A DNA stretch of 64,000 bases, taken from positions 19,314-83,313 of the forward strand of contig NIVC01003678.1 of NCBI GenBank assembly GCA_002269645.1. The letters are read 5' to 3'. A program made the position numbers and the translations under genes. Under the pieces are notes generated by a model, which saw only the letters and a program-made list of their open reading frames with translations, did no database searches and was not told the origin of the DNA. Below are positions 1 to 64,000 of this stretch, one piece after another. This DNA is from Macrostomum lignano (taxonomy: Eukaryota). Positions within the stretch are counted from its first letter, which is position 1. The number at the start of each line of letters is the position of its first letter.

Positions 1-1911
1 CATGACCATGACTCGCTGGAATGGCTGACAGCGCATTTTGTTGTTGTATGGAGGGCACACCGGCACACCATCATTCCTTATTCAGAGTGTCGCTGTTTCT
101 CCTGCGCTCACTAAGAATATTGTGACGTTGTGTGAAAATCGGTGGCAATAAAGTGCAACGAGCACAGTTGAGATTCTGTCCTGGGTTGGTAGTTTACCCT
201 TCGAATTCGTTGCGACCACTCTTCAAATAGTTGAAAATCATGCAAAGGAAGCACATGAGAAAATATTCTGCTTTCTGCTCCTGAAGATTGAACCGCTGGA
301 TTTTTATTTGTAGTTGCATATCCAGATCCAGACCTGTAGTTGTAAGCTGCGTATTTATAAACAATTCTTTTTCTCTGACTATAGTCTCTGATATAGCATG
401 CATCATATCGAATCTTTATAAATTTTTCATTTAGGGTGAAGTGGAGAAGGCATCCTCAAAAGCATGCGAGCAAATGTACACCCAATGTGCATGCGTTCAG
501 CTTTCAAGTGGGGGGCCTGTTACCCCGTGTGCATCACAGACAAAGAAACAGCACTGATTTACCGGGGATCTTCCTTCCCCTCCGAAGGGTTTTTCTCCTG
601 TCTAGGACAAAAAACTTCCAAGCCTTGTGAAGAGCCTGCCCACCTCAAACCCCGCTTAGTCAGTGGGACTGAGATAGGGAAAGGCAGGCCGTTTAAACAA
701 GCTAAAATGACTCGGCCCGGTTGTGTCCGCTTTCGACCCACGAAAAAGTGAGCCTTCTCTTCCAGTTAGTTATCTAGAATTCTATGCGCCAGGAGTGAGG
801 GTGTCATGCTGATTTATGGACGGGGGAAAATTGCTTTCCAAAACACGGGGATTCGAATGCATTTTCTGGAGCGGGGGCGGACCGAGCCATCCGATGGAAA
901 ATTGAGATCTCCCAGAGAGGGTTACTGGCTCCATCTTTCCTCAGCTCCAGCTTCTCTTCTATCGATTCCCTGGGCGGGGCAGAGCGGGGCTAAATTGATA
1001 TTTATTATATAAATCATATCAAACTTGATCCTAGTGGCTGTTCATCCCTAATGGTGCTGCAATGGATCAGTTTCATAGAATCTCTTATGGCTCGCTTTTC
1101 TCCCTATTAAAGTTCTGCCTTCGGCCTGAGGAATATAAATATATATGGGCCTGGCGTTCACGGATTGTTGAGAGAAATGTCATTTGAAGGCCGAAATATT
1201 TAAATTTATTTCAAACTTACTTCATGTTTAAGTCTGTGAGTCACAGCCTGCGCTTCTGGGATAATTCTGCTCATACAATATCTCTCTCTCATCTCTGTGC
1301 CTTGGAGGTTGGTCCCCATGGCTGCTAATCAGCATCAAGGCCACAGTCACAGTTTTCATTATTCTTGCACACAAACTAGCTTGTACATGATTTGTCCATC
1401 TCTCAATTCTTTGCTGAGCAGCTTGAGTCGGCACAGCCTCCCCTATGATCCATGAGCTTGACTCTGGGGCGATGCAAACTGCCTGCAGATTGAGAGTCTT
1501 GACCGGCAATGCATGCATAACCATGAGAGCCGGGAGAGACAGAAGGGGAACTGCAGGACTTAATGGGATTGAGTTGCAGCAGCAACGGAATGAGATTAGC
1601 ATTCGTTAGGGGATCGCAGATGGGATGGCGGGCGGCCGCTGTGGTGCGATGGCGGGGGCGGCTGATGGAGCCTTGCCAGATCGATCTTGTCGGGGACAAA
1701 TGTCCAGTCACTCACTGCTTCTCAGCTGCTTTTCCCTTACGAGCTGATTCTCTGAGAGATCCGAGTCAAGTTAAAGACCGCGACTCCAGGGGGACGCGGC
1801 TGGGTCTTGTAGCTTTTAGCTTTCCCCTGAAGAATCTAAGGTGAAAGTATCAATAAATTCAATAAATTAAAGCGTTAATCAACTTCATTAAAGCTCATAT
1901 TGGGGAGACAG

Positions 1912-2740
1912 ACCATAAACACAATTGGTGAGGCAGACCACAGACACAATTTGAGGCAGACCACAGACACAATCGGTGAGGCAGACCACAGACACAATCG
2001 GTGAGGCAGACCACAGACACAATCGGTGAGGCAGACCACAGACACAATCGGTGAGGCAGACCACAGACACAATCGGTGAGGCAGACCACAGACACAATCG
2101 GTGAGGCAGACCACAGACACAATCGGTGAGGCAGACCACAGACACAATTAGTAAGGCAGACCACAGACACAATCGGTGAGGCAGACCACAGACACAATCG
2201 GTGAGGCAGACCACAGACACAATCGGTGAGGCAGACCACAGACACAATTGATAAGGCAGACCACAAGACACAATTGATAAGGCAGACCACAAGACACAAT
2301 CGGTGAGGCAGACCACAGACACAATTAGTAAGGCAGACCACAAGACACAATGGCTAAGGCAGACCACAGACAAGGGAGGCTTACCACAAACTCAAGAGAG
2401 AAAGACAGAGACAATGGAGGGGGGACCTCAGACACAAGGGGAACAGATCATAGATACAAGGGGAACAGATCATAGACACAAGGGAAACAGATCATAGACA
2501 CAAGGGAAACAGATCATAGACACAAGGGAAACAGATCATAGATACAAGAGGAACAGATCATAGACACAAGGGGAACAGATCATAGACACAACGGAGACCA
2601 TGCAATTACAGACACAAGACGGATAGACAGATCACAGACACAAGGCAGACAGATCACAGACACAAGGCAGACAGATTACAGACACAAGACGCGCAGATTA
2701 CTGACACAAGGAAGGCAGACCTCAGACACAATAGGGAGAC
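1912..2740. repeat. Compound minisatellite: ~25-bp unit (GGTGAGGCAGACCACAGACACAATC), then ~22-23-bp units (GAACAGATCATAGACACAAGGG)
   Basis: Tandem units directly visible; the overlapping ORFs are repeat translations. Confidence 0.95.
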
Positions 2741-3036
2741 AAACTACAGATTAATAAAGTAAGCCAAAGCCAAAAAACCAGTAACGCCAAACTCACTCTG
2801 ACATTGAAACAAGCGTTCAGCTCTACTGACAGTAGCATAATTTGAAACATATTTCAAGCGTTGACTAAATGATCGTCTATGGTCGGGTGGGGTCGGGGGC
2901 AGCGGATGATACGAGCTAATGAAAGAAAGAGTGTCATAATATAAGCGAGCAACGACGCTTGTAAACTACCAAAAAATCCTCAGACAAACAATTGTTTTAA
3001 TAACAATAGATACAGCAAGCAAGCAATAAACTTGGC

Positions 3037-3250
3037 ATGGACGAGCAGAAACGGAAGGAGCTGGAGAACAAAGCCATCGATCTGATGCGCAATGTGGCCC
3101 AGCGGAAGAACCTGTTCCAGCTCAGAGAGGGCGACGGGAGGCTGGGCTCCATCGATCGTCTGATGCCGGATTTTTATGCCATATTCAGCAGCAATTCCAG
3201 GCTGGCCTACATGCAGCAATGGAGCACCTTCGAGACCATCATCATTGTTG
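3037..3250 (+). CDS. Exon 1 of an orphan putative membrane/coiled-coil protein
   Basis: ATG at 3037, high GC3 codon usage, GTGAGG donor at 3251 (phase 1) that joins in frame to the acceptor at 3845. Confidence 0.7.
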
Positions 3251-3329
3251 GTGAGGCCGGCTGACTGCTTGCGTAATCACAGGCGTGTTTGGGCACTGAT
3301 TTGTCATTTTCAAAATAGTCTTCGTTTTA

Positions 3330-3760
3330 AACAAATCAATCTGCCATTTTTAAAACTATTACCAATCTGCCATTTTTCAATATCAAACTGCCATTTTTTG
3401 AATATCAATCTGCCATTTTTGAATACCAATCTGCCATTGTTCAATATCAAACTGCCATTCTTTGAATATCAATCTGCCATTTTTTAAATATCAATCTGCC
3501 ATTTTTGAATATCAATCTGCCATTTTTGAATATCAATCTTCCATTTTTTCAATATAAATCTGCCATCTTCAATACCAATCTGCTATTTTAAATAACAATT
3601 TGCCATTTTCACTATAGATCTGCCATTTTTAAATAACAATTTGCCATTTTCAACATCAATCTGCCACTTTTCAATACCGATCTGCCATTTTTAAGAAATC
3701 AATTTGCCATTTTCAACATCAATGTGCCATTTTTTCAAAAATCAATCTACCATTTTAACA
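3330..3760. repeat. Intronic ~22-bp minisatellite (TATCAATCTGCCATTTTTGAA-like)
   Basis: Degenerate tandem units fill the intron. Confidence 0.9.
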
Positions 3761-3845
3761 AAACAAATTGCCTTTTTCAATTTCCTTATTTTTAATCCGC
3801 CATTCTCAAAGCCAGCCAAGCCAAAGCACTTCCACCCGCCCGCAG

Positions 3846-4184
3846 TGCCCATGGCGGTGCTCCTGCTGGCAGCCCTCATCAGCATCAGCAGCAAGCTCGC
3901 CCAGATCGCCCTCGACCTGCTCGTGTCGCTCTCCGTCAGCTGCTCGCACATCTGGCAGCACGGCGTTCACCTGTCGCAGCAGACGGCATCCGCCGACAAC
4001 GACAACAGAAGCGGCAATGGGCGGGAGCTGCCGCCGCCGCTGCGCATGATTCGTTGGCTGGACGACAAAGGCGTCGCCAGTGCCTGGGACGTCATGCGGC
4101 TGCCGCGGCCGGACAACCGGGCTGAGCGGCTGCGCCAGCTGGCCAGCAGCTTGAGGCGGATGCGCGAGGAGCGAAATGCGCTGC
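3846..4184 (+). CDS. Exon 2 of the orphan protein (hydrophobic segment VPMAVLLLAALISI, then a predicted coiled coil)
   Basis: CGCAG acceptor, strong GC3 bias in this frame, GTACGT donor at 4185; spliced frame reads ...IIIV-VPMAVLL... Confidence 0.7.
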
Positions 4185-4267
4185 GTACGTTGCTAGGGGG
4201 AATTTGGAAGCAGAAACTGGGGGGGGGGGTGCGGAAGCAGAAATTGGAGGAACGTAAAAGCCGAGAA

Positions 4268-5212
4268 CTGATCACCCTGATCAAACTGAGAACCCCTGAT
4301 CAAACTGAGGTCACCCTGATCAAACTGAGATCACCCTGATCAAACTGAGATCACCCTCATCAAACTGAGGTCACCCTGATCAAACTGAGATCACCCTGAT
4401 CAAACTGAGATCACCCTCATCAAACTGAGATCACCCTGATCAAACTGAGATCACCCTGATCAAACTGAGAACCCCTGATCAAACTGAGAACCCCTGATCA
4501 AACAGGTCACCCTGATCAAACTGAGATCACCCTGATCAAACTGAGAACCCCTGATCAAACTGAGGTCACCCTGATCAAACTGAGATCACCCTCATCAAAC
4601 TGAGATCACCCTCATCAAACTGAGATCACCCTGATGAAACTGAGATCACCCTGATCAAACTGAGATCACCCTGATCAAACTGAGATCACCCTGATCAAAC
4701 TGAGGTCACCCTGATGAAACTGAGATCACCCTCATCAAACTGAGATCACCCTCATCAAACTGAGATCACCCTGATGAAACTGAGATCACCCTGATGAAAC
4801 TGAGGTCACCCTGATCAAACTGAGACCACCCTGATGAAACTGAGATCACCCTGATCAAACTGAGATCACCCTGATGAAACTGAGAACCCCCTCATCAAAC
4901 TGAGATCACCCTGATGAAACTGAGAACCCCCCTCATCTAACTGAGACCACCCTGATGAAACTGAGATCACCCTCATCAAACTGAGATCACCCTCATCAAA
5001 CTGAGACCACCCTGATGAAACTGAGATCACCCTCATCAAACTGAAATCACAATCATCAAACTGAGACCACCCTGCTCAAACTGAGATCACCCTCATCAAA
5101 CTGAGACCACCCTGATCAAACTGAGATCACCCTGATCAAACTGAGATCACCCTGATCAAACTGAGAACCCCTGATCAAACTGAGAACCCCCTGATCAAAC
5201 TGAGATCACCAG
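4268..5212. repeat. Intronic 20-bp minisatellite (TCACCCTGATCAAACTGAGA)
   Basis: Dozens of tandem units. Confidence 0.97.
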
Positions 5213-5258
5213 CATCAAAGCAATCATACGCTGTAAAAACTTCTTCAAATGCTTGCAG

Positions 5259-5305
5259 AGAAACGCCGCAGCATACTGAAGGAGGGCCCACCGGATCATC
5301 GGTAG
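5259..5305 (+). CDS. Candidate terminal exon of the orphan gene (QKRRSILKEGPPDHR*); an alternative acceptor at 5212 keeps a longer frame open
   Basis: TTGCAG acceptor and phase compatibility only; no homology support. Confidence 0.3.
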
Positions 5306-6029
5306 CCACAGAGACAGTCCAGATTTACAACTGCGCGTAAATCATTAAGATTAACAACCTTGATTATTAACAGGCAATTTCTAATATTTAAAGACAACGC
5401 GCAAAACATACTACTTTTAAATTAAGTGAGTAGAAAAGTATGGGAATTATTTGACTTTTTTGCAGTAGTTGAATATATATGTATATTGAAGTATGAATTT
5501 ATTTATTATTTATGCAATATATTTACAGAGACACAAAACAGCTGATAACACGATCTTGAGTGTGTGCAATAGGCATATTTACGCTACATAGCTGGGGACA
5601 CTGGATGAGTAGTATATAAAGGATATTAAAGAATGGCCAGTCTTGTGTTAATAGATGTACAGAACGAAGTTTCAGATTCAACATTTTAAACAATCATACA
5701 GGCAGCATGGACAGGTGAGAGAGTAAAATATTATTAATAATAAAAATAACAATAGGGGTCACTCCGGGTCAAATGTAAAATGAATTAGGCAACTGTGTAA
5801 AAATAGGAGTCAAAATGGTGATAAAGTAAATAATGCTTGATAATAAACTAATTAGGTAATTACATTAATTAAAAAGGACACCAATTGCAGAGTAATTACG
5901 CATAATATATATACACAAACGTAAACAATAGATAAACATATGCCAGGGCTGTTGCCAAAGTACTTGAAATTTTAGCCACAACTCCATCCAGCCAACTTGC
6001 TGAGAGGAATGCAGTGCAGTGCAGGCACC

Positions 6030-6335
6030 AATAACAATAACAATTGATTTCATCTACCCCAGTTGGGCGATATATGCAACCGACAGCTCAGCCGCAGCTA
6101 TTGCGCGGCGCTTCTGAAGGCTGTCTACGGCTGTTCAGTCCAAGGACTGGGGGGTCGCCACACACCATCAATTACCCCAGCTAATGCTGACACCCATTTT
6201 ACAGCTGGGTGAACTGAAGCAATGCAGAGTTAAGTGCCTTGCTCAAGGACACAAATTGTTCCGAGTGGGATCGGGAATCGAACCCCCAACCTTCAAATCG
6301 TGAATCCGATGCTCTAGCCACTAGGCTACAGACCC
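6030..6335 (-). mobile_element. tRNA-derived SINE
   Basis: Minus strand has an A box (TAGCCTAGTGG), a B box (GGTTCGATTCC), a central GTGTCCTTGAGCAAGGCACTTAAC motif recalled from V/Meta-type SINE cores, and a (TTATTG)n tail. Confidence 0.8.
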
Positions 6336-7207
6336 TCTATGGGATCAAAGAAGATCCAACAGCACTTCAGTCTGACAACAGTGACGGAGACCACTCAATT
6401 CACCACCATTCAATGGAGCAGATGCGCAAGGAGTTGCGACTGAAATCTCAGCTCATCTGGATGTCCAAACTTGTATGCAACAGACCTCATACTAATATTA
6501 ATTAAAGTGCTATTTATCACTGTGCAGTAAGCAAAATAATGATACATCAATTATTAGGCATTCAATGAAACTCCCCAAAAAATGTTATCTTGCTGCCAAC
6601 GAACTGACCGAGAGGACGCGGACGCCTAAGAAGATAGAAAAGATATATAACAGGAGAAATATAACAACAATCAGAGGAATATATACAATAGCTAATAGTT
6701 AATGAATTGACAAACAAACTAGGTAATCGCGTACTTCCCCCTTCAATAGCTTGCAAAGATGCCAAGGTCAATAACAATAAATCACACTTCATTAACGCCA
6801 AGCAGAGCCTCTAGCGGCATCTGAAGCAAAATAGCGACTCTCCTGTGCAAAAGCAACCAGCGATTCAGATGTTACATGAATAAAAACAGCAAGTAAGAGT
6901 AAAAAAAGATGGCTACAAACAAACACGAGAGACAGATATTAATGACAAAATCTCCCTTTGACAGGGGGGGGGGGAGTTGGAGCGGCAGAAACAAGGGGGA
7001 GAGGGAGGAGACAGGTCAATGCAGGGAGCAGCTGCCGATCAAAACAGTTACAAAAAAACGGTAAAGTAATGCAATATTACGTCCTTATAACAGTCTCCAG
7101 GGCGGGTAAGCGCGCTGAGTGAGTGAATGAGTCAGTATAATATGTGCTGCTGACTTTTCAAGACAATATCATGCAAAAACTAGTTAAAGCAGCAGATATA
7201 GAATAGC

Positions 7208-8677
7208 TTATACTTCCGCGTCAGCATCCTTGGGCCAGGTGATGTCGAGATTGTCAGACTCCGGATGCAGAGTGTAGAATCCAACCATGTCGGCGGCGGC
7301 AGCGGCGGCGGTCAAGGCGGATTTGCGCGAACTGGACGCCACGGCTCCCGTCGCGGCGGGGGGGCTGGCGGAGGCGGCAGCCCCTGCAGCGGCACCGGCG
7401 GATGTAGCAGCGGTTCCGCCGCGACCGTGATGCCGGCAGTAGGTGTGGTCGGCGTAGGGCAGAGCGTAGGGCACGGGAGTGTCGGACCAGAGGCTGGCGG
7501 AGGTGGCTGCGGCCGGCTGCCTGGCAGCCCGGCCCGGCCCGGACGGCCGGACGGCGGCGGCTTTGCGACGTCGGCGACGACCTGCGGCGTTGAGCGCTAA
7601 GTCGAGCGTTACGCACTGGCGCATGCGGCAGCGCTGCCGCTCCAGCAGGCGATTCCTGCCGCCGTATTTCGGCATGTCCAAACAGAAGTCGCAGCGGCCG
7701 CAGTCGCTGACCCGAAGGCAGGGCGCGCACCGGCCGCAGCGTCTGGCAGCTGGGCCGTCGCCAGCGCCGCCAACGCCCAACCCATCGTCAATGTCGTCAT
7801 CGTCCAAATCCGAGTCGTCGGAGTCGTCGTCGTCGTCGGAGATGCCGCGCCGATGATCGTCGTCGGTCTCGGTGGACGAAGCGGCCGAGGAGCGGCTGCG
7901 GCGCTCGGCGGGCAGCAGAAGGTCCTCCGCCTGCGGCAGCCCGAAATCGTCTTCGTCCTCATCCTCATTGGCATTGGGCACCAGCGCTGGCATCGACGGC
8001 TGTTGCTGCTTCCGTGAGTTTTTTGTTGCCTGCTGTTGTTGTTGCTGCTGCTTGCCGGCACTGGCGGCCCGGCGGCCGCGCTTCTTGGGCTCACCAGCCG
8101 GAGCGGCGGCGTTAGAAGCGGCAGCAACTGCAGCGGCCTGTTTAGAAGTTGAATCGGTGGTCGCCGCCGATTTTCTCTTTCTTCCTCTGGCTGGCGGAGT
8201 CGGCGCCGATGCCGCTGCTGCCGCCTCGGATGCCCGCTTGCGCTTGGCTGCTGGCTGGCCGCTGTGATTAGCGCCGGATTTTGAAGCCTTCGCAGAACTG
8301 GCCGCAGCGGTTTTCTTGTCCTCGGAGCCGGCCTGCTGGGACTGGCCGCGCTTCCGGGAGGCTGAGCCAGTCTGAGCGACGGCAACCGGCGCCCGGCCTT
8401 TCTTATACTGAATAGCCAAGCCCGGATGCTTTTTCAAGCACTTTGAACAATAGAACTTGTTAATAGCGGCCGCGTCCTTCGAGCTGACCCCGATGCAGTC
8501 GCCGTGGTACCACTCCTCACATTTGTCGCAGGCGATCATAAATCTGTCAATGTCGGTAGATCGGCACACGCACCAGGCCTGCAGGTCGCTAGAGGCTGAG
8601 GAGGCCGACTTCTTTTTTGAAGCGGCTGTACCGCCGCCGCCGCTCTGTTGCCGCTGCTTGCTGGCAGCGCCGCGTTT
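7208..8677 (-). CDS. CXXC1: CXXC1/CFP1-like protein, main exon (PHD finger + CXXC zinc finger)
   Basis: PHD WCVCRSTDIDRFMIACDKCEEWYHGDC...FYCSKC; CXXC CGRCAPC..CGRCDFCLDMPKYGG..RQRCRMRQC; pyrimidine-rich acceptor at 8678 in phase 0. Confidence 0.9.
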   Translation of the reverse strand, partial: KRGAASKQRQQSGGGGTAASKKKSASSASSDLQAWCVCRSTDIDRFMIACDKCEEWYHGDCIGVSSKDAAAINKFYCSKCLKKHPGLAIQYKKGRAPVAVAQTGSASRKRGQSQQAGSEDKKTAAASSAKASKSGANHSGQPAAKRKRASEAAAAASAPTPPARGRKRKSAATTDSTSKQAAAVAAASNAAAPAGEPKKRGRRAASAGKQQQQQQQATKNSRKQQQPSMPALVPNANEDEDEDDFGLPQAEDLLLPAERRSRSSAASSTETDDDHRRGISDDDDDSDDSDLDDDDIDDGLGVGGAGDGPAARRCGRCAPCLRVSDCGRCDFCLDMPKYGGRNRLLERQRCRMRQCVTLDLALNAAGRRRRRKAAAVRPSGPGRAARQPAAATSASLWSDTPVPYALPYADHTYCRHHGRGGTAATSAGAAAGAAASASPPAATGAVASSSRKSALTAAAAAADMVGFYTLHPESDNLDITWPKDADAEV

Positions 8678-9260
8678 CTAAGAAAAGGGAGAAGCGAAGG
8701 ACATTATGAAGCTGTAGAGTTGAGGAGATATCTAATGAGACAATTGAGCCACTATTTGCATAGTTTACCTAAAAACTTTATTAGAATTGTCCATTAAAAA
8801 CAATCAAGAAGTGTTTTGATTGTTACAGAACATAACTATTAGACCAAAGAAAAATTATTACTTAAGGAAAAAAGGACAATCAATTAAGGATTTGTTTATC
8901 TTTTAACTAAGTTGCATAGCTGGTGTTATTTAACAGGTTGTGCACATGTAATGACCTAGTAATAATTCACAACCATAGGTTATTGTGATGCAATGCCAGA
9001 ACCAGTATTATCCAATAAAAAGCAGGCCTATAAGAACATTAATAATACAACTGTACTTTTTACTGTACAGAGACTAATAAGATTTTAAAGTTACTTTTTG
9101 TGTTTTTATTGCATTTGATAACTGTTATGTGCCTAAGTAAAAAGACACTCCTACTTTTGAATATTGGTAAATATAATTTATTGATACAAAAGGGTCTAAT
9201 ACAACTAAAATAGCCAAAACCTTTACAACAAAACAATAATAGCAAGTCCTAATTCTAGAA

Positions 9261-9716
9261 CAGTGTTCCCACTCAGCAACCTTCATTTTTTTGTGCCAAG
9301 CCATTCATTTTTGCGCCATGGATATTTTTTGCACCACTATCACTCTTTACCTCTAAGGCTATAATGTAGTATGATGCCCATTGAGACATTAAAAACACTC
9401 AAATACCTAATATTCATGCATCTCAATCATAAATCATCCAATTTTTGATGAGATAAAACACTACAACTTGGCAAAAAATGGGTCAAAAAATGGCAACAAC
9501 AGCATGGGCATCAGACTATTAATTTCTCTAAATCAAAATTGCAATTATAAAACATATTAGTTTCTAAAAAAGCATCCAAAAATGCGGAAAGGGTTACAAT
9601 TTAGGCACAAATTTTCCACATTTTTAGATTTGCATTGAACTTTATTAATTATGCATTCACGCCATATTGCCTCATTTTCAGGCATGGTACAAATTTGTGC
9701 CAAAGTGGGAACACTG
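9261..9716. mobile_element. hAT-like MITE in the CXXC1 intron
   Basis: TIRs CAGTGTTCCCACT / AGTGGGAACACTG; 8-bp flanks TTCTAGAA / CTCTAGAA (7/8 match). Confidence 0.75.
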
Positions 9717-11622
9717 CTCTAGAATACATAAGAAAGGCTATAAAAATAGATTTGTAATTATAATTAAGCATATTAAAGGTTGGTACTTGACTAGGGGTAA
9801 CAAAAACTAATCTTATTAAAGACTAATAATTTAGTAGGATTTTTAAAGTTATTTTTAAGTATTTTTTCTATTTTATTTGATTTTAGTGGCTGTGGAGGCA
9901 ATAAAGCTAACCTAAAAAGTAAAAAAAGATTTTGCAAAAGTTTTAAGCATATATATTATCAAAGACTGGTTAAAAATTAAAAAATTATATCGACTTTACA
10001 TTCCAGTATCAGGAATATATGCTTATATACCACTGTACACTAAAATAAAATTTCCCTTCCTACGACCTAGCTTCTATATGCAAATGGACTTAAGCAAATT
10101 TAGCAAAAATCTTGTCAAATTAGGAAATAGAATAATTCAATCTAATCTATAGCTTATTAATTCTTTTGGTACAATGGCACTTATATGACAATGCATATAT
10201 ATATTAAATTTCCTTTTCAATCAAGTTTGTTTTATGTATTATTTATCCAGTACTTTTTAAATATGCTTTAGTTTCTTAGATATGTTTGTTTCATTCTTAA
10301 CGATGCATGATGTCTATTTTAATCAAACATTTTTCTATCAAATGTCATGTAAGAGTTTAGTAGCTAGAGTCTTAAGGCATCTCTTTGCCATAGAAATCTA
10401 AATGTATCAATTGATAGTACTTCTATTCTGATTTACATTTTTTGCAACAGAAATACACTCATGCCCACCTTATACTTAAGTTTAAGTCATGTGTTACACT
10501 ATTAACAAAGGGAATAGGGGTTGGTCTAATAGAAAGCTTATATTTAAAGCCTTGGTTATAATCAATAAATCTGACTTAAAAGCCTTGTTGCTGAATTTGC
10601 TAGATTGTTGCCGAATTTACTTTCAACAAATTTGTTGTATTAAAATTGTTAAAATGTTTAATTTGTTGAGTATATCAAATTTCTATTGCCAAATTTGTTT
10701 ATTACCAAATTTGCATATATCTATAATAAGGTTATTAGCATCTTAAATTTTTAGGTTTTATTGAAGTTTATATTGCTAAAAATTATTGTAGTTTATTTAA
10801 TTCTAAGTTCTTCAAGTATTAATTCAATGCAATTTATTTAGAAAAATATTACTTCTATACCATTTATTTAAATCTAGGTTATTTTTACATTTTTGATAGT
10901 CATCTTAGGTTTAAGGTTTAGCCTTCTAAACCTAATAATTTTAAATTTAGAGGTTATGCTTTTCAAAATAATTATGTTTTAGTATCACAATTGATAGTTT
11001 TAAAAAGCCACAATGTCATAGACTCATCGCCATAGAACATGGATACCACACTTTGGATCATGTAATATACACAAAAAAATTGGACATGTATTGGCCTTGC
11101 ATGCCAAAAGTAGTTGTGCACCATTGGTGTGCATCACTCCTAAGAAAATAGTATGCGTGCACACCTAGCATATGGACTTAATAAAATCATGCAAAAGAGC
11201 TATTGTGAAGTAGAAAAAAGATGATAACAAAATAGCTAAACAAATATTTGCATGTATTGAATTTCCACTGTAAATACTATCTCCAAATAAGCATAAAAAA
11301 TCTAAATATTTGCCAAAAAGGGTTTATTATGCAACTTAAAAAAAGTCTTTTATTGTCACAATGTCAAAGTCATTAATTGTTGCAACACTGACATAGTTTT
11401 GAGAATGGGCGTGCACTCAATTTTTTTGGCATGCATTTGTAGTTATTGAATTTTTGTTTGGGCGTGCACCCAGCATGATCCGGACTATGGCATAGATAGG
11501 CCCTATGATTAAAAATAGAAAAATTAAGTTTGAGCGAAGTGGGAGTCAGAAAATCGCATAGCAATTATATTTGCTACACAGAAATATACAAAATGACAGG
11601 AGACAAAATAAAAAGTGCTTAC

Positions 11623-11793
11623 AGGTTTAACATGGTTTGCAATAATTAAATTCTCGGACGGATCCTCTTTCTTAGTGGACTTTTTACTCGCTTTTGTGTT
11701 GTCCTGATTCTTTGCTCGAGTTGGTACTGTATTGTCCTTGGCATTTTTAGTTGGACTTCTAGATTTATTGTTTCGAGAGCTTGATCGAGTCAT
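11623..11793 (-). CDS. CXXC1: Probable first coding exon of the CXXC1-like gene (MTRSSSRNNK...NHVKP)
   Basis: ATG, 57 codons, GTAAGC donor in phase 0 matching the acceptor at 8678; basic low-complexity sequence. Confidence 0.6.
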
Positions 11794-12467
11794 TTTTACT
11801 TGATAATAATAAAAAACTGATAAAACATACCTAAAAGTAAAAGTATCACTTAAGATTTGTATAATACATCTGTAACAGCATTGTGCAGAAACAGAAACGG
11901 TAGAGTAAATTCTAACAATTACAAGTTTTGAATAAAAACACCTGCATTGGTTAGAAGACGTTGATATTTTTTAAAGTCGTTATTTACGATTACTTTAACG
12001 TTCTTTGCTTGATCAAAATAATATTAGAGCAAAGCTAAAAATAAGAACAATAAAGGTCTTTAAAAATTCAAAATTCAGATTGCAAAAAGGAGACCTTTTT
12101 ATAATATCAGAATATATCACCAATATGCTCTTACAAGCACAGGTACATGCATGCGTTTTCCGGCAGTGAAGCACAGATGCATGCATAAAGTCTAATTTTT
12201 GAACGGTCCTGCGTCCCTAAGGATTATGGCAACCGTGAACGAGTTAGGTAGTGACTTCAATTTTTTTCGACCAGCTGTTGCCTCTTATTGCATCGATGTA
12301 AAGCCGACGTATAACGTTTTTAATTGTCGGAAAATGAAAAAATACTTGCTTTTAATTGGCCATTCAGCAAAATTAACATTAATATATATTACGCTGAATG
12401 CGTCGCCTGACGTCGGATTTCTTTACGGGGTGCTTCAATTCTGTACCATACAGGCATTCACATATAT

Positions 12468-13974
12468 AACAACAACAACAACAGAGTACGCTGTCAGTTC
12501 GCAAAAGCAGCGTCAGATGGCGCGCTTCGAAGCTTGGGCGCGAACAAAGGCCGCACCGCCGGCAGAGTCCGGGGCGCCGGCGTCAGCCAGCAGACAGTCG
12601 ACGTAGCGCCGAGTCCTCGCCTGTCCCCGCCGGTAGGGTGCCTTCAACGTAAGTAGGAGCACCTCCTGCACCGGCTCCGGACAGTAGGCCTCAGCGCGGA
12701 TGACGTGGCCTGCCAGCTGGAGTCGCCGACGGCGCAGCAGATCGCTAGGACGGGCCAGGCCGGCGCGATGATAGAGCGCCGTGTTGGTGACTCGCTCGTT
12801 GCCGATCTTGAAGGCGGCGCTCAGCAGGCCAGCGTGCGCCGCGTCGACTTGAGCCTCGAGCGAGTCTGTCAGCGTCCAGGTCTCGGCGTTGTATAACAGG
12901 ACGGTCTCGATCACCGCCTGGAACAGCGCCGCCCTGGAACAGCGGCGGTCCGGTAGGGCCTCGGACTGCAGGACTGACCTTATAGAACGAAAGGCAGCCC
13001 AGGCAAGTCCTCGGCGACGCCGCAGATCCTCGCGGACGTCGGGAACCAGACCGCCAAGGTAGACGAACTGCTGGCATCTTGGAAGCTCACTCGCCTGTCC
13101 GTTAGCGCCTCGGCAGAAGATTGCAGCCTCGGTGTCGTCCGGCACGCATAGCACGACGGTTTTCTGCGTGTTGACCACCAGGCCGACGCTCGCCGCAACG
13201 GCAACCAGCCTATCCAGCTGTCGTTGGGCGCCCTTGACGGTCGAGGACAGCAGGGCAAGGTCATCGGCGTAGCCAAGCACGCTGAGCCGTCTCTCCGGTT
13301 GGCGTCGACCCACGCGTCGCCGCAGCAGGAAGCCGTCGTCGTTGGAAGGCAGAGCAGTCCGTAGCACCCAGTCAAGCACCAGAATAAATAGGAACGGCGC
13401 TAGCGTATCTCCCCAGAGCACCCCGGAGGATGTCTCGAAGAAATCCGATAGGCCGTCCGGTGTTGAGACAGCAGCCGTCGTGCCGTGGTACAGCGCCATG
13501 ACAGCAGAAATCAGCAGCTCTGGCACGTTGTACGCACGGAGCACCTCTGGGAGCGCGTCCCTCACGACCGAGTCAAAGGCCTTCCTGAAATCGACGAAGA
13601 TCAGGATTAGGGTCAACTGGCGGATGTGCGCCTCCTCGATGACTCGCCGAAGAGCCAGGATCTGCGTCACTGTGCCGCGATGGGGCCGGAATCCGTTCTG
13701 CTCAGGCCGCAGGTAGGGGTCCAGCACAGGCTGTAACCGCGATAGCAGCATGTGGTTGAACAGCTTCGCGGCGCAGGACTGTAGGCAGATGCCTCGATGC
13801 TCCTCGAGCTTGGTGGTGCCCGGCTTCTTTGGAATGGCGACGATGTGCGCCGTGGTCCATTCGTTTGGCGCCACCTCACCGGAAAGCACGCGGTTCATCA
13901 CTCTGGCGACCTCAGTGGCCACGCAGTGGATCCGCAGCGCCTCGGTGGGTAGTGACGAGCGCCTCGGTGGGTAG
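12468..13974 (-). mobile_element. 5'-truncated RTE-like non-LTR retrotransposon (RT and C-terminus)
   Basis: RT motifs PKK, QNGFRP, FVDFRKAFDS, GVLWGD (Q>W), YADD; short (TTG)5 3' tail at 12468-12482; endonuclease absent. Confidence 0.95.
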
Positions 13975-14351
13975 CAATATATGTTGCACATCTACACATT
14001 TTACATGTACCAAGAAGGACCAATCTGTAGTAACTGCAGGATCGACGTACGTAAAACTCAAAGATCGTGTAAATTTTTACGAGGTTGATAATCCGGGAAA
14101 AAACACTGTGGAGACGACAGGAAAAATCAATTTTTTCATCCCAAAATCTATGATTGAATTTGATCTGAGGCAGTGAATATTAATTACCATTTTAGCGTGC
14201 ACATGTTGATATAGTTGTGCAGTGTGAGAAGTTTCATTTTTATATTTTTTCATCGCCCAAGCCAAGTTGAGGATACGATCACAAGTGAAATTTTTGTTTT
14301 GTTCCTCAAGAAGCATGCAGCAAAACTTAAAAATGAAACTTTCAGTCTACA

Positions 14352-14822
14352 CAACAACAACAACATGAAACAACAACAACAACAATAACAACAACAACAA
14401 CAAAGTCTATTTGTCAGCCAAGTCAAGCGTCTCGGGATGATGTGACCTACTACTAGTTGCTAGCTGGAGTCGCCGACGGCGCAACAGGCCGGTGCGGCGA
14501 TGGAGTGCCGCATTGGTGATATGCTCGTAGCCGATCTATAGGCGGCGCGCAGCAGGCCAGCGTACGCCGCATCGACCTTGCTGTTCGAACGCATCCGTCA
14601 GCGTTCCAAGGTCTCGTCGTTATACAACAGGACGGTCTCGATCACCGCCTGGAACAACGCCGCTCTCTGGCGGTCAGGCAGGACCTCGGACTGCAAGCCG
14701 TCCGGAACGGAAGGCAGGCCAGGAAATTCTACGCGGCGACGACGTCGCAAGTCCTCACGAACATCTGCTGGCCCCAGACCGCCGAGGTAGACGAACTGCT
14801 GACAGCGCGAAAGCTCGTCACT
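14352..14822 (-). mobile_element. Second, diverged RTE-like 3' fragment
   Basis: 14460-14820 visibly similar to 12713-13090; longer (TTG)n tail at 14352-14403. Confidence 0.85.
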
Positions 14823-16302
14823 ACAAAACTATATAATATACAAACATTAACATGTCGTGAAATATGTTAAATTAAAGAAATGGTCATATCCTCAATCCTC
14901 GATCCTCAATTGCAATCATTGGTTTTGTGATTAACATTTTTTCCTATCTTCAGAGTATATTTTTCCAGTAAACCGTCTTAAAACTTTACACGATATTCGA
15001 GTTACGTCCTGTTATGCTACAGTGAGTGCTCCTTGAGTGTTACACGTGCACATGTGTAAAGTCCACCGCGAGACAGAAGCAGCCAGGGTAAGGGGAGCTG
15101 CAACTCCCAATATATAGGCTGATAAAAATTATGGCGCCCATTCACGACATCTGCAGGTGCTGGTCGCACCCCCGTGTTGACGATCTCGATACTTTATTTA
15201 ATTTAACGTACATATGGAAGATGTGTACAGATGCTATGGCTGCTGTCATGCTCTTCCACTGACTACATCGTCTGTTTTTTTGTTTAAATACTGTACATAT
15301 TTATTTTTGTTAGACGTGAATGTGATATAATTTACATTTCAGTACATGTCAATGAAACAAAAACACACAATATATCTGCAGTTTCACAAAACCGCGGCCG
15401 GATTTGCAGGTAAAATTGAGAATAATAAATTTTAAAGAAGGATTAAGCTACTTTAGAAATTTCAGGCTCAAATATATCACTCTGTTAAACATCGATTCCA
15501 TGATTTAATGTACGGTGTGTGCAAAAATGTCAAGTTCCCTTTTTAATTGTTCTGCATTTTTGTAAATTGAACCAAACAGAGCTGAGAGAAGATTTTGATT
15601 GTACTTCAAAAGCAAATCTTTTCTTGGAATGCAATGTACAGGCGCTCTTATCTAAAGAAATGGCGCTGCATATATTTGATCAAAATTAATTTATACACAA
15701 GATTAACAACACGTATACTCTACTTACAGTAATACGGTATGAAAATCTGCAAAGCTTACACAGTTTTGGCAGTACAAAAATTACAAAATTTGCGAAAAAT
15801 ATCTTTAGTTGTAGATTAATTTTTACTCTCAATTCACTAGCTATTATCTGGAGATTTAATCTCTGGGGATTAACTCTCAGTGGCTCAGGGAGCCTAAAAT
15901 ATGAGATTGGAGGCAATCCAAAACGACATTAACTGACACAGTTAGCTACATAGTAAAAAATAGACATGCGTAGCAACATGTAACGCTTCATAAGTATGTA
16001 AATTGATTTGAAGGCCGATCGATTTCTTTGAGAAAAGCTATCGTTTCACAAGTTATGAAACCGCCATCCATAGTTACAGGCCAATAAAATTTAGATAGTT
16101 TGGGTCATATACAACGGTTTAAAACTCGTCCTAAATTATTAAAAATGACTTTGAGAAGTTACGGAAGGTCATTTCAACCAGGTACTGATCTTACTAATGC
16201 ATTTTGTAGTCAAAAATCGGCCTTCAAATATTTACTATGAATTAAGAAATGTAGTCGAGTGTTAAAAATTACTAAAAATAGTAGTAGTAGTCTTTAAAGA
16301 AA

Positions 16303-16464
16303 TCAACTATCATTCGAACCTGTGAGTTTGCCAGCTGGACTTGCAACAATGTGAATACCGTGTTCCTGAAGCACCTGCTCCACAATCACGTGATTGTTGG
16401 CTCGGGTGCTCACAATGCGCTCTGGCAGGTCGCCTCCTATACCGGCTGATGTGCGGCTGCCAAA
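16303..16464 (-). CDS. EEIG1: Probable terminal exon of the EEIG1/FAM102-like gene
   Basis: TTGCAG acceptor in phase 0; STRANNHVIVEQVLQEH resembles the FAM102 C-terminal TRxDAxxIVEKIxQ motif as recalled; stop at 16303-16305. Confidence 0.55.
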   Translation of the reverse strand, partial: FGSRTSAGIGGDLPERIVSTRANNHVIVEQVLQEHGIHIVASPAGKLTGSNDS

Positions 16465-16504
16465 CTGCAAAGTTGAGAACTTCTTTTTTATAAATTTTAT
16501 AAAA

Positions 16505-19500
16505 TACACATCGCACTTTGTGACAGGTACTGAGAGACTACATGGCACTCTGTGACAGGCACACTGAGAGGCTGAATCACACTCTGTGACAGGCACACTG
16601 AGAGGCTGAATCACACTCTGTGACAGGCACACTGAGAGACTGAATCACACTCTGTGACAGGCACACTGAGAGGCTGAATCACACTCTGTGACAGGCACAC
16701 TGAGAGGCTGAATCACACTCTGTGGCAGGCACACTGAGAGGGCTGAATCACACTCTGGACAGGCACACTGAGAGGCTGAATCACACTCTGGACAGGCACA
16801 CTGAGAGGCTGAATCACACTCTGTGACAGGCACACTGAGAGGCTGAATCACACTCTGGACAGGCACACTGAGAGGCTGAATCACACTCTGTGACAGGCAC
16901 ACTGAGAGGGCTGAATCACACTCTGGACAGGCACACTGAGAGGCTGAATCACACTCTGTGACAGGCACACTGAGAGGCTGAATCACACTCTGTGACAGGC
17001 ACACTGAGAGGCTGAATCACACCACTCTGGACAGGCACACTGAGAGGCTGAATCACACTCTGTGACAGGCACACTGAGAGGCTGAATCACACTCTGTGGC
17101 AGGCACACTGAGAGGGCTGAATCACACTCTGGACAGGCACACTGAGAGGCTGAATCACACTCTGTGAAAGGCACACTGAGAGGCTGAATCACACTCTGTG
17201 ACAGGCACACTGAGAGGCTGAATCACACCACTCTGGACAGGCACACTGAGAGGCTGAATCACACTCTGTGACAGGCACACTGAGAGGCTGAATCACACTC
17301 TGTGGCAGGCACACTGAGAGGGCTGAATCACACTCTGGACAGGCACACTGAGAGGCTGAATCACACTCTGTGGCAGGCACACTGAGAGGGCTGAATCACA
17401 CTCTGGACAGGCACACTGAGAGGCTGAATCACACTCTGTGACAGGCACACTGAGAGGCTGAATCACACTCTGTGGCAGGCACACTGAGAGGGCTGAATCA
17501 CACTCTGTGACAGGCACACTGAGAGGCTGAATCACACTCTGGACAGGCACACTGAGAGGCTGAATCACACTCTGGACAGGCACACTGACAGGCTGAATCA
17601 CACTCTGGACAGGCACACTGAGAGGCTGAATCACACTCTGTGACAGGCACACTGAGAGGCTGAATCACACTCTGTGGCAGGCACACTGAGAGGGCTGAAT
17701 CACACTCTGGACAGGCACACTGAGAGGCTGAATCACACTCTGGACAGGCACACTGACAGGCTGAATCACACTCTGGACAGGCACACTGAGAGGCTGAATC
17801 ACACTCTGTGACAGGCACACTGAGAGGCTGAATCACACTCTGTGGCAGGCACACTGAGAGGCTGAATCACACTCTGGACAGGCACACTGACAGGCTGAAT
17901 CGCACTTTGTGACAGGTACTGAGAGACTACATGGCACTCTGTGACAGGCACACTGAGAGGCTGAATCACACTCTGTGACAGGCACACTGAGAGGCTGAAT
18001 CACACTCTGTGACAGGCACACTGAGAGGCTGAATCACACTCTGTGACAGGCACACTGAGAGGCTGAATCACACTCTGTGACAGGCACACTGACAGGCTGA
18101 ATCACACTCTGTGACAGGCACACTGAGAGGCTGAATCACACTCTGGATAGGCACACTGAGAGGCTGAATCACACTCTGTGGCAGGCACACTGAGAGGGCT
18201 GAATCACACTCTGTGACAGGCACACTGAGAGGCTGAATCACACTCTGGACAGGCACACTGAGAGGCTGAATCACACTCTGTGACAGGCACACTGAGAGGC
18301 TGAATCACACTCTGGACAGGCACACTGAGAGGCTGAATCACACTCTGGACAGGCACACTGAGAGGCTGAATCACACTCTGTGACAGGCACACTGAGAGGC
18401 TGAATCACACTCTGTGACAGGCACACTGAGAGGCTGAATCACACTCTGTGACAGGCACACTGAGAGGCTGAATCACACTCTGTGACAGGCACACTGAGAG
18501 GCTGAATCACACTCTGGACAGGCACACTGAGAGGCTGAATCACACTCTGTGACAGGCACACTGAGAGGCTGAATCACACTCTGTGACAGGCACACTGAGA
18601 GGCTGAATCACACTCTGTGACAGGCACACTGAGAGGCTGAATCACACTCTGTGGCAGGCACACTGAGAGGGCTGAATCACACTCTGGACAGGCACACTGA
18701 GAGGCTGAATCACACTCTGGACAGGCACACTGAGAGGCTGAATCACACTCTGTGACAGGCACACTGAGAGGCTGAATCACACTCTGTGACAGGCACACTG
18801 AGAGGCTGAATCACACCACTCTGGACAGGCACACTGAGAGGCTGAATCACACTCTGTGACAGGCACACTGAGAGGCTGAATCACACTCTGTGGCAGGCAC
18901 ACTGAGAGGGCTGAATCACACTCTGGACAGGCACACTGAGAGGCTGAATCACACTCTGTGACAGGCACACTGAGAGGCTGAATCACACTCTGTGACAGGC
19001 ACACTGAGAGGCTGAATCACACCACTCTGGACAGGCACACTGAGAGGCTGAATCACACTCTGTGACAGGCACACTGAGAGGCTGAATCACACTCTGTGGC
19101 AGGCACACTGAGAGGGCTGAATCACACTCTGGACAGGCACACTGAGAGGCTGAATCACACTCTGTGGCAGGCACACTGAGAGGGCTGAATCACACTCTGG
19201 ACAGGCACACTGAGAGGCTGAATCACACTCTGTGACAGGCACACTGAGAGGCTGAATCACACTCTGTGGCAGGCACACTGAGAGGGCTGAATCACACTCT
19301 GGACAGGCACACTGAGAGGCTGAATCACACTCTGGACAGGCACACTGAGAGGCTGAATCACACTCTGGACAGGCACACTGACAGGCTGAATCACACTCTG
19401 GACAGGCACACTGAGAGGCTGAATCACACTCTGTGACAGGCACACTGAGAGGCTGAATCACACTCTGTGGCAGGCACACTGAGAGGGCTGAATCACACTC

Positions 19501-22135
19501 TGGACAGGCACACTGAGAGGCTGAATCACACTCTGGACAGGCACACTGACAGGCTGAATCACACTCTGGACAGGCACACTGAGAGGCTGAATCACACTCT
19601 GTGACAGGCACACTGAGAGGCTGAATCACACTCTGTGGCAGGCACACTGAGAGGCTGAATCACACTCTGGACAGGCACACTGAGAGGCTGAATCACACTC
19701 TGTGACAGGCACACTGAGAGGCTGAATCACACTCTGTGGCGGGCACACTGAGAGGCTGAATCACACTCTGGACAGGCACACTGACAGGCTGAATCGCACT
19801 TTGTGACAGGTACTGAGAGACTACATGGCACTCTGTGACAGGCACACTGAGAGGCTGAATCACACTCTGTGACAGGCACACTGAGAGGCTGAATCACACT
19901 CTGTGACAGGCACACTGAGAGGCTGAATCACACTCTGTGACAGGCACACTGAGAGGCTGAATCACACTCTGTGACAGGCACACTGACAGGCTGAATCACA
20001 CTCTGTGACAGGCACACTGAGAGGCTGAATCACACTCTGTGACAGGCACACTGAGAGGCTGAATCACACTCTGGACAGGCACACTGAGAGGCTGAATCAC
20101 ACTCTGTGACAGGCACACTGAGAGGCTGAATCACACTCTGTGACAGGCACACTGAGAGGCTGAATCACACTCTGTGACAGGCACACTGAGAGGCTGAATC
20201 ACACTCTGTGGCAGGCACACTGAGAGGGCTGAATCACACTCTGGACAGGCACACTGAGAGGCTGAATCACACTCTGGACAGGCACACTGAGAGGCTGAAT
20301 CACACTCTGTGACAGGCACACTGAGAGGCTGAATCACACTCTGGACAGGCACACTGAGAGGCTGAATCACACTCTGGACAGGCACACTGAGAGGCTGAAT
20401 CACACTCTGTGGCAGGCACACTGAGAGGGCTGAATCACACTCTGGACAGGCACACTGAGAGGCTGAATCACACTCTGGACAGGCACACTGAGAGGCTGAA
20501 TCACACTCTGTGACAGGCACACTGAGAGGCTGAATCACACTCTGTGACAGGCACACTGAGAGGCTGAATCACACCACTCTGGACAGGCACACTGAGAGGC
20601 TGAATCACACTCTGTGACAGGCACACTGAGAGGCTGAATCACACTCTGTGGCAGGCACACTGAGAGGGCTGAATCACACTCTGGACAGGCACACTGAGAG
20701 GCTGAATCACACTCTGTGACAGGCACACTGAGAGGCTGAATCACACTCTGTGACAGGCACACTGAGAGGCTGAATCACACCACTCTGGACAGGCACACTG
20801 AGAGGCTGAATCACACTCTGTGACAGGCACACTGAGAGGCTGAATCACACTCTGTGGCAGGCACACTGAGAGGGCTGAATCACACTCTGGACAGGCACAC
20901 TGAGAGGCTGAATCACACTCTGTGGCAGGCACACTGAGAGGGCTGAATCACACTCTGTGACAGGCACACTGAGAGGCTGAATCACACTCTGTGACAGGCA
21001 CACTGAGAGGCTGAATCACACTCTGTGACAGGCACACTGAGAGGGCTGAATCACACTCTGGACAGGCACACTGAGAGGCTGAATCACACTCTGGACAGGC
21101 ACACTGAGAGGCTGAATCACACTCTGGACAGGCACACTGACAGGCTGAATCACACTCTGGACAGGCACACTGAGAGGCTGAATCACACTCTGTGACAGGC
21201 ACACTGAGAGGCTGAATCACACTCTGTGGCAGGCACACTGAGAGGGCTGAATCACACTCTGGACAGGCACACTGAGAGGCTGAATCACACTCTGGACAGG
21301 CACACTGACAGGCTGAATCACACTCTGGACAGGCACACTGAGAGGCTGAATCACACTCTGTGACAGGCACACTGAGAGGCTGAATCACACTCTGTGGCAG
21401 GCACACTGAGAGGCTGAATCACACTCTGGACAGGCACACTGAGAGGCTGAATCACACTCTGGACAGGCACACTGACAGGCTGAATCACACTCTGGACAGG
21501 CACACTGAGAGGCTGAATCACACTCTGTGACAGGCATACTGAGAGGCTGAATCACACTCTGTGGCAGGCACACTGAGAGGCTGAATCACACTCTGGACAG
21601 GCACACTGAGAGGCTGAATCACACTCTGTGACAGGCACACTGAGAGGCTGAATCACACTCTGTGACAGGCACACTGAGAGACTGCATCACACTCTGAGAC
21701 AGGCACACTGAGAGACTGCATCACACTCTGAGACAGGCACACTGAGAGACTGCATCACACTCTGAGACAGGCACACTGAGAGACTGCATCACACTCTGTG
21801 ACAGGCACACTGAGAGGCTGCATCACACTCTGTGACAGGCACACTGAGAGGCTGAATCACACTCTGTGACAGGCACACTGAGAGGCTGAATCACACTCTG
21901 TGACAGGCACACTGAGAGACTGCATCACACTCTGTGACAGGCACACTGAGAGACTGCATCACACTCTGTGACAGGCACACTGAGAGGCTGCATCACACTC
22001 TGTGACAGGCACACTGAGAGGCTGCATCACACTCTGTGACAGGCACACTGAGAGGCTGCATCACACTCTGTGACAGGCACACTGAGAGGCTGCATCACAC
22101 TCTGTGACAGGCACACTGAGAGGCTGCATAACATT
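16505..22135. repeat. 5.6-kb satellite with a 34-bp unit (ACTGAGAGGCTGAATCACACTCTGTGACAGGCAC) and 32/35-bp variants
   Basis: Continuous tandem array with recurring variant units. Confidence 0.98.
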
Positions 22136-22149
22136 CTGAGACAACCTAC

Positions 22150-22200
22150 AGGAACTTTATCAACAAAAACTACATAAAAAGTGCTGTGGGTTGGTGATAT
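22150..22200 (-). CDS. EEIG1: Candidate 51-nt internal exon of the EEIG1-like gene (ISPTHSTFYVVFVDKVP)
   Basis: CTGCAG acceptor, GTAGGT donor, phase 0-0, compatible with both neighbouring exons. Confidence 0.4.
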
Positions 22201-22664
22201 CTGCAGCACTTTCAATACTCTTATTATTTTATGATCTGAATTTATTGAGTTCATTATTTTTACAATCAGCGTCTACTTTGTTTTATTAGCGCGTATACAA
22301 ATTTTTTATTACTAAATTGAATGCTGCGAAATCTATAGGCCATAAAACACCCACTTATTTGAGCATGATTTACAATTGTCTGATATAATACATATCTTAT
22401 TATACTATCGGAATACTTTTATAAGAAGGGAGAAGGGTAATATAGCAGCTTTACTCTAGCATTGTAATTTATATATATATATATATGAGCTCAGGCTAAC
22501 CGCTCACAATTCCCACAGTCTCCCATCTTCCCCGTCTAGCTTATAAGTAAAACCAAAATATGGCATATTTGAAGCCTGTATAAGTTTGCTCACACTGCAC
22601 TACTTTGCTCACACGCTCTGCACAGACGGGCGGAATTTGAAGAGCCAAGTCAGTAATTCACTCC

Positions 22665-24160
22665 CAGTGCCCCTCCCAGTGCCTCTCCCAGTGCCTCTTC
22701 CAGTGCCTCTCCCAGTGTCTTTCCCAGAGCCTCTCCCAGAGCCTCTCCCAGTGCCCCTCCCAGTGCCTCTCCCAGTGCCTCTTCCAGTGCCTTTCCCAGT
22801 GCCTCTCCCAGTGCCTTTCCCAGTGCCTCTCCCAGAGCCTCTCCCAGTGCCTCTCCCAGTGCCTTTCCCAGTGCCTCTCCCAGTGCCTCTCCCAGTGCCT
22901 TTCCCAGTGCCTCTCCCAGTGCCTTTCCCAGTGCCTCTCCCAGTGCCTCTCCCAGTGTCTCTCCCAGTGCCTCTCCCAGTGCCTCTCCCAGTGCCTCTCC
23001 CAGTGCCTCTCCCAGTGCCTCTCCCAGTGTCTCTCCCAGTGCCTCTCCCAGTGCCTCTCCCAGTGCCTCTCCCAGTGCCTTTCCCAGTGCCTCTCCCAGT
23101 GCCTCTCCCAGTGCCTCTCCCAGTGCCTTTCCCAGTGCCTCTCCCAGTGCCTCTCCCAGTGTCTCTCCCAGTGCCTCTCCCAGTGCCTCTCCCAGTGCCT
23201 CTCCCAGTGCCTTTCCCAGTGCCTCTCCAGTGCCTCTCCCAGTGCCTCTCCCAGTGCCTTTCCCAGTGCCTCTCCCAGTGCCTCTCCAGTGTCTCTCCCA
23301 GTGCCTCTCCCAGTGCCTCTCCCAGTGCCTCTCCCAGTGCCTTTCCCAGTGCCTCTCCCAGTGCCTCTCCCAGTGCCTTTCCCAGTGCCTCTCCCAGTGC
23401 CTCTCCCAGTGCCTCTCCCAGTGCCTTTCCCAGTGCCTCTCCCAGTGCCTTTCCCAGTGCCTCTCCCAGTGCCTTTCCCAGTGCCTCTCCCAGTGCCTCT
23501 CCCAGTGTCTCTCCCAGTGCCTCTCCCAGTGTCTCTCCCAGTGCCTTTTCCAGTGCCTCTCCCAGTGCCTCTCCCAGTGCCTTTCCCAGTGCCTCTCCCA
23601 GTGCCTTTCCCAGTGCCTCTCCCAGTGCCTTTCCCAGTGCCTCTCCCAGTGCCTCTCCCAGTGTCTCTCCCAGTGCCTCTCCCAGTGCCTCTCCCAGTGC
23701 CTCTCCCAGTGCCTCTCCTAGTGCCTCTCCCAGTGCCTCTCTCATTGCCTCTCCCAGTGCCTCTCCCAGTGCCTCTCCTAGTGCCTCTCCCAGTGCCTCT
23801 CCCAGTGCCTCTCCCAGTGCCTCTTCCATTGCCTCTCCCAGTGCCTCTTCCATTGCCTCTCCCAGTGCCTCTCCCAGTGCCTCTCCTAGTGCCTCTCCCA
23901 GTGCCCCTCCCAGTGCCTTTCCCATTGCCTCTCCCAGTGTCTCTCTCAGTGCCTTTTCCAGTGCCTCTCCCAGTGCCTCTCCCAGTGCCTCTCCCGGTGC
24001 CTCTTCAGTGCCTCTCCCAGTGCCTCTCCCGGTGCCTCTTCAGTGCCTCTCCTAGTGCCTCTCCCAGTGCCTCTTCCGGTGCCTCTCCCAGTGCCTCTCC
24101 CGGTGCCTCTTCAGTGCCTCTCCCAGTGCCTCTCCCAGTGCCTCTCCTGGTGCCTTTCCC
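22665..24160. repeat. 12-bp minisatellite (CCCAGTGCCTCT)
   Basis: Tandem array; source of the spurious VPLP/SPSA ORFs. Confidence 0.98.
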
Positions 24161-24629
24161 AGGACCTCCCACATGCGAATGTTCGTCAGCTCGCCAACAA
24201 ACACAATTCTTCATCATTTGGCATGCAGAGAGCCTGTGTCTGAGCTGCCACGCAGTCTCTTGAGGGCTCACGGTCGTCCAAGAATATTATATAAGCAACA
24301 CGCGACCTTGGCACTCACTGCGTATTGCAAAAGAGAAATTGGGAGACAGAGAGAAGGGTGCATTAATTATTCGTAAGCTGACCATTTGCAGCCCTATATG
24401 GATTCGTGCACTGCATCTTTAGGATTAAGCTAATGATAGCATTTTGTTGCGGAGGCTGACCCTTGTCAATATTATCAAGGAGGGAGCAGCCTTGGGGACT
24501 CTCTCCGATTTTGGCTTCCGTGCTGCTGTACTTTTAGTTTAATAGCATGCGAGCTTAGGGACTTCCGGTATTTTTCCATTGCAGCCAATGGCGCGTTTAT
24601 GGTGAATTTCACGGACTCATTAATCTTCA

Positions 24630-25480
24630 GTTTCAATCGGTCATAATCCTTCAATCAAATCGGTCATAACTCACCAATAAAACCGGTCATAATTCCCCAA
24701 TCAAATCGGTCATAATTCCGAGTCAAATCGGTCATAATTCCCCAATCAAATCGGTCATAATTCCGAGTCGAATCGGTCATAATTCCCCTATCAAATCGGT
24801 CATAATTCCCCAATTGAAATCGGTCATAATTCCCCAATCAAATCGGTCATAATTCCGAGTCGAATCGGTCATAAATCCCCTATCAAATCGGTCATAATTC
24901 CCCAATTGAAATCGGTCATAATTCCCCAATCAAATCGGTCATATTCCCCAATCAAATCGGTCATAATTCCCCAATTGAAATCGGTCATAATTCCCCAATC
25001 AAATCGGTCATATTCCCCAATCAAATCGGTCATAATTCCCCAATTGAAATCGGTCATAATTCCCCAATCAAATCGGTCATAATTCCCCAATTGAAATCGG
25101 TCATAATTTCCCAATTGAAATCGGTCATAATTCCCCAATCAAATCGGTCATATTCCCCAATCAAATCAGTCATAATTCCTAGTCAAATCGGTCATAATTC
25201 CCCAATCAAATCGGTCATAATTCCGAGTCGAATCGGTAATAATTCCCCAATCAAATCGGTCATAATTCCGAGTCGAATCGGTCATAATTCCCCAATCAAA
25301 TCGGTCATAATTCCGAGTCGAATCGGTCATAATTCCCCTATCAAATCGGTCATAATTCCCCAATTGAAATCGGTCATAATTCCCCAATCAAATCGGTCAT
25401 AATTCCCCTATCAAATCGGTCATAATTCCGAGTCAAATCGGTCATAATTTCCCAATTGAAATCAGTCATAACTTCCATAG
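24630..25480. repeat. ~20-bp minisatellite (AAATCGGTCATAATTCCCCAAT-like)
   Basis: Tandem array. Confidence 0.95.
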
Positions 25481-26199
25481 TTCTCCAATTCAAATCGGTA
25501 GAACCACATGACCTACACGACTCACGCTAGCTAGTACCACAAGCCAATGTTTTATAGTACAAAATGTACTCTATCTCACGCCCCAACCCGATTCCCTGCT
25601 GTCACTGGGCAGAGCCTTCCGCAGTATTACCTATGGGAACGAGGTGGAAAGCGGAAATTAAAATCCTACATTTAACTCCCAATCCGACAAGTCAGCAAAT
25701 TTTTGCACTTTAAAAGAAGCAGCTTGCAAAATCGATTGCTTCAAAACTTGTTGACGGGAGGACAAAGTTAATTAACGGGTGAGCATGGACTCCAGGCTCT
25801 GCAGATCAGCTGCCCAGAGTTTAATCCAAACACAAGTTCAGTTTCTGTCTTTAACTAAACATTTAGACAGAGGAAGCTGCGGTTGCTATGGTTACCACTG
25901 TTTGCGCAAACGCGATTTTAGCCAAACCAAGAGTAAAATACCTCAATTTTATTAAATTAAAGGTCAAGTAGGAATCATAGAACACCGATTTGGAATTATT
26001 TAGATGAAAGGGTCAAAGCTGGAACACTGAAAACGGAGCCGTAGGACTGACCAGTAAAAGTACAACTTTTCGACGCAGAACTTGGGAGTTGAATAAATTT
26101 AAGGACTGGACTCGTGATACTGGGGTGGCAAAATTGAGAGCAAATACGTTTTTTGATACTCGACAAAAGTGCAAACAGACAGGCAGGAATACTGAGAGG

Positions 26200-26288
26200 C
26201 GGATAGACAGACAGGCAGACAGGCAGACAGGCAGACAGACAGACAGGCAGACAGGCAGACAGGCAGACAGGCAAACAGGCAGACAGGC

Positions 26289-26321
<33 letters not shown>

Positions 26322-26324
26322 GTC

Positions 26325-26389
<65 letters not shown>

Positions 26390-26480
26390 GGCAGGCAGAC
26401 AGGCAGACAGACAGACAGGCAGACAGGCAGACAGGCAGACAGACAGACAGACAGACAGACAGGCAGACAGACAGACAGGC

Positions 26481-26513
<33 letters not shown>

Positions 26514-26628
26514 GGCAGACAGGCAGACAGGCAGACAGGCAGACAGGCAGACAGACAGGCAGACAGGCAGACAGGCAGACAGACAGACAGACAGGCAGAC
26601 AGGCAGACAGGCAGACAGGCAGACAGGC

Positions 26629-26661
<33 letters not shown>

Positions 26662-26785
26662 GGAAGACAGGCAGACAGGCAGACAGACAGACAGACAGAC
26701 AGACAAGCAGACAGGCAGACAGACAGACAGACAGACAGACAGGCAGACAGGCAGACAGACAGACAGACAGACAGGCAGACAGGCA
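26200..26785. repeat. (CAGA/CAGG)n microsatellite
   Basis: Directly visible. Confidence 0.98.
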
Positions 26786-26792
26786 GTCTTAC

Positions 26793-26928
26793 TCTCTTCC
26801 TGTCCGCAGTCAGGACAGGCAGGCAGCCGCCAGTCTCCGCTGAGGCTGGCGAAGAGCCGCAGGCCGAGGCCGCCGCAGCAGCGATGGAGGCGGCGAAGGA
26901 GGCTGAGCCTGGAGCGGCAGTAATTTGT
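26793..26928 (-). CDS. EEIG1: Candidate internal exon of the EEIG1-like gene (QITAAPGSASFAASIAAAAAS...DRKR)
   Basis: TTTTGAAATTTTCAG acceptor, GTAAGA donor; phase 2 in matches exon 1, phase 0 out. Confidence 0.55.
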
Positions 26929-27549
26929 CTGAAAATTTCAAAAGTCGCAAATTAATTACGTTTACGAGCTAAAATGTTAAAGAAAAACAATTTTGCAGTT
27001 TCTAAGCTTCAGGAATTTTCCCGCAAAGAAAATACTTAATTAACCAATTTATGCGAATTCAAACCCAAAAACACCGTAAACAGTAAACGGATTGGGAATT
27101 ATTGCTGTGCCGAGCTGTTAGGCTGATAAGGAACGGAAAAGCATTCTTCTATTCATTTTTTAAAGTGCATTTTAACGGCTTGCGGTGCGGCCGATGTGGG
27201 ATATCTGGGAGAATGGGAGATCGCGAACAGCGGGGGGGGGGCCATTAGCCGTTAGGCCAGGGGGCAGCCGCAGGAAGCCAGAGTGTTGGCTTGTATAGGG
27301 CAGGAGCTGGTAGCACAGATTGCTCGTAGGCGGTTCCTCTTGGCGATGATTTGGCTACAGGAATTAATGCCAGCCCCGTTGCTGCCCCGGGTTACAATAG
27401 AGCATGAACTGCTTGGCAGACTGATTGAAATCTTGGGCGGAGCTGGGCTGCGTGTGCGCAAAGTGCAGCTCGCATGCTTGTATGCTTCATAAATGCAGTG
27501 GTTGGCTGCAGTGGCAGCAGTCTGAAGCAATGAGCGAGAATAGGTGGAC

Positions 27550-28070
<521 letters not shown>

Positions 28071-28629
28071 GTACTGTCTCCTCACAGTCGGGCAGGCAGC
28101 TGCCAGTCCCAGCCGGGGCGTGTCTAATTAACGGGCTCAGCGAGAAGGAATTAAAATTGTTAACACAGGGAACTGCACTCCAAGCCTGCAGCCATAGCAG
28201 CCGAGCTGTGCCAGCAGGCATCAATACGCCATGCGGATATTGATAATCAATGGCAGAGAACACTTGGCCTGACAAAAAACCAATGTCACGAAAGCTCTGT
28301 CCTGCATGCATGTGCTACCGCCTGCTAGATAAACTTTTTTTTCGCCAGTTTCATTCTCTTTGTTCGATCCTGTATCTGATGCAGAGCAGCCCGGCTCGCT
28401 AGCTCACTCTCTGCCTCAATTGATCTTTCATTGTCTGGCGTCAATTCAGTCTTCGTCCAGAGAACGCTGAAAATTAATTTATGCTAAACAATAGAAGTTC
28501 AATTTCAAGCAAACCGTTTTGAGGTGAGGATTGTGTCACACTTTATTGTCAGTCTCTTTCCTTTTTTCTACGTCTTTCTCCCCTTATCGACCCTAAGGAC
28601 TACTCACTTGAGTTGTCCTTGATCGCCCC

Positions 28630-30400
28630 CTGCTCACATCTCCCTCCCTCTCCCACATCTCCCTCTCTCACATCTCCCTCTCTCACATCTCCCTCTCTCA
28701 CATCTCCCTCTCTCACATCTCCCTCTCTCACATCTCCCTCTCTCACATCTCCCTCTCTCACATCTCCCTCTCACATCTCCCTCTCTCACATCTCCCTCTC
28801 TCACATCTCCCTCTCTCACATCTCCCTCCTCTCTCACATCTCCCTCTCTCACATCTCCCTCTCTCACATCTCCCTCTCTCACATCTCCTCTCACATCTCC
28901 CTCTCTCACATCTCCCTCTCTCACATCTCCCTCTCTCACATCTCCCTCTCTCACATCTCCCTCTCTCACATCTCCCTCTCCTATCTCCCTCTCTCACATC
29001 TCCCTCTCTCACATCTCCCTCTCTCACATCTCCCTCTCTCACATCTCCCTCTCTCACATCTCCTCTCACATCTCCCTCTCTCACATCTCCCTCTCTCACA
29101 TCTCCTTCTCTCACATCTCCCTCTCTCACATCTCCCTCTCTCACATCTCCCTCTCTCACATCTCCCTCTCTCACATCTCCCTCTCTCACAACTCCCTCTC
29201 TTACATCTCCCTCTCTCACATCTCCCTCTCTCATATCTCCCTCTCTCACATCTCCCTCTCACATCTCCCTCTCATATCTCCCTCTCTCACATCTCTCTCT
29301 CACATCTCCCTCTCTCACATCACCCTCTCTTTTCTTCTCTTACATCTCCCTCTCTCGCCTTGGTCTCACCCCTCAGCCTCTCATTCTTCCCTTTCATAAC
29401 TCTTCCCTCCATCACTCTCCATCTCTTCTATCTCATTTGTAATCCATTTTTGCGTTCGACTATATTCTTGTTGTTTACGCACCAGCCTCTCGGCTCTTCA
29501 TCATTCAACGCACATGGCTCCCCCAATAATTTCTCCGGATAAAAAAGTCTCCTGCTGCTCATGCTGTCCATGCAGGAAGAGCGCCAGGACAGGCAGACAT
29601 CAGCGGCCGCAGCAGCAGCAGCAGAATGCAGATCAAAAGATATTGACAGCATATGGATAATTTCTCCCTCCCATGGCCAGCCCCTGCAGCTGGGTCTGCT
29701 GCCCCGGAAAACAGTTTTTGATCCCCACCCCAACCCCCGATCATCAAACCGGGCTTCCTCTCAGTTGGGCCCGATTTTTTCCCTCAGATAAAAGCACTTC
29801 CATATATCACACCGCGCCTCTCCCTCCTCTCCCTCTCTCCCTCATCTCCCTCTCTCACATCTCCCTCTCTCACATCTCCCTCTCTCCCTCATCTCCCTCT
29901 CTCACATCTCCCTCTCTCACATCTCCCTCTCTCACATCTCCCTCTCTCACATCTCCCTCTCTCACATCTCCCTCTCTCACATCTCCCTCTCTCACATCTC
30001 CCTCTCTCACATCTCCCTCTCTCACATCTCCCTCTCTCCCTCATCTCCCTCTCTCACATCTCCCTCTTTCACATCTCCCTCTCTCATATCTCCCTCTCTC
30101 ACATCTCCCTCTCTCATATCTCCCTCTCTCACATCTCCCTTCTTTCTCACATCTCCCTCTCTCACATCTCCCTCTCTCACATCTCCCTCTCTCACATCTC
30201 CCTCTCTCATATCTCCCTCTCTCACATCTCCCTCTCTCACATCTCCCTCTCTCACATCTCCCTCTCTCACATCTCCCTCTCTCACATCTCCCTCTCTCAC
30301 ATCTCCCTCTCTCATATCTCCCTCTCTCACATCTCCCTCTCTCACATCTCACTCTCACATATCTCCCTCTCTCACATCTCCCTCTCTCACATCTCCCTCT
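28630..30400. repeat. Two arrays of a 15-bp minisatellite (TCTCACATCTCCCTC), 28630-29330 and 29820-30400, separated by a unique island
   Basis: Tandem arrays. Confidence 0.95.
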
Positions 30401-30599
30401 CGCATACAGTCCCCAGCCCAATTTCATCTGCCTGACTGCCGATGGAGATTCCCGCTGTTCGGCTTTTTTTATTGTCGACATGCAGGTGCGCGAGTTTGGG
30501 ACTCTGGCTCTGGCCTAATCAGCAGCCTGTCTGTCCGACTGCGCCTGCGATCGATAAATATTGTTCTTATACTAGCTGCTGATGGCTGTAATATCCTGT

Positions 30600-30905
30600 C
30601 TGTCTTGGCCTCTACTCAGTCAGTCAGTAATTCAGTCAGTCAGTCAGTCAGGCTGTCTGCCTGCCTGTCTGTCTGTCTGTCTGCCTGCCTGTCTGTCTGT
30701 CTGTCTGTCTGCCTGTCTGTCTTAGTGTCTGTCTGTCTGTCTGTCTGTCTGTCAGGTTTTCTATCTGTCAGGCTGTCTATCTGTCCGGTTTTCTATCTGT
30801 CAGGCTGTCTATCTGTCAGGCTGTCTATGTCTATCTGTCAGGCTGTCTATCTGTCAGGCTGTCTGTCTGTCAAGCTGTCTATCTGTCAGGCTGTCTATCT
30901 GTCAG
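30600..30905. repeat. (TGTC)n and CTGTCTATCTGTCAGG simple repeat
   Basis: Directly visible. Confidence 0.9.
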
Positions 30906-31004
30906 TAAGTCACTTGCTATGCTTATATTGCCCTCTATGATCTTCTGTCTCTCCAAGATCCTTCCTTTCGCAATGAGTCCTTTACCGGGCACTCTAAATT
31001 TACT

Positions 31005-32049
31005 AGCCGAGACAGTGGCAGTACCGGTGCCAGATCAGACGGCCAGCACCTGTGCAAGGGCAATGCTCGAGGAGTGGGTCTGTCACTACGGAGCCCCAGG
31101 GACAATCCACTCGGATCAGGGAGCCAATTTCGAGTCGCAATTGCTCGGCCAGCTGTGCGAAAGTCTGAATATCCGAAAGACGCGTACGACCGCCTATCAC
31201 CCCTCTGGAAACGGCCAAGTGGAAAGCTTCAATAAGACGCTGACTGCAGTGATCCGGGCGCACCTGGTGAAGGAGCCGGATCAGAGGCGGTGGGACGAAT
31301 TCGTTGCCCCGGCGCTCATGGCGTATCGCTCCAGTGTGCACCGCGGCACCGGCCTTTCACCCTTCTTCCTTCTGCATGGTCGCGAGATGTCTCTGCCAGT
31401 TGACTTGGGAGTGGCGCGCCCACTGGACATCGAACCGTACTGCGAGGAAGTCCAGAACCTGCGGGAGACGCTCGTGGAAGCCCATCGGGTGGTGCGTGAG
31501 AGAATAACGTCATATCAACGAGTGCAGAAAGACTGGTACGACCGGAAGGTGAAGGGTCGAGAATTCGTGGCTGGCGACGAGGTGTTCGTCTACAACCCCG
31601 TGTTGAAGGCCGGTGCCAAAGCGAAGCTCCACTCACCCTGGACCGGACCTGCCGTAGTTCTCGAGAAGCTGTCGGAGACGCGCTATAGGATTCGACAGGA
31701 AGGTCGACGGAAGCCGATCAAAGTGGTGCACTTTAACAACCTCCTGCCTCGATACCGGAAGTACCCAGTCGACGGCACCGGTGGCCCTCGGCGTCCTGCA
31801 CCAAGGAGGTACCACCCAGGTCCTGCTCAAGAGACGGAATCCGTCAGGGAGGACTCGCAGGAATCAGACGATGAGGATGAGGAGCGATGGTGGCGACATT
31901 CCGGGCGGGTTCGAGAGGAGGGAGAACCAATGGATGTGCAGCAGCCAGGAGTGCAGCCGCAGCCGGAAGCGCCAGTTGAAGTCATCGAAGGTCGACCCCA
32001 GAGGGATCGAAGGGTTCCGCAGCGTTATGGAACGCCCGTGTATTATTAA
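31005..32049 (+). CDS. Gypsy integrase, C-terminal portion
   Basis: IHSDQGANFES, TTAYHPSGNGQVESFNKTL, AYRSSVHRGTGLSPFFLLHGRE, GPY/F-like PWTGPAVV; first catalytic D lost to truncation. Confidence 0.95.
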
Positions 32050-32069
32050 GAGCGGACGTGAGTGCGTGC

Positions 32070-32440
32070 GCAGTGTCGCGTCATCTCCTGCGTCATAAAT
32101 AATTGGTTCGAAGCATCATTCGCGTCATCTCCTGCGTCATAAATAAGTGGTTCGAAGCATCATTCGCGTCATCTCCTGCGTCATAAATAATTGGTTCGAA
32201 GCATCATCCGCGTCATCACCTGCGTCGTCAACATTTGGTTCGAAGCATCATCCGCGTCATCACCTGTGTCATAAATAATTGGTTCGAAGCATCATCCGCG
32301 TCATCTCCTGCGTCATAAATAAGTGGTTCGAAGCATCATTCGCGTCATCTCCTGCGTCATAAATAATTGGTTCGAAGCATCATCCGCGTCATCACCTGCG
32401 TCGTCAACATTTGGTTCGAAGCATCGTCTGCGTCATCACC
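32070..32440. repeat. ~44-bp tandem repeat inside the Gypsy element (CGCGTCATCTCCTGCGTCATAAATAATTGGTTCGAAGCATCAT-like)
   Basis: About eight units between the pol stop and the extra ORF. Confidence 0.9.
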
Positions 32441-32610
32441 CGCGTTATTGAAAACTGGGCTCGTGTTATTGCCTCTGCTTCACAAACAAAAATATATATT
32501 TCCCCTCTTAAGGCCCGTCAGGGGAGGTCCCACCTGCCCAACCCTGCCATCAGGGATGAAGGATCGGCGCCCCAAAGAGGCTCGAAGGAACCATTGCCCT
32601 GCTCTCAAAA

Positions 32611-33528
32611 GTGAGTCGTGGTTGTTGCAGGCACTGCTTTCCGGGCATAGACCTCTACGCCGAGTTTGGTGTCAGCCCCTTCGCGACGGAGGAGGAGCTG
32701 CGACGTGCGTACCGCCGTGAGAGCCTGCGACGGCACCCCGACAAGTGTGGACCCGGTGGAACGGAGAATTTCCAGAGGCTGCAGCATGCGAGTGCGGTCC
32801 TGCTGTGTCCGTTTCGACGAGCGCTGTACGACCGGTTCGGGCAGGATGCCGTTAGCAACCCGCTCGAGTGCGCCCGGTATTTTGTCCCGCCGGATGGGAT
32901 GTGCGTCCCGGAGGAGTTTGTCGTAACGATTGAAGACGAAACAGAAGAGTCAGACGAGGACAGGGAGTCGGAAGGAAGCGAGCGTGGTGGTTGCGGCGGC
33001 GAGGAGACTGCTCAGAGCTGCTGTGAAATCACGCAGTCAGAGGAAGAAGAGCTCTTGAATGAATCCGACGGCGAAACTTCGATGTCAGAAGACGAACCGG
33101 AGCTCGTCATCGACCAACGGGAGTCGCCAGCGTGGCTGATGAGGAGCGAGCCGAGTACCGAGGTGGAATACACCTGGAGCGGGGAGGCAACGCAGCGAAG
33201 AGCTCGAATCCGGTCGGAGCTTCGGCACGCTTTGTTGTCGGGGAGTCCAGCTGCGATGTTCCGGCTTTTGACTGAAATGGTGGGACTGTGCGGCAGCGAG
33301 CGGCTGGATCATCGACGCGAAATCGCCGAGCTTTTGGCTCAGACTGTCAAGTTCATTCTCCGTGACATCAGCGCCAAGTGTCGGGGTCATGCTCGGCGTG
33401 TCTGGCGGCGGCCTGCCTTCAAGCGAAGCACTCGGTTCGTCATGAGTGTTGCGATCCCTCAGTTTGAACTAATCGTCGGAGGACGCGTGTTGGGGTTGTT
33501 GCGCCGGGCGGCGGAGGTGGCGGTCTAG
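32611..33528 (+). CDS. Retrotransposon-borne DnaJ/J-domain protein (class C-like)
   Basis: DLYAEFGVSPFATEEELRRAYRRESLRRHPDK...FQRLQHASAVLLCPFRRALYDRFG; HPD at 32734-32742; followed by an acidic tract and a predicted helical C-terminus; no in-frame ATG upstream of the domain. Confidence 0.85.
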   Translation: MSRGCCRHCFPGIDLYAEFGVSPFATEEELRRAYRRESLRRHPDKCGPGGTENFQRLQHASAVLLCPFRRALYDRFGQDAVSNPLECARYFVPPDGMCVPEEFVVTIEDETEESDEDRESEGSERGGCGGEETAQSCCEITQSEEEELLNESDGETSMSEDEPELVIDQRESPAWLMRSEPSTEVEYTWSGEATQRRARIRSELRHALLSGSPAAMFRLLTEMVGLCGSERLDHRREIAELLAQTVKFILRDISAKCRGHARRVWRRPAFKRSTRFVMSVAIPQFELIVGGRVLGLLRRAAEVAV

Positions 33529-33649
33529 GGGGTTCTGGGGCAGGATGCCAGGGCGGGCAAGAGACCTTCACTCCTTCATTTCATCCCATCTCTCATCTGA
33601 TCGTCGTTGTGATCCCTCTGTTTGGCACTGGGAGCGGCCCCGAAGGAAG

Positions 33650-34322
33650 GGCGGGGAACACTCTCGGCCATGCCCGGCGTTCTCGGTCGCTGCCCGGTGT
33701 TTTCGGCCGCTGCCAGTCGTTCTCGGCCGCTGCCCGGCATTCTCGGCCGCTGCCCGGCATTCTCGGTCGCTGTCCGGCACTCTCGGCCATGCCCGGCGTT
33801 CTCGGTCGCTGCCCGGTGTTTTCGGCCGCTGCCAGTCGTTCTCGGCCGCTGCCCGGCATTCTCGGCCGCTGCCCGGCATTCTCGGTCGCTGTCCGGCATT
33901 CTCGGCCATGCCCGGCGTTTTCGGCCACAGCCCGGCATTCTCGGCCGCTGCCCGGCATTCTCGGCCGCTGCCCGGCATTCTCGGCCGCTGTCCGGCACTC
34001 TCGGCCATGCCCGGCGTTCTCGGTCGCTGCCCGGCATTCTCGGCCGCTGCCCGGCATTCTCGGCCGCTGTCCGGCACTCTCGGCCATGCCCGGCGTTCTC
34101 GGCCATGCCCGGCGTTCTCGGTCGCTGCCCGGCATTCTCGGCCGCTGTCCGGCATTCTCGGCCATGCCAGGCGTTCTCGGCCGCTGCCCGGCATTCTCGG
34201 TCGCTGTCCGGCATTCTCGGCCATGCCCGGCGTTTTCGGCCACAGTCCGGCATTCTCGGCCGTGCCCGGTGTTCTCGGCCTGTCCGACATCCTCGGCCCC
34301 TGTCCTGCGCTCTCGGCCGCTG
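33650..34322. repeat. GC-rich ~20-bp tandem repeat (GCCCGGCATTCTCGGCCGCT) upstream of the polypurine tract
   Basis: Tandem array; all six frames open, hence the artefactual ORFs. Confidence 0.95.
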
Positions 34323-34423
34323 CCTGACACTCTTGGTCTCTTTCATTCAGTTTCATTTCATTACATTTTTTTTTCATTTTCATTCAGTCAAAGCGCGTCG
34401 TTTTCTTTTTTTAGGGGGGAGGG

Positions 34424-35389
34424 TGTTGTGACCTGTGTCACAGTGCTCCCCTGGTGCAAGTGCACTTTGATAGTTGTTGACTTTGGTAGTTGATTATTGT
34501 TACCCCCCCCCCCGGCTCAAGCCAGTCTGGAGCTATGAGCCCTTTGGCTGAGCCTCTGCTCTCTTTCTCTCTCTCTCTCGCCTTGGCTGTTTAGCCCTTT
34601 GGCTAGCCGTGCTGATTGGCTGGGCCTCTGCTCTCTCTCCCTCTCCCTGGCCGTGCGCGCTTCCACCCTCCCCTCGCCGCAGCCAATCAGCTGTCAATCA
34701 GCTCCATTGTTTAAGCCCTTTCTCCCCCCCCTTGTTTGCGCCCCTGCCCCTTTTTACTCGTTATTTAAGGCGACGCTCAGACCCCGCCCCTTTTCTCACC
34801 GTGCCTGCGCCCCATTTGCGCCCACCGCGATAAATAAACGAACGTGACCAGCGATCAGCCGTAAAGACGGTCTCTTACTGCGAAGACTCAATTTATTGCA
34901 TGCCTGCGGCCTTCCCGTGTATGAGTGCTATAATCGACCCGGCCCGGTAAGCTGTCGAGACAATTGCCTGTGTTCCTCGGGGTCGCTCTCCTGATCTCTC
35001 TCTCTCTCACTCTCTCCTCAGTCTGACTCACCAGGCTGTCGAGTGGCCGACCGCCCGCAGCCCTCTCTCTCTTCCTTGACTCACCAGGCTGTCGAGTGGC
35101 CGCCCGCCCACAGCCCTCTCTCTTTTCCTTGATTCACCAGGCTGTCGAGTGGCCGACCGCCCGCAGCCCTCTCTCTCTTCCTTGACTCACCAGGCTGTCG
35201 AGTGGCCGCCTGCCCACAGCCGCCCCTCCCCTCTCTCTCGACTTCTCAACCTTGACCTCCCCCCGAAGTGTCCGTACGCCTCGGGGTCGCCGATCGAGCT
35301 CGTAAGCCCTGGGCAGTCTAGTACCCGAACCCCGACACCGCTACCCGTCGCCCAACCCGGCCGTGCCAGCGAGGAAGGGGGATACAACA
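34424..35389 (+). repeat. 3' LTR of the Gypsy element
   Basis: Starts TGTTGT directly after the polypurine tract, ends ACAACA; AATAAA at 34833; internal ~55-bp repeats at 35020-35230. Confidence 0.75.
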
Positions 35390-35964
35390 TATGCTCAAGC
35401 TCGAATGGCCTCCTTCACTCGCCTTCCGCTGCAGACGCTGACTCCCATTTCCATCTCCCCTATAATTGCATCACTTGCTTGAACAGCTTTCAACTTAAGG
35501 CTCCACTCGCAGAGTCCAATTCGACTCAGCCAGCAGCCAGAGGCGCATTGGGCAGCGCCTCTCGGTTTAAGCCGGCATTCCCGATCCATCTTAGCGGCTG
35601 CCGGCAGACCGGCCGATCGGCAAGGGCGCTGCTGGATTAGCCATGAGCTGATGCGCCTAGCTCTCTTCCCGGCTCTCTGCATCAATCTTCTCCTATACTT
35701 TATTTTCTTTTTTATAATGAAATTAGAATTAAAATGAACCCCTTTCATGCATTGCTGTGACGCTGTGACAATAGAAGATGAGAAGATATTATATTGAGCA
35801 TCCTTCCTCGATTTCGTGTAGATCGACTTAAGACCCTCAGATAGAACAGGTGGATTTCACTAGATCTCACGAATGGATAAATAGGAAAAATCGGTATTTC
35901 ATGACTCGTTCGTCCTCGGGTTTTAGCATTGGTTCTGTTGTTTTGGCTTGAAGCAAATACTCAC

Positions 35965-36757
35965 CCGATGAGTGCAGCAGAGTCTCCTCTACCCAAGCTC
36001 CCGGCACGACTATCGAACCCTGGACAGGCACCGGACAGCACGCTCGAGCAGTCGGATTGTCGGCGCCAGTTGGAGACGAGTAGAGGCGCCGGTAGCGACA
36101 GGGGCGACGCCTGCTGAGATGGCTGCGAGCTTTGATGATGATACACTGCAGGCTGCAGCTGCTGTGGTGGCGGCGGTGGCGGCGGTGGCGGCGTCTCCGG
36201 AGACGATCTGCGCTCCATGAACAGCCGATCCTCAGCGACCGACTCCCAGTCCAAGGCGTCGCATTTCAGGCAGAGACTCAGTCTTAAAGTTGAATTGTCC
36301 AGCCGCTGGTTGGGACTGTATGGCGTGAGAATGAAGGCTCGCTGCTCGGGCTGGTTGAGGCAACCGATCCCTGCGAGATGGATGTTCACAAAGCCGAGCT
36401 TAGAGAATGATCGGCCGCCTTTCTCTTCCTTTCTAACTGAGACGCGAATTGTTCCGGCTGGTAGGCGGCAGCTGAACTGCAACGGCGGCTCGTAGGGCTC
36501 GCCGGAGTCACCGTTGCCATTGGTTACTGCGCTGCAGTCGGTGCCGGACCACGTGACCCGATTGTCGCGAATCTCGCGCCGGCTTGAGTACCGGCAGAAC
36601 TGGCCACCGCTCAGTAGGCGAACCTTTGCAAACAGTACCCATTGCTAAGGGTGACACCTTCCATGCCATTTAGAGTTAGCTCGACGTCACATTTATACTG
36701 CTGGCGCTTAGCACTAGTTCGGGATTCATTTGAAGCGTGACGCACGCAACTGAACAT
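35965..36757 (-). CDS. EEIG1: Exon 1 of the EEIG1/FAM102-like NT-C2 domain protein, with an apparent 1-bp deletion near 36639
   Basis: KRQQYKCDVELTL..SNG/VLFAKVRLLSGG..SSRREIRDNRVTW..IRVSVRKEEKGGRSFSKLGF..RLDNSTLRLSL matches the FAM102 NT-C2 pattern; GTGAGT donor at 35964 (phase 2). Confidence 0.85.
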
Positions 36758-37375
36758 ATCCTAAGTTATTTAGACTGGCTAATCAAACTATGTGGAGCCA
36801 TTTCCTCTGCTGTCTAGCTGTCTTGTGGCTTGAAGAATCAAAGATTCCATAATTTAGCTTGAGATTGTTTAGATGAATCTCTGAATCCTAGCTTTCGTTG
36901 GATAGATTTAGAAAATTAAAAAACGCGAAATGAATTTATTTATATCCAATCATGTTTATGGATTTAGAAACGTTTCTTCCAGACAATTGTTAGAAAGGAA
37001 ATCTAAATCTAAGACTATTTTAAAGACGGTACAATGTTTTTTCGTTTAGGCCTGCTTCGGTAACAACGAGTGCGGTACGAATCTTGCTTTTAGTACTGTA
37101 CAGCTGTATCTCGGGCTCGAAATTTAAAAGTCCGCCTTTATAGCTACTGATTTGTTTTAACAAATAATCAAAACAAAGAGTAGCATAATTTAAAAGTATT
37201 TCTAGTGCGTTTGGTTTAAATATTTTTATACAGTTTTTAAATTTGATACATACCAGGAACATACCTTTAAATAATAAACAAGATTTCTTGAAAAAGAGTT
37301 TGATTTTCATTGAGTCTGAAAAATCACTAAATTGTTTCATTCAATAGCCGAATATGATCGAGCAATACAATAAAT
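36758..37375. promoter_or_regulatory. Probable bidirectional promoter / 5' UTR region
   Basis: Divergent start codons about 620 bp apart. Confidence 0.5.
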
Positions 37376-37543
37376 ATGCCACTTCGAGAGCCAACACCTG
37401 AGCAGGAGGCGAGGATTTTTAAGCTTTTTAAGAAGCTAGACGTAACAAATGATGGAAAAATCAGTACCAGCGATTTGAAAATAGCTCTACAACAGCTAAA
37501 AATTCCAACTTTTCCTGGACAAAAGGATGAACAATTTGCTGAG
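37376..37543 (+). CDS. SCaMC: SCaMC (SLC25A23/24/25 family) exon 1, EF-hand 1
   Basis: FKKLDVTNDGKISTSDL; GTAACC donor in phase 0. Confidence 0.85.
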
Positions 37544-38353
37544 GTAACCAAGCTTAAATGTTTATCTTGATAATCTTGAAACATTAGTAGTTACTGTAAA
37601 AGCTGCTTATTGACTTTTCTGGCTAGCAGTTGTGGCATTTATGACTAAAGACAAAGTTGTAAAACTGTTTTATGTATTAGGCCTTAGGAAGTTAGGGTTA
37701 GGATCTTCTCTGGTCTGGTATAGCATAGGGGCATTTAACTCATAATAGGTCACCTAAAATATATAATCTATATATGCCTTGCATGAAATATGCTTTTAGA
37801 CACATTTTTTTCAGGGTATAATTGAATGAATTCGTGTCAATTAGATAATAGTTTTTAATAAATTAAATTTAATAAATAAATTAAAAATAATTAATATTCT
37901 AAATAACACTTTAGGCCTACCATAATTAATGATAAAATTTTAGTCAATATTTTTTGATAATTTTTAATGAGCTTAAAACATTAAGTTTTAAATTAGAAAA
38001 AGGCTAAAAATTAACAAAATTAATCTATTATTTTAAATTTTAACTAAATCTCATAAATGCAATTTTTACTAGATTTTTAGCACTATTGCATATTATTAGT
38101 GCTCTATACTATATATATACACTTGTATGTCAATAAACAAATTGTGTAAGACTTGGCAACACAAATTTTTATTTTAGCTTCATGCATTATGCATATGTTA
38201 AAATATTTTCCCACTCATGCGTATCACTTTCCTGAGTGTGGACAGATAGAAAGGTAATAGACAAAATAAATGTTTAATATCTATTTTTATCTTAGACCTA
38301 TTTTATATGTTTATCAGTATTCTTATCTTTATATTTGACATGCCTATCAAGGG

Positions 38354-40416
38354 CCATAGTCAGGAAGGTGGCCTCTGAGTAGGGGGCGACCGGGACGGCC
38401 AAAGTCGGGCCCGGGTCGGGCCCGGGAATGAGGACTCGGGCCCGGGTCGGGCCTCGGGAATTCGGGACAAGATCTTTAAGACAGCTCAATAATTGGAAAA
38501 AAATCATAATAAATCTTAATACTTTTAGCATATGCGGATTACTATTAAATATATAATAAATATATTAATATATTAAATCTAATATAATATTAAATGTATA
38601 ATAAATATATGATAAACATTAAATATATTATAATATATAAATATATTAAATATATAATAATATATAAATATAATATATTATATTAAATATATAATAAATA
38701 TTATTTTTATTTAATACATTAGTTAAGACTTCAGAATAGATAAGAGTTACATTAAAAGACTTAATACTCAAATATCAATATACTCAATAGTTCAAATTCA
38801 ATGTCACTGTGTGGCACAAGTACTGTGTGTGTGCCAGTGACAGTGACACTAACACTTAACAGGCAGTGAGGTAGGCAAGCAGGCACTGCGGTAGTGCAGC
38901 TGGCACTGGCAGTGGCAGTAAGCAAAAAGAAGAAAAGCTGAAGCATTAAGTGTAAGGCACTTGGCATTGGAAGCAGTAAGGAAGTAAGAACCAAATCAAT
39001 TGATTGATTCTTTTATTTGAATTTTTAGTTTCTTTACATAGCTTCAATGTAAAGAGCCATGTACACAGTCAGTATTCAGTAAGACAACAAGACAAGACAA
39101 CAGAACAGAACACAAGTGAAGTGACAACACAACACAACACTCAACTGTCTCAACAGAACAGGCAAACAGACAATGGAAATACAAGTAATTAGCTGATACC
39201 TGCCTACCTGCTCACCTACCTACCTAAACGAATATGATTACGAATACGATACTGAGTCTACAACTACAACTACCTACGAATACAATACAAATATGAACAC
39301 GATTACAAACTCTGATAGATAGCAAACTTCTTGGAAAAATGGTAGCCTTGGCCCTTAATAGGTACTTCTTGGAACGTAAATAGGAAATGTTATTTACAAA
39401 AGCTTAAAAATGACAAATCAACTTTTTAAAGAATCATATTTTTGCTTTTAGGCTGCAGCCTGCAGCGTGTAAAGTGGAATCAATATTGCATCAACTATGT
39501 TTTAATTTTATCTTCCTGGAAAAAATCCGATCTTCCTGGAAAGTGGAAACTGGCTGTGGCTGACGCTCACGGTCACAGACACTCACGCTTAGAGCCTACT
39601 ACGAATCAATGATATTGCTACTTCACATCATATCATCTATTACTATTACTGCAGTCGTGCAGTGCTTGAGTCTTGAGTGCTGATGCAATGCTTAACTGAG
39701 TGTTGTGCTGTGCTGTGAATAAAAATAATTTTATTCTTATTTGCACGCAGTTAGTGCCTTTAGGGAAAAAAGACTTGTCCCGATTTCCCGACTTTTTTAG
39801 GGTCGGGCCCGGGCCCGGGTCGGGCCACGATTTTGGTCGGGATTCCCGACTTTTCGGGCCCGGGCCCGGGACTGGGTCGCCCCCTACCTCTGAGGGGGAA
39901 AATTCCTGCGCACACAAAGGGTCTCGGCGCACATTGGCGCACAAGTGTGGGGCACACAAGGGGTCCTTGGTGCACTTGGCGCACAATCATAGCGCACACT
40001 GAGGTCCCTAGCGCATGTGGCACATAATTGCGGCACATAAGGTCCCTGACATGCATGAAAATTGTAATGCAAATTAACAATTTTACGTAAAATAAAGGAG
40101 ATTTGTATAGTCTAGAAAATCAGTGATAAACTTTTTGTTTCTTTAAAATTAACAGTAAATAAAATTAGTATAAATTATCGCTAAAGATGTAAATTTTGCA
40201 TTATTCTATTTATAGGTATAATTTAAGTTTGTTTAAAATGAAAATATGCGTAAAATTTTAAAAAGGCTTTTCATACAAAGGCCTTTCTTAGAAAACTACT
40301 CGTGACGAGTGGCGCACAGATGGCGCACAGACAGCACACAAATGGCACATAGATGGCACATAAATCGTCCCAAAAAAATTATTCCAGCTCATACTGTGCC
40401 ACCTTCCTGACTATGG
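38354..40416. mobile_element. Non-autonomous TIR element (outer element of a nest)
   Basis: 19-bp TIR CCATAGTCAGGAAGGTGGC / GCCACCTTCCTGACTATGG; flanks ATCAAGGG / AACAAGGG. Confidence 0.8.
38380..39886. mobile_element. hAT-like non-autonomous element nested in the outer element
   Basis: TIR TAGGGGGCGACC / GGTCGCCCCCTA; perfect 8-bp TSD CCTCTGAG; GC-rich CCCGGG subterminal motifs. Confidence 0.9.
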
Positions 40417-40548
40417 AACAAGGGTTTTTCTTTGTCTAACTAGGCTTTATAAAAAAAAGTAAGGTCCTATCTTACTCTGTAGTAAATTTTCTACCTAAGG
40501 CAATTTTTTGCTTTAGTTTAGAAGGTCATATTTCTAAATGGTCATATA

Positions 40549-40991
40549 AATAAAGCTTAAGATCAACATTTATGGCGAAAACCAACGCGTTTCAACCCAT
40601 TAGGGCCGTCCTCAGGGTATATTTTATCACTGAACAAAACTTTTCAGGCAGAGACTCAGTCTTAAAGTTGAATTGTCCAGCCGCTGGTTGGGACTGTATG
40701 GCGTGAGAATGAAGGCTCGCTGCTCGGGCTAGTTGAGGCAACCGATCCCTGCGAGATGGATGTTCACAAAGCCGAGCTTAGAGAATGATCGGCCGCCTTT
40801 CTCTTCCTTTCTAACTGAGACGCAAATTGTTCCAGCTGGTAGGCGGCAGCTGAACTGACGTATCACTTTCGTTCAGTGATAAAATATACCCTGAGGACGG
40901 CCCTAGTGGGTTGAAACGCGTTGGTTTTCGCCATAAATGTTGATTTTAAGCTTTATTTATTTGCTATTAATTAAGCAAGCAACTCTACCAC
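40549..40991. mobile_element. Penelope-like insert: inverted hammerhead-like arms enclosing a captured host exon fragment
   Basis: Arms ~40546-40635 and 40871-40960 (2 mismatches); 13-bp direct flanks AAATGGTCATATA at 40536 and 40992; internal 40642-40857 equals 36264-36479. Confidence 0.75.
40888..40925 (+). ncRNA. Minimal type I hammerhead-ribozyme-like motif, with a second copy on the minus strand at ~40581-40618
   Basis: ACC-CTGAGGA-C-GGCCC-TAGT-GGGTT-GAAAC-GC-GTT-GGT: CUGANGA and GAAAC cores, stem II, and short stems I and III. Confidence 0.6.
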
Positions 40992-41307
40992 AAATGGTCA
41001 TATATTCTTTAAATCTCTAAGGTAAAAACTTTAATAAGCCAAAAAAATAAAAAAACAGTGAAATAACTAATAAAAATAAGTGTTTTTTCTTTAACAAACA
41101 AAAATTCTGTATAAAATAAAATGCAAAGAATATAAAAACTATATATAAGTTATTAAAATATATCTAAATATCTAAAACTATGTATGAAATGTAGCCATGT
41201 ATGCAATGTTTTTCATATGCTTTCTTTGATTGTTCTTTTTAATTTTTTCATAAATTTTTGACTCCTTTTTTGACAATTTATCCAATTATTGTGGATGTTA
41301 ATAGATC

Positions 41308-44300
41308 GGGTCCATGAGACTTGCCCGCAGGCGAACTGCCCGCCGAGATTTGCCCGCAGGAGATTTGCCCGTCGAGATTTGCCCGCCGAGGTTTGCCCGC
41401 AGAGATTTGCCCGCAGTGCATTCTGCCCGCAGGAGATTTGCCCGTCGAGATTTGCCCGTCGAGATTTGCCCGTCGAGATTTGCCTGTCGAGATTTTCCCG
41501 CAGAGATTTTCCCGTCGAGATTTTCCCGTCGAGATTTTCCCGTCGAGATTTGCCCGCAGAGATTTGCCCGCAGAGATTTTCCCGCAATGCAGTTTTAATC
41601 TTGCAAAAATCGACTTATACTTATCGAAATTATTTACCTGCCAGATTTCAACCGTGTGAATCTGAAACTTTTACTGCCGCAAATGCATAAGATATTTCTT
41701 TGGCATTCCGCAGACACCTCAAATTTCCTTTCTGCTAAATTACTGTAGCCTGTTCTATAATCTTTTGTAGCAGCAATTTTTTGCTGGTGGAGCAGCTCAC
41801 ATAGCTTGTCGCATATTTTAATAAGGTAATGACTTTATTTTTCCCTTGACAGAACCGCACAATACAATAGCTATTTTTGTACATTCACTTGGCAAAAAGT
41901 AGAACAAGGTATTTAAGCGTCGCAAGTCAAAAGATGGTGAGGCTGTAGGTATCATTGGCATTAATTGCGAATTAACAGGTTCAACAGCGATTGTACAATC
42001 ACTATGCATGCATAATACAAGCGAAAATGAATTGCAGTAGGTAAATTAGCAATTTTCACTCTACTTAGCTCACACATTAACGGAATTTAGCACCCCTAAG
42101 GAGCAAATCTTCCGATGTGCAGCGCCAGCACATCCATTTGATCCTTCCCTATTCATTCCCTTTCAATCAAGTCCTTGGGTTCAATTACTTAAAACAACTT
42201 TGTACTCTACTGCATTTTTCACTTTGCATTCGCTTAACGATAACTTTTGATTGAGCAATAATGAAAACAATATGAAAATGATTGACCAATTGTTAACATT
42301 TACTGTGCATCGCAAGACAGGAACAGGTGGATGACGGAGTACATGGCAACAAAAGCATTCAGTGATACAGTTACAATGGCAACCTACAAGAGGAAGGGAA
42401 GGGAATGGGGAGGAGGGGTGAGTTGTTATGTAGGCAGAAGACTGTGGGTTCACTGAACTTCTCTGACCTAACCAAATTTCAGAAACTAGAAGCAACCGCA
42501 GTGCTAAATACGAGGGTTTAAAGTGCACAAAGTGAATGCCTTTGCGAATCCCATGGAAGCGGGAACTATTACAGTATTATATAGGCCACAATGAAACTAG
42601 AGCACAGAATATTAAATTTATTGCTTCTTAGTGTAGTGCAGCAAGAAACCAAAATTGTAAGGATAGCTACCGTTGTCAATCAGATCACTTCTTCAAATGG
42701 TGAGCGATGCCCCTCAGGTAGGAACGCAAAGGAAAGTCAGCAGGCAGACCGCCACCTTCGACGTTCCAACGCTGCGTGACGCGAAGAAGCATCGCGTTGC
42801 TCTGCACGTATCTCTTCCGCTCCTTCGGTGCTTCACTAGCGTTGGCTCGCTGCATCAGCAGTGCCTGGTGTTCGACTTCCTTTTTGAGGTCCTTCATGAG
42901 CCGAAAAACATTCGGATTGCTGCAACCCAGAATTGACTGGAACCTCCTATGCCAGGCTTCAACTGCGTTGTTCGTGCGATGAAGTCCATTCAAAGTTCGC
43001 TCACGAACATTCCAAATTGAAGGTGAGAATCGAGGCTGCCGTCTTCCTCCGCCAGGAAGTCGATGGCCGACCCACTGGGCTTCAAAATAGTCTGCTGTTG
43101 AAGCCATCTCCGCAGGAAAGTCAGGCAGCATTATTAACTCATCAAATGCTGCTGGAACACTATTAATAGGCACAAAGGCCAAAGCAGAAAGGCAACGCAG
43201 CCAGACGGACATCTCGCCATCTTCTTCAATCTGACGCTTTAATCCCTCAGCAACTGCTCTTCTGTACACGCACTGAACGAGGTGAAATAGACAGCCTGTT
43301 GACTCGATGCCAAAGACATGCTGAACAGCATTCATGTTAGCTCGCTCAAAATCTGACATCCAGCGAAGTGGCCTCATGTTCGGCGCCAATTGATGCAGAG
43401 CCTCGTAAAATCGACAGTACGTTGCTTCGGTCTTGTTGGGTAGCAATGCGTAGATGAGTGGTCTTATGAAGCCTTGAAGTTCGGCATGCACTGTCACCAG
43501 TTGAGCGAACAGTGGCGGCGAGGCATCGAATGTGCCGTCCGAGAAGAAATCTGTCGCCAATTGCAGGGCTTGAATGTTATCCTCGCTACCGAAGATTAAA
43601 ATTCGATTGTTGTCCTGTCCGGAGTCATGCAGCAGAAACAGTGCTCCGTTGTTGAATTGAAATTCTTCAGGTATAATGAGCTCGGCTCGATTGAGCGGCT
43701 GTACTGGAAGACCTTGGTGCGTTTGACGAACATCTTGAACTTGCCGCTTTAATGCGCTTTGAGATGGAAGGGCTATGCCTGCACACTCAGACAGCCCATT
43801 TGTGTGTTCCATGACGATATTTGCCGTCGAATTCACGGTGTTCCTGGCATCCGATTTAATCTCCCGAAGAGCCTCAAGAACTTGGAATCGAGAGCCGTCA
43901 GGTCCGTGATTGTGGTCATTCAGCTGTCGCACTTTAAAGCCATTCCGGATGTGGATTCGAGCAGGACATGATCCCAAGCGCCGTTCTTCACACTGCCAAA
44001 ATGACACCTCTTCGTCGACCAGGCTAGTTCTTTCAAGTGTAAAGTAGTAGCCTTCGCAGGCTGCTTTGCGCTTCCCACGAATTGTTGCACTAAAGCGCAC
44101 AGCGATGGGAGGAGCTGCTTCCATGTGGTCTGCTTGTTATTAACGTTGTCTTGAAATTCACTTTATATATGTAGAGTTGTCGCAGTCTAACTTGACCAGA
44201 CTAAAGTTGAATACACTAAGCAGTAAGGAAGGGCAGTGTATTTATATATTATAGGAGATAACAGGGGGTTGAGAGAAAGGAGGGGTGGGCAAAGAGAGGG

Positions 44301-45562
44301 GTTGGGTTAGGAGGCGCGATCAAAGGAATGAGGGGCACGCAAGACAAGAAGGAGGCTAAAGGGGTGGGGTGCCTGCAGCCAATCAGAAAGAGAAGAGAGA
44401 ATGAGAGACCCAGACCCAGACCCAGAGAGAATGAAATCCAGACAGATTTTATGGACATTTTATCGAAGACTGGGAATTGAGATATAGGGGTCCAGGATAG
44501 AATTAGCGAGAAAGAATCACATCAGACTTTGTTTACACTGCTTTCTGGATCTTTAGCGAGGAGTTAATAAGCAGGTCTTTAAATTTCATTAAATTTGTTA
44601 TATAGATAAGCCAGCTGCCCGTCGCCACATGCACAAGGCGATGTTTTTAGAAAATGCTCTGCATACTCATACTCTATGTAAGGGCCAGATTATAAAATGT
44701 CGTGGGGTCCCCGACATGCACCATATAGGACTCCATGGCTTATTTACTGGATTTGTCGTTCGGTGGTTGAGCAGATCGAGGTGATAAAATCCAGGCGGCT
44801 GACATGTGAATTTGAAACAGACAGCGCTCCACCAGCTAGAGATTCCAATACCGGGACCGGGATTTGAGAGCAAACACCTGGAATTCCAATCTCAGGACTT
44901 AAAATTGCCCACCATTCAGCGGGATTTCAATTTTTCGGGATTTGCTGGGACTGAAAATGCTGGGGATTTTATGGGAGTTGGACAGGAATATCCCGAACCC
45001 GACAATCCTGGGATTGGAAACTAGCCGGGATTTTACCATCCCTACCACCAGGCACCAGCAAAAAATTGCTGCTACAAAAGATTATAGAACAGGCTACAGT
45101 AATTTAGCAGAAAGGAAATTTGAGGTGTCTGCGGAATGCCAAAGAAATATCTTATGCATTTGCGGCAGTAAGAGTTTCAGATTCACACGGTTGAAATCTG
45201 GCAGGTAAATAATTTCGATAAGTATAAGTCGATTTTTGCAAGATTAAAACTGCATTGCGGGAAAATCTCTGCGGGCAAATCTCTGCGGGCAAATCTCTGC
45301 GGGCAAATCTCGACGGGAAAATCTCGATGGGAAAATCTCTGCGGGAAAATCTCGACAGGCAAATCTCGACGGGCAAATCTCGACGGGCAAATCTCGACGG
45401 GCAAATCTCGACGGGCAAATCTCGACGGGCAAATCTCCTGCGGGCAGAATGCACTGCGGGCAAATCTCTGCGGGCAAACCTCGGCGGGCAAATCTCGACG
45501 GGCAAATCTCCTGCGGGCAAATCTCGGCGGGCAGTTCGCCTGCGGGCAAGTCTCGTGCTCCC
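41308..45562 (-). mobile_element. Mutator-like (MULE) DNA transposon with ~480-bp modular TIRs
   Basis: TIRs ~41308-41790 and ~45060-45562 containing 14-bp subrepeats GAGATTTGCCCGTC; perfect 8-bp TSD AATAGATC. Confidence 0.93.
42685..44124 (-). CDS. FLYWCH-MULE transposase, 479 aa, uninterrupted
   Basis: FLYWCH-like YYF..FWQCEE..CPARI..HNH; FSDGTF, MSDFE, GCLFH, RTNNAVEAWH. Confidence 0.93.
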   Translation of the reverse strand: MEAAPPIAVRFSATIRGKRKAACEGYYFTLERTSLVDEEVSFWQCEERRLGSCPARIHIRNGFKVRQLNDHNHGPDGSRFQVLEALREIKSDARNTVNSTANIVMEHTNGLSECAGIALPSQSALKRQVQDVRQTHQGLPVQPLNRAELIIPEEFQFNNGALFLLHDSGQDNNRILIFGSEDNIQALQLATDFFSDGTFDASPPLFAQLVTVHAELQGFIRPLIYALLPNKTEATYCRFYEALHQLAPNMRPLRWMSDFERANMNAVQHVFGIESTGCLFHLVQCVYRRAVAEGLKRQIEEDGEMSVWLRCLSALAFVPINSVPAAFDELIMLPDFPAEMASTADYFEAQWVGHRLPGGGRRQPRFSPSIWNVRERTLNGLHRTNNAVEAWHRRFQSILGCSNPNVFRLMKDLKKEVEHQALLMQRANASEAPKERKRYVQSNAMLLRVTQRWNVEGGGLPADFPLRSYLRGIAHHLKK

Positions 45563-45800
45563 AATAGATCACTGCACAAAAAATGCACAAAAAGTCAAAC
45601 AAAAAACTCATAGAAAAGTGTTCATAACTTTTAGTTTTAGATCAATTTTCATGAACTAAATGTTTTTGAAAACCTCTTAGCAAGATCTATACAATAAAAT
45701 GCAAATAGGCGTATTTCCTTATTTTTCAAGTATATGTTTGTATACTAACATATTATAGTACAATATAAGCAATAATTTTTCATGCTTTCCCCATCGACAG

Positions 45801-46015
45801 CAACTGGTTGCGGAGGGTGACTCCAACCAAGATGGCACCCTGGACTTCAAAGAATTCGCCAGCTGGGTGCTCGACCATGAAGAACAGTTGAGTCAGGTGT
45901 TTCGCAAAATTGACAAAAAGATGGACGGCTACATTGATGCGGCTGAAATTAAAGAGGCATTCAGCCAGTTGGGCATTTCCATTGACGATGGCAAGGCTGA
46001 AATGCTTGTTAAACG
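45801..46015 (+). CDS. SCaMC: SCaMC exon 2, EF-hands 2-3
   Basis: GDSNQDGTLDFKEF and DKKMDGYIDAAEI; splice sites in frame. Confidence 0.92.
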
Positions 46016-46108
46016 GTGTGTAACTTCTTGTCTAAGTCGAAGATCTGTTTATTCATATTGTTTAGCTTTGCCATAATTTCACACCTCTCCTCAATGCTGC
46101 CCATGCAG

Positions 46109-46220
46109 CATGGATATGGAAGGAAATCTGCTGATTTCCGAAGCCGAATGGAAAGAGTTTCTATTGTTGCAAGCCGGAAGAAGCTTAGACGAAATTGCTT
46201 GCTACTGGGAGCACACTTTG
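46109..46220 (+). CDS. SCaMC: SCaMC exon 3, EF-hand 4
   Basis: MDMEGNLLISEAEWKEFLL; GTGAGT donor. Confidence 0.9.
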
Positions 46221-46319
46221 GTGAGTGAATTGGTTCACTTGGGATTTATGAAAGACCGACTGATATCAATTCTATTAGTAGTCAGCTAAGGTTAAGTTGA
46301 AGTGGCTAATTAAATTGTG

Positions 46320-47390
46320 TATTGTCACTGGACGAATGTGGATTGTCAGTATCTAGATGTAGATTGTCAGTATCTGGATGTGGATTGTCAGTGTCTGAAT
46401 GTGGATTGTCAGTGTCTGGATGTAGATTGTCAGTATCTGGATGTGGATTGTCAGTGTCTGAATGTGGATTGTCAGTGTCTGGATGTGGATTGTCAGTATC
46501 TGGATGGATTGTCAGTATCTGGATGTGGATTGTCAGTGTCTGAATGTGGATTGTCAGTGTCTGGATGTGGATTGTCAGTATCTGGGTGGATTGTCAGTGT
46601 CTGAATGTGGATTGTCAGTATCTGGATGTGGATTGTCAGTGTCTGGATGTGGATTGTCAGTGGCTGGATGTGAATTGTCATTGACTAAATGTGGATTTTC
46701 AGTGGCTGACTGTGGATTGTCCCTGACTGAATGTGAATTGTCACTGACTGAATGTGGATTTCAGTGGCTGACTCTTTATTGTCACTGGCTGAGTGTGGAT
46801 TGTTAGTGGCTGAATGTGGATTGTCAGTGGCTGAATGTCGATTGTCAGTGGCTGAATGTGGATTGTCGGTGGCTGACTGTTTATTGGCTCTAGCTGGATG
46901 TGGATTGTCACTGACTGAATGTGGATTGTCACTGACTGCAAGTGGATTGTCACTGACTGAATGTGGATTGTCACTGACTGAATGTGGATTTCAGTGGCTG
47001 ACTCTTTATTGTCACTGGCTGAGTGTGGATTGTTAGTGGCTGAATGTGGATTGTCAGTGGCTGAATGTCGATTGTCAGTGGCTGAATGTGGATTGTCGGT
47101 GGCTGAATGTTTATTGGCTCTAGCTGGATGTGGATTGTCACTGACTGAATGTGGATTGTCACTGACTGAATGTGGATTGTCACTGACTGATTGTGGATTG
47201 TCACTGACTGATTGTGGATTGTCACTGACTGAATGTGGATTGTCACTGACTGAATGTGGATTGTCACTGACTGAATGTGGATTGTCACTGACTGAATGTG
47301 GATTGTCACTGACTGAATGTGGATTGTCACTGACTGATTGTGGATTGTCACTGACTGAATGTGGATTGTTACTGGCTGAATGTGGATTGG
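46320..47390. repeat. 21-bp minisatellite (TGGATGTGGATTGTCAGTATC grading into ACTGACTGAATGTGGATTGTC)
   Basis: Tandem array with an internal ~230-bp block duplication. Confidence 0.95.
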
Positions 47391-47919
47391 AATTGTTTAC
47401 GTTTTATGTTTAGTCCTCGAATTGTCGGTATTTATTTTTTAAATCGTCCATGTTTTACTGTCTGATACGCCTAGAATTAATTTAACAGATCTCGTTTCGC
47501 TGACGGCCCGGTCCGTCATTTCGGTCTGGCCAATAGTGTGCAACATGAGGCCTGGGTCGTTAGAAAGCAATTTAGATGTGTATTGGTAGTATTAGCAATA
47601 GTAGTAACGACTAACAAGCTAGCGTGATCAAGCGGCTCCCTCAATTCTTGATTAATGCTCTCTGTACTTTTGGCTGTTCGATCAGTCTCTCGCTCGACTC
47701 AGCTCTCTTATCCTCTCGATGTTGAGCTGCAGCTCGGAATTGCTTTGCAGTCACGCTTACTTTGCGCGAATTTGTCAGTCACATTAGCAGACGAGGCCCA
47801 ATAATTGCAGCTGCTGGCTCTGTGTGTGCCGGTTAAAGTACTTTTTTCTAAGTAATTTTATTGCCATATAGTATTTATGCTGTATTTGATGGCTGTGTGC
47901 TTTTCTCTGATTGCTCCCT

Positions 47920-48400
47920 GCTTCTGTCTTCCCCTCCGCCCCTGTCTTCCCCTCAACCCCTGTCTATCTCCATCCCTGTCTTCCCCTCCACCCCTGTCTT
48001 CCCCTCTACCCCTGTCTTCCCCTCCGCCCTGTCTATCTCTCCTCCCCTGTCTTCCCCTCCGCCCTGTCTATCTCTCCTCCCCTGTCTTCCCCTCCGCCCT
48101 GTCTATCTCTCCTCCCCTGTCTTCCCCTCCACCCCTGTCTTCCCCTCCACCCCTGTCTTCCCCTCCGCCCTGTCTATCTCTCCTCCCCTGTCTTCCCCTC
48201 CGCCCTGTCTATCTCTCCTCCCCTGTCTTCCCCTCCACCCCTGTCTTCCCCTCCACCCTGTCTTCCCCTCCACCCCTGTCTTCCCCTCCGCCCCTGTCTT
48301 CCCCTCCACCCCTGTCTTCCCCTCCACCCGGTCTTCCCCTCCACCCCTGTCTTCCCCTCCACCCGGTCTTCCCCTCCGCCCTGTCTATCTCTCCTCCTCT
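47920..48400. repeat. Pyrimidine-rich ~18-bp minisatellite (CCCCTGTCTTCCCCTCCA)
   Basis: Tandem array. Confidence 0.95.
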
Positions 48401-48904
48401 ATCTTCTCTATGCCCCTGTCTGTCTCACTGACTTCCTCTGTCTTCCGCTCTGTCTTTGTCTCCCCTCCCCTGTCTAACCCTACTCCCCATCTGTGCCACA
48501 CTCTTCCATACCATATGTGTTCTCCTCCTTCCTCCCCTCTGTGTCTCCCTCCGCATTCCGCAGTCATGTAGTATGTTTTATTCTGAACATGTTTTGCTGG
48601 AGAGCGGACAGTCGCATACAGTCGAGTTTCAGTAAAAATATTTTTTGTTTCTGTACACATAATCTTTTAAAGATTTGAATAACTGTCAAAGTGTAACTTT
48701 ATTAAGTTTTGTCTCTGGACGATTTCAAAAAAATCTACTAAAGGCAGTCGATTGCGCTAGCGCAAAAATAATCAGGGTGGATCCTCATTCAGCGTACTTT
48801 TGCTACGCTCCGGTGCTTGAGGCTGAGGTCTCGCCATGGGATTGCTCTAGATACTTGGTAAGCTGAGCCTTGGGCAGTGCTGCCTGCCATTCGTTCGTAA
48901 TCGC

Positions 48905-50370
48905 ACAAAGATTCTCTCTGATAGTTCTCAGATAGTGTGGAATGGCAAACAAAGACTCACTCTGATAGTTCTCAGATAGTGTGGAATGGCACACAAAGAC
49001 TCACTCTGATAGTTCTCAGATAGTGTGGAATGGCACACAAAGACTCACTCTGATAGTTCTCAGATAGTGTGGAATGGCACACAAAGACTCAGTCTGATAG
49101 TTCTCAGATAGTGTGGAATGGTACACAAGGACTCAGTCTGATAGTTCTCAGATAGTGTGGAATGGCACACAAAGACTCAGTCTGATAGTTCTCAGATAGT
49201 GTGGAATGGCAAGCAAAGACTCACTCTGATAGTTCTCAGATAGTGTGGAATGGCACACAAAGACTCACTCTGATAGTTCTCAGATAGTGTGGAATGGCAC
49301 ACAAAGACTCACTCTGATAGTTCTCAGATAGTGTGGAATGGCACACAAAGACTCAGTCTGATAGTTCTCAGACAGTGTGGAATGGCACACAAAGACTCAC
49401 TCTGATAGTTCTCAGATAGTGTGGAATGGCAAACAAAGACTCACTCTGATAGTTCTCAGATAGTGTGGAATGGCAAGCAAAGACTCACTCTGATAGTTCT
49501 CAGATAGTGTGGAATGGCACACAAAGACTCACTCTGATAGTTCTCAGATAGTGTGGAATGGCACACAAAGACTCACTCTGATAGTTCTCAGATAGTGTGG
49601 AATGGCACACAAAGACTCAGTCTGATAGTTCTCAGATAGTGTGGAATGGCACACAAAGACTCACTCTGATAGTTCTCAGATAGTGTGGAATGGCACACAA
49701 AGACTCACTCTGATAGTTCTCAGACAGTGTGGAATGGCACACAAAGACTCACTCTGATAGTTCTCAGATAGTGTGGAATGGCAAACAAAGACTCACTCTG
49801 ATAGTTCTCAGACAGTGTGGAATGGCACACAAAGACTCAGTCTGATAGTTCTCAGATAGTGTGGAATGGCACACAAAGACTCACTCTGATAGTTCTCAGA
49901 CAGTGTGGAATGGCAAACAAAGACTCACTCTGATAGTTCTCAGATAGTGTGGAATGGCACACAAAGACTCACTCTGATAGTTCTCAGACAGTGTGGAATG
50001 GCAAACAAAGACTCACTCTGATAGTTCTCAGATAGTGTGGAATGGCACACAAAGACTCACTCTGATAGTTCTCAGACAGTGTGGAATGGCAAACAAAGAC
50101 TCACTCTGATAGTTCTCAGATAGTGTGGAATGGCACACAAAGACTCAGTCTGATAGTTCTCAGATAGTGTGGAATGGCACACAAAGACTCAGTCTGATAG
50201 TTCTCAGATAGTGTGGAATGGCACACAAAGACTCAGTCTGATAGTTCTCAGATAGTGTGGAATGGCACACAAAGACTCAGTCTGATAGTTCTCAGATAGT
50301 GTGGAATGGCACACAAAGACTCTCTCTGATAGTTCTCAGATAGTGTGGAATGGCACACAAAGACTCTCTC
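48905..50370. repeat. 44-bp minisatellite (CTCTGATAGTTCTCAGATAGTGTGGAATGGCACACAAAGACTCA)
   Basis: Highly homogeneous tandem array. Confidence 0.98.
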
Positions 50371-51010
50371 TGAAAAAACGGGTTAGAATTGCATGACAAA
50401 GACTCATAGATTTGAGAGTGGGATCAGAGGGTGTCTGATATTTTGGTTTTAACATGAACAAGGAAGTGATGTACACTGCACGAGTGACCCCTTAGTGATT
50501 CTAGCATTTCTGCACCTTCAAAGCTTTTAATTATTTAAGTGCCTGAACGCCTAATTTATAGCACATTCTCTGTCATGTGCAGATGCTAGCGTGGTAGTTT
50601 TTAGTAATCGATGTTTTTTAATTCTTGCATTTGCATTGACATTTTGTAGTGATAATTATTAATAACGTTTCACTAAAACAGCTATTGAAGCTAAAAAAGA
50701 GATGCATCGGTATTAACTAAAGCCTAAAGTTATCAAATGCTTAACCGCACGAACTTCTGAATAGTTTTTTCCCGCTCGCCGTGTGCCGATGCTGCATTGT
50801 TCTGACTCCAAGTAATATTTGATTGTATTTATTCTCAAAAATGTTACATATTTTAAATAGCAATTTTCGTAACATTCTACTCATTGGCTTTTAATAAGTA
50901 AAGCGTATTGCTTGCTTAAATATTTTTTGTTTTAAAAGAAAGCATATATTGCTACTAATGTTTATTCAGTAGCGTATCGAGAATATTTTCTTTGAACTCT
51001 CTGCCACTAG

Positions 51011-51214
51011 ATGGGCACGCTTAACACGGGCGACGAGGCGCAGATACCCGACGACTTCTCGGCTGAGCAGCTTCGCTCCGGACAAGCATTGAACATGCTT
51101 TTCAGCGGCGGCCTTGCTGGCGCGCTGTCTCGCACCTGCACCGCTCCGTTGGACCGCTTGAAAGTATTGCGTCAAGTTTACGGATATCAGCACGCTGGCT
51201 CTTCCGCTATCAAG
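51011..51214 (+). CDS. SCaMC: SCaMC exon 4, start of the carrier domain
   Basis: IPDDFS, GGLAGALSRTCTAPLDRLKV. Confidence 0.95.
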
Positions 51215-51259
51215 GTAGCTGATCCGGAATCTAGGGATTTGCTTATTTATTTATATCCC

Positions 51260-51720
51260 TGTCTGGATTTCTTCTGATTACCCCACCTGAATTTCCCTTG
51301 ATTTCCCCACCTAGAGTTCCCCTGATTACCCCACCTGGAGTTCCCCTGATACCCCACCTGGATTTCCCTTGATTTCCCACCTGGATTCCCCTGATTACGA
51401 TTTCCCTTTGATTTCCCTACCTGGATTTCCCTTGATTTCCTCACATGGATTTCCCCTGATTACCCCACTTGGATTTCCCTTGATTTCCTCACATGGATTT
51501 CCCCTGATTACCCCACCTGGATTTCCCCTGATTTCCCCACCTGGATTTCCCCTGATTTCCCACCTGGATTCCCCTGATTTCCCACCTGGATTCCCCTGAT
51601 TACCCCACCTGGATTTCCCTTGATTTCCCCACCTGGATTCCCCTAATTTTCCCACCTGGAGTTCCCCTAATTTTCCCACCTGGAGTTCCCCTGTTTTTCC
51701 TACCTGGATTTCCCTGATTT
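51260..51720. repeat. ~22-bp minisatellite (TTTCCCTGATTACCCCACCTGGA-like)
   Basis: Fills SCaMC intron 4. Confidence 0.93.
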
Positions 51721-51788
51721 CATCTCCTGGCCTCTGCAATATTATGCTAAGTCTTTGTGCTAGCCCTTCTTCCAACCCTGCCCTCAAG

Positions 51789-52090
51789 GCCTTCCGCTGG
51801 ATGCTGCAAGAAGGCGGTATCCGGTCGTTGTGGCGAGGCAATGGAGTCAACGTAATAAAAATCGCCCCCGAGACGGCGATAAAGTACACGTTCTACGATT
51901 TCTATAAGCGCCTTTTGTTTGGCGGTCCGTCCGAACTGCAAATCCATCAGAAATTCCTAGCCGGCAGTCTGGCCGGGGCAACCAGTCAGACCATGATTTA
52001 TCCTATGGAGGTGGCTAAGACCAGGATGTGCTTGAGGAAGACAGGCCAATATCCCGGCGGCCTGGTTGGCTGCCTCGCGTCCGTGTACAG
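51789..52090 (+). CDS. SCaMC: SCaMC exon 5
   Basis: [48 protein letters not shown]. Confidence 0.96.
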
Positions 52091-52680
52091 GTTAGTTGTT
52101 GAATTGTGTACAGTTAGTTGTTGAATTGTGTACAGGTTAGTTGTTGAATTGTGTACAGGTTAGTTGTTGAATTGTGTACAGGTTAGTTGTTGAATTGTGT
52201 ACAGGTTAGTTGTGTAACTGTGTACAGGTTAGTTGTTGAATTGTGTACAGGTTATTTGTGTAACTGTGTACAGGTTAGTTGTTGAATTGTGTACAGGTTA
52301 GTTGTTGAATTGTGTACAGGTTAGTTGTGTAACTGTGTACAGGTTAGTTGTTGAACTGTGTACAGGTTAGATTTTGAATTGTGTACAGGTTTATTGTTGA
52401 ACTGTGTACAGGTTAGTTTTTGAATTGTGTACAGGTTAGATGTTGAACTGTGTACAGGTTAGTTTTTTAATTGTGTACAGGTTAGTTGTTGAACTGTGTA
52501 CAGGTTAGTTTTTTAATTGTGTACAGGTTAGTTGTTGAACTGTGTACAGGTTAGTTGTTTAACTGTGTACAGGTTAGTTGTTTAACTGTGTGCAGGTTAG
52601 TTGTAACTGTGTACAGGTTAGTTGTTTAACTGTGTACAGGTTAGTTGTTTAACTGTGTACAAGGTTAGTTGTTGAATCGT
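52083..52680 (+). repeat. 23-bp minisatellite built from the exon 5 donor site (GTGTACAG|GTTAGTTGTTGAATT)
   Basis: The first unit overlaps the exon end. Confidence 0.95.
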
Positions 52681-52741
52681 TTATCGTTTGTCGCCAGTTC
52701 ACTCAAACCAATCTTCCTTGCACTTCCTGACGCCTCGGCAG

Positions 52742-52905
52742 AGAGGGTGGCACCCGCGCCCTGTTCCGCGGCTACACAATCAACCTGGCTGGCATTCTTC
52801 CCTACGCTGGCATCGAGCTGGCCGCCTACGAAACCACGCGGACCTGGCTGTTCCGCGACCTGCCCTCGCACGAAGCTCCCTCTGTGGCGGCTCTGCTGCT
52901 TTCAG
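52742..52905 (+). CDS. SCaMC: SCaMC exon 6
   Basis: EGGTRALFRGYTINLAGILPYAGIELAAYET; phases consistent with neighbouring exons. Confidence 0.95.
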
Positions 52906-52944
52906 GTGCGTGACGAGGCTGGGCAGTGCGGTTGGGCGGTGGGA

Positions 52945-55080
52945 AATTCTTTGGGATTTGAATTTGTGGAGGAGATTCTTTGGTATTCGAGTTTGTAGGG
53001 GAGATTCTTTGGGATTCGAGTTTGTGGAGGAGATTCTTTGGGATTCAAATTTGGGGGAGATTCTTTGGGATTCGAGTTTGTGGGGGAGATTCAGTTTGTG
53101 TGGGGAGATACTTTGGGATTCGAGTTTGTGGGGGGAGATTGTTTGGTGCCTTGGTGGAGTTTGTGGGGAGATTCTTTGGGATTCGAGTTTGTGGAGGAGA
53201 TTCTTTGGGATTCGAGTTTGGGGGGAGATTCTTTGGGATTCGAGTTTGGGGGAGATTCTTTGGGATTCGAGTTTGTGGAGGAGATTCTTTGGTGCCTTGG
53301 TGGAGTTTGTGGGGAGATTCTTTGGGATTCGAGTTTGGGGGAGATTCTTTGGGATTCGAGTTTGTGGAGGAGATTCTTTGGGATTCGAGTTTGGGGGGAG
53401 ATTCATTGGGATTCGAGTTTGGGGGAGATTCTTTGGGATTCGAGTTTGGGGGGAGATTCTTTGGGATTCGAGTTTGGGGGGAGATTCTTTGGGATTCGAG
53501 TTTGTGGAGGAGATTCTTTGGTGCCTTGGTGGTTTGTGGAGGAGATTCTTTGGGATTCGAGTTTGTGGGGAGATTCTTTGGTGCCTTGGTGGAGTTTGGG
53601 GGGAGATTCTTTGGGATTCGAGTTTGTGGGGAGATTCTTTGGGATTCGAGTTTGGGGGGAGATTCTTTGGGATTCGAGTTTGTGGGGAGATTCTTTGGGA
53701 TTCGAGTTTGGGGGGAGATTCTTTGGGATTCGAGTTTGTGGGGAGATTCTTGGGATTCGAGTTTGTGGGGAGATTCTTTGGGGTTCGAGTTTGTGGAGGA
53801 GATTCTTTGGTGCCTTGGTGGAGTTTGTGGGGAGATTCTTTGGGATTCGAGTTTGTGGGGAGATTCATTGGGATTCGAGTTTGTGGGGAGATTCTTTGGG
53901 GTTCGAGTTTGTGGGGATTCTTTGGGATTCGAGTTTGTGGAGGAGATTCTTTGGTGCCTTGGTGGAGTTTGTGGGAGATTCTTTGGGATTCGAGTTTGTG
54001 GGGAGATTCATTGGATTCGAGTTTGTGGGAGATTCATTGGGATTCGAGTTTGTGGGGATTATTTGGGGTTCGAGTTTGTTTGTGTTTATTTGGGATTTGA
54101 GTTTGTTTGTGATTCTTTGGGATTCGAGTTTGTTGGGAGATTCTTTGGGATTCGAGTTTGAGGAGGAGATTCTTTAGGATTCGAGTTTGTTGGGAGATTC
54201 TTTGGATTCGAGGTTTTTGGGAGATTCTTTGGGATTCGAGGTTTTTGGGAGATTCTTTAGGATTCGAGTTTGTTGGGAGATTCTTTGGGATTCGAGGTTT
54301 TTGGGAGATTCTTTAGGATTCGAGTTTGTTGGGAGATTCTTTGGGATTCGAGGTTTTTGGGAGATTCTTTAGGATTCGAGTTTGTTGGGAGATTCTTTGG
54401 GATTCGAGGTTTTTGGGAGATTCTTTAGGATTCGAGTTTGTTGGGAGATTCTTTGGGATTCGAGGTTTTTGGGAGATTCTTTAGGATTCGAGTTTGTTGG
54501 GAGATTCTTTGGGATTCGAGGTTTTTGGGAGATTCTTTAGGATTCGAGTTTGTTGGGAGATTCTTTGGGATTCGAGGTTTTTGGGAGATTCTTTAGGATT
54601 CGAGTTTGTTGGGAGATTCTTTGGGATTCGAGGTTTTTGGGAGATTCTTTAGGATTCGAGTTTGTTGGAGATTCTTTGGGATTCGAGGTTTTTGGGAGAT
54701 TCTTTAGGATTCGAGTTTGTTGGGAGATTCTTTGGGATTCGAGGTTTTTGGGAGATTCTTTAGGATTCGAGTTTGTTAGGAGATTCTTTGGGATTCGAGG
54801 TTTTTGGGAGATTCTTTAGGATTCGAGTTTGTTAGGAGATTCTTTGGGATTCGAGGTTTTTGGGAGATTCTTTAGGATTCGAGTTTGTTGGGAGATTCTT
54901 TGGGATTCGAGTTGTTGGAGATTCTTTAGGATTCGAGTTTGTTGGGAGATTCTTTGGGATTCGAGGTTGTTGGGAGATTCTTTAGGATTCGAGTTTGTGG
55001 GGAGATTCTTTGGATTCGAGTTTGTGGGGAGATTCATTGGGATTCGAGTTTGTTGGGAGATTCTTTGAGATTCGAGTTTT
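52945..55080. repeat. ~27-30-bp minisatellite (GGGAGATTCTTTGGGATTCGAGTTTGT)
   Basis: Fills SCaMC intron 6. Confidence 0.97.
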
Positions 55081-55112
55081 TTGAGTCTATAAATTTCCCA
55101 ATTAAATTTTAG

Positions 55113-55438
55113 GTGCCCTGGCCTCCTCAATCGGCATCGTGGCCTGCTACCCGCTGGCCTTGCTGCGCACCAAGATGCAGTCCAAGGTGCAGTTCAGCAG
55201 GCCGGAGCTCAACACTGTCAGAGGCCTGGCCGCCACGGTGTACCAAGCCGAAGGCATTGTTGGATTCTACCGCGGCATGGGCGCCAACCTGGTCAAGGTG
55301 CTGCCCTCGGTGGCTATCAGCTTTGCCACATTCGAGCGAATCAATCATTACTTTGACATCGCGCACCGTTCGGGCGGACCTCGTAGCCTCGGGTTGACTG
55401 TTTCCTTGGGTTTTGGGTCGGGTAGGGGCTGGTTGTAG
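55113..55438 (+). CDS. SCaMC: SCaMC exon 7 (terminal)
   Basis: YPLALLRTKMQ, EGIVGFYRGMGANLVKVLPSVAISF; stop at 55436-55438. Confidence 0.93.
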
Positions 55439-55539
55439 GGATCTTTTCATGGCTGCCGGTTTCTTTCGCTGTCTTTACTAAGAGTGCATTTTCACACAGA
55501 GATCAAGTTGATGTAAACGTCATCCACCCTGATCCTCAG

Positions 55540-56360
55540 TTGCGGGACCAGCCTCCCCGATCCTGTTGCTGGGCGACCCTCTCAGATCCTCATTTGCTGG
55601 GTCAGTCTCCCAGATCCTCAGTTGCTGGGCCAGTCTCCCAGAGTGTCAGTAGCTGGGCCAGCCTCCCAGAGTGTCAGTAGCTGGGCCAGTCTCCCAGAGT
55701 GTCAGTAGCTGGGCCAGTCTCCCAGAGTGTCAGTAGCTGGGACAGCCTCCCAGATCCTCAGTTGCTGGGCCAGCCCCCCAGTTCCTCAGTTGCTGGGACA
55801 GCCTCCCAGATCCTCAGTTGCTGGGACAGCCTCCCAGATCCTCAGTTGCTGGGCCAGCCTCCCAGATCCTCAGTTGCTGGGCCAGCCCCCCAGTTCCTCA
55901 GTTGCTGGGACAGCCTCCCAGATCCTCAGTTGCTGGGACAGCCCCCCAGTTCCTCAGTTGCTGGGCCAGCCCCCCAGTTCCTCAGTTGCTGGGACAGCCT
56001 CCCAGATCCTCAGTTGCTGGGACAGCCTCCCAGATCCTCAGTTGCTGGGCCAGCCTCCCAGATCCTCAGTTGCTGGGCCAGCCCCCCAGTTCCTCAGTTG
56101 CTGGGACAGCCTCCCAGATCCTCAGTTGCTGGGACAGCCTCCCAGATCCTCAGTTGCTGGGCCAGCCTCCCAGAGTGTCACTTGCTGGCCAGTCTCCCAG
56201 AGTGTCAGTAGCTGGGCCAGCCTTCCAGATCCTCAGTTGCTGGGCCAGCCTCCCAGATCCTCAGTTGCTGGGCCAGCCTCCCAGATCCTCAGTTGCTGGG
56301 CCAGCCTCCCAAATCCTCAGTTGCTGGGATACCCTCTCAAATCCTCAGTTGCTGGGCCAG
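55540..56360. repeat. 28-bp minisatellite (CTGGGCCAGCCTCCCAGATCCTCAGTTG)
   Basis: Tandem array just downstream of the SCaMC stop. Confidence 0.96.
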
Positions 56361-58702
56361 CGCTATCCTCAGAATCAGGCTGTGGGCATGAATCTGAAAC
56401 ATTTCATTTCACTTACAAGTGGAAATCAGAAACCCTTTAGTCTCGGTCAAATCTGCAGCAATAGAATCTGAACTGTTTTAATCTAGTATAGTCATACTGT
56501 ATGCTCGTCTTAAAGTAATTAAAAGTAGCTATTGCCTAATATTACACTGTCTTTCCTTTTTGTTAAAGTATGTTAATTGCTTTGCGCAGAAGAAATGTAT
56601 CTTAATTTCTGTGTAAATTAATTTCCTCTTTTTTATACTTTACTCGTATGAAAGTCAATCAAAAACGTTGCTGCAAGTGCATTACCCACGCAATCCCATT
56701 GCCTTCTGTGCACTTAGTACGAATTTCATTATGATAGAAAGTACTTGTAGCATATGTATTTTAGTGTATTGCTTCCGTTCCTGGCTTTACTTTTCAATGT
56801 ATTATTGTAATTGCCCAAGCGGTATATTTTTTGCGGTTGCTTTTTTTATTTTTACTCTTACTTCTTCATTGTTTTGCCTAAGAAATTTTCTGTCCTGCGC
56901 TCCTTCTTTCGTTAATTATGTTTTCAGTTTCGCATGTTAGAAAAAGACGGCGTCTGAGTTACACTAGCATCTGCTAGACTGGCTGAAGAGCGCGGGAATT
57001 AGAAATTGTGAGTTTTCATCAGCTCCGCCATCTGCCAGCCAATCAGATTCGAGCAAGGCGTGAGGTTGTTGTTCTTGAAAGGGTAGGAAAATATCGATTA
57101 AATGTTGAATGTTTTCAAGCCTCAATAACGGCAGCTGCCAGCCAATCAGATCCGAGCGAGGCCTGAGGTTTCTTTCCTTTAAAAATCAATTAAGTATGCT
57201 GATTGCACTGTATTTTGATAGCGCCAGCTACAGATGAGCAATCACAGCTATGTGAACTTTTTAGAACATACAATTTTGCATTGTTTAGTGTTGTTCCACT
57301 TGTTTTTAGGTTTGCAAATTGTTGCGTTTCAAATCATTTCTTGACCAATTTCTGCATTGTATATAATTATTTGCAACCACGTTGTCAACTATAAGGCGTC
57401 GAGTCGAAACTGACTGAAGCTCCATCGTCATTTTACTTTACCGTTCCCGCCCCCCCCCTACAAGTAATTCTTGTACTCCACTCCGAAATGAATATGATTC
57501 CTAGTTTGGAAATTCTGTTGGCTTTCTTGTGTTGTATTGTATAGCATCCAAAAAGATGTAGAATTATAAATAAGGTATAAATATGGTATGTCTATTTTGT
57601 TAATCTTTTTAGTGCGTTAAATCAACGTTGTGGCCTCTAGTTACTTTTTAGTAGGCGATTATAGCTGTATCTGCAATAGCAGAATTGGTCAAACTGGTTT
57701 TCCTTTTTTACTAGAAAGTTTTTTTTCCTCCGTGAGTTTTGCCGGCGCTTTCTGTTGCATTATCTTACTTATAGTACGAGTTAACAGTTTTTTACTATTG
57801 CAAAAACTATTTAACTATTCGATGCGACACGCCGCGCTTTGTTGTATGCAAGGACGATAATATTATGTACTACAAAATACATGTATCAGAAAGGAATGGC
57901 ACAATCTTGATCGCTTTTCCATTTAACTAATATAACATTGTCACTTAAAATACGGAATGAACCTGTCGTATCGCATTTGGCTTCAAGGGCAAGGGCGAAT
58001 TTGCTACCGCAAATTCTAGCATTTCAGTTTCGCTAGTCATGAGTACCACCAACTCTGTTCCTCGAACTTTAATTTGATGTATCCATCAGCTGGATTTATT
58101 CACTAATTTACTGTCTTGTGGGACTTTTCGACCAACTGAATTAAAAGGATTCCCTATGTAAGACTTCACCGTCTTCACGTGTACTTGACAGGGTCACATG
58201 TACAGTGCACGTGACAGCCCACATTAACTACCTTCGACTGATAAGTTCAAGGAAAAATTTAAATGTTCGGCCGTTCATTGGGTCATTTATACATTTTCTT
58301 TTCTATGTAATCCGCTCAAAAGGGGTGTTTAATTTAGTAATTTACGCACATACGCTAATAATACTCGTAATGGTACGAAACGAACTACTTTTTAGGCTGT
58401 AAAATATATATTTACATGTACTTTTTAGACTGAAAATTTCCCCACAATAGATTTAAATTGCAAATAAAGGTTAGTGTTTAGATTATTTGTTAATTTTATT
58501 GAGCGGCTTCTTATAAAATTTAAATGTAAAAACAGCAGATATATATATCATCGATAACATCTTTACTGTTAGTGCTGCTTAAACGTTGAACCCTATAATA
58601 AACGTTCTAAACGTTAAATCCTCTGAAGAGACATCAATTAATTCAGTTTTGCCTCTGTGTTAATATCCTAGAAATTTATAAAGTAAATTTTAGGCATTCT
58701 CA

Positions 58703-58867
58703 ATGGCTGGGAAGGTTGTTAAGCAGTTAGCTGGCAGTGGTAGCGGCAAAGCCTTATGGATCGGGTTACTGCTGCAAAACACTCTCTTGCTGGATCAGGA
58801 CTTGCAAAAGCCGTTTGCAAAGCAACCACAGAAGAAATCACGGCCCCAAAGAAGAAACACTTACAGT
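58703..58867 (+). CDS. PICALM: PICALM/AP180 (ANTH domain) exon 1, with an apparent 1-bp deletion near 58747
   Basis: (GQSL)[37 protein letters not shown]; GTAAGT donor in phase 1. Confidence 0.88.
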
Positions 58868-59461
58868 GTAAGTTGTTTGTCTTTGACATGTAGATGGTTA
58901 GGCCTATCATTTTATTTCTTTATTATGAGGCTTATTAAGCTTTCTTAATTCTACTGCCTTGCTGAGGCTGGCTCCCTAGCCCAAAGTGTATTTCATAGTA
59001 GTCATGCACTACTTTATTCATATTTTAATTATTTTTTACTTCTGGTTCCATACGTATTATATATATGTAAGTTAAAAGATTAGGTGTTAGGCCTAGACTT
59101 TGCACTATATATGATAATTGACTATTGATATTAACAATACTCTGTCTATTATTTTAAATGAATACAAACACAAAGTCCTAAATATTAGACTTATTGATTT
59201 TTTAACTAGGCTTAACTACTTTTCTTTTGATATATATATTTTTAAAAGGTTAATGTTTTTATTAGGCTTATATATAATTATTAGCAGTGCTTATCCCCAA
59301 GGTACCATAGGAATAATTTGTCTTATTCCTACAGTACTGTGGGCTGTAGTTTAGATTGTGTATACGGGTCTAGTAGGGGAAAAAATACAGGACCTTATTT
59401 GTATGCCAGGACTAAAACGTTTTCATTTTGCTCCATTTCAAATAAATTCATTATTTATTAT

Positions 59462-60664
59462 GGCTATCCTGCATTTTCGTTCGTTAAATTATTTTTTCAC
59501 GTGGAATTAATTTTACATGATCTCACAAGTTCAGCACAGGCAATAAAAAATATTATGGGACATACAGAACACCCGAAAAGTTTAAGAAAGTTTGTTATAG
59601 TCAAGTCAGTTTAAACATTAGTCTCCGGATTACAGTGGGTAGTAATGGGTCACCCAGTACAGAAAGTTGCCGAAATGATGCTCATTTGGGTAGAGCCGGC
59701 GCCACAGGAACTCTGCAGGTGCAACTTGAAGAGCCCATTGCTGGTACCGTGCCCCTGATGCAGCTTGGCCTTGCAGTGCGCCCAGCTGCCCTCGATTGTG
59801 TTGGGTGTGCACTGTCGGGTCCTGTGGGTCCACGAAATTGAGTCGATGGTTGACACTCGCATGGTTGAAGCCCATGGCAGCAAGGCCATTGTACGACTGC
59901 CATCCATCAGTGATGACTCGGGAACTGGGCAGGATGTACTGCTGCAGAATAGGCAGCAGTGTTTCGGCACGTCGATTCTCAACCACCACCATCATGCATT
60001 TGTTACTGCCACGCTCTACCATTCAAGCACCCAGTGGCCCTCACGATAGTTGCCGACATGGTACTTGCGGTGGAAGAATTTGCTCTTGTCCACCTCCACT
60101 TCAATGTTCGGGCCACCAAGCTGCATTGGGTGGTCAATGAGTACCTGGGCACACACATCGCGGCAGAAGTTGGCCCAGTCGACACTGGTATGCGGCTGCT
60201 GGATGTCACACTGCAGCATGATGTCCTTCAGTGGTGTCTTCAGTGCCACAGTACACAAAGTCCACCAGTTGGTTAAGCGCTAGGTGGCTTCTCTCGAAAA
60301 AGAAGCCCTTCCTTATGGACTCCTGGCCGTGACACTCCTTGCAAGCCCAAGCCCAGCCATCCACATACCGGTCACCCTGACGATGCTGAAGGCGCATTTG
60401 AGGTGCAGCAGGGCAATGGCACCGACGCTCGTTTGACAGCAGCCAGTATTTGGCCAGCCAGCGCATCAGAGACGGTGTGTCAGTGGTCAAAAGAGCCAAG
60501 TCCCACATCCTTATGAGCGGCAGGTCGCATAGTTCCGCAGTAGGCCTTATCTCAGCTGGTGGGATGATAGTAGTGGGAGCAGCTAGACGACCCGCCATGT
60601 GGATGTGCAGTGTGGCTGAAAAAATGAAAAAAAATAATTTAACGAACGAAAATGCAGGATAGCC
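59462..60664 (-). mobile_element. Merlin (IS1016/IS1595-related) DNA transposon with a frameshifted transposase
   Basis: ~37-bp TIR GGCTATCCTGCATTTTCGTTCGTTAAATTATTTTTTC; TTATTAT flanks; LGGPNIEVEVDKSKF..RKYHVG, ITDGWQSY, VNHRLNFVDP, HTNTIEGSW spread over different frames. Confidence 0.9.
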
Positions 60665-62867
60665 TTATTATTCACAGCAATTTGAGCAACAAACTTAAAA
60701 ATGATGCACTTTTGCAATGTTCACTGAGAAAAAAAAAACAATAATAAAAGAAATACTTTCACTACTTTTTATTTACAAAAAGTTCATAAAATAAGTTTTT
60801 AAGGCACAAAGTTTGAGCTTTTTTTATTCTAGTTGTTTTGGTATTGGCAGTATTGTATATAGTGTATCTTATGTATAAAAGTCACTTTATTTAAGCCAAA
60901 AATTTTCTACTTTGTCATGTATATTAGATATATGCTGATGTATGCTAAAAATGGCAAGTAGTGTTGTGTATTGATAAATCCTAGTGTACATGTTGCCTTC
61001 CAAACTGTGGACCATGTGAATAATTTTCTGCTTATCCATATAGTATACTGGCAAGATAGCCACCTATGTTCTATATGTCTATTATTTTTTTACTTCTATA
61101 AAACAAATATTCAAGGGAAGTTATGTTTTTATACTGCAATTAAACTGTAAATAACAAAATATAAATTACTTTTATGGTATCTGTAAGAAAAAAAGCTAGA
61201 CTTATTTTGTCATTGTGCCATGCAGATAAAACATTAATTATTCCTTATGGTATCTTTAGGAACATAATATAGCTATATTGTCAGTGTGCTATGTAGGTAA
61301 GACAAATTATTCCCATGGTACTATAGGAATGACAGAAATTATTCTTATTGTACTATATGTATAAACACTGCCTTTATTAATATTAGTAAAACAATACAAA
61401 ATCTTACTTTTAAGGTTAGACTAAGCAATCTTAGTTTGAAGAATAAGTTTTTTAATACTATATTAGAATATGATCATGAGGCACGATAAAAAGATAAATG
61501 AAAGAAGGGAAACATAATAGAGACAATAGGAAACTTAGAGAAGAATTAGCTTTTTAAGCCAAGACCATAAAAGGACAAAGGGTAATCCATAATCAGGAAA
61601 ATAATATATATTATATCATTTGCTAGAATAATTTTTTGGGGGACAATGAATATACATTTTCTGCAAGTTTTTATATGATCTATATGTAATCTATTATATA
61701 TATAACACCTAGCCAACCCAGCCAATATAAGTCACAAAAATGCCCATCTAAAAGAATACAGAAATAGTACTAATTAGATGATAAGGCATTTAGCTTTATA
61801 AGATAGTTATTCTTGCTATTTATCCAAAATTGCAATAATTTTTTCTTTAATGTTTCTTTAATAGGTAAGTCATATTTTTGTTAAAAAGTAAGTCCCTTGG
61901 CCAGTGTAAATCAGGGGGGTTGCACATTTATGAGTTAGATTAACAAAGAATTATGCATTTTATTCTAATTGTGCTAAAAAAATTATACATTGAATGCATC
62001 AAGCACCTAATCTTAAATAAAAATCTATATTTGAAACCTTTCAAATTAGTTCAATTTATTCTACATTTGCTTAAAGTAAATTTAGTAAAAAGAATTAAGT
62101 TATATATTAATATATCATAGGATCATTATATTTTCCCTATGCTTAATAGCGTACGCCTAATAATGATTGTTTTAGATTATATATTTATTGTATAACTACT
62201 AGAATGTATGATATGTATAATTTTATTATATTAATCTGAAAAAATTAGGTTTTTAGTTGGATCAAATATCCAATATACCTCTAAATCTATGTTTATAATG
62301 TTTTTATATCATTGACAGCTTTTCTTTCTATCTTCTCATTTATTTTCTTTTCTTCCCACATTGTACAAAGCTATGTTAGCATTATTTTCTACTAAATATC
62401 TGCTTATAAAAATACCCCATAGTTGCTTGGCTGCAATATAACATCTATAATGCCTTAGAGCCTGCTTTTATGACAATGTCTCCTATAAGACATAAGAACA
62501 TCAACTGAGTTAATTGTCTTGAAGAATAATGGTGTGTTCTTTTGCATTTCCCAATGGTAAATAGTAATATCACCTTAGTGCAAGTTGGACAGGATCATAC
62601 AAGCAAATTTTTGGATTAAGCAGGATTGGGATTGGAATTCCATTTTACCTCTGTGCTTTGGCAGTTTTGTGCCACCTAAAGCCTTATAATAGCCTATAAT
62701 TAATAACCAACACTAGTAAATACATTTATTTTCAATCATTTGTATACTTTAAACAAATATATTTACTTATAGGAGACAGAGGCATGCCTCATAAGATTTA
62801 TGCAAGTTACACAAACAATGGCAAATCAGCCAAATCTTAAACTTATCTTTGTACAAATTTCGACCAG

Positions 62868-63176
62868 ACCTAATCGAGTGCACTAATGAGAGCAACGTCA
62901 GCATCCCGGAGCTCGCCAACGAGCTGCTGATCGTCTGAAGCATCCCAACTGGGTTGTAGTATTCAAATCGTTGATTACTCTGCACAATTTAATGAACCAC
63001 GGCAACGAGAGATTCGCCAGTACCTGGCCTCCAATAACTGCGCCATATCATCACCGAACTACTCGGACCGGACCACGCCTCAGGCTGCCGAGATGTCGAG
63101 ATTTATTGTCCGCTACAGCGCCTACATCCAGGAGAAGGCCACCGCCTACCGCCTGATGGCGTTCGACTTTTGCAAG
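62868..63176 (+). CDS. PICALM: PICALM/AP180 exon 2, with two apparent 1-bp deletions near 62926 and 63017; the gene continues beyond the window
   Basis: [65 protein letters not shown]. Confidence 0.9.
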
Positions 63177-63269
63177 GTTTGCTCTCTAAAGGCTGAGTGG
63201 GTTTAAATTTGTGTTTGGGTTCGCAGTAAAAAATCTGTCTAGGCTGCAGAGCTTGGGCATCTGCCTGAA

Positions 63270-64000
63270 TTAGCTACAGGTCTACCTACCGATCTACCTG
63301 AATTAGCCACAGATCTGCCTATCGATCTACCTTAATTAGCCACAGATCTGCCTACCGATCTAACCTGAATTAGCCACAGATCTGCCTACCGATCTACCTG
63401 AATTAGCCACAGATCTGCCTACCGATCTACCTGAATTAGCCACAGATCTGCCTACCGATCTATCTGAATTAGCCACAGATCTGCCTACCGATCTACCTGA
63501 ATTAGCCACAGATCTGCCTACCGATCTACCTGAATTAGCCACAGATCTGCCTACCGATCTACCTGAATTAGCCACAGATCTGCCTACCGATCTACCTGAA
63601 TTAGCCACAGATCTGCCTACCGATCTACCTGAATTAGCCACAGATCTGCCTACCGATCTACTGAATTAGCTACTAATCTACCTTAATTAGCTACTAATCT
63701 GCCTGAATTAGCTACAGATCTACCTGAATTAGCTACAGATCTACCTGAATTAGCCACAGATCTACCTGAATTAGCTACAAACCTACTGCCGATCTACCTG
63801 GATTAGCCACAGATGTACCTACCGATCTACCTGAATTAGCTACAAATCTATCTACCGATCTACCTGAATTAGCCACAGATCTACCTGAATTAGCTACTAA
63901 TCTTCCTGAGTTAGCTACAGATCTACCTGAATTAGCTTCAGATCTACCTACCGATCTACCTTAATTAGCTACTAATCTATCTGAATTAGCTACTCATCTA
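63270..64000. repeat. 33-bp minisatellite (ACCTGAATTAGCCACAGATCTGCCTACCGATCT)
   Basis: Tandem array running to the end of the window. Confidence 0.96.

Follow-up and report, generated by a model that had tools for sequence, protein, structure and literature searches.

Osvaldo carries an env gene. In errantiviruses and Osvaldo, env is a third open reading frame behind the integrase. The third ORF (ORF3) of the Ty3/Gypsy copy analysed here, which lies in a 64,000-nucleotide stretch of Macrostomum lignano DNA (the window), likewise stands behind the integrase and is preceded by an acceptor-like site, but it matched no env family at E 0.1 and is predicted by modelling to encode a soluble helical protein; the env position originally described for it holds as a matter of location only. 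J domains occur in 11 RNA virus families (10.1101/2022.02.15.480533), and in these viruses and the polyomavirus T antigens, as probably in ORF3, a mobile element uses host Hsp70 through a J domain of its own. The viral J domains sit in replication proteins or polyproteins, whereas ORF3 is a stand-alone third frame with an unrelated helical domain. Chromoviruses (PMC6338049) are Gypsy elements with a chromodomain, as are ORF3 families C and C2, but the chromovirus domain forms the integrase C-terminus and that of family C lies inside the ORF3 of one branch. VANC of the VANDAL transposons, according to PMC13547354, is an accessory protein probably captured from the host and turned against silencing; it belongs to a DNA transposon, has an unrelated fold and no J domain, and its anti-silencing action has been shown, whereas that of ORF3 is only proposed. 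The Gmr1/Osvaldo family Mlig-id38 (PMC12801592) shares gag and PR-RT-RH-INT with the ORF3 families but lacks ORF3. DnaJ is absent from the main text of that paper and appears in its supplements, where just 6 of the 137 families have their sequences given, only among gene annotations in the rows listed. No LTR retrotransposon with a J-domain ORF was found in literature titles and abstracts, a scope outside which lay Biryukov et al. (2020), Repbase, GyDB and Dfam, or by keyword in PMC8775202, PMC9004415, 10.1101/2022.06.16.496473, PMC6338049 and PMC13547354. It is through accessory genes that retroelements combat their hosts, and none of those named in the literature checked is a J-domain gene.

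The copy in the window consists of integrase, ORF3 with its J domain, polypurine tract and LTR, in that order (Table 1). The integrase frame indeed ends at 32049, with rve and Integrase_p58_C matched, and the predicted polypurine tract and TG...CA LTR were confirmed downstream of an ORF that is intronless and within the element. Similarity of the pol piece to full elements (98%) begins at 31013, and the piece matches residues 1031–1374 of an intact pol at 99.4%; the copy is 5'-truncated and therefore lacks gag, RT and the 5' LTR. The length of 305 codons first given for the ORF had been counted from a GTG; in sister copies the frame opens with a Met aligned to window 32647 and is 293 codons long, whereas the window copy reads Ile there. 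Met was found at the start in 13/13 other full-length family A copies, among them C1446, in which a second contig carries this very insertion. The GC-rich, integrase-like codon usage noted earlier is not diagnostic (GC3: integrase 0.65, ORF3 0.68, the one host DnaJ gene compared 0.71).

Table 1. Features of the Ty3/Gypsy copy, in window coordinates.
Feature	Position	Strand	Evidence
pol, 3' part: core and C-terminal domain of the integrase	31013..32049	+	Pfam rve, Integrase_p58_C
Tandem array, 44-bp unit, 8.2 copies, pol/ORF3 gap	32077..32437	+	TRF
Splice-acceptor-like TTGCAG (predicted), 16 nt before ORF3	32625..32630	+	
ORF3, 293 codons and a stop; opens with a non-Met codon in this copy	32647..33528	+	
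J domain (HPD 32734-32742)	32650..32832	+	PF00226
Acidic linker, predicted disordered	32944..33180	+	pLDDT <50 at residues 100-173; charge profile
Lineage-specific five-helix domain with Arg-rich segment	33181..33525	+	alignment of 13
Tandem array, 20-bp unit, 33.7 copies, 3' untranslated region	33662..34324	+	TRF
Polypurine tract	34413..34423	+	
3' LTR, TG...CA, 966 bp	34424..35389	+	97-99% to LTRs of full copies
Host spliced-leader exon copy inside LTR	34858..34902	+	identical over 45 nt to SL RNA genes of G000
Splice-donor-like GTAAGC in LTR (predicted)	34947..34952	+	

Full copies complete the picture. In copy C108, a gag with a CCHC knuckle is followed by PR-RT-RNase H-integrase (Pfam), and the PBS of families A, B and E matches host tRNA-Lys(TTT) genes. 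The family A pol, the only one scanned with Pfam for this purpose, has no chromodomain at the integrase C-terminus. Among seven LTR pairs from full copies (the window copy has a 3' LTR only), 0–10 substitutions were counted across 765–962 columns, and an exact 4-bp TSD was scored in four; visual inspection added C245 and C230. The ORF3-bearing Ty3/Gypsy elements are a recently inserted lineage. Arrays between pol and LTR are present in families A, B and G and in the ORF3-less C3200, and absent from C, E, F and H; the 44-bp array has 5.4 copies in C108. Given this uneven spread, the idea that the arrays are ORF3 binding sites was rejected as a general feature. A heat-shock-element link was dropped, since neither the window LTR nor the six ORF3-family LTRs scanned contain a canonical element.

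ORF3 is almost certainly an accessory gene that a single Ty3/Gypsy clade has conserved. Sequence of it lies downstream of the integrase, between pol and LTR, at 22/22 close (family A) loci, full length at 14 and broken or partial at 7, and the one-off retrocopy insertion that would have undercut the original prediction is not what the genome holds. At least seven related families (~30% protein identity) carry ORF3 in the same place; B, C, E, F, G and H have the same pol-ORF3-LTR layout. The ORF3 families form one RT clade (29 rows, support 100/98), which adjoins a group with natural copies of the published id38 (Gmr1/Osvaldo; 95/85), away from the CsRN1 and Mag anchors, in a tree that contains no named Osvaldo or Gmr1 sequence. 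ORF3 has been passed on vertically together with RT. Several lineages of the clade have lost it and, because C3200/C2269 and C23/C4067 lie within the clade without it, ORF3 is dispensable at least in cis.

The ORF3 protein runs from the J domain through an acidic linker to the Arg-rich helical domain. The predicted complete J domain with intact HPD was borne out (PF00226 E = 1.4e-12; score 47.9 bits, cut-off 27.8), and its model superposes on the ERdj5 J domain (Z 9.9, rmsd 1.2, 69 residues). Families A, B, C, E and G, but not H, score above the PF00226 cut-off and have the four-helix fold with HPD between helices II and III. HPD is not invariant: it is kept in 13/14 full-length A copies, in B, C, E and G and in five outside homologs, and lost in family H, which nevertheless retains an open 558-codon ORF. 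The DnaJ C-terminal substrate domain (PF01556), present in host C32, is absent from the six ORF3 proteins scanned, and by its domain content ORF3 appears to be a class C-like J protein and not a class A/B DnaJ. In the J tree, 16 element and 5 host sequences separate at only 83/91, and the donor DnaJ class is not identifiable from it. A 1449-aa J protein and C1013 proved unrelated to the element.

The Arg-rich helical domain is novel. It has a basic character, R69 and two Gly hardly vary, and its model is confident (pLDDT 90, pTM 0.81); the best fold match, AppA SCHIC (Z 8.7, rmsd 2.7, 87 residues), lies within the helical-bundle background. Nine matches were obtained among 1.84 billion proteins, and none in BFVD at E 0.001, in viral contigs or in two metagenome scans. 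One word-based search gave a single weak DnaJ match and the other returned only the query, ESM Atlas held no usable match, and the window protein had no exact match in the protein collection looked up.

Two kinds of add-on domain, each mapping to a single RT branch, point, as we read the sequences, towards a nuclear role of ORF3. An HP1/Swi6-like chromodomain lies in the ORF3 linker region of families C and C2 (PF00385 E = 1.4e-12 in C); the best solved-structure match of the family C domain is Swi6 (E = 2.6e-10), and two of three cage aromatics are present in C by our own reading of the Swi6 alignment, and three in C2. F and H carry a TatD-like domain, a weak match under the cut-off (E = 4.9e-5), in whose alignment the GE motif is kept, unlike the ETD motif and the His that follows the LP motif; in TatD nucleases these positions supply the His and acidic ligands of the metal. 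Because neither add-on is present in most families, that of the window among them, the nuclear reading is carried over from related families.

The ORF3 J domain would probably, by analogy with J-protein biology, recruit host Hsp70, which HPD stimulates, and the non-J domain would pick the client, as in class C J proteins. The helical domain would probably direct ORF3 to a nucleoprotein complex that sits on the DNA of the element in the nucleus; going by the add-on domains, the client would be chromatin-bound, and because of this Hsp70 would be expected to act on a silencing or an integration complex, either loosening the former on element copies or dismantling the latter after strand transfer. 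We give this mechanism as a whole, an Hsp70 recruiter aimed by its helical domain at such a complex, an even chance of being right. A more elaborate version is possible but tentative: a modular Hsp70 adaptor that reads heterochromatin in the chromodomain branch or nucleic acid in the TatD-like branch and strips silencing or integration complexes through Hsp70, in elements whose RNA 5' end is disguised by the host's spliced leader; this would be the first retrotransposon lineage to have a chaperone-steering gene of its own.

Auxilin brings Hsp70 to clathrin cages, an analogy for particle uncoating, and ORF3 might similarly be cytoplasmic and enlist Hsp70 for the folding or processing of Gag-Pol, or for building or uncoating the particle. 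The J domain with the helical domain alone is the commonest ORF3 layout (A, B, E, G), as this would have it, and 10.1101/2022.02.15.480533 proposes polyprotein folding or virion assembly for RNA virus J domains; a chromodomain under selection and a TatD-like domain make little sense for a purely cytoplasmic task, however, and close relatives do without ORF3, and we regard it as rather unlikely. Those relatives would be permitted if ORF3 acted in trans on behalf of all elements, as a decoy diverting Hsp70 from Piwi/Argonaute small-RNA loading or another defence. Argonaute loading is known to depend on Hsp70/Hsp90, but a simple Hsp70 sink would not need a conserved helical domain, and family H retains its ORF without HPD; a decoy thus seems improbable to us.

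That ORF3 is a captured host DnaJ fragment carried as a functionless passenger is largely refuted, and we give it very little credence. The 7/22 broken or partial family A loci, the 8/14 variant codons within family A that are non-synonymous and the loss in several lineages would fit a passenger; against it, frames are open at ~30% identity in five families, five outside homologs have HPD, and dN/dS is below 1, mostly 0.1–0.3 between subfamilies, which indicates purifying selection. Between A and A2, dN/dS was 0.12–0.17 for the J domain and 0.14–0.16 for the helical domain; it was 0.25 at dS 0.12 between E and C615 and 0.31 for the chromodomain of C and C2. The dS of distant pairs is near saturation, and near-identical pairs are noisy (ratios 0 to 3.05). 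The function of ORF3 is directly testable because nature supplies variants that have lost HPD or the whole gene or have acquired a chromodomain or a TatD-like domain. ORF3 also connects viral J domains with the dependence of transposon silencing on chaperones, in a model animal for which transgenesis and RNAi are available.

ORF3 is predicted to be translated from an env-type spliced subgenomic RNA. An AG site similar to that of the window copy lies 0–16 nt upstream of ORF3 in all families inspected (YAG occupies only 2.5–3.4% of positions in pol), and a short ATG frame upstream of the LTR donor-like site is in a phase that fits the ORF3 acceptor. No spliced RNA at this acceptor was seen in four runs, where a single contig reads through the site without splicing and the joints listed include none to it. 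The spliced-leader exon copy in the LTR stops at the point that corresponds to the donor of the SL RNA gene and contains the published 35-nt leader. In contrast to Cer1 (C. elegans), Cassandra, Helenus and Ajax, the family here is autonomous and has the exon itself fixed in the DNA of its LTR; spliced leaders are not mentioned in PMC10886601. The LTR exon reaches very high depth in the four runs, and its fixation is a second oddity of these elements and a pitfall for the mapping of spliced-leader reads in the Macrostomum lignano genome.

In the open-frame reading of the window, the integrase frame stops at 32049 and, as the original prediction held, a J-domain frame lies 3' of it. The match of this frame to the Pfam DnaJ profile (PF00226) exceeds the family cut-off (E = 1.4e-12), rve and Integrase_p58_C domains lie upstream, and the anticipated polypurine tract and LTR follow (see table). 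The original length of 305 codons was not upheld; this extra gene (ORF3) has 293 codons counted from 32647. The window copy is 5'-truncated, with likeness to full elements beginning at 31013. Of the 14 full-length copies of family A, the window's own family, 13 have Met at the 32647 position; only the window copy has Ile. Because C1446, a contig carrying the same insertion with matching flanks, has the start Met, its loss is private to the window's contig and is due to a mutation or to an error in the assembly. The minus-strand frame past the LTR is probably a host exon.

Features of the window copy and of ORF3 and other frames elsewhere in the genome
Feature	Position (strand)	Size	Remark
Open frame	32560-33528	322 codons	contains ORF3
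Polypurine tract	34413-34423		
LTR	34424-35389		TG...CA ends; 3' of the polypurine tract
Host spliced-leader exon copy	34858-34902	45 nt	in family A LTR; matches SL RNA genes
Frame past the LTR	35961-36644 (-)	227 codons	~570 bp past LTR; weak NT-C2 (EEIG1/EHBP1-type) match, E=0.3
Inverted repeats	41305-41789 and 45053-45565	357 nt at 99%	~3.3 kb apart; resemble DNA transposon ends
Family B ORF3		315 aa	3' of integrase
Family C ORF3		328 aa	3' of integrase
Family C ORF3 with chromodomain	L043:103-1086 (-)		
Family E ORF3		327 aa	3' of integrase
Family F ORF3			3' of integrase; only broken copies seen
Family G ORF3		283 aa	3' of integrase
Family H ORF3	L073:4897-6570 (+)	558 aa	3' of integrase
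J-domain frame unrelated to ORF3	L137:1223-5572 (-)	1449 aa	intronless; J domain N-terminal

Queries with ORF3 and with the integrase core each gave at least 150 matches in the genome assembly (G000). Among the integrase matches listed, 22 had at least 96% identity, and ORF3 sequence lay downstream in all 22, which bears out the predicted position between pol and LTR. ORF3 was full length in 14 of these loci, open but 10 codons shorter in one and broken or partial in seven; the assembly is redundant, and therefore the loci are not independent insertions. The complete LTR-gag-pol-ORF3-LTR structure was present in three of four opened copies. Insertion is recent, since seven LTR pairs from five families differed by 0–10 substitutions apiece and four of the seven, as scored, had an exact 4-bp target duplication. 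In families A, B and E the primer-binding site corresponds to host tRNA-Lys(TTT).

Related families carry ORF3 at the same place (see table), with 29–34% identity to family A for B, C, E and G. A DnaJ family search listed 23 rows with B-like and 21 with C-like scores, from which 5 B and 7 C loci were opened; family H had 16 rows of like score among the integrase matches listed (4 loci opened). Twenty further loci from the integrase list had ORF3 in 6, only a TatD-like end in 2 and none in 12, two of the last apparently interrupted. In a reverse transcriptase (RT) tree of 39 rows (C349 left out as too short; C17 represented by a different, neighbouring RT), every ORF3 carrier belonged to a single 29-row clade (support 100/98). 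Its sister group (95/85) includes natural copies of id38, a published Gmr1/Osvaldo family; the CsRN1 and Mag anchors fell outside. Losses of ORF3 are nested inside the clade (C3200/C2269, C23/C4067), and the J-domain tree weakly supports a single origin (83/91). A single capture, then vertical descent with some losses, fits best. In one family G locus (L065, contig C506), an internal deletion joins pol to ORF3 in frame, a fusion annotated as hypothetical protein PAA81942.1. The unrelated 1449-aa frame, with five like-scoring rows, is possibly another mobile or expanded gene.

The prediction that dN/dS is below 1 was supported in informative pairs (0.06–0.34, Nei-Gojobori counts), although near-identical pairs were noisy (0 to 3.05) and distant pairs near saturation. 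Between the subfamilies A and A2, the ratio was 0.12–0.17 for the J domain (3 pairs), 0.14–0.16 for the helical domain (2 pairs) and 0.04–0.06 for pol. It was 0.25 for E versus C615 (27 synonymous, 22 non-synonymous; dS 0.12), 0.16–0.20 for E versus E2, 0.34 for H versus C647 and 0.06–0.17, where defined, for F segments versus C340/C513. Within family A, 6 of 14 variant ORF3 codons were synonymous. All but one of the 14 full-length family-A copies retain an intact Hsp70-directed HPD motif; its supposed invariance fails, as the J-like domain of family H, which precedes a TatD-like C-terminus, has no HPD.

In the modelled ORF3 protein an acidic, disordered linker joins the J domain, which matches ERdj5 (Z 9.9; 69 residues at rmsd 1.2), to a domain of five helices. 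Structure comparison gave this five-helix domain a best Z of 8.7, which is not a convincing match to any fold. Among 1.84 billion proteins it had just 9 matches: two from Macrostomum lignano, six from Logan or JGI and one that is doubtful. One M. lignano match is an automatic gene model, 'J domain-containing protein', with pol pieces and family B ORF3. Five full or near-full outside homologs (proteins alone) keep J domain, HPD, linker and helical domain, have 34–76% identity to the nearest family and are nested among the element families. Families C and C2 have an inserted chromodomain, nearest to Swi6 and HP1 (between the J and helical domains in a family C copy). Families F and H have an appended TatD-like domain, a weak match with several catalytic residues apparently missing.

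J domains stimulate Hsp70 via HPD, and the client is chosen by other domains. We propose, giving it about an even chance from the domain content, that the ORF3 J domain would bring host Hsp70 to a complex on the element's DNA in the nucleus, where Hsp70 would loosen silencing or dismantle the integration complex. This nuclear role is favoured because the core domain is rich in Arg and each of the two gained domains is a module for chromatin or nucleic acid. Service in particle assembly or uncoating is possible but rather unlikely, and a decoy acting against small-RNA loading is more doubtful still. The J-domain ORF3 is real, lineage-wide and under selection; that it is a neutral passenger we regard as highly improbable.

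J domains occur in RNA viruses and polyomaviruses, according to the part of 10.1101/2022.02.15.480533 consulted. In the portions covered of PMC12801592, DnaJ was absent from the main text; the keyword matches displayed from five supplements were gene annotations. In line with the suggestion that no Gypsy lineage with a J-protein had been described, no J-domain accessory gene in an LTR retrotransposon was found in the literature as sampled (including parts of PMC6338049, PMC13547354, PMC8775202, PMC9004415 and 10.1101/2022.06.16.496473). The coverage extended to passages of PMC3315495 and PMC10886601. As far as the searches reach, this is a Ty3/Gypsy variant with a previously undescribed accessory gene of putative function.

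An acceptor-like AG lies 0–16 nt 5' of ORF3 in every family. In B, C and E it abuts the ATG; A2 and F also have it but no ATG of their own at that place. The family A LTR has a donor-like site, its upstream ATG frame being in phase with ORF3. Four sequence runs placed on copy C108 covered 30 of 30 bins each, mostly at depth about 6–40. Transcription is only suggested, since that the runs are RNA is a guess. The subgenomic transcript looked for did not appear: among the joints listed for the four runs on C108 none led to the ORF3 acceptor, and one contig crossed it unspliced in each, though rare forms are dropped from contigs. At L037:3181 and 9891, a contig in two runs joins the spliced leader (SL) stretch to a point near the ORF3 end with no AG before it, which may be chance.

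One LTR bin of C108 reached depth 28,000–82,000 (four runs) and contains the M. lignano spliced leader, of 35 nt in the part of PMC8629364 consulted. Together with the two M. lignano protein matches, the leader marks this species as the probable host. The exon copy lies ~20 nt 3' of an AT-rich ATAAATAAA motif and, among elements scanned, is limited to family A. Because the match in the window LTR ends exactly at the SL RNA gene donor, capture from trans-spliced RNA via reverse transcription is suggested. Sister LTRs match two bases less, some with up to two upstream differences, and the last two bases, matched solely by the window copy, could be an assembly-polishing effect. A 33-nt part of the stretch is matched exactly at 84 places in the assembly; the 26 opened comprised 7 SL RNA genes, 7 family-A LTRs and 12 other copies (L093, L094, L096, L115, L119, L121, L123-L125, L129, L131, L132), several in repeated contexts, which are likely retrocopies or other repeats.
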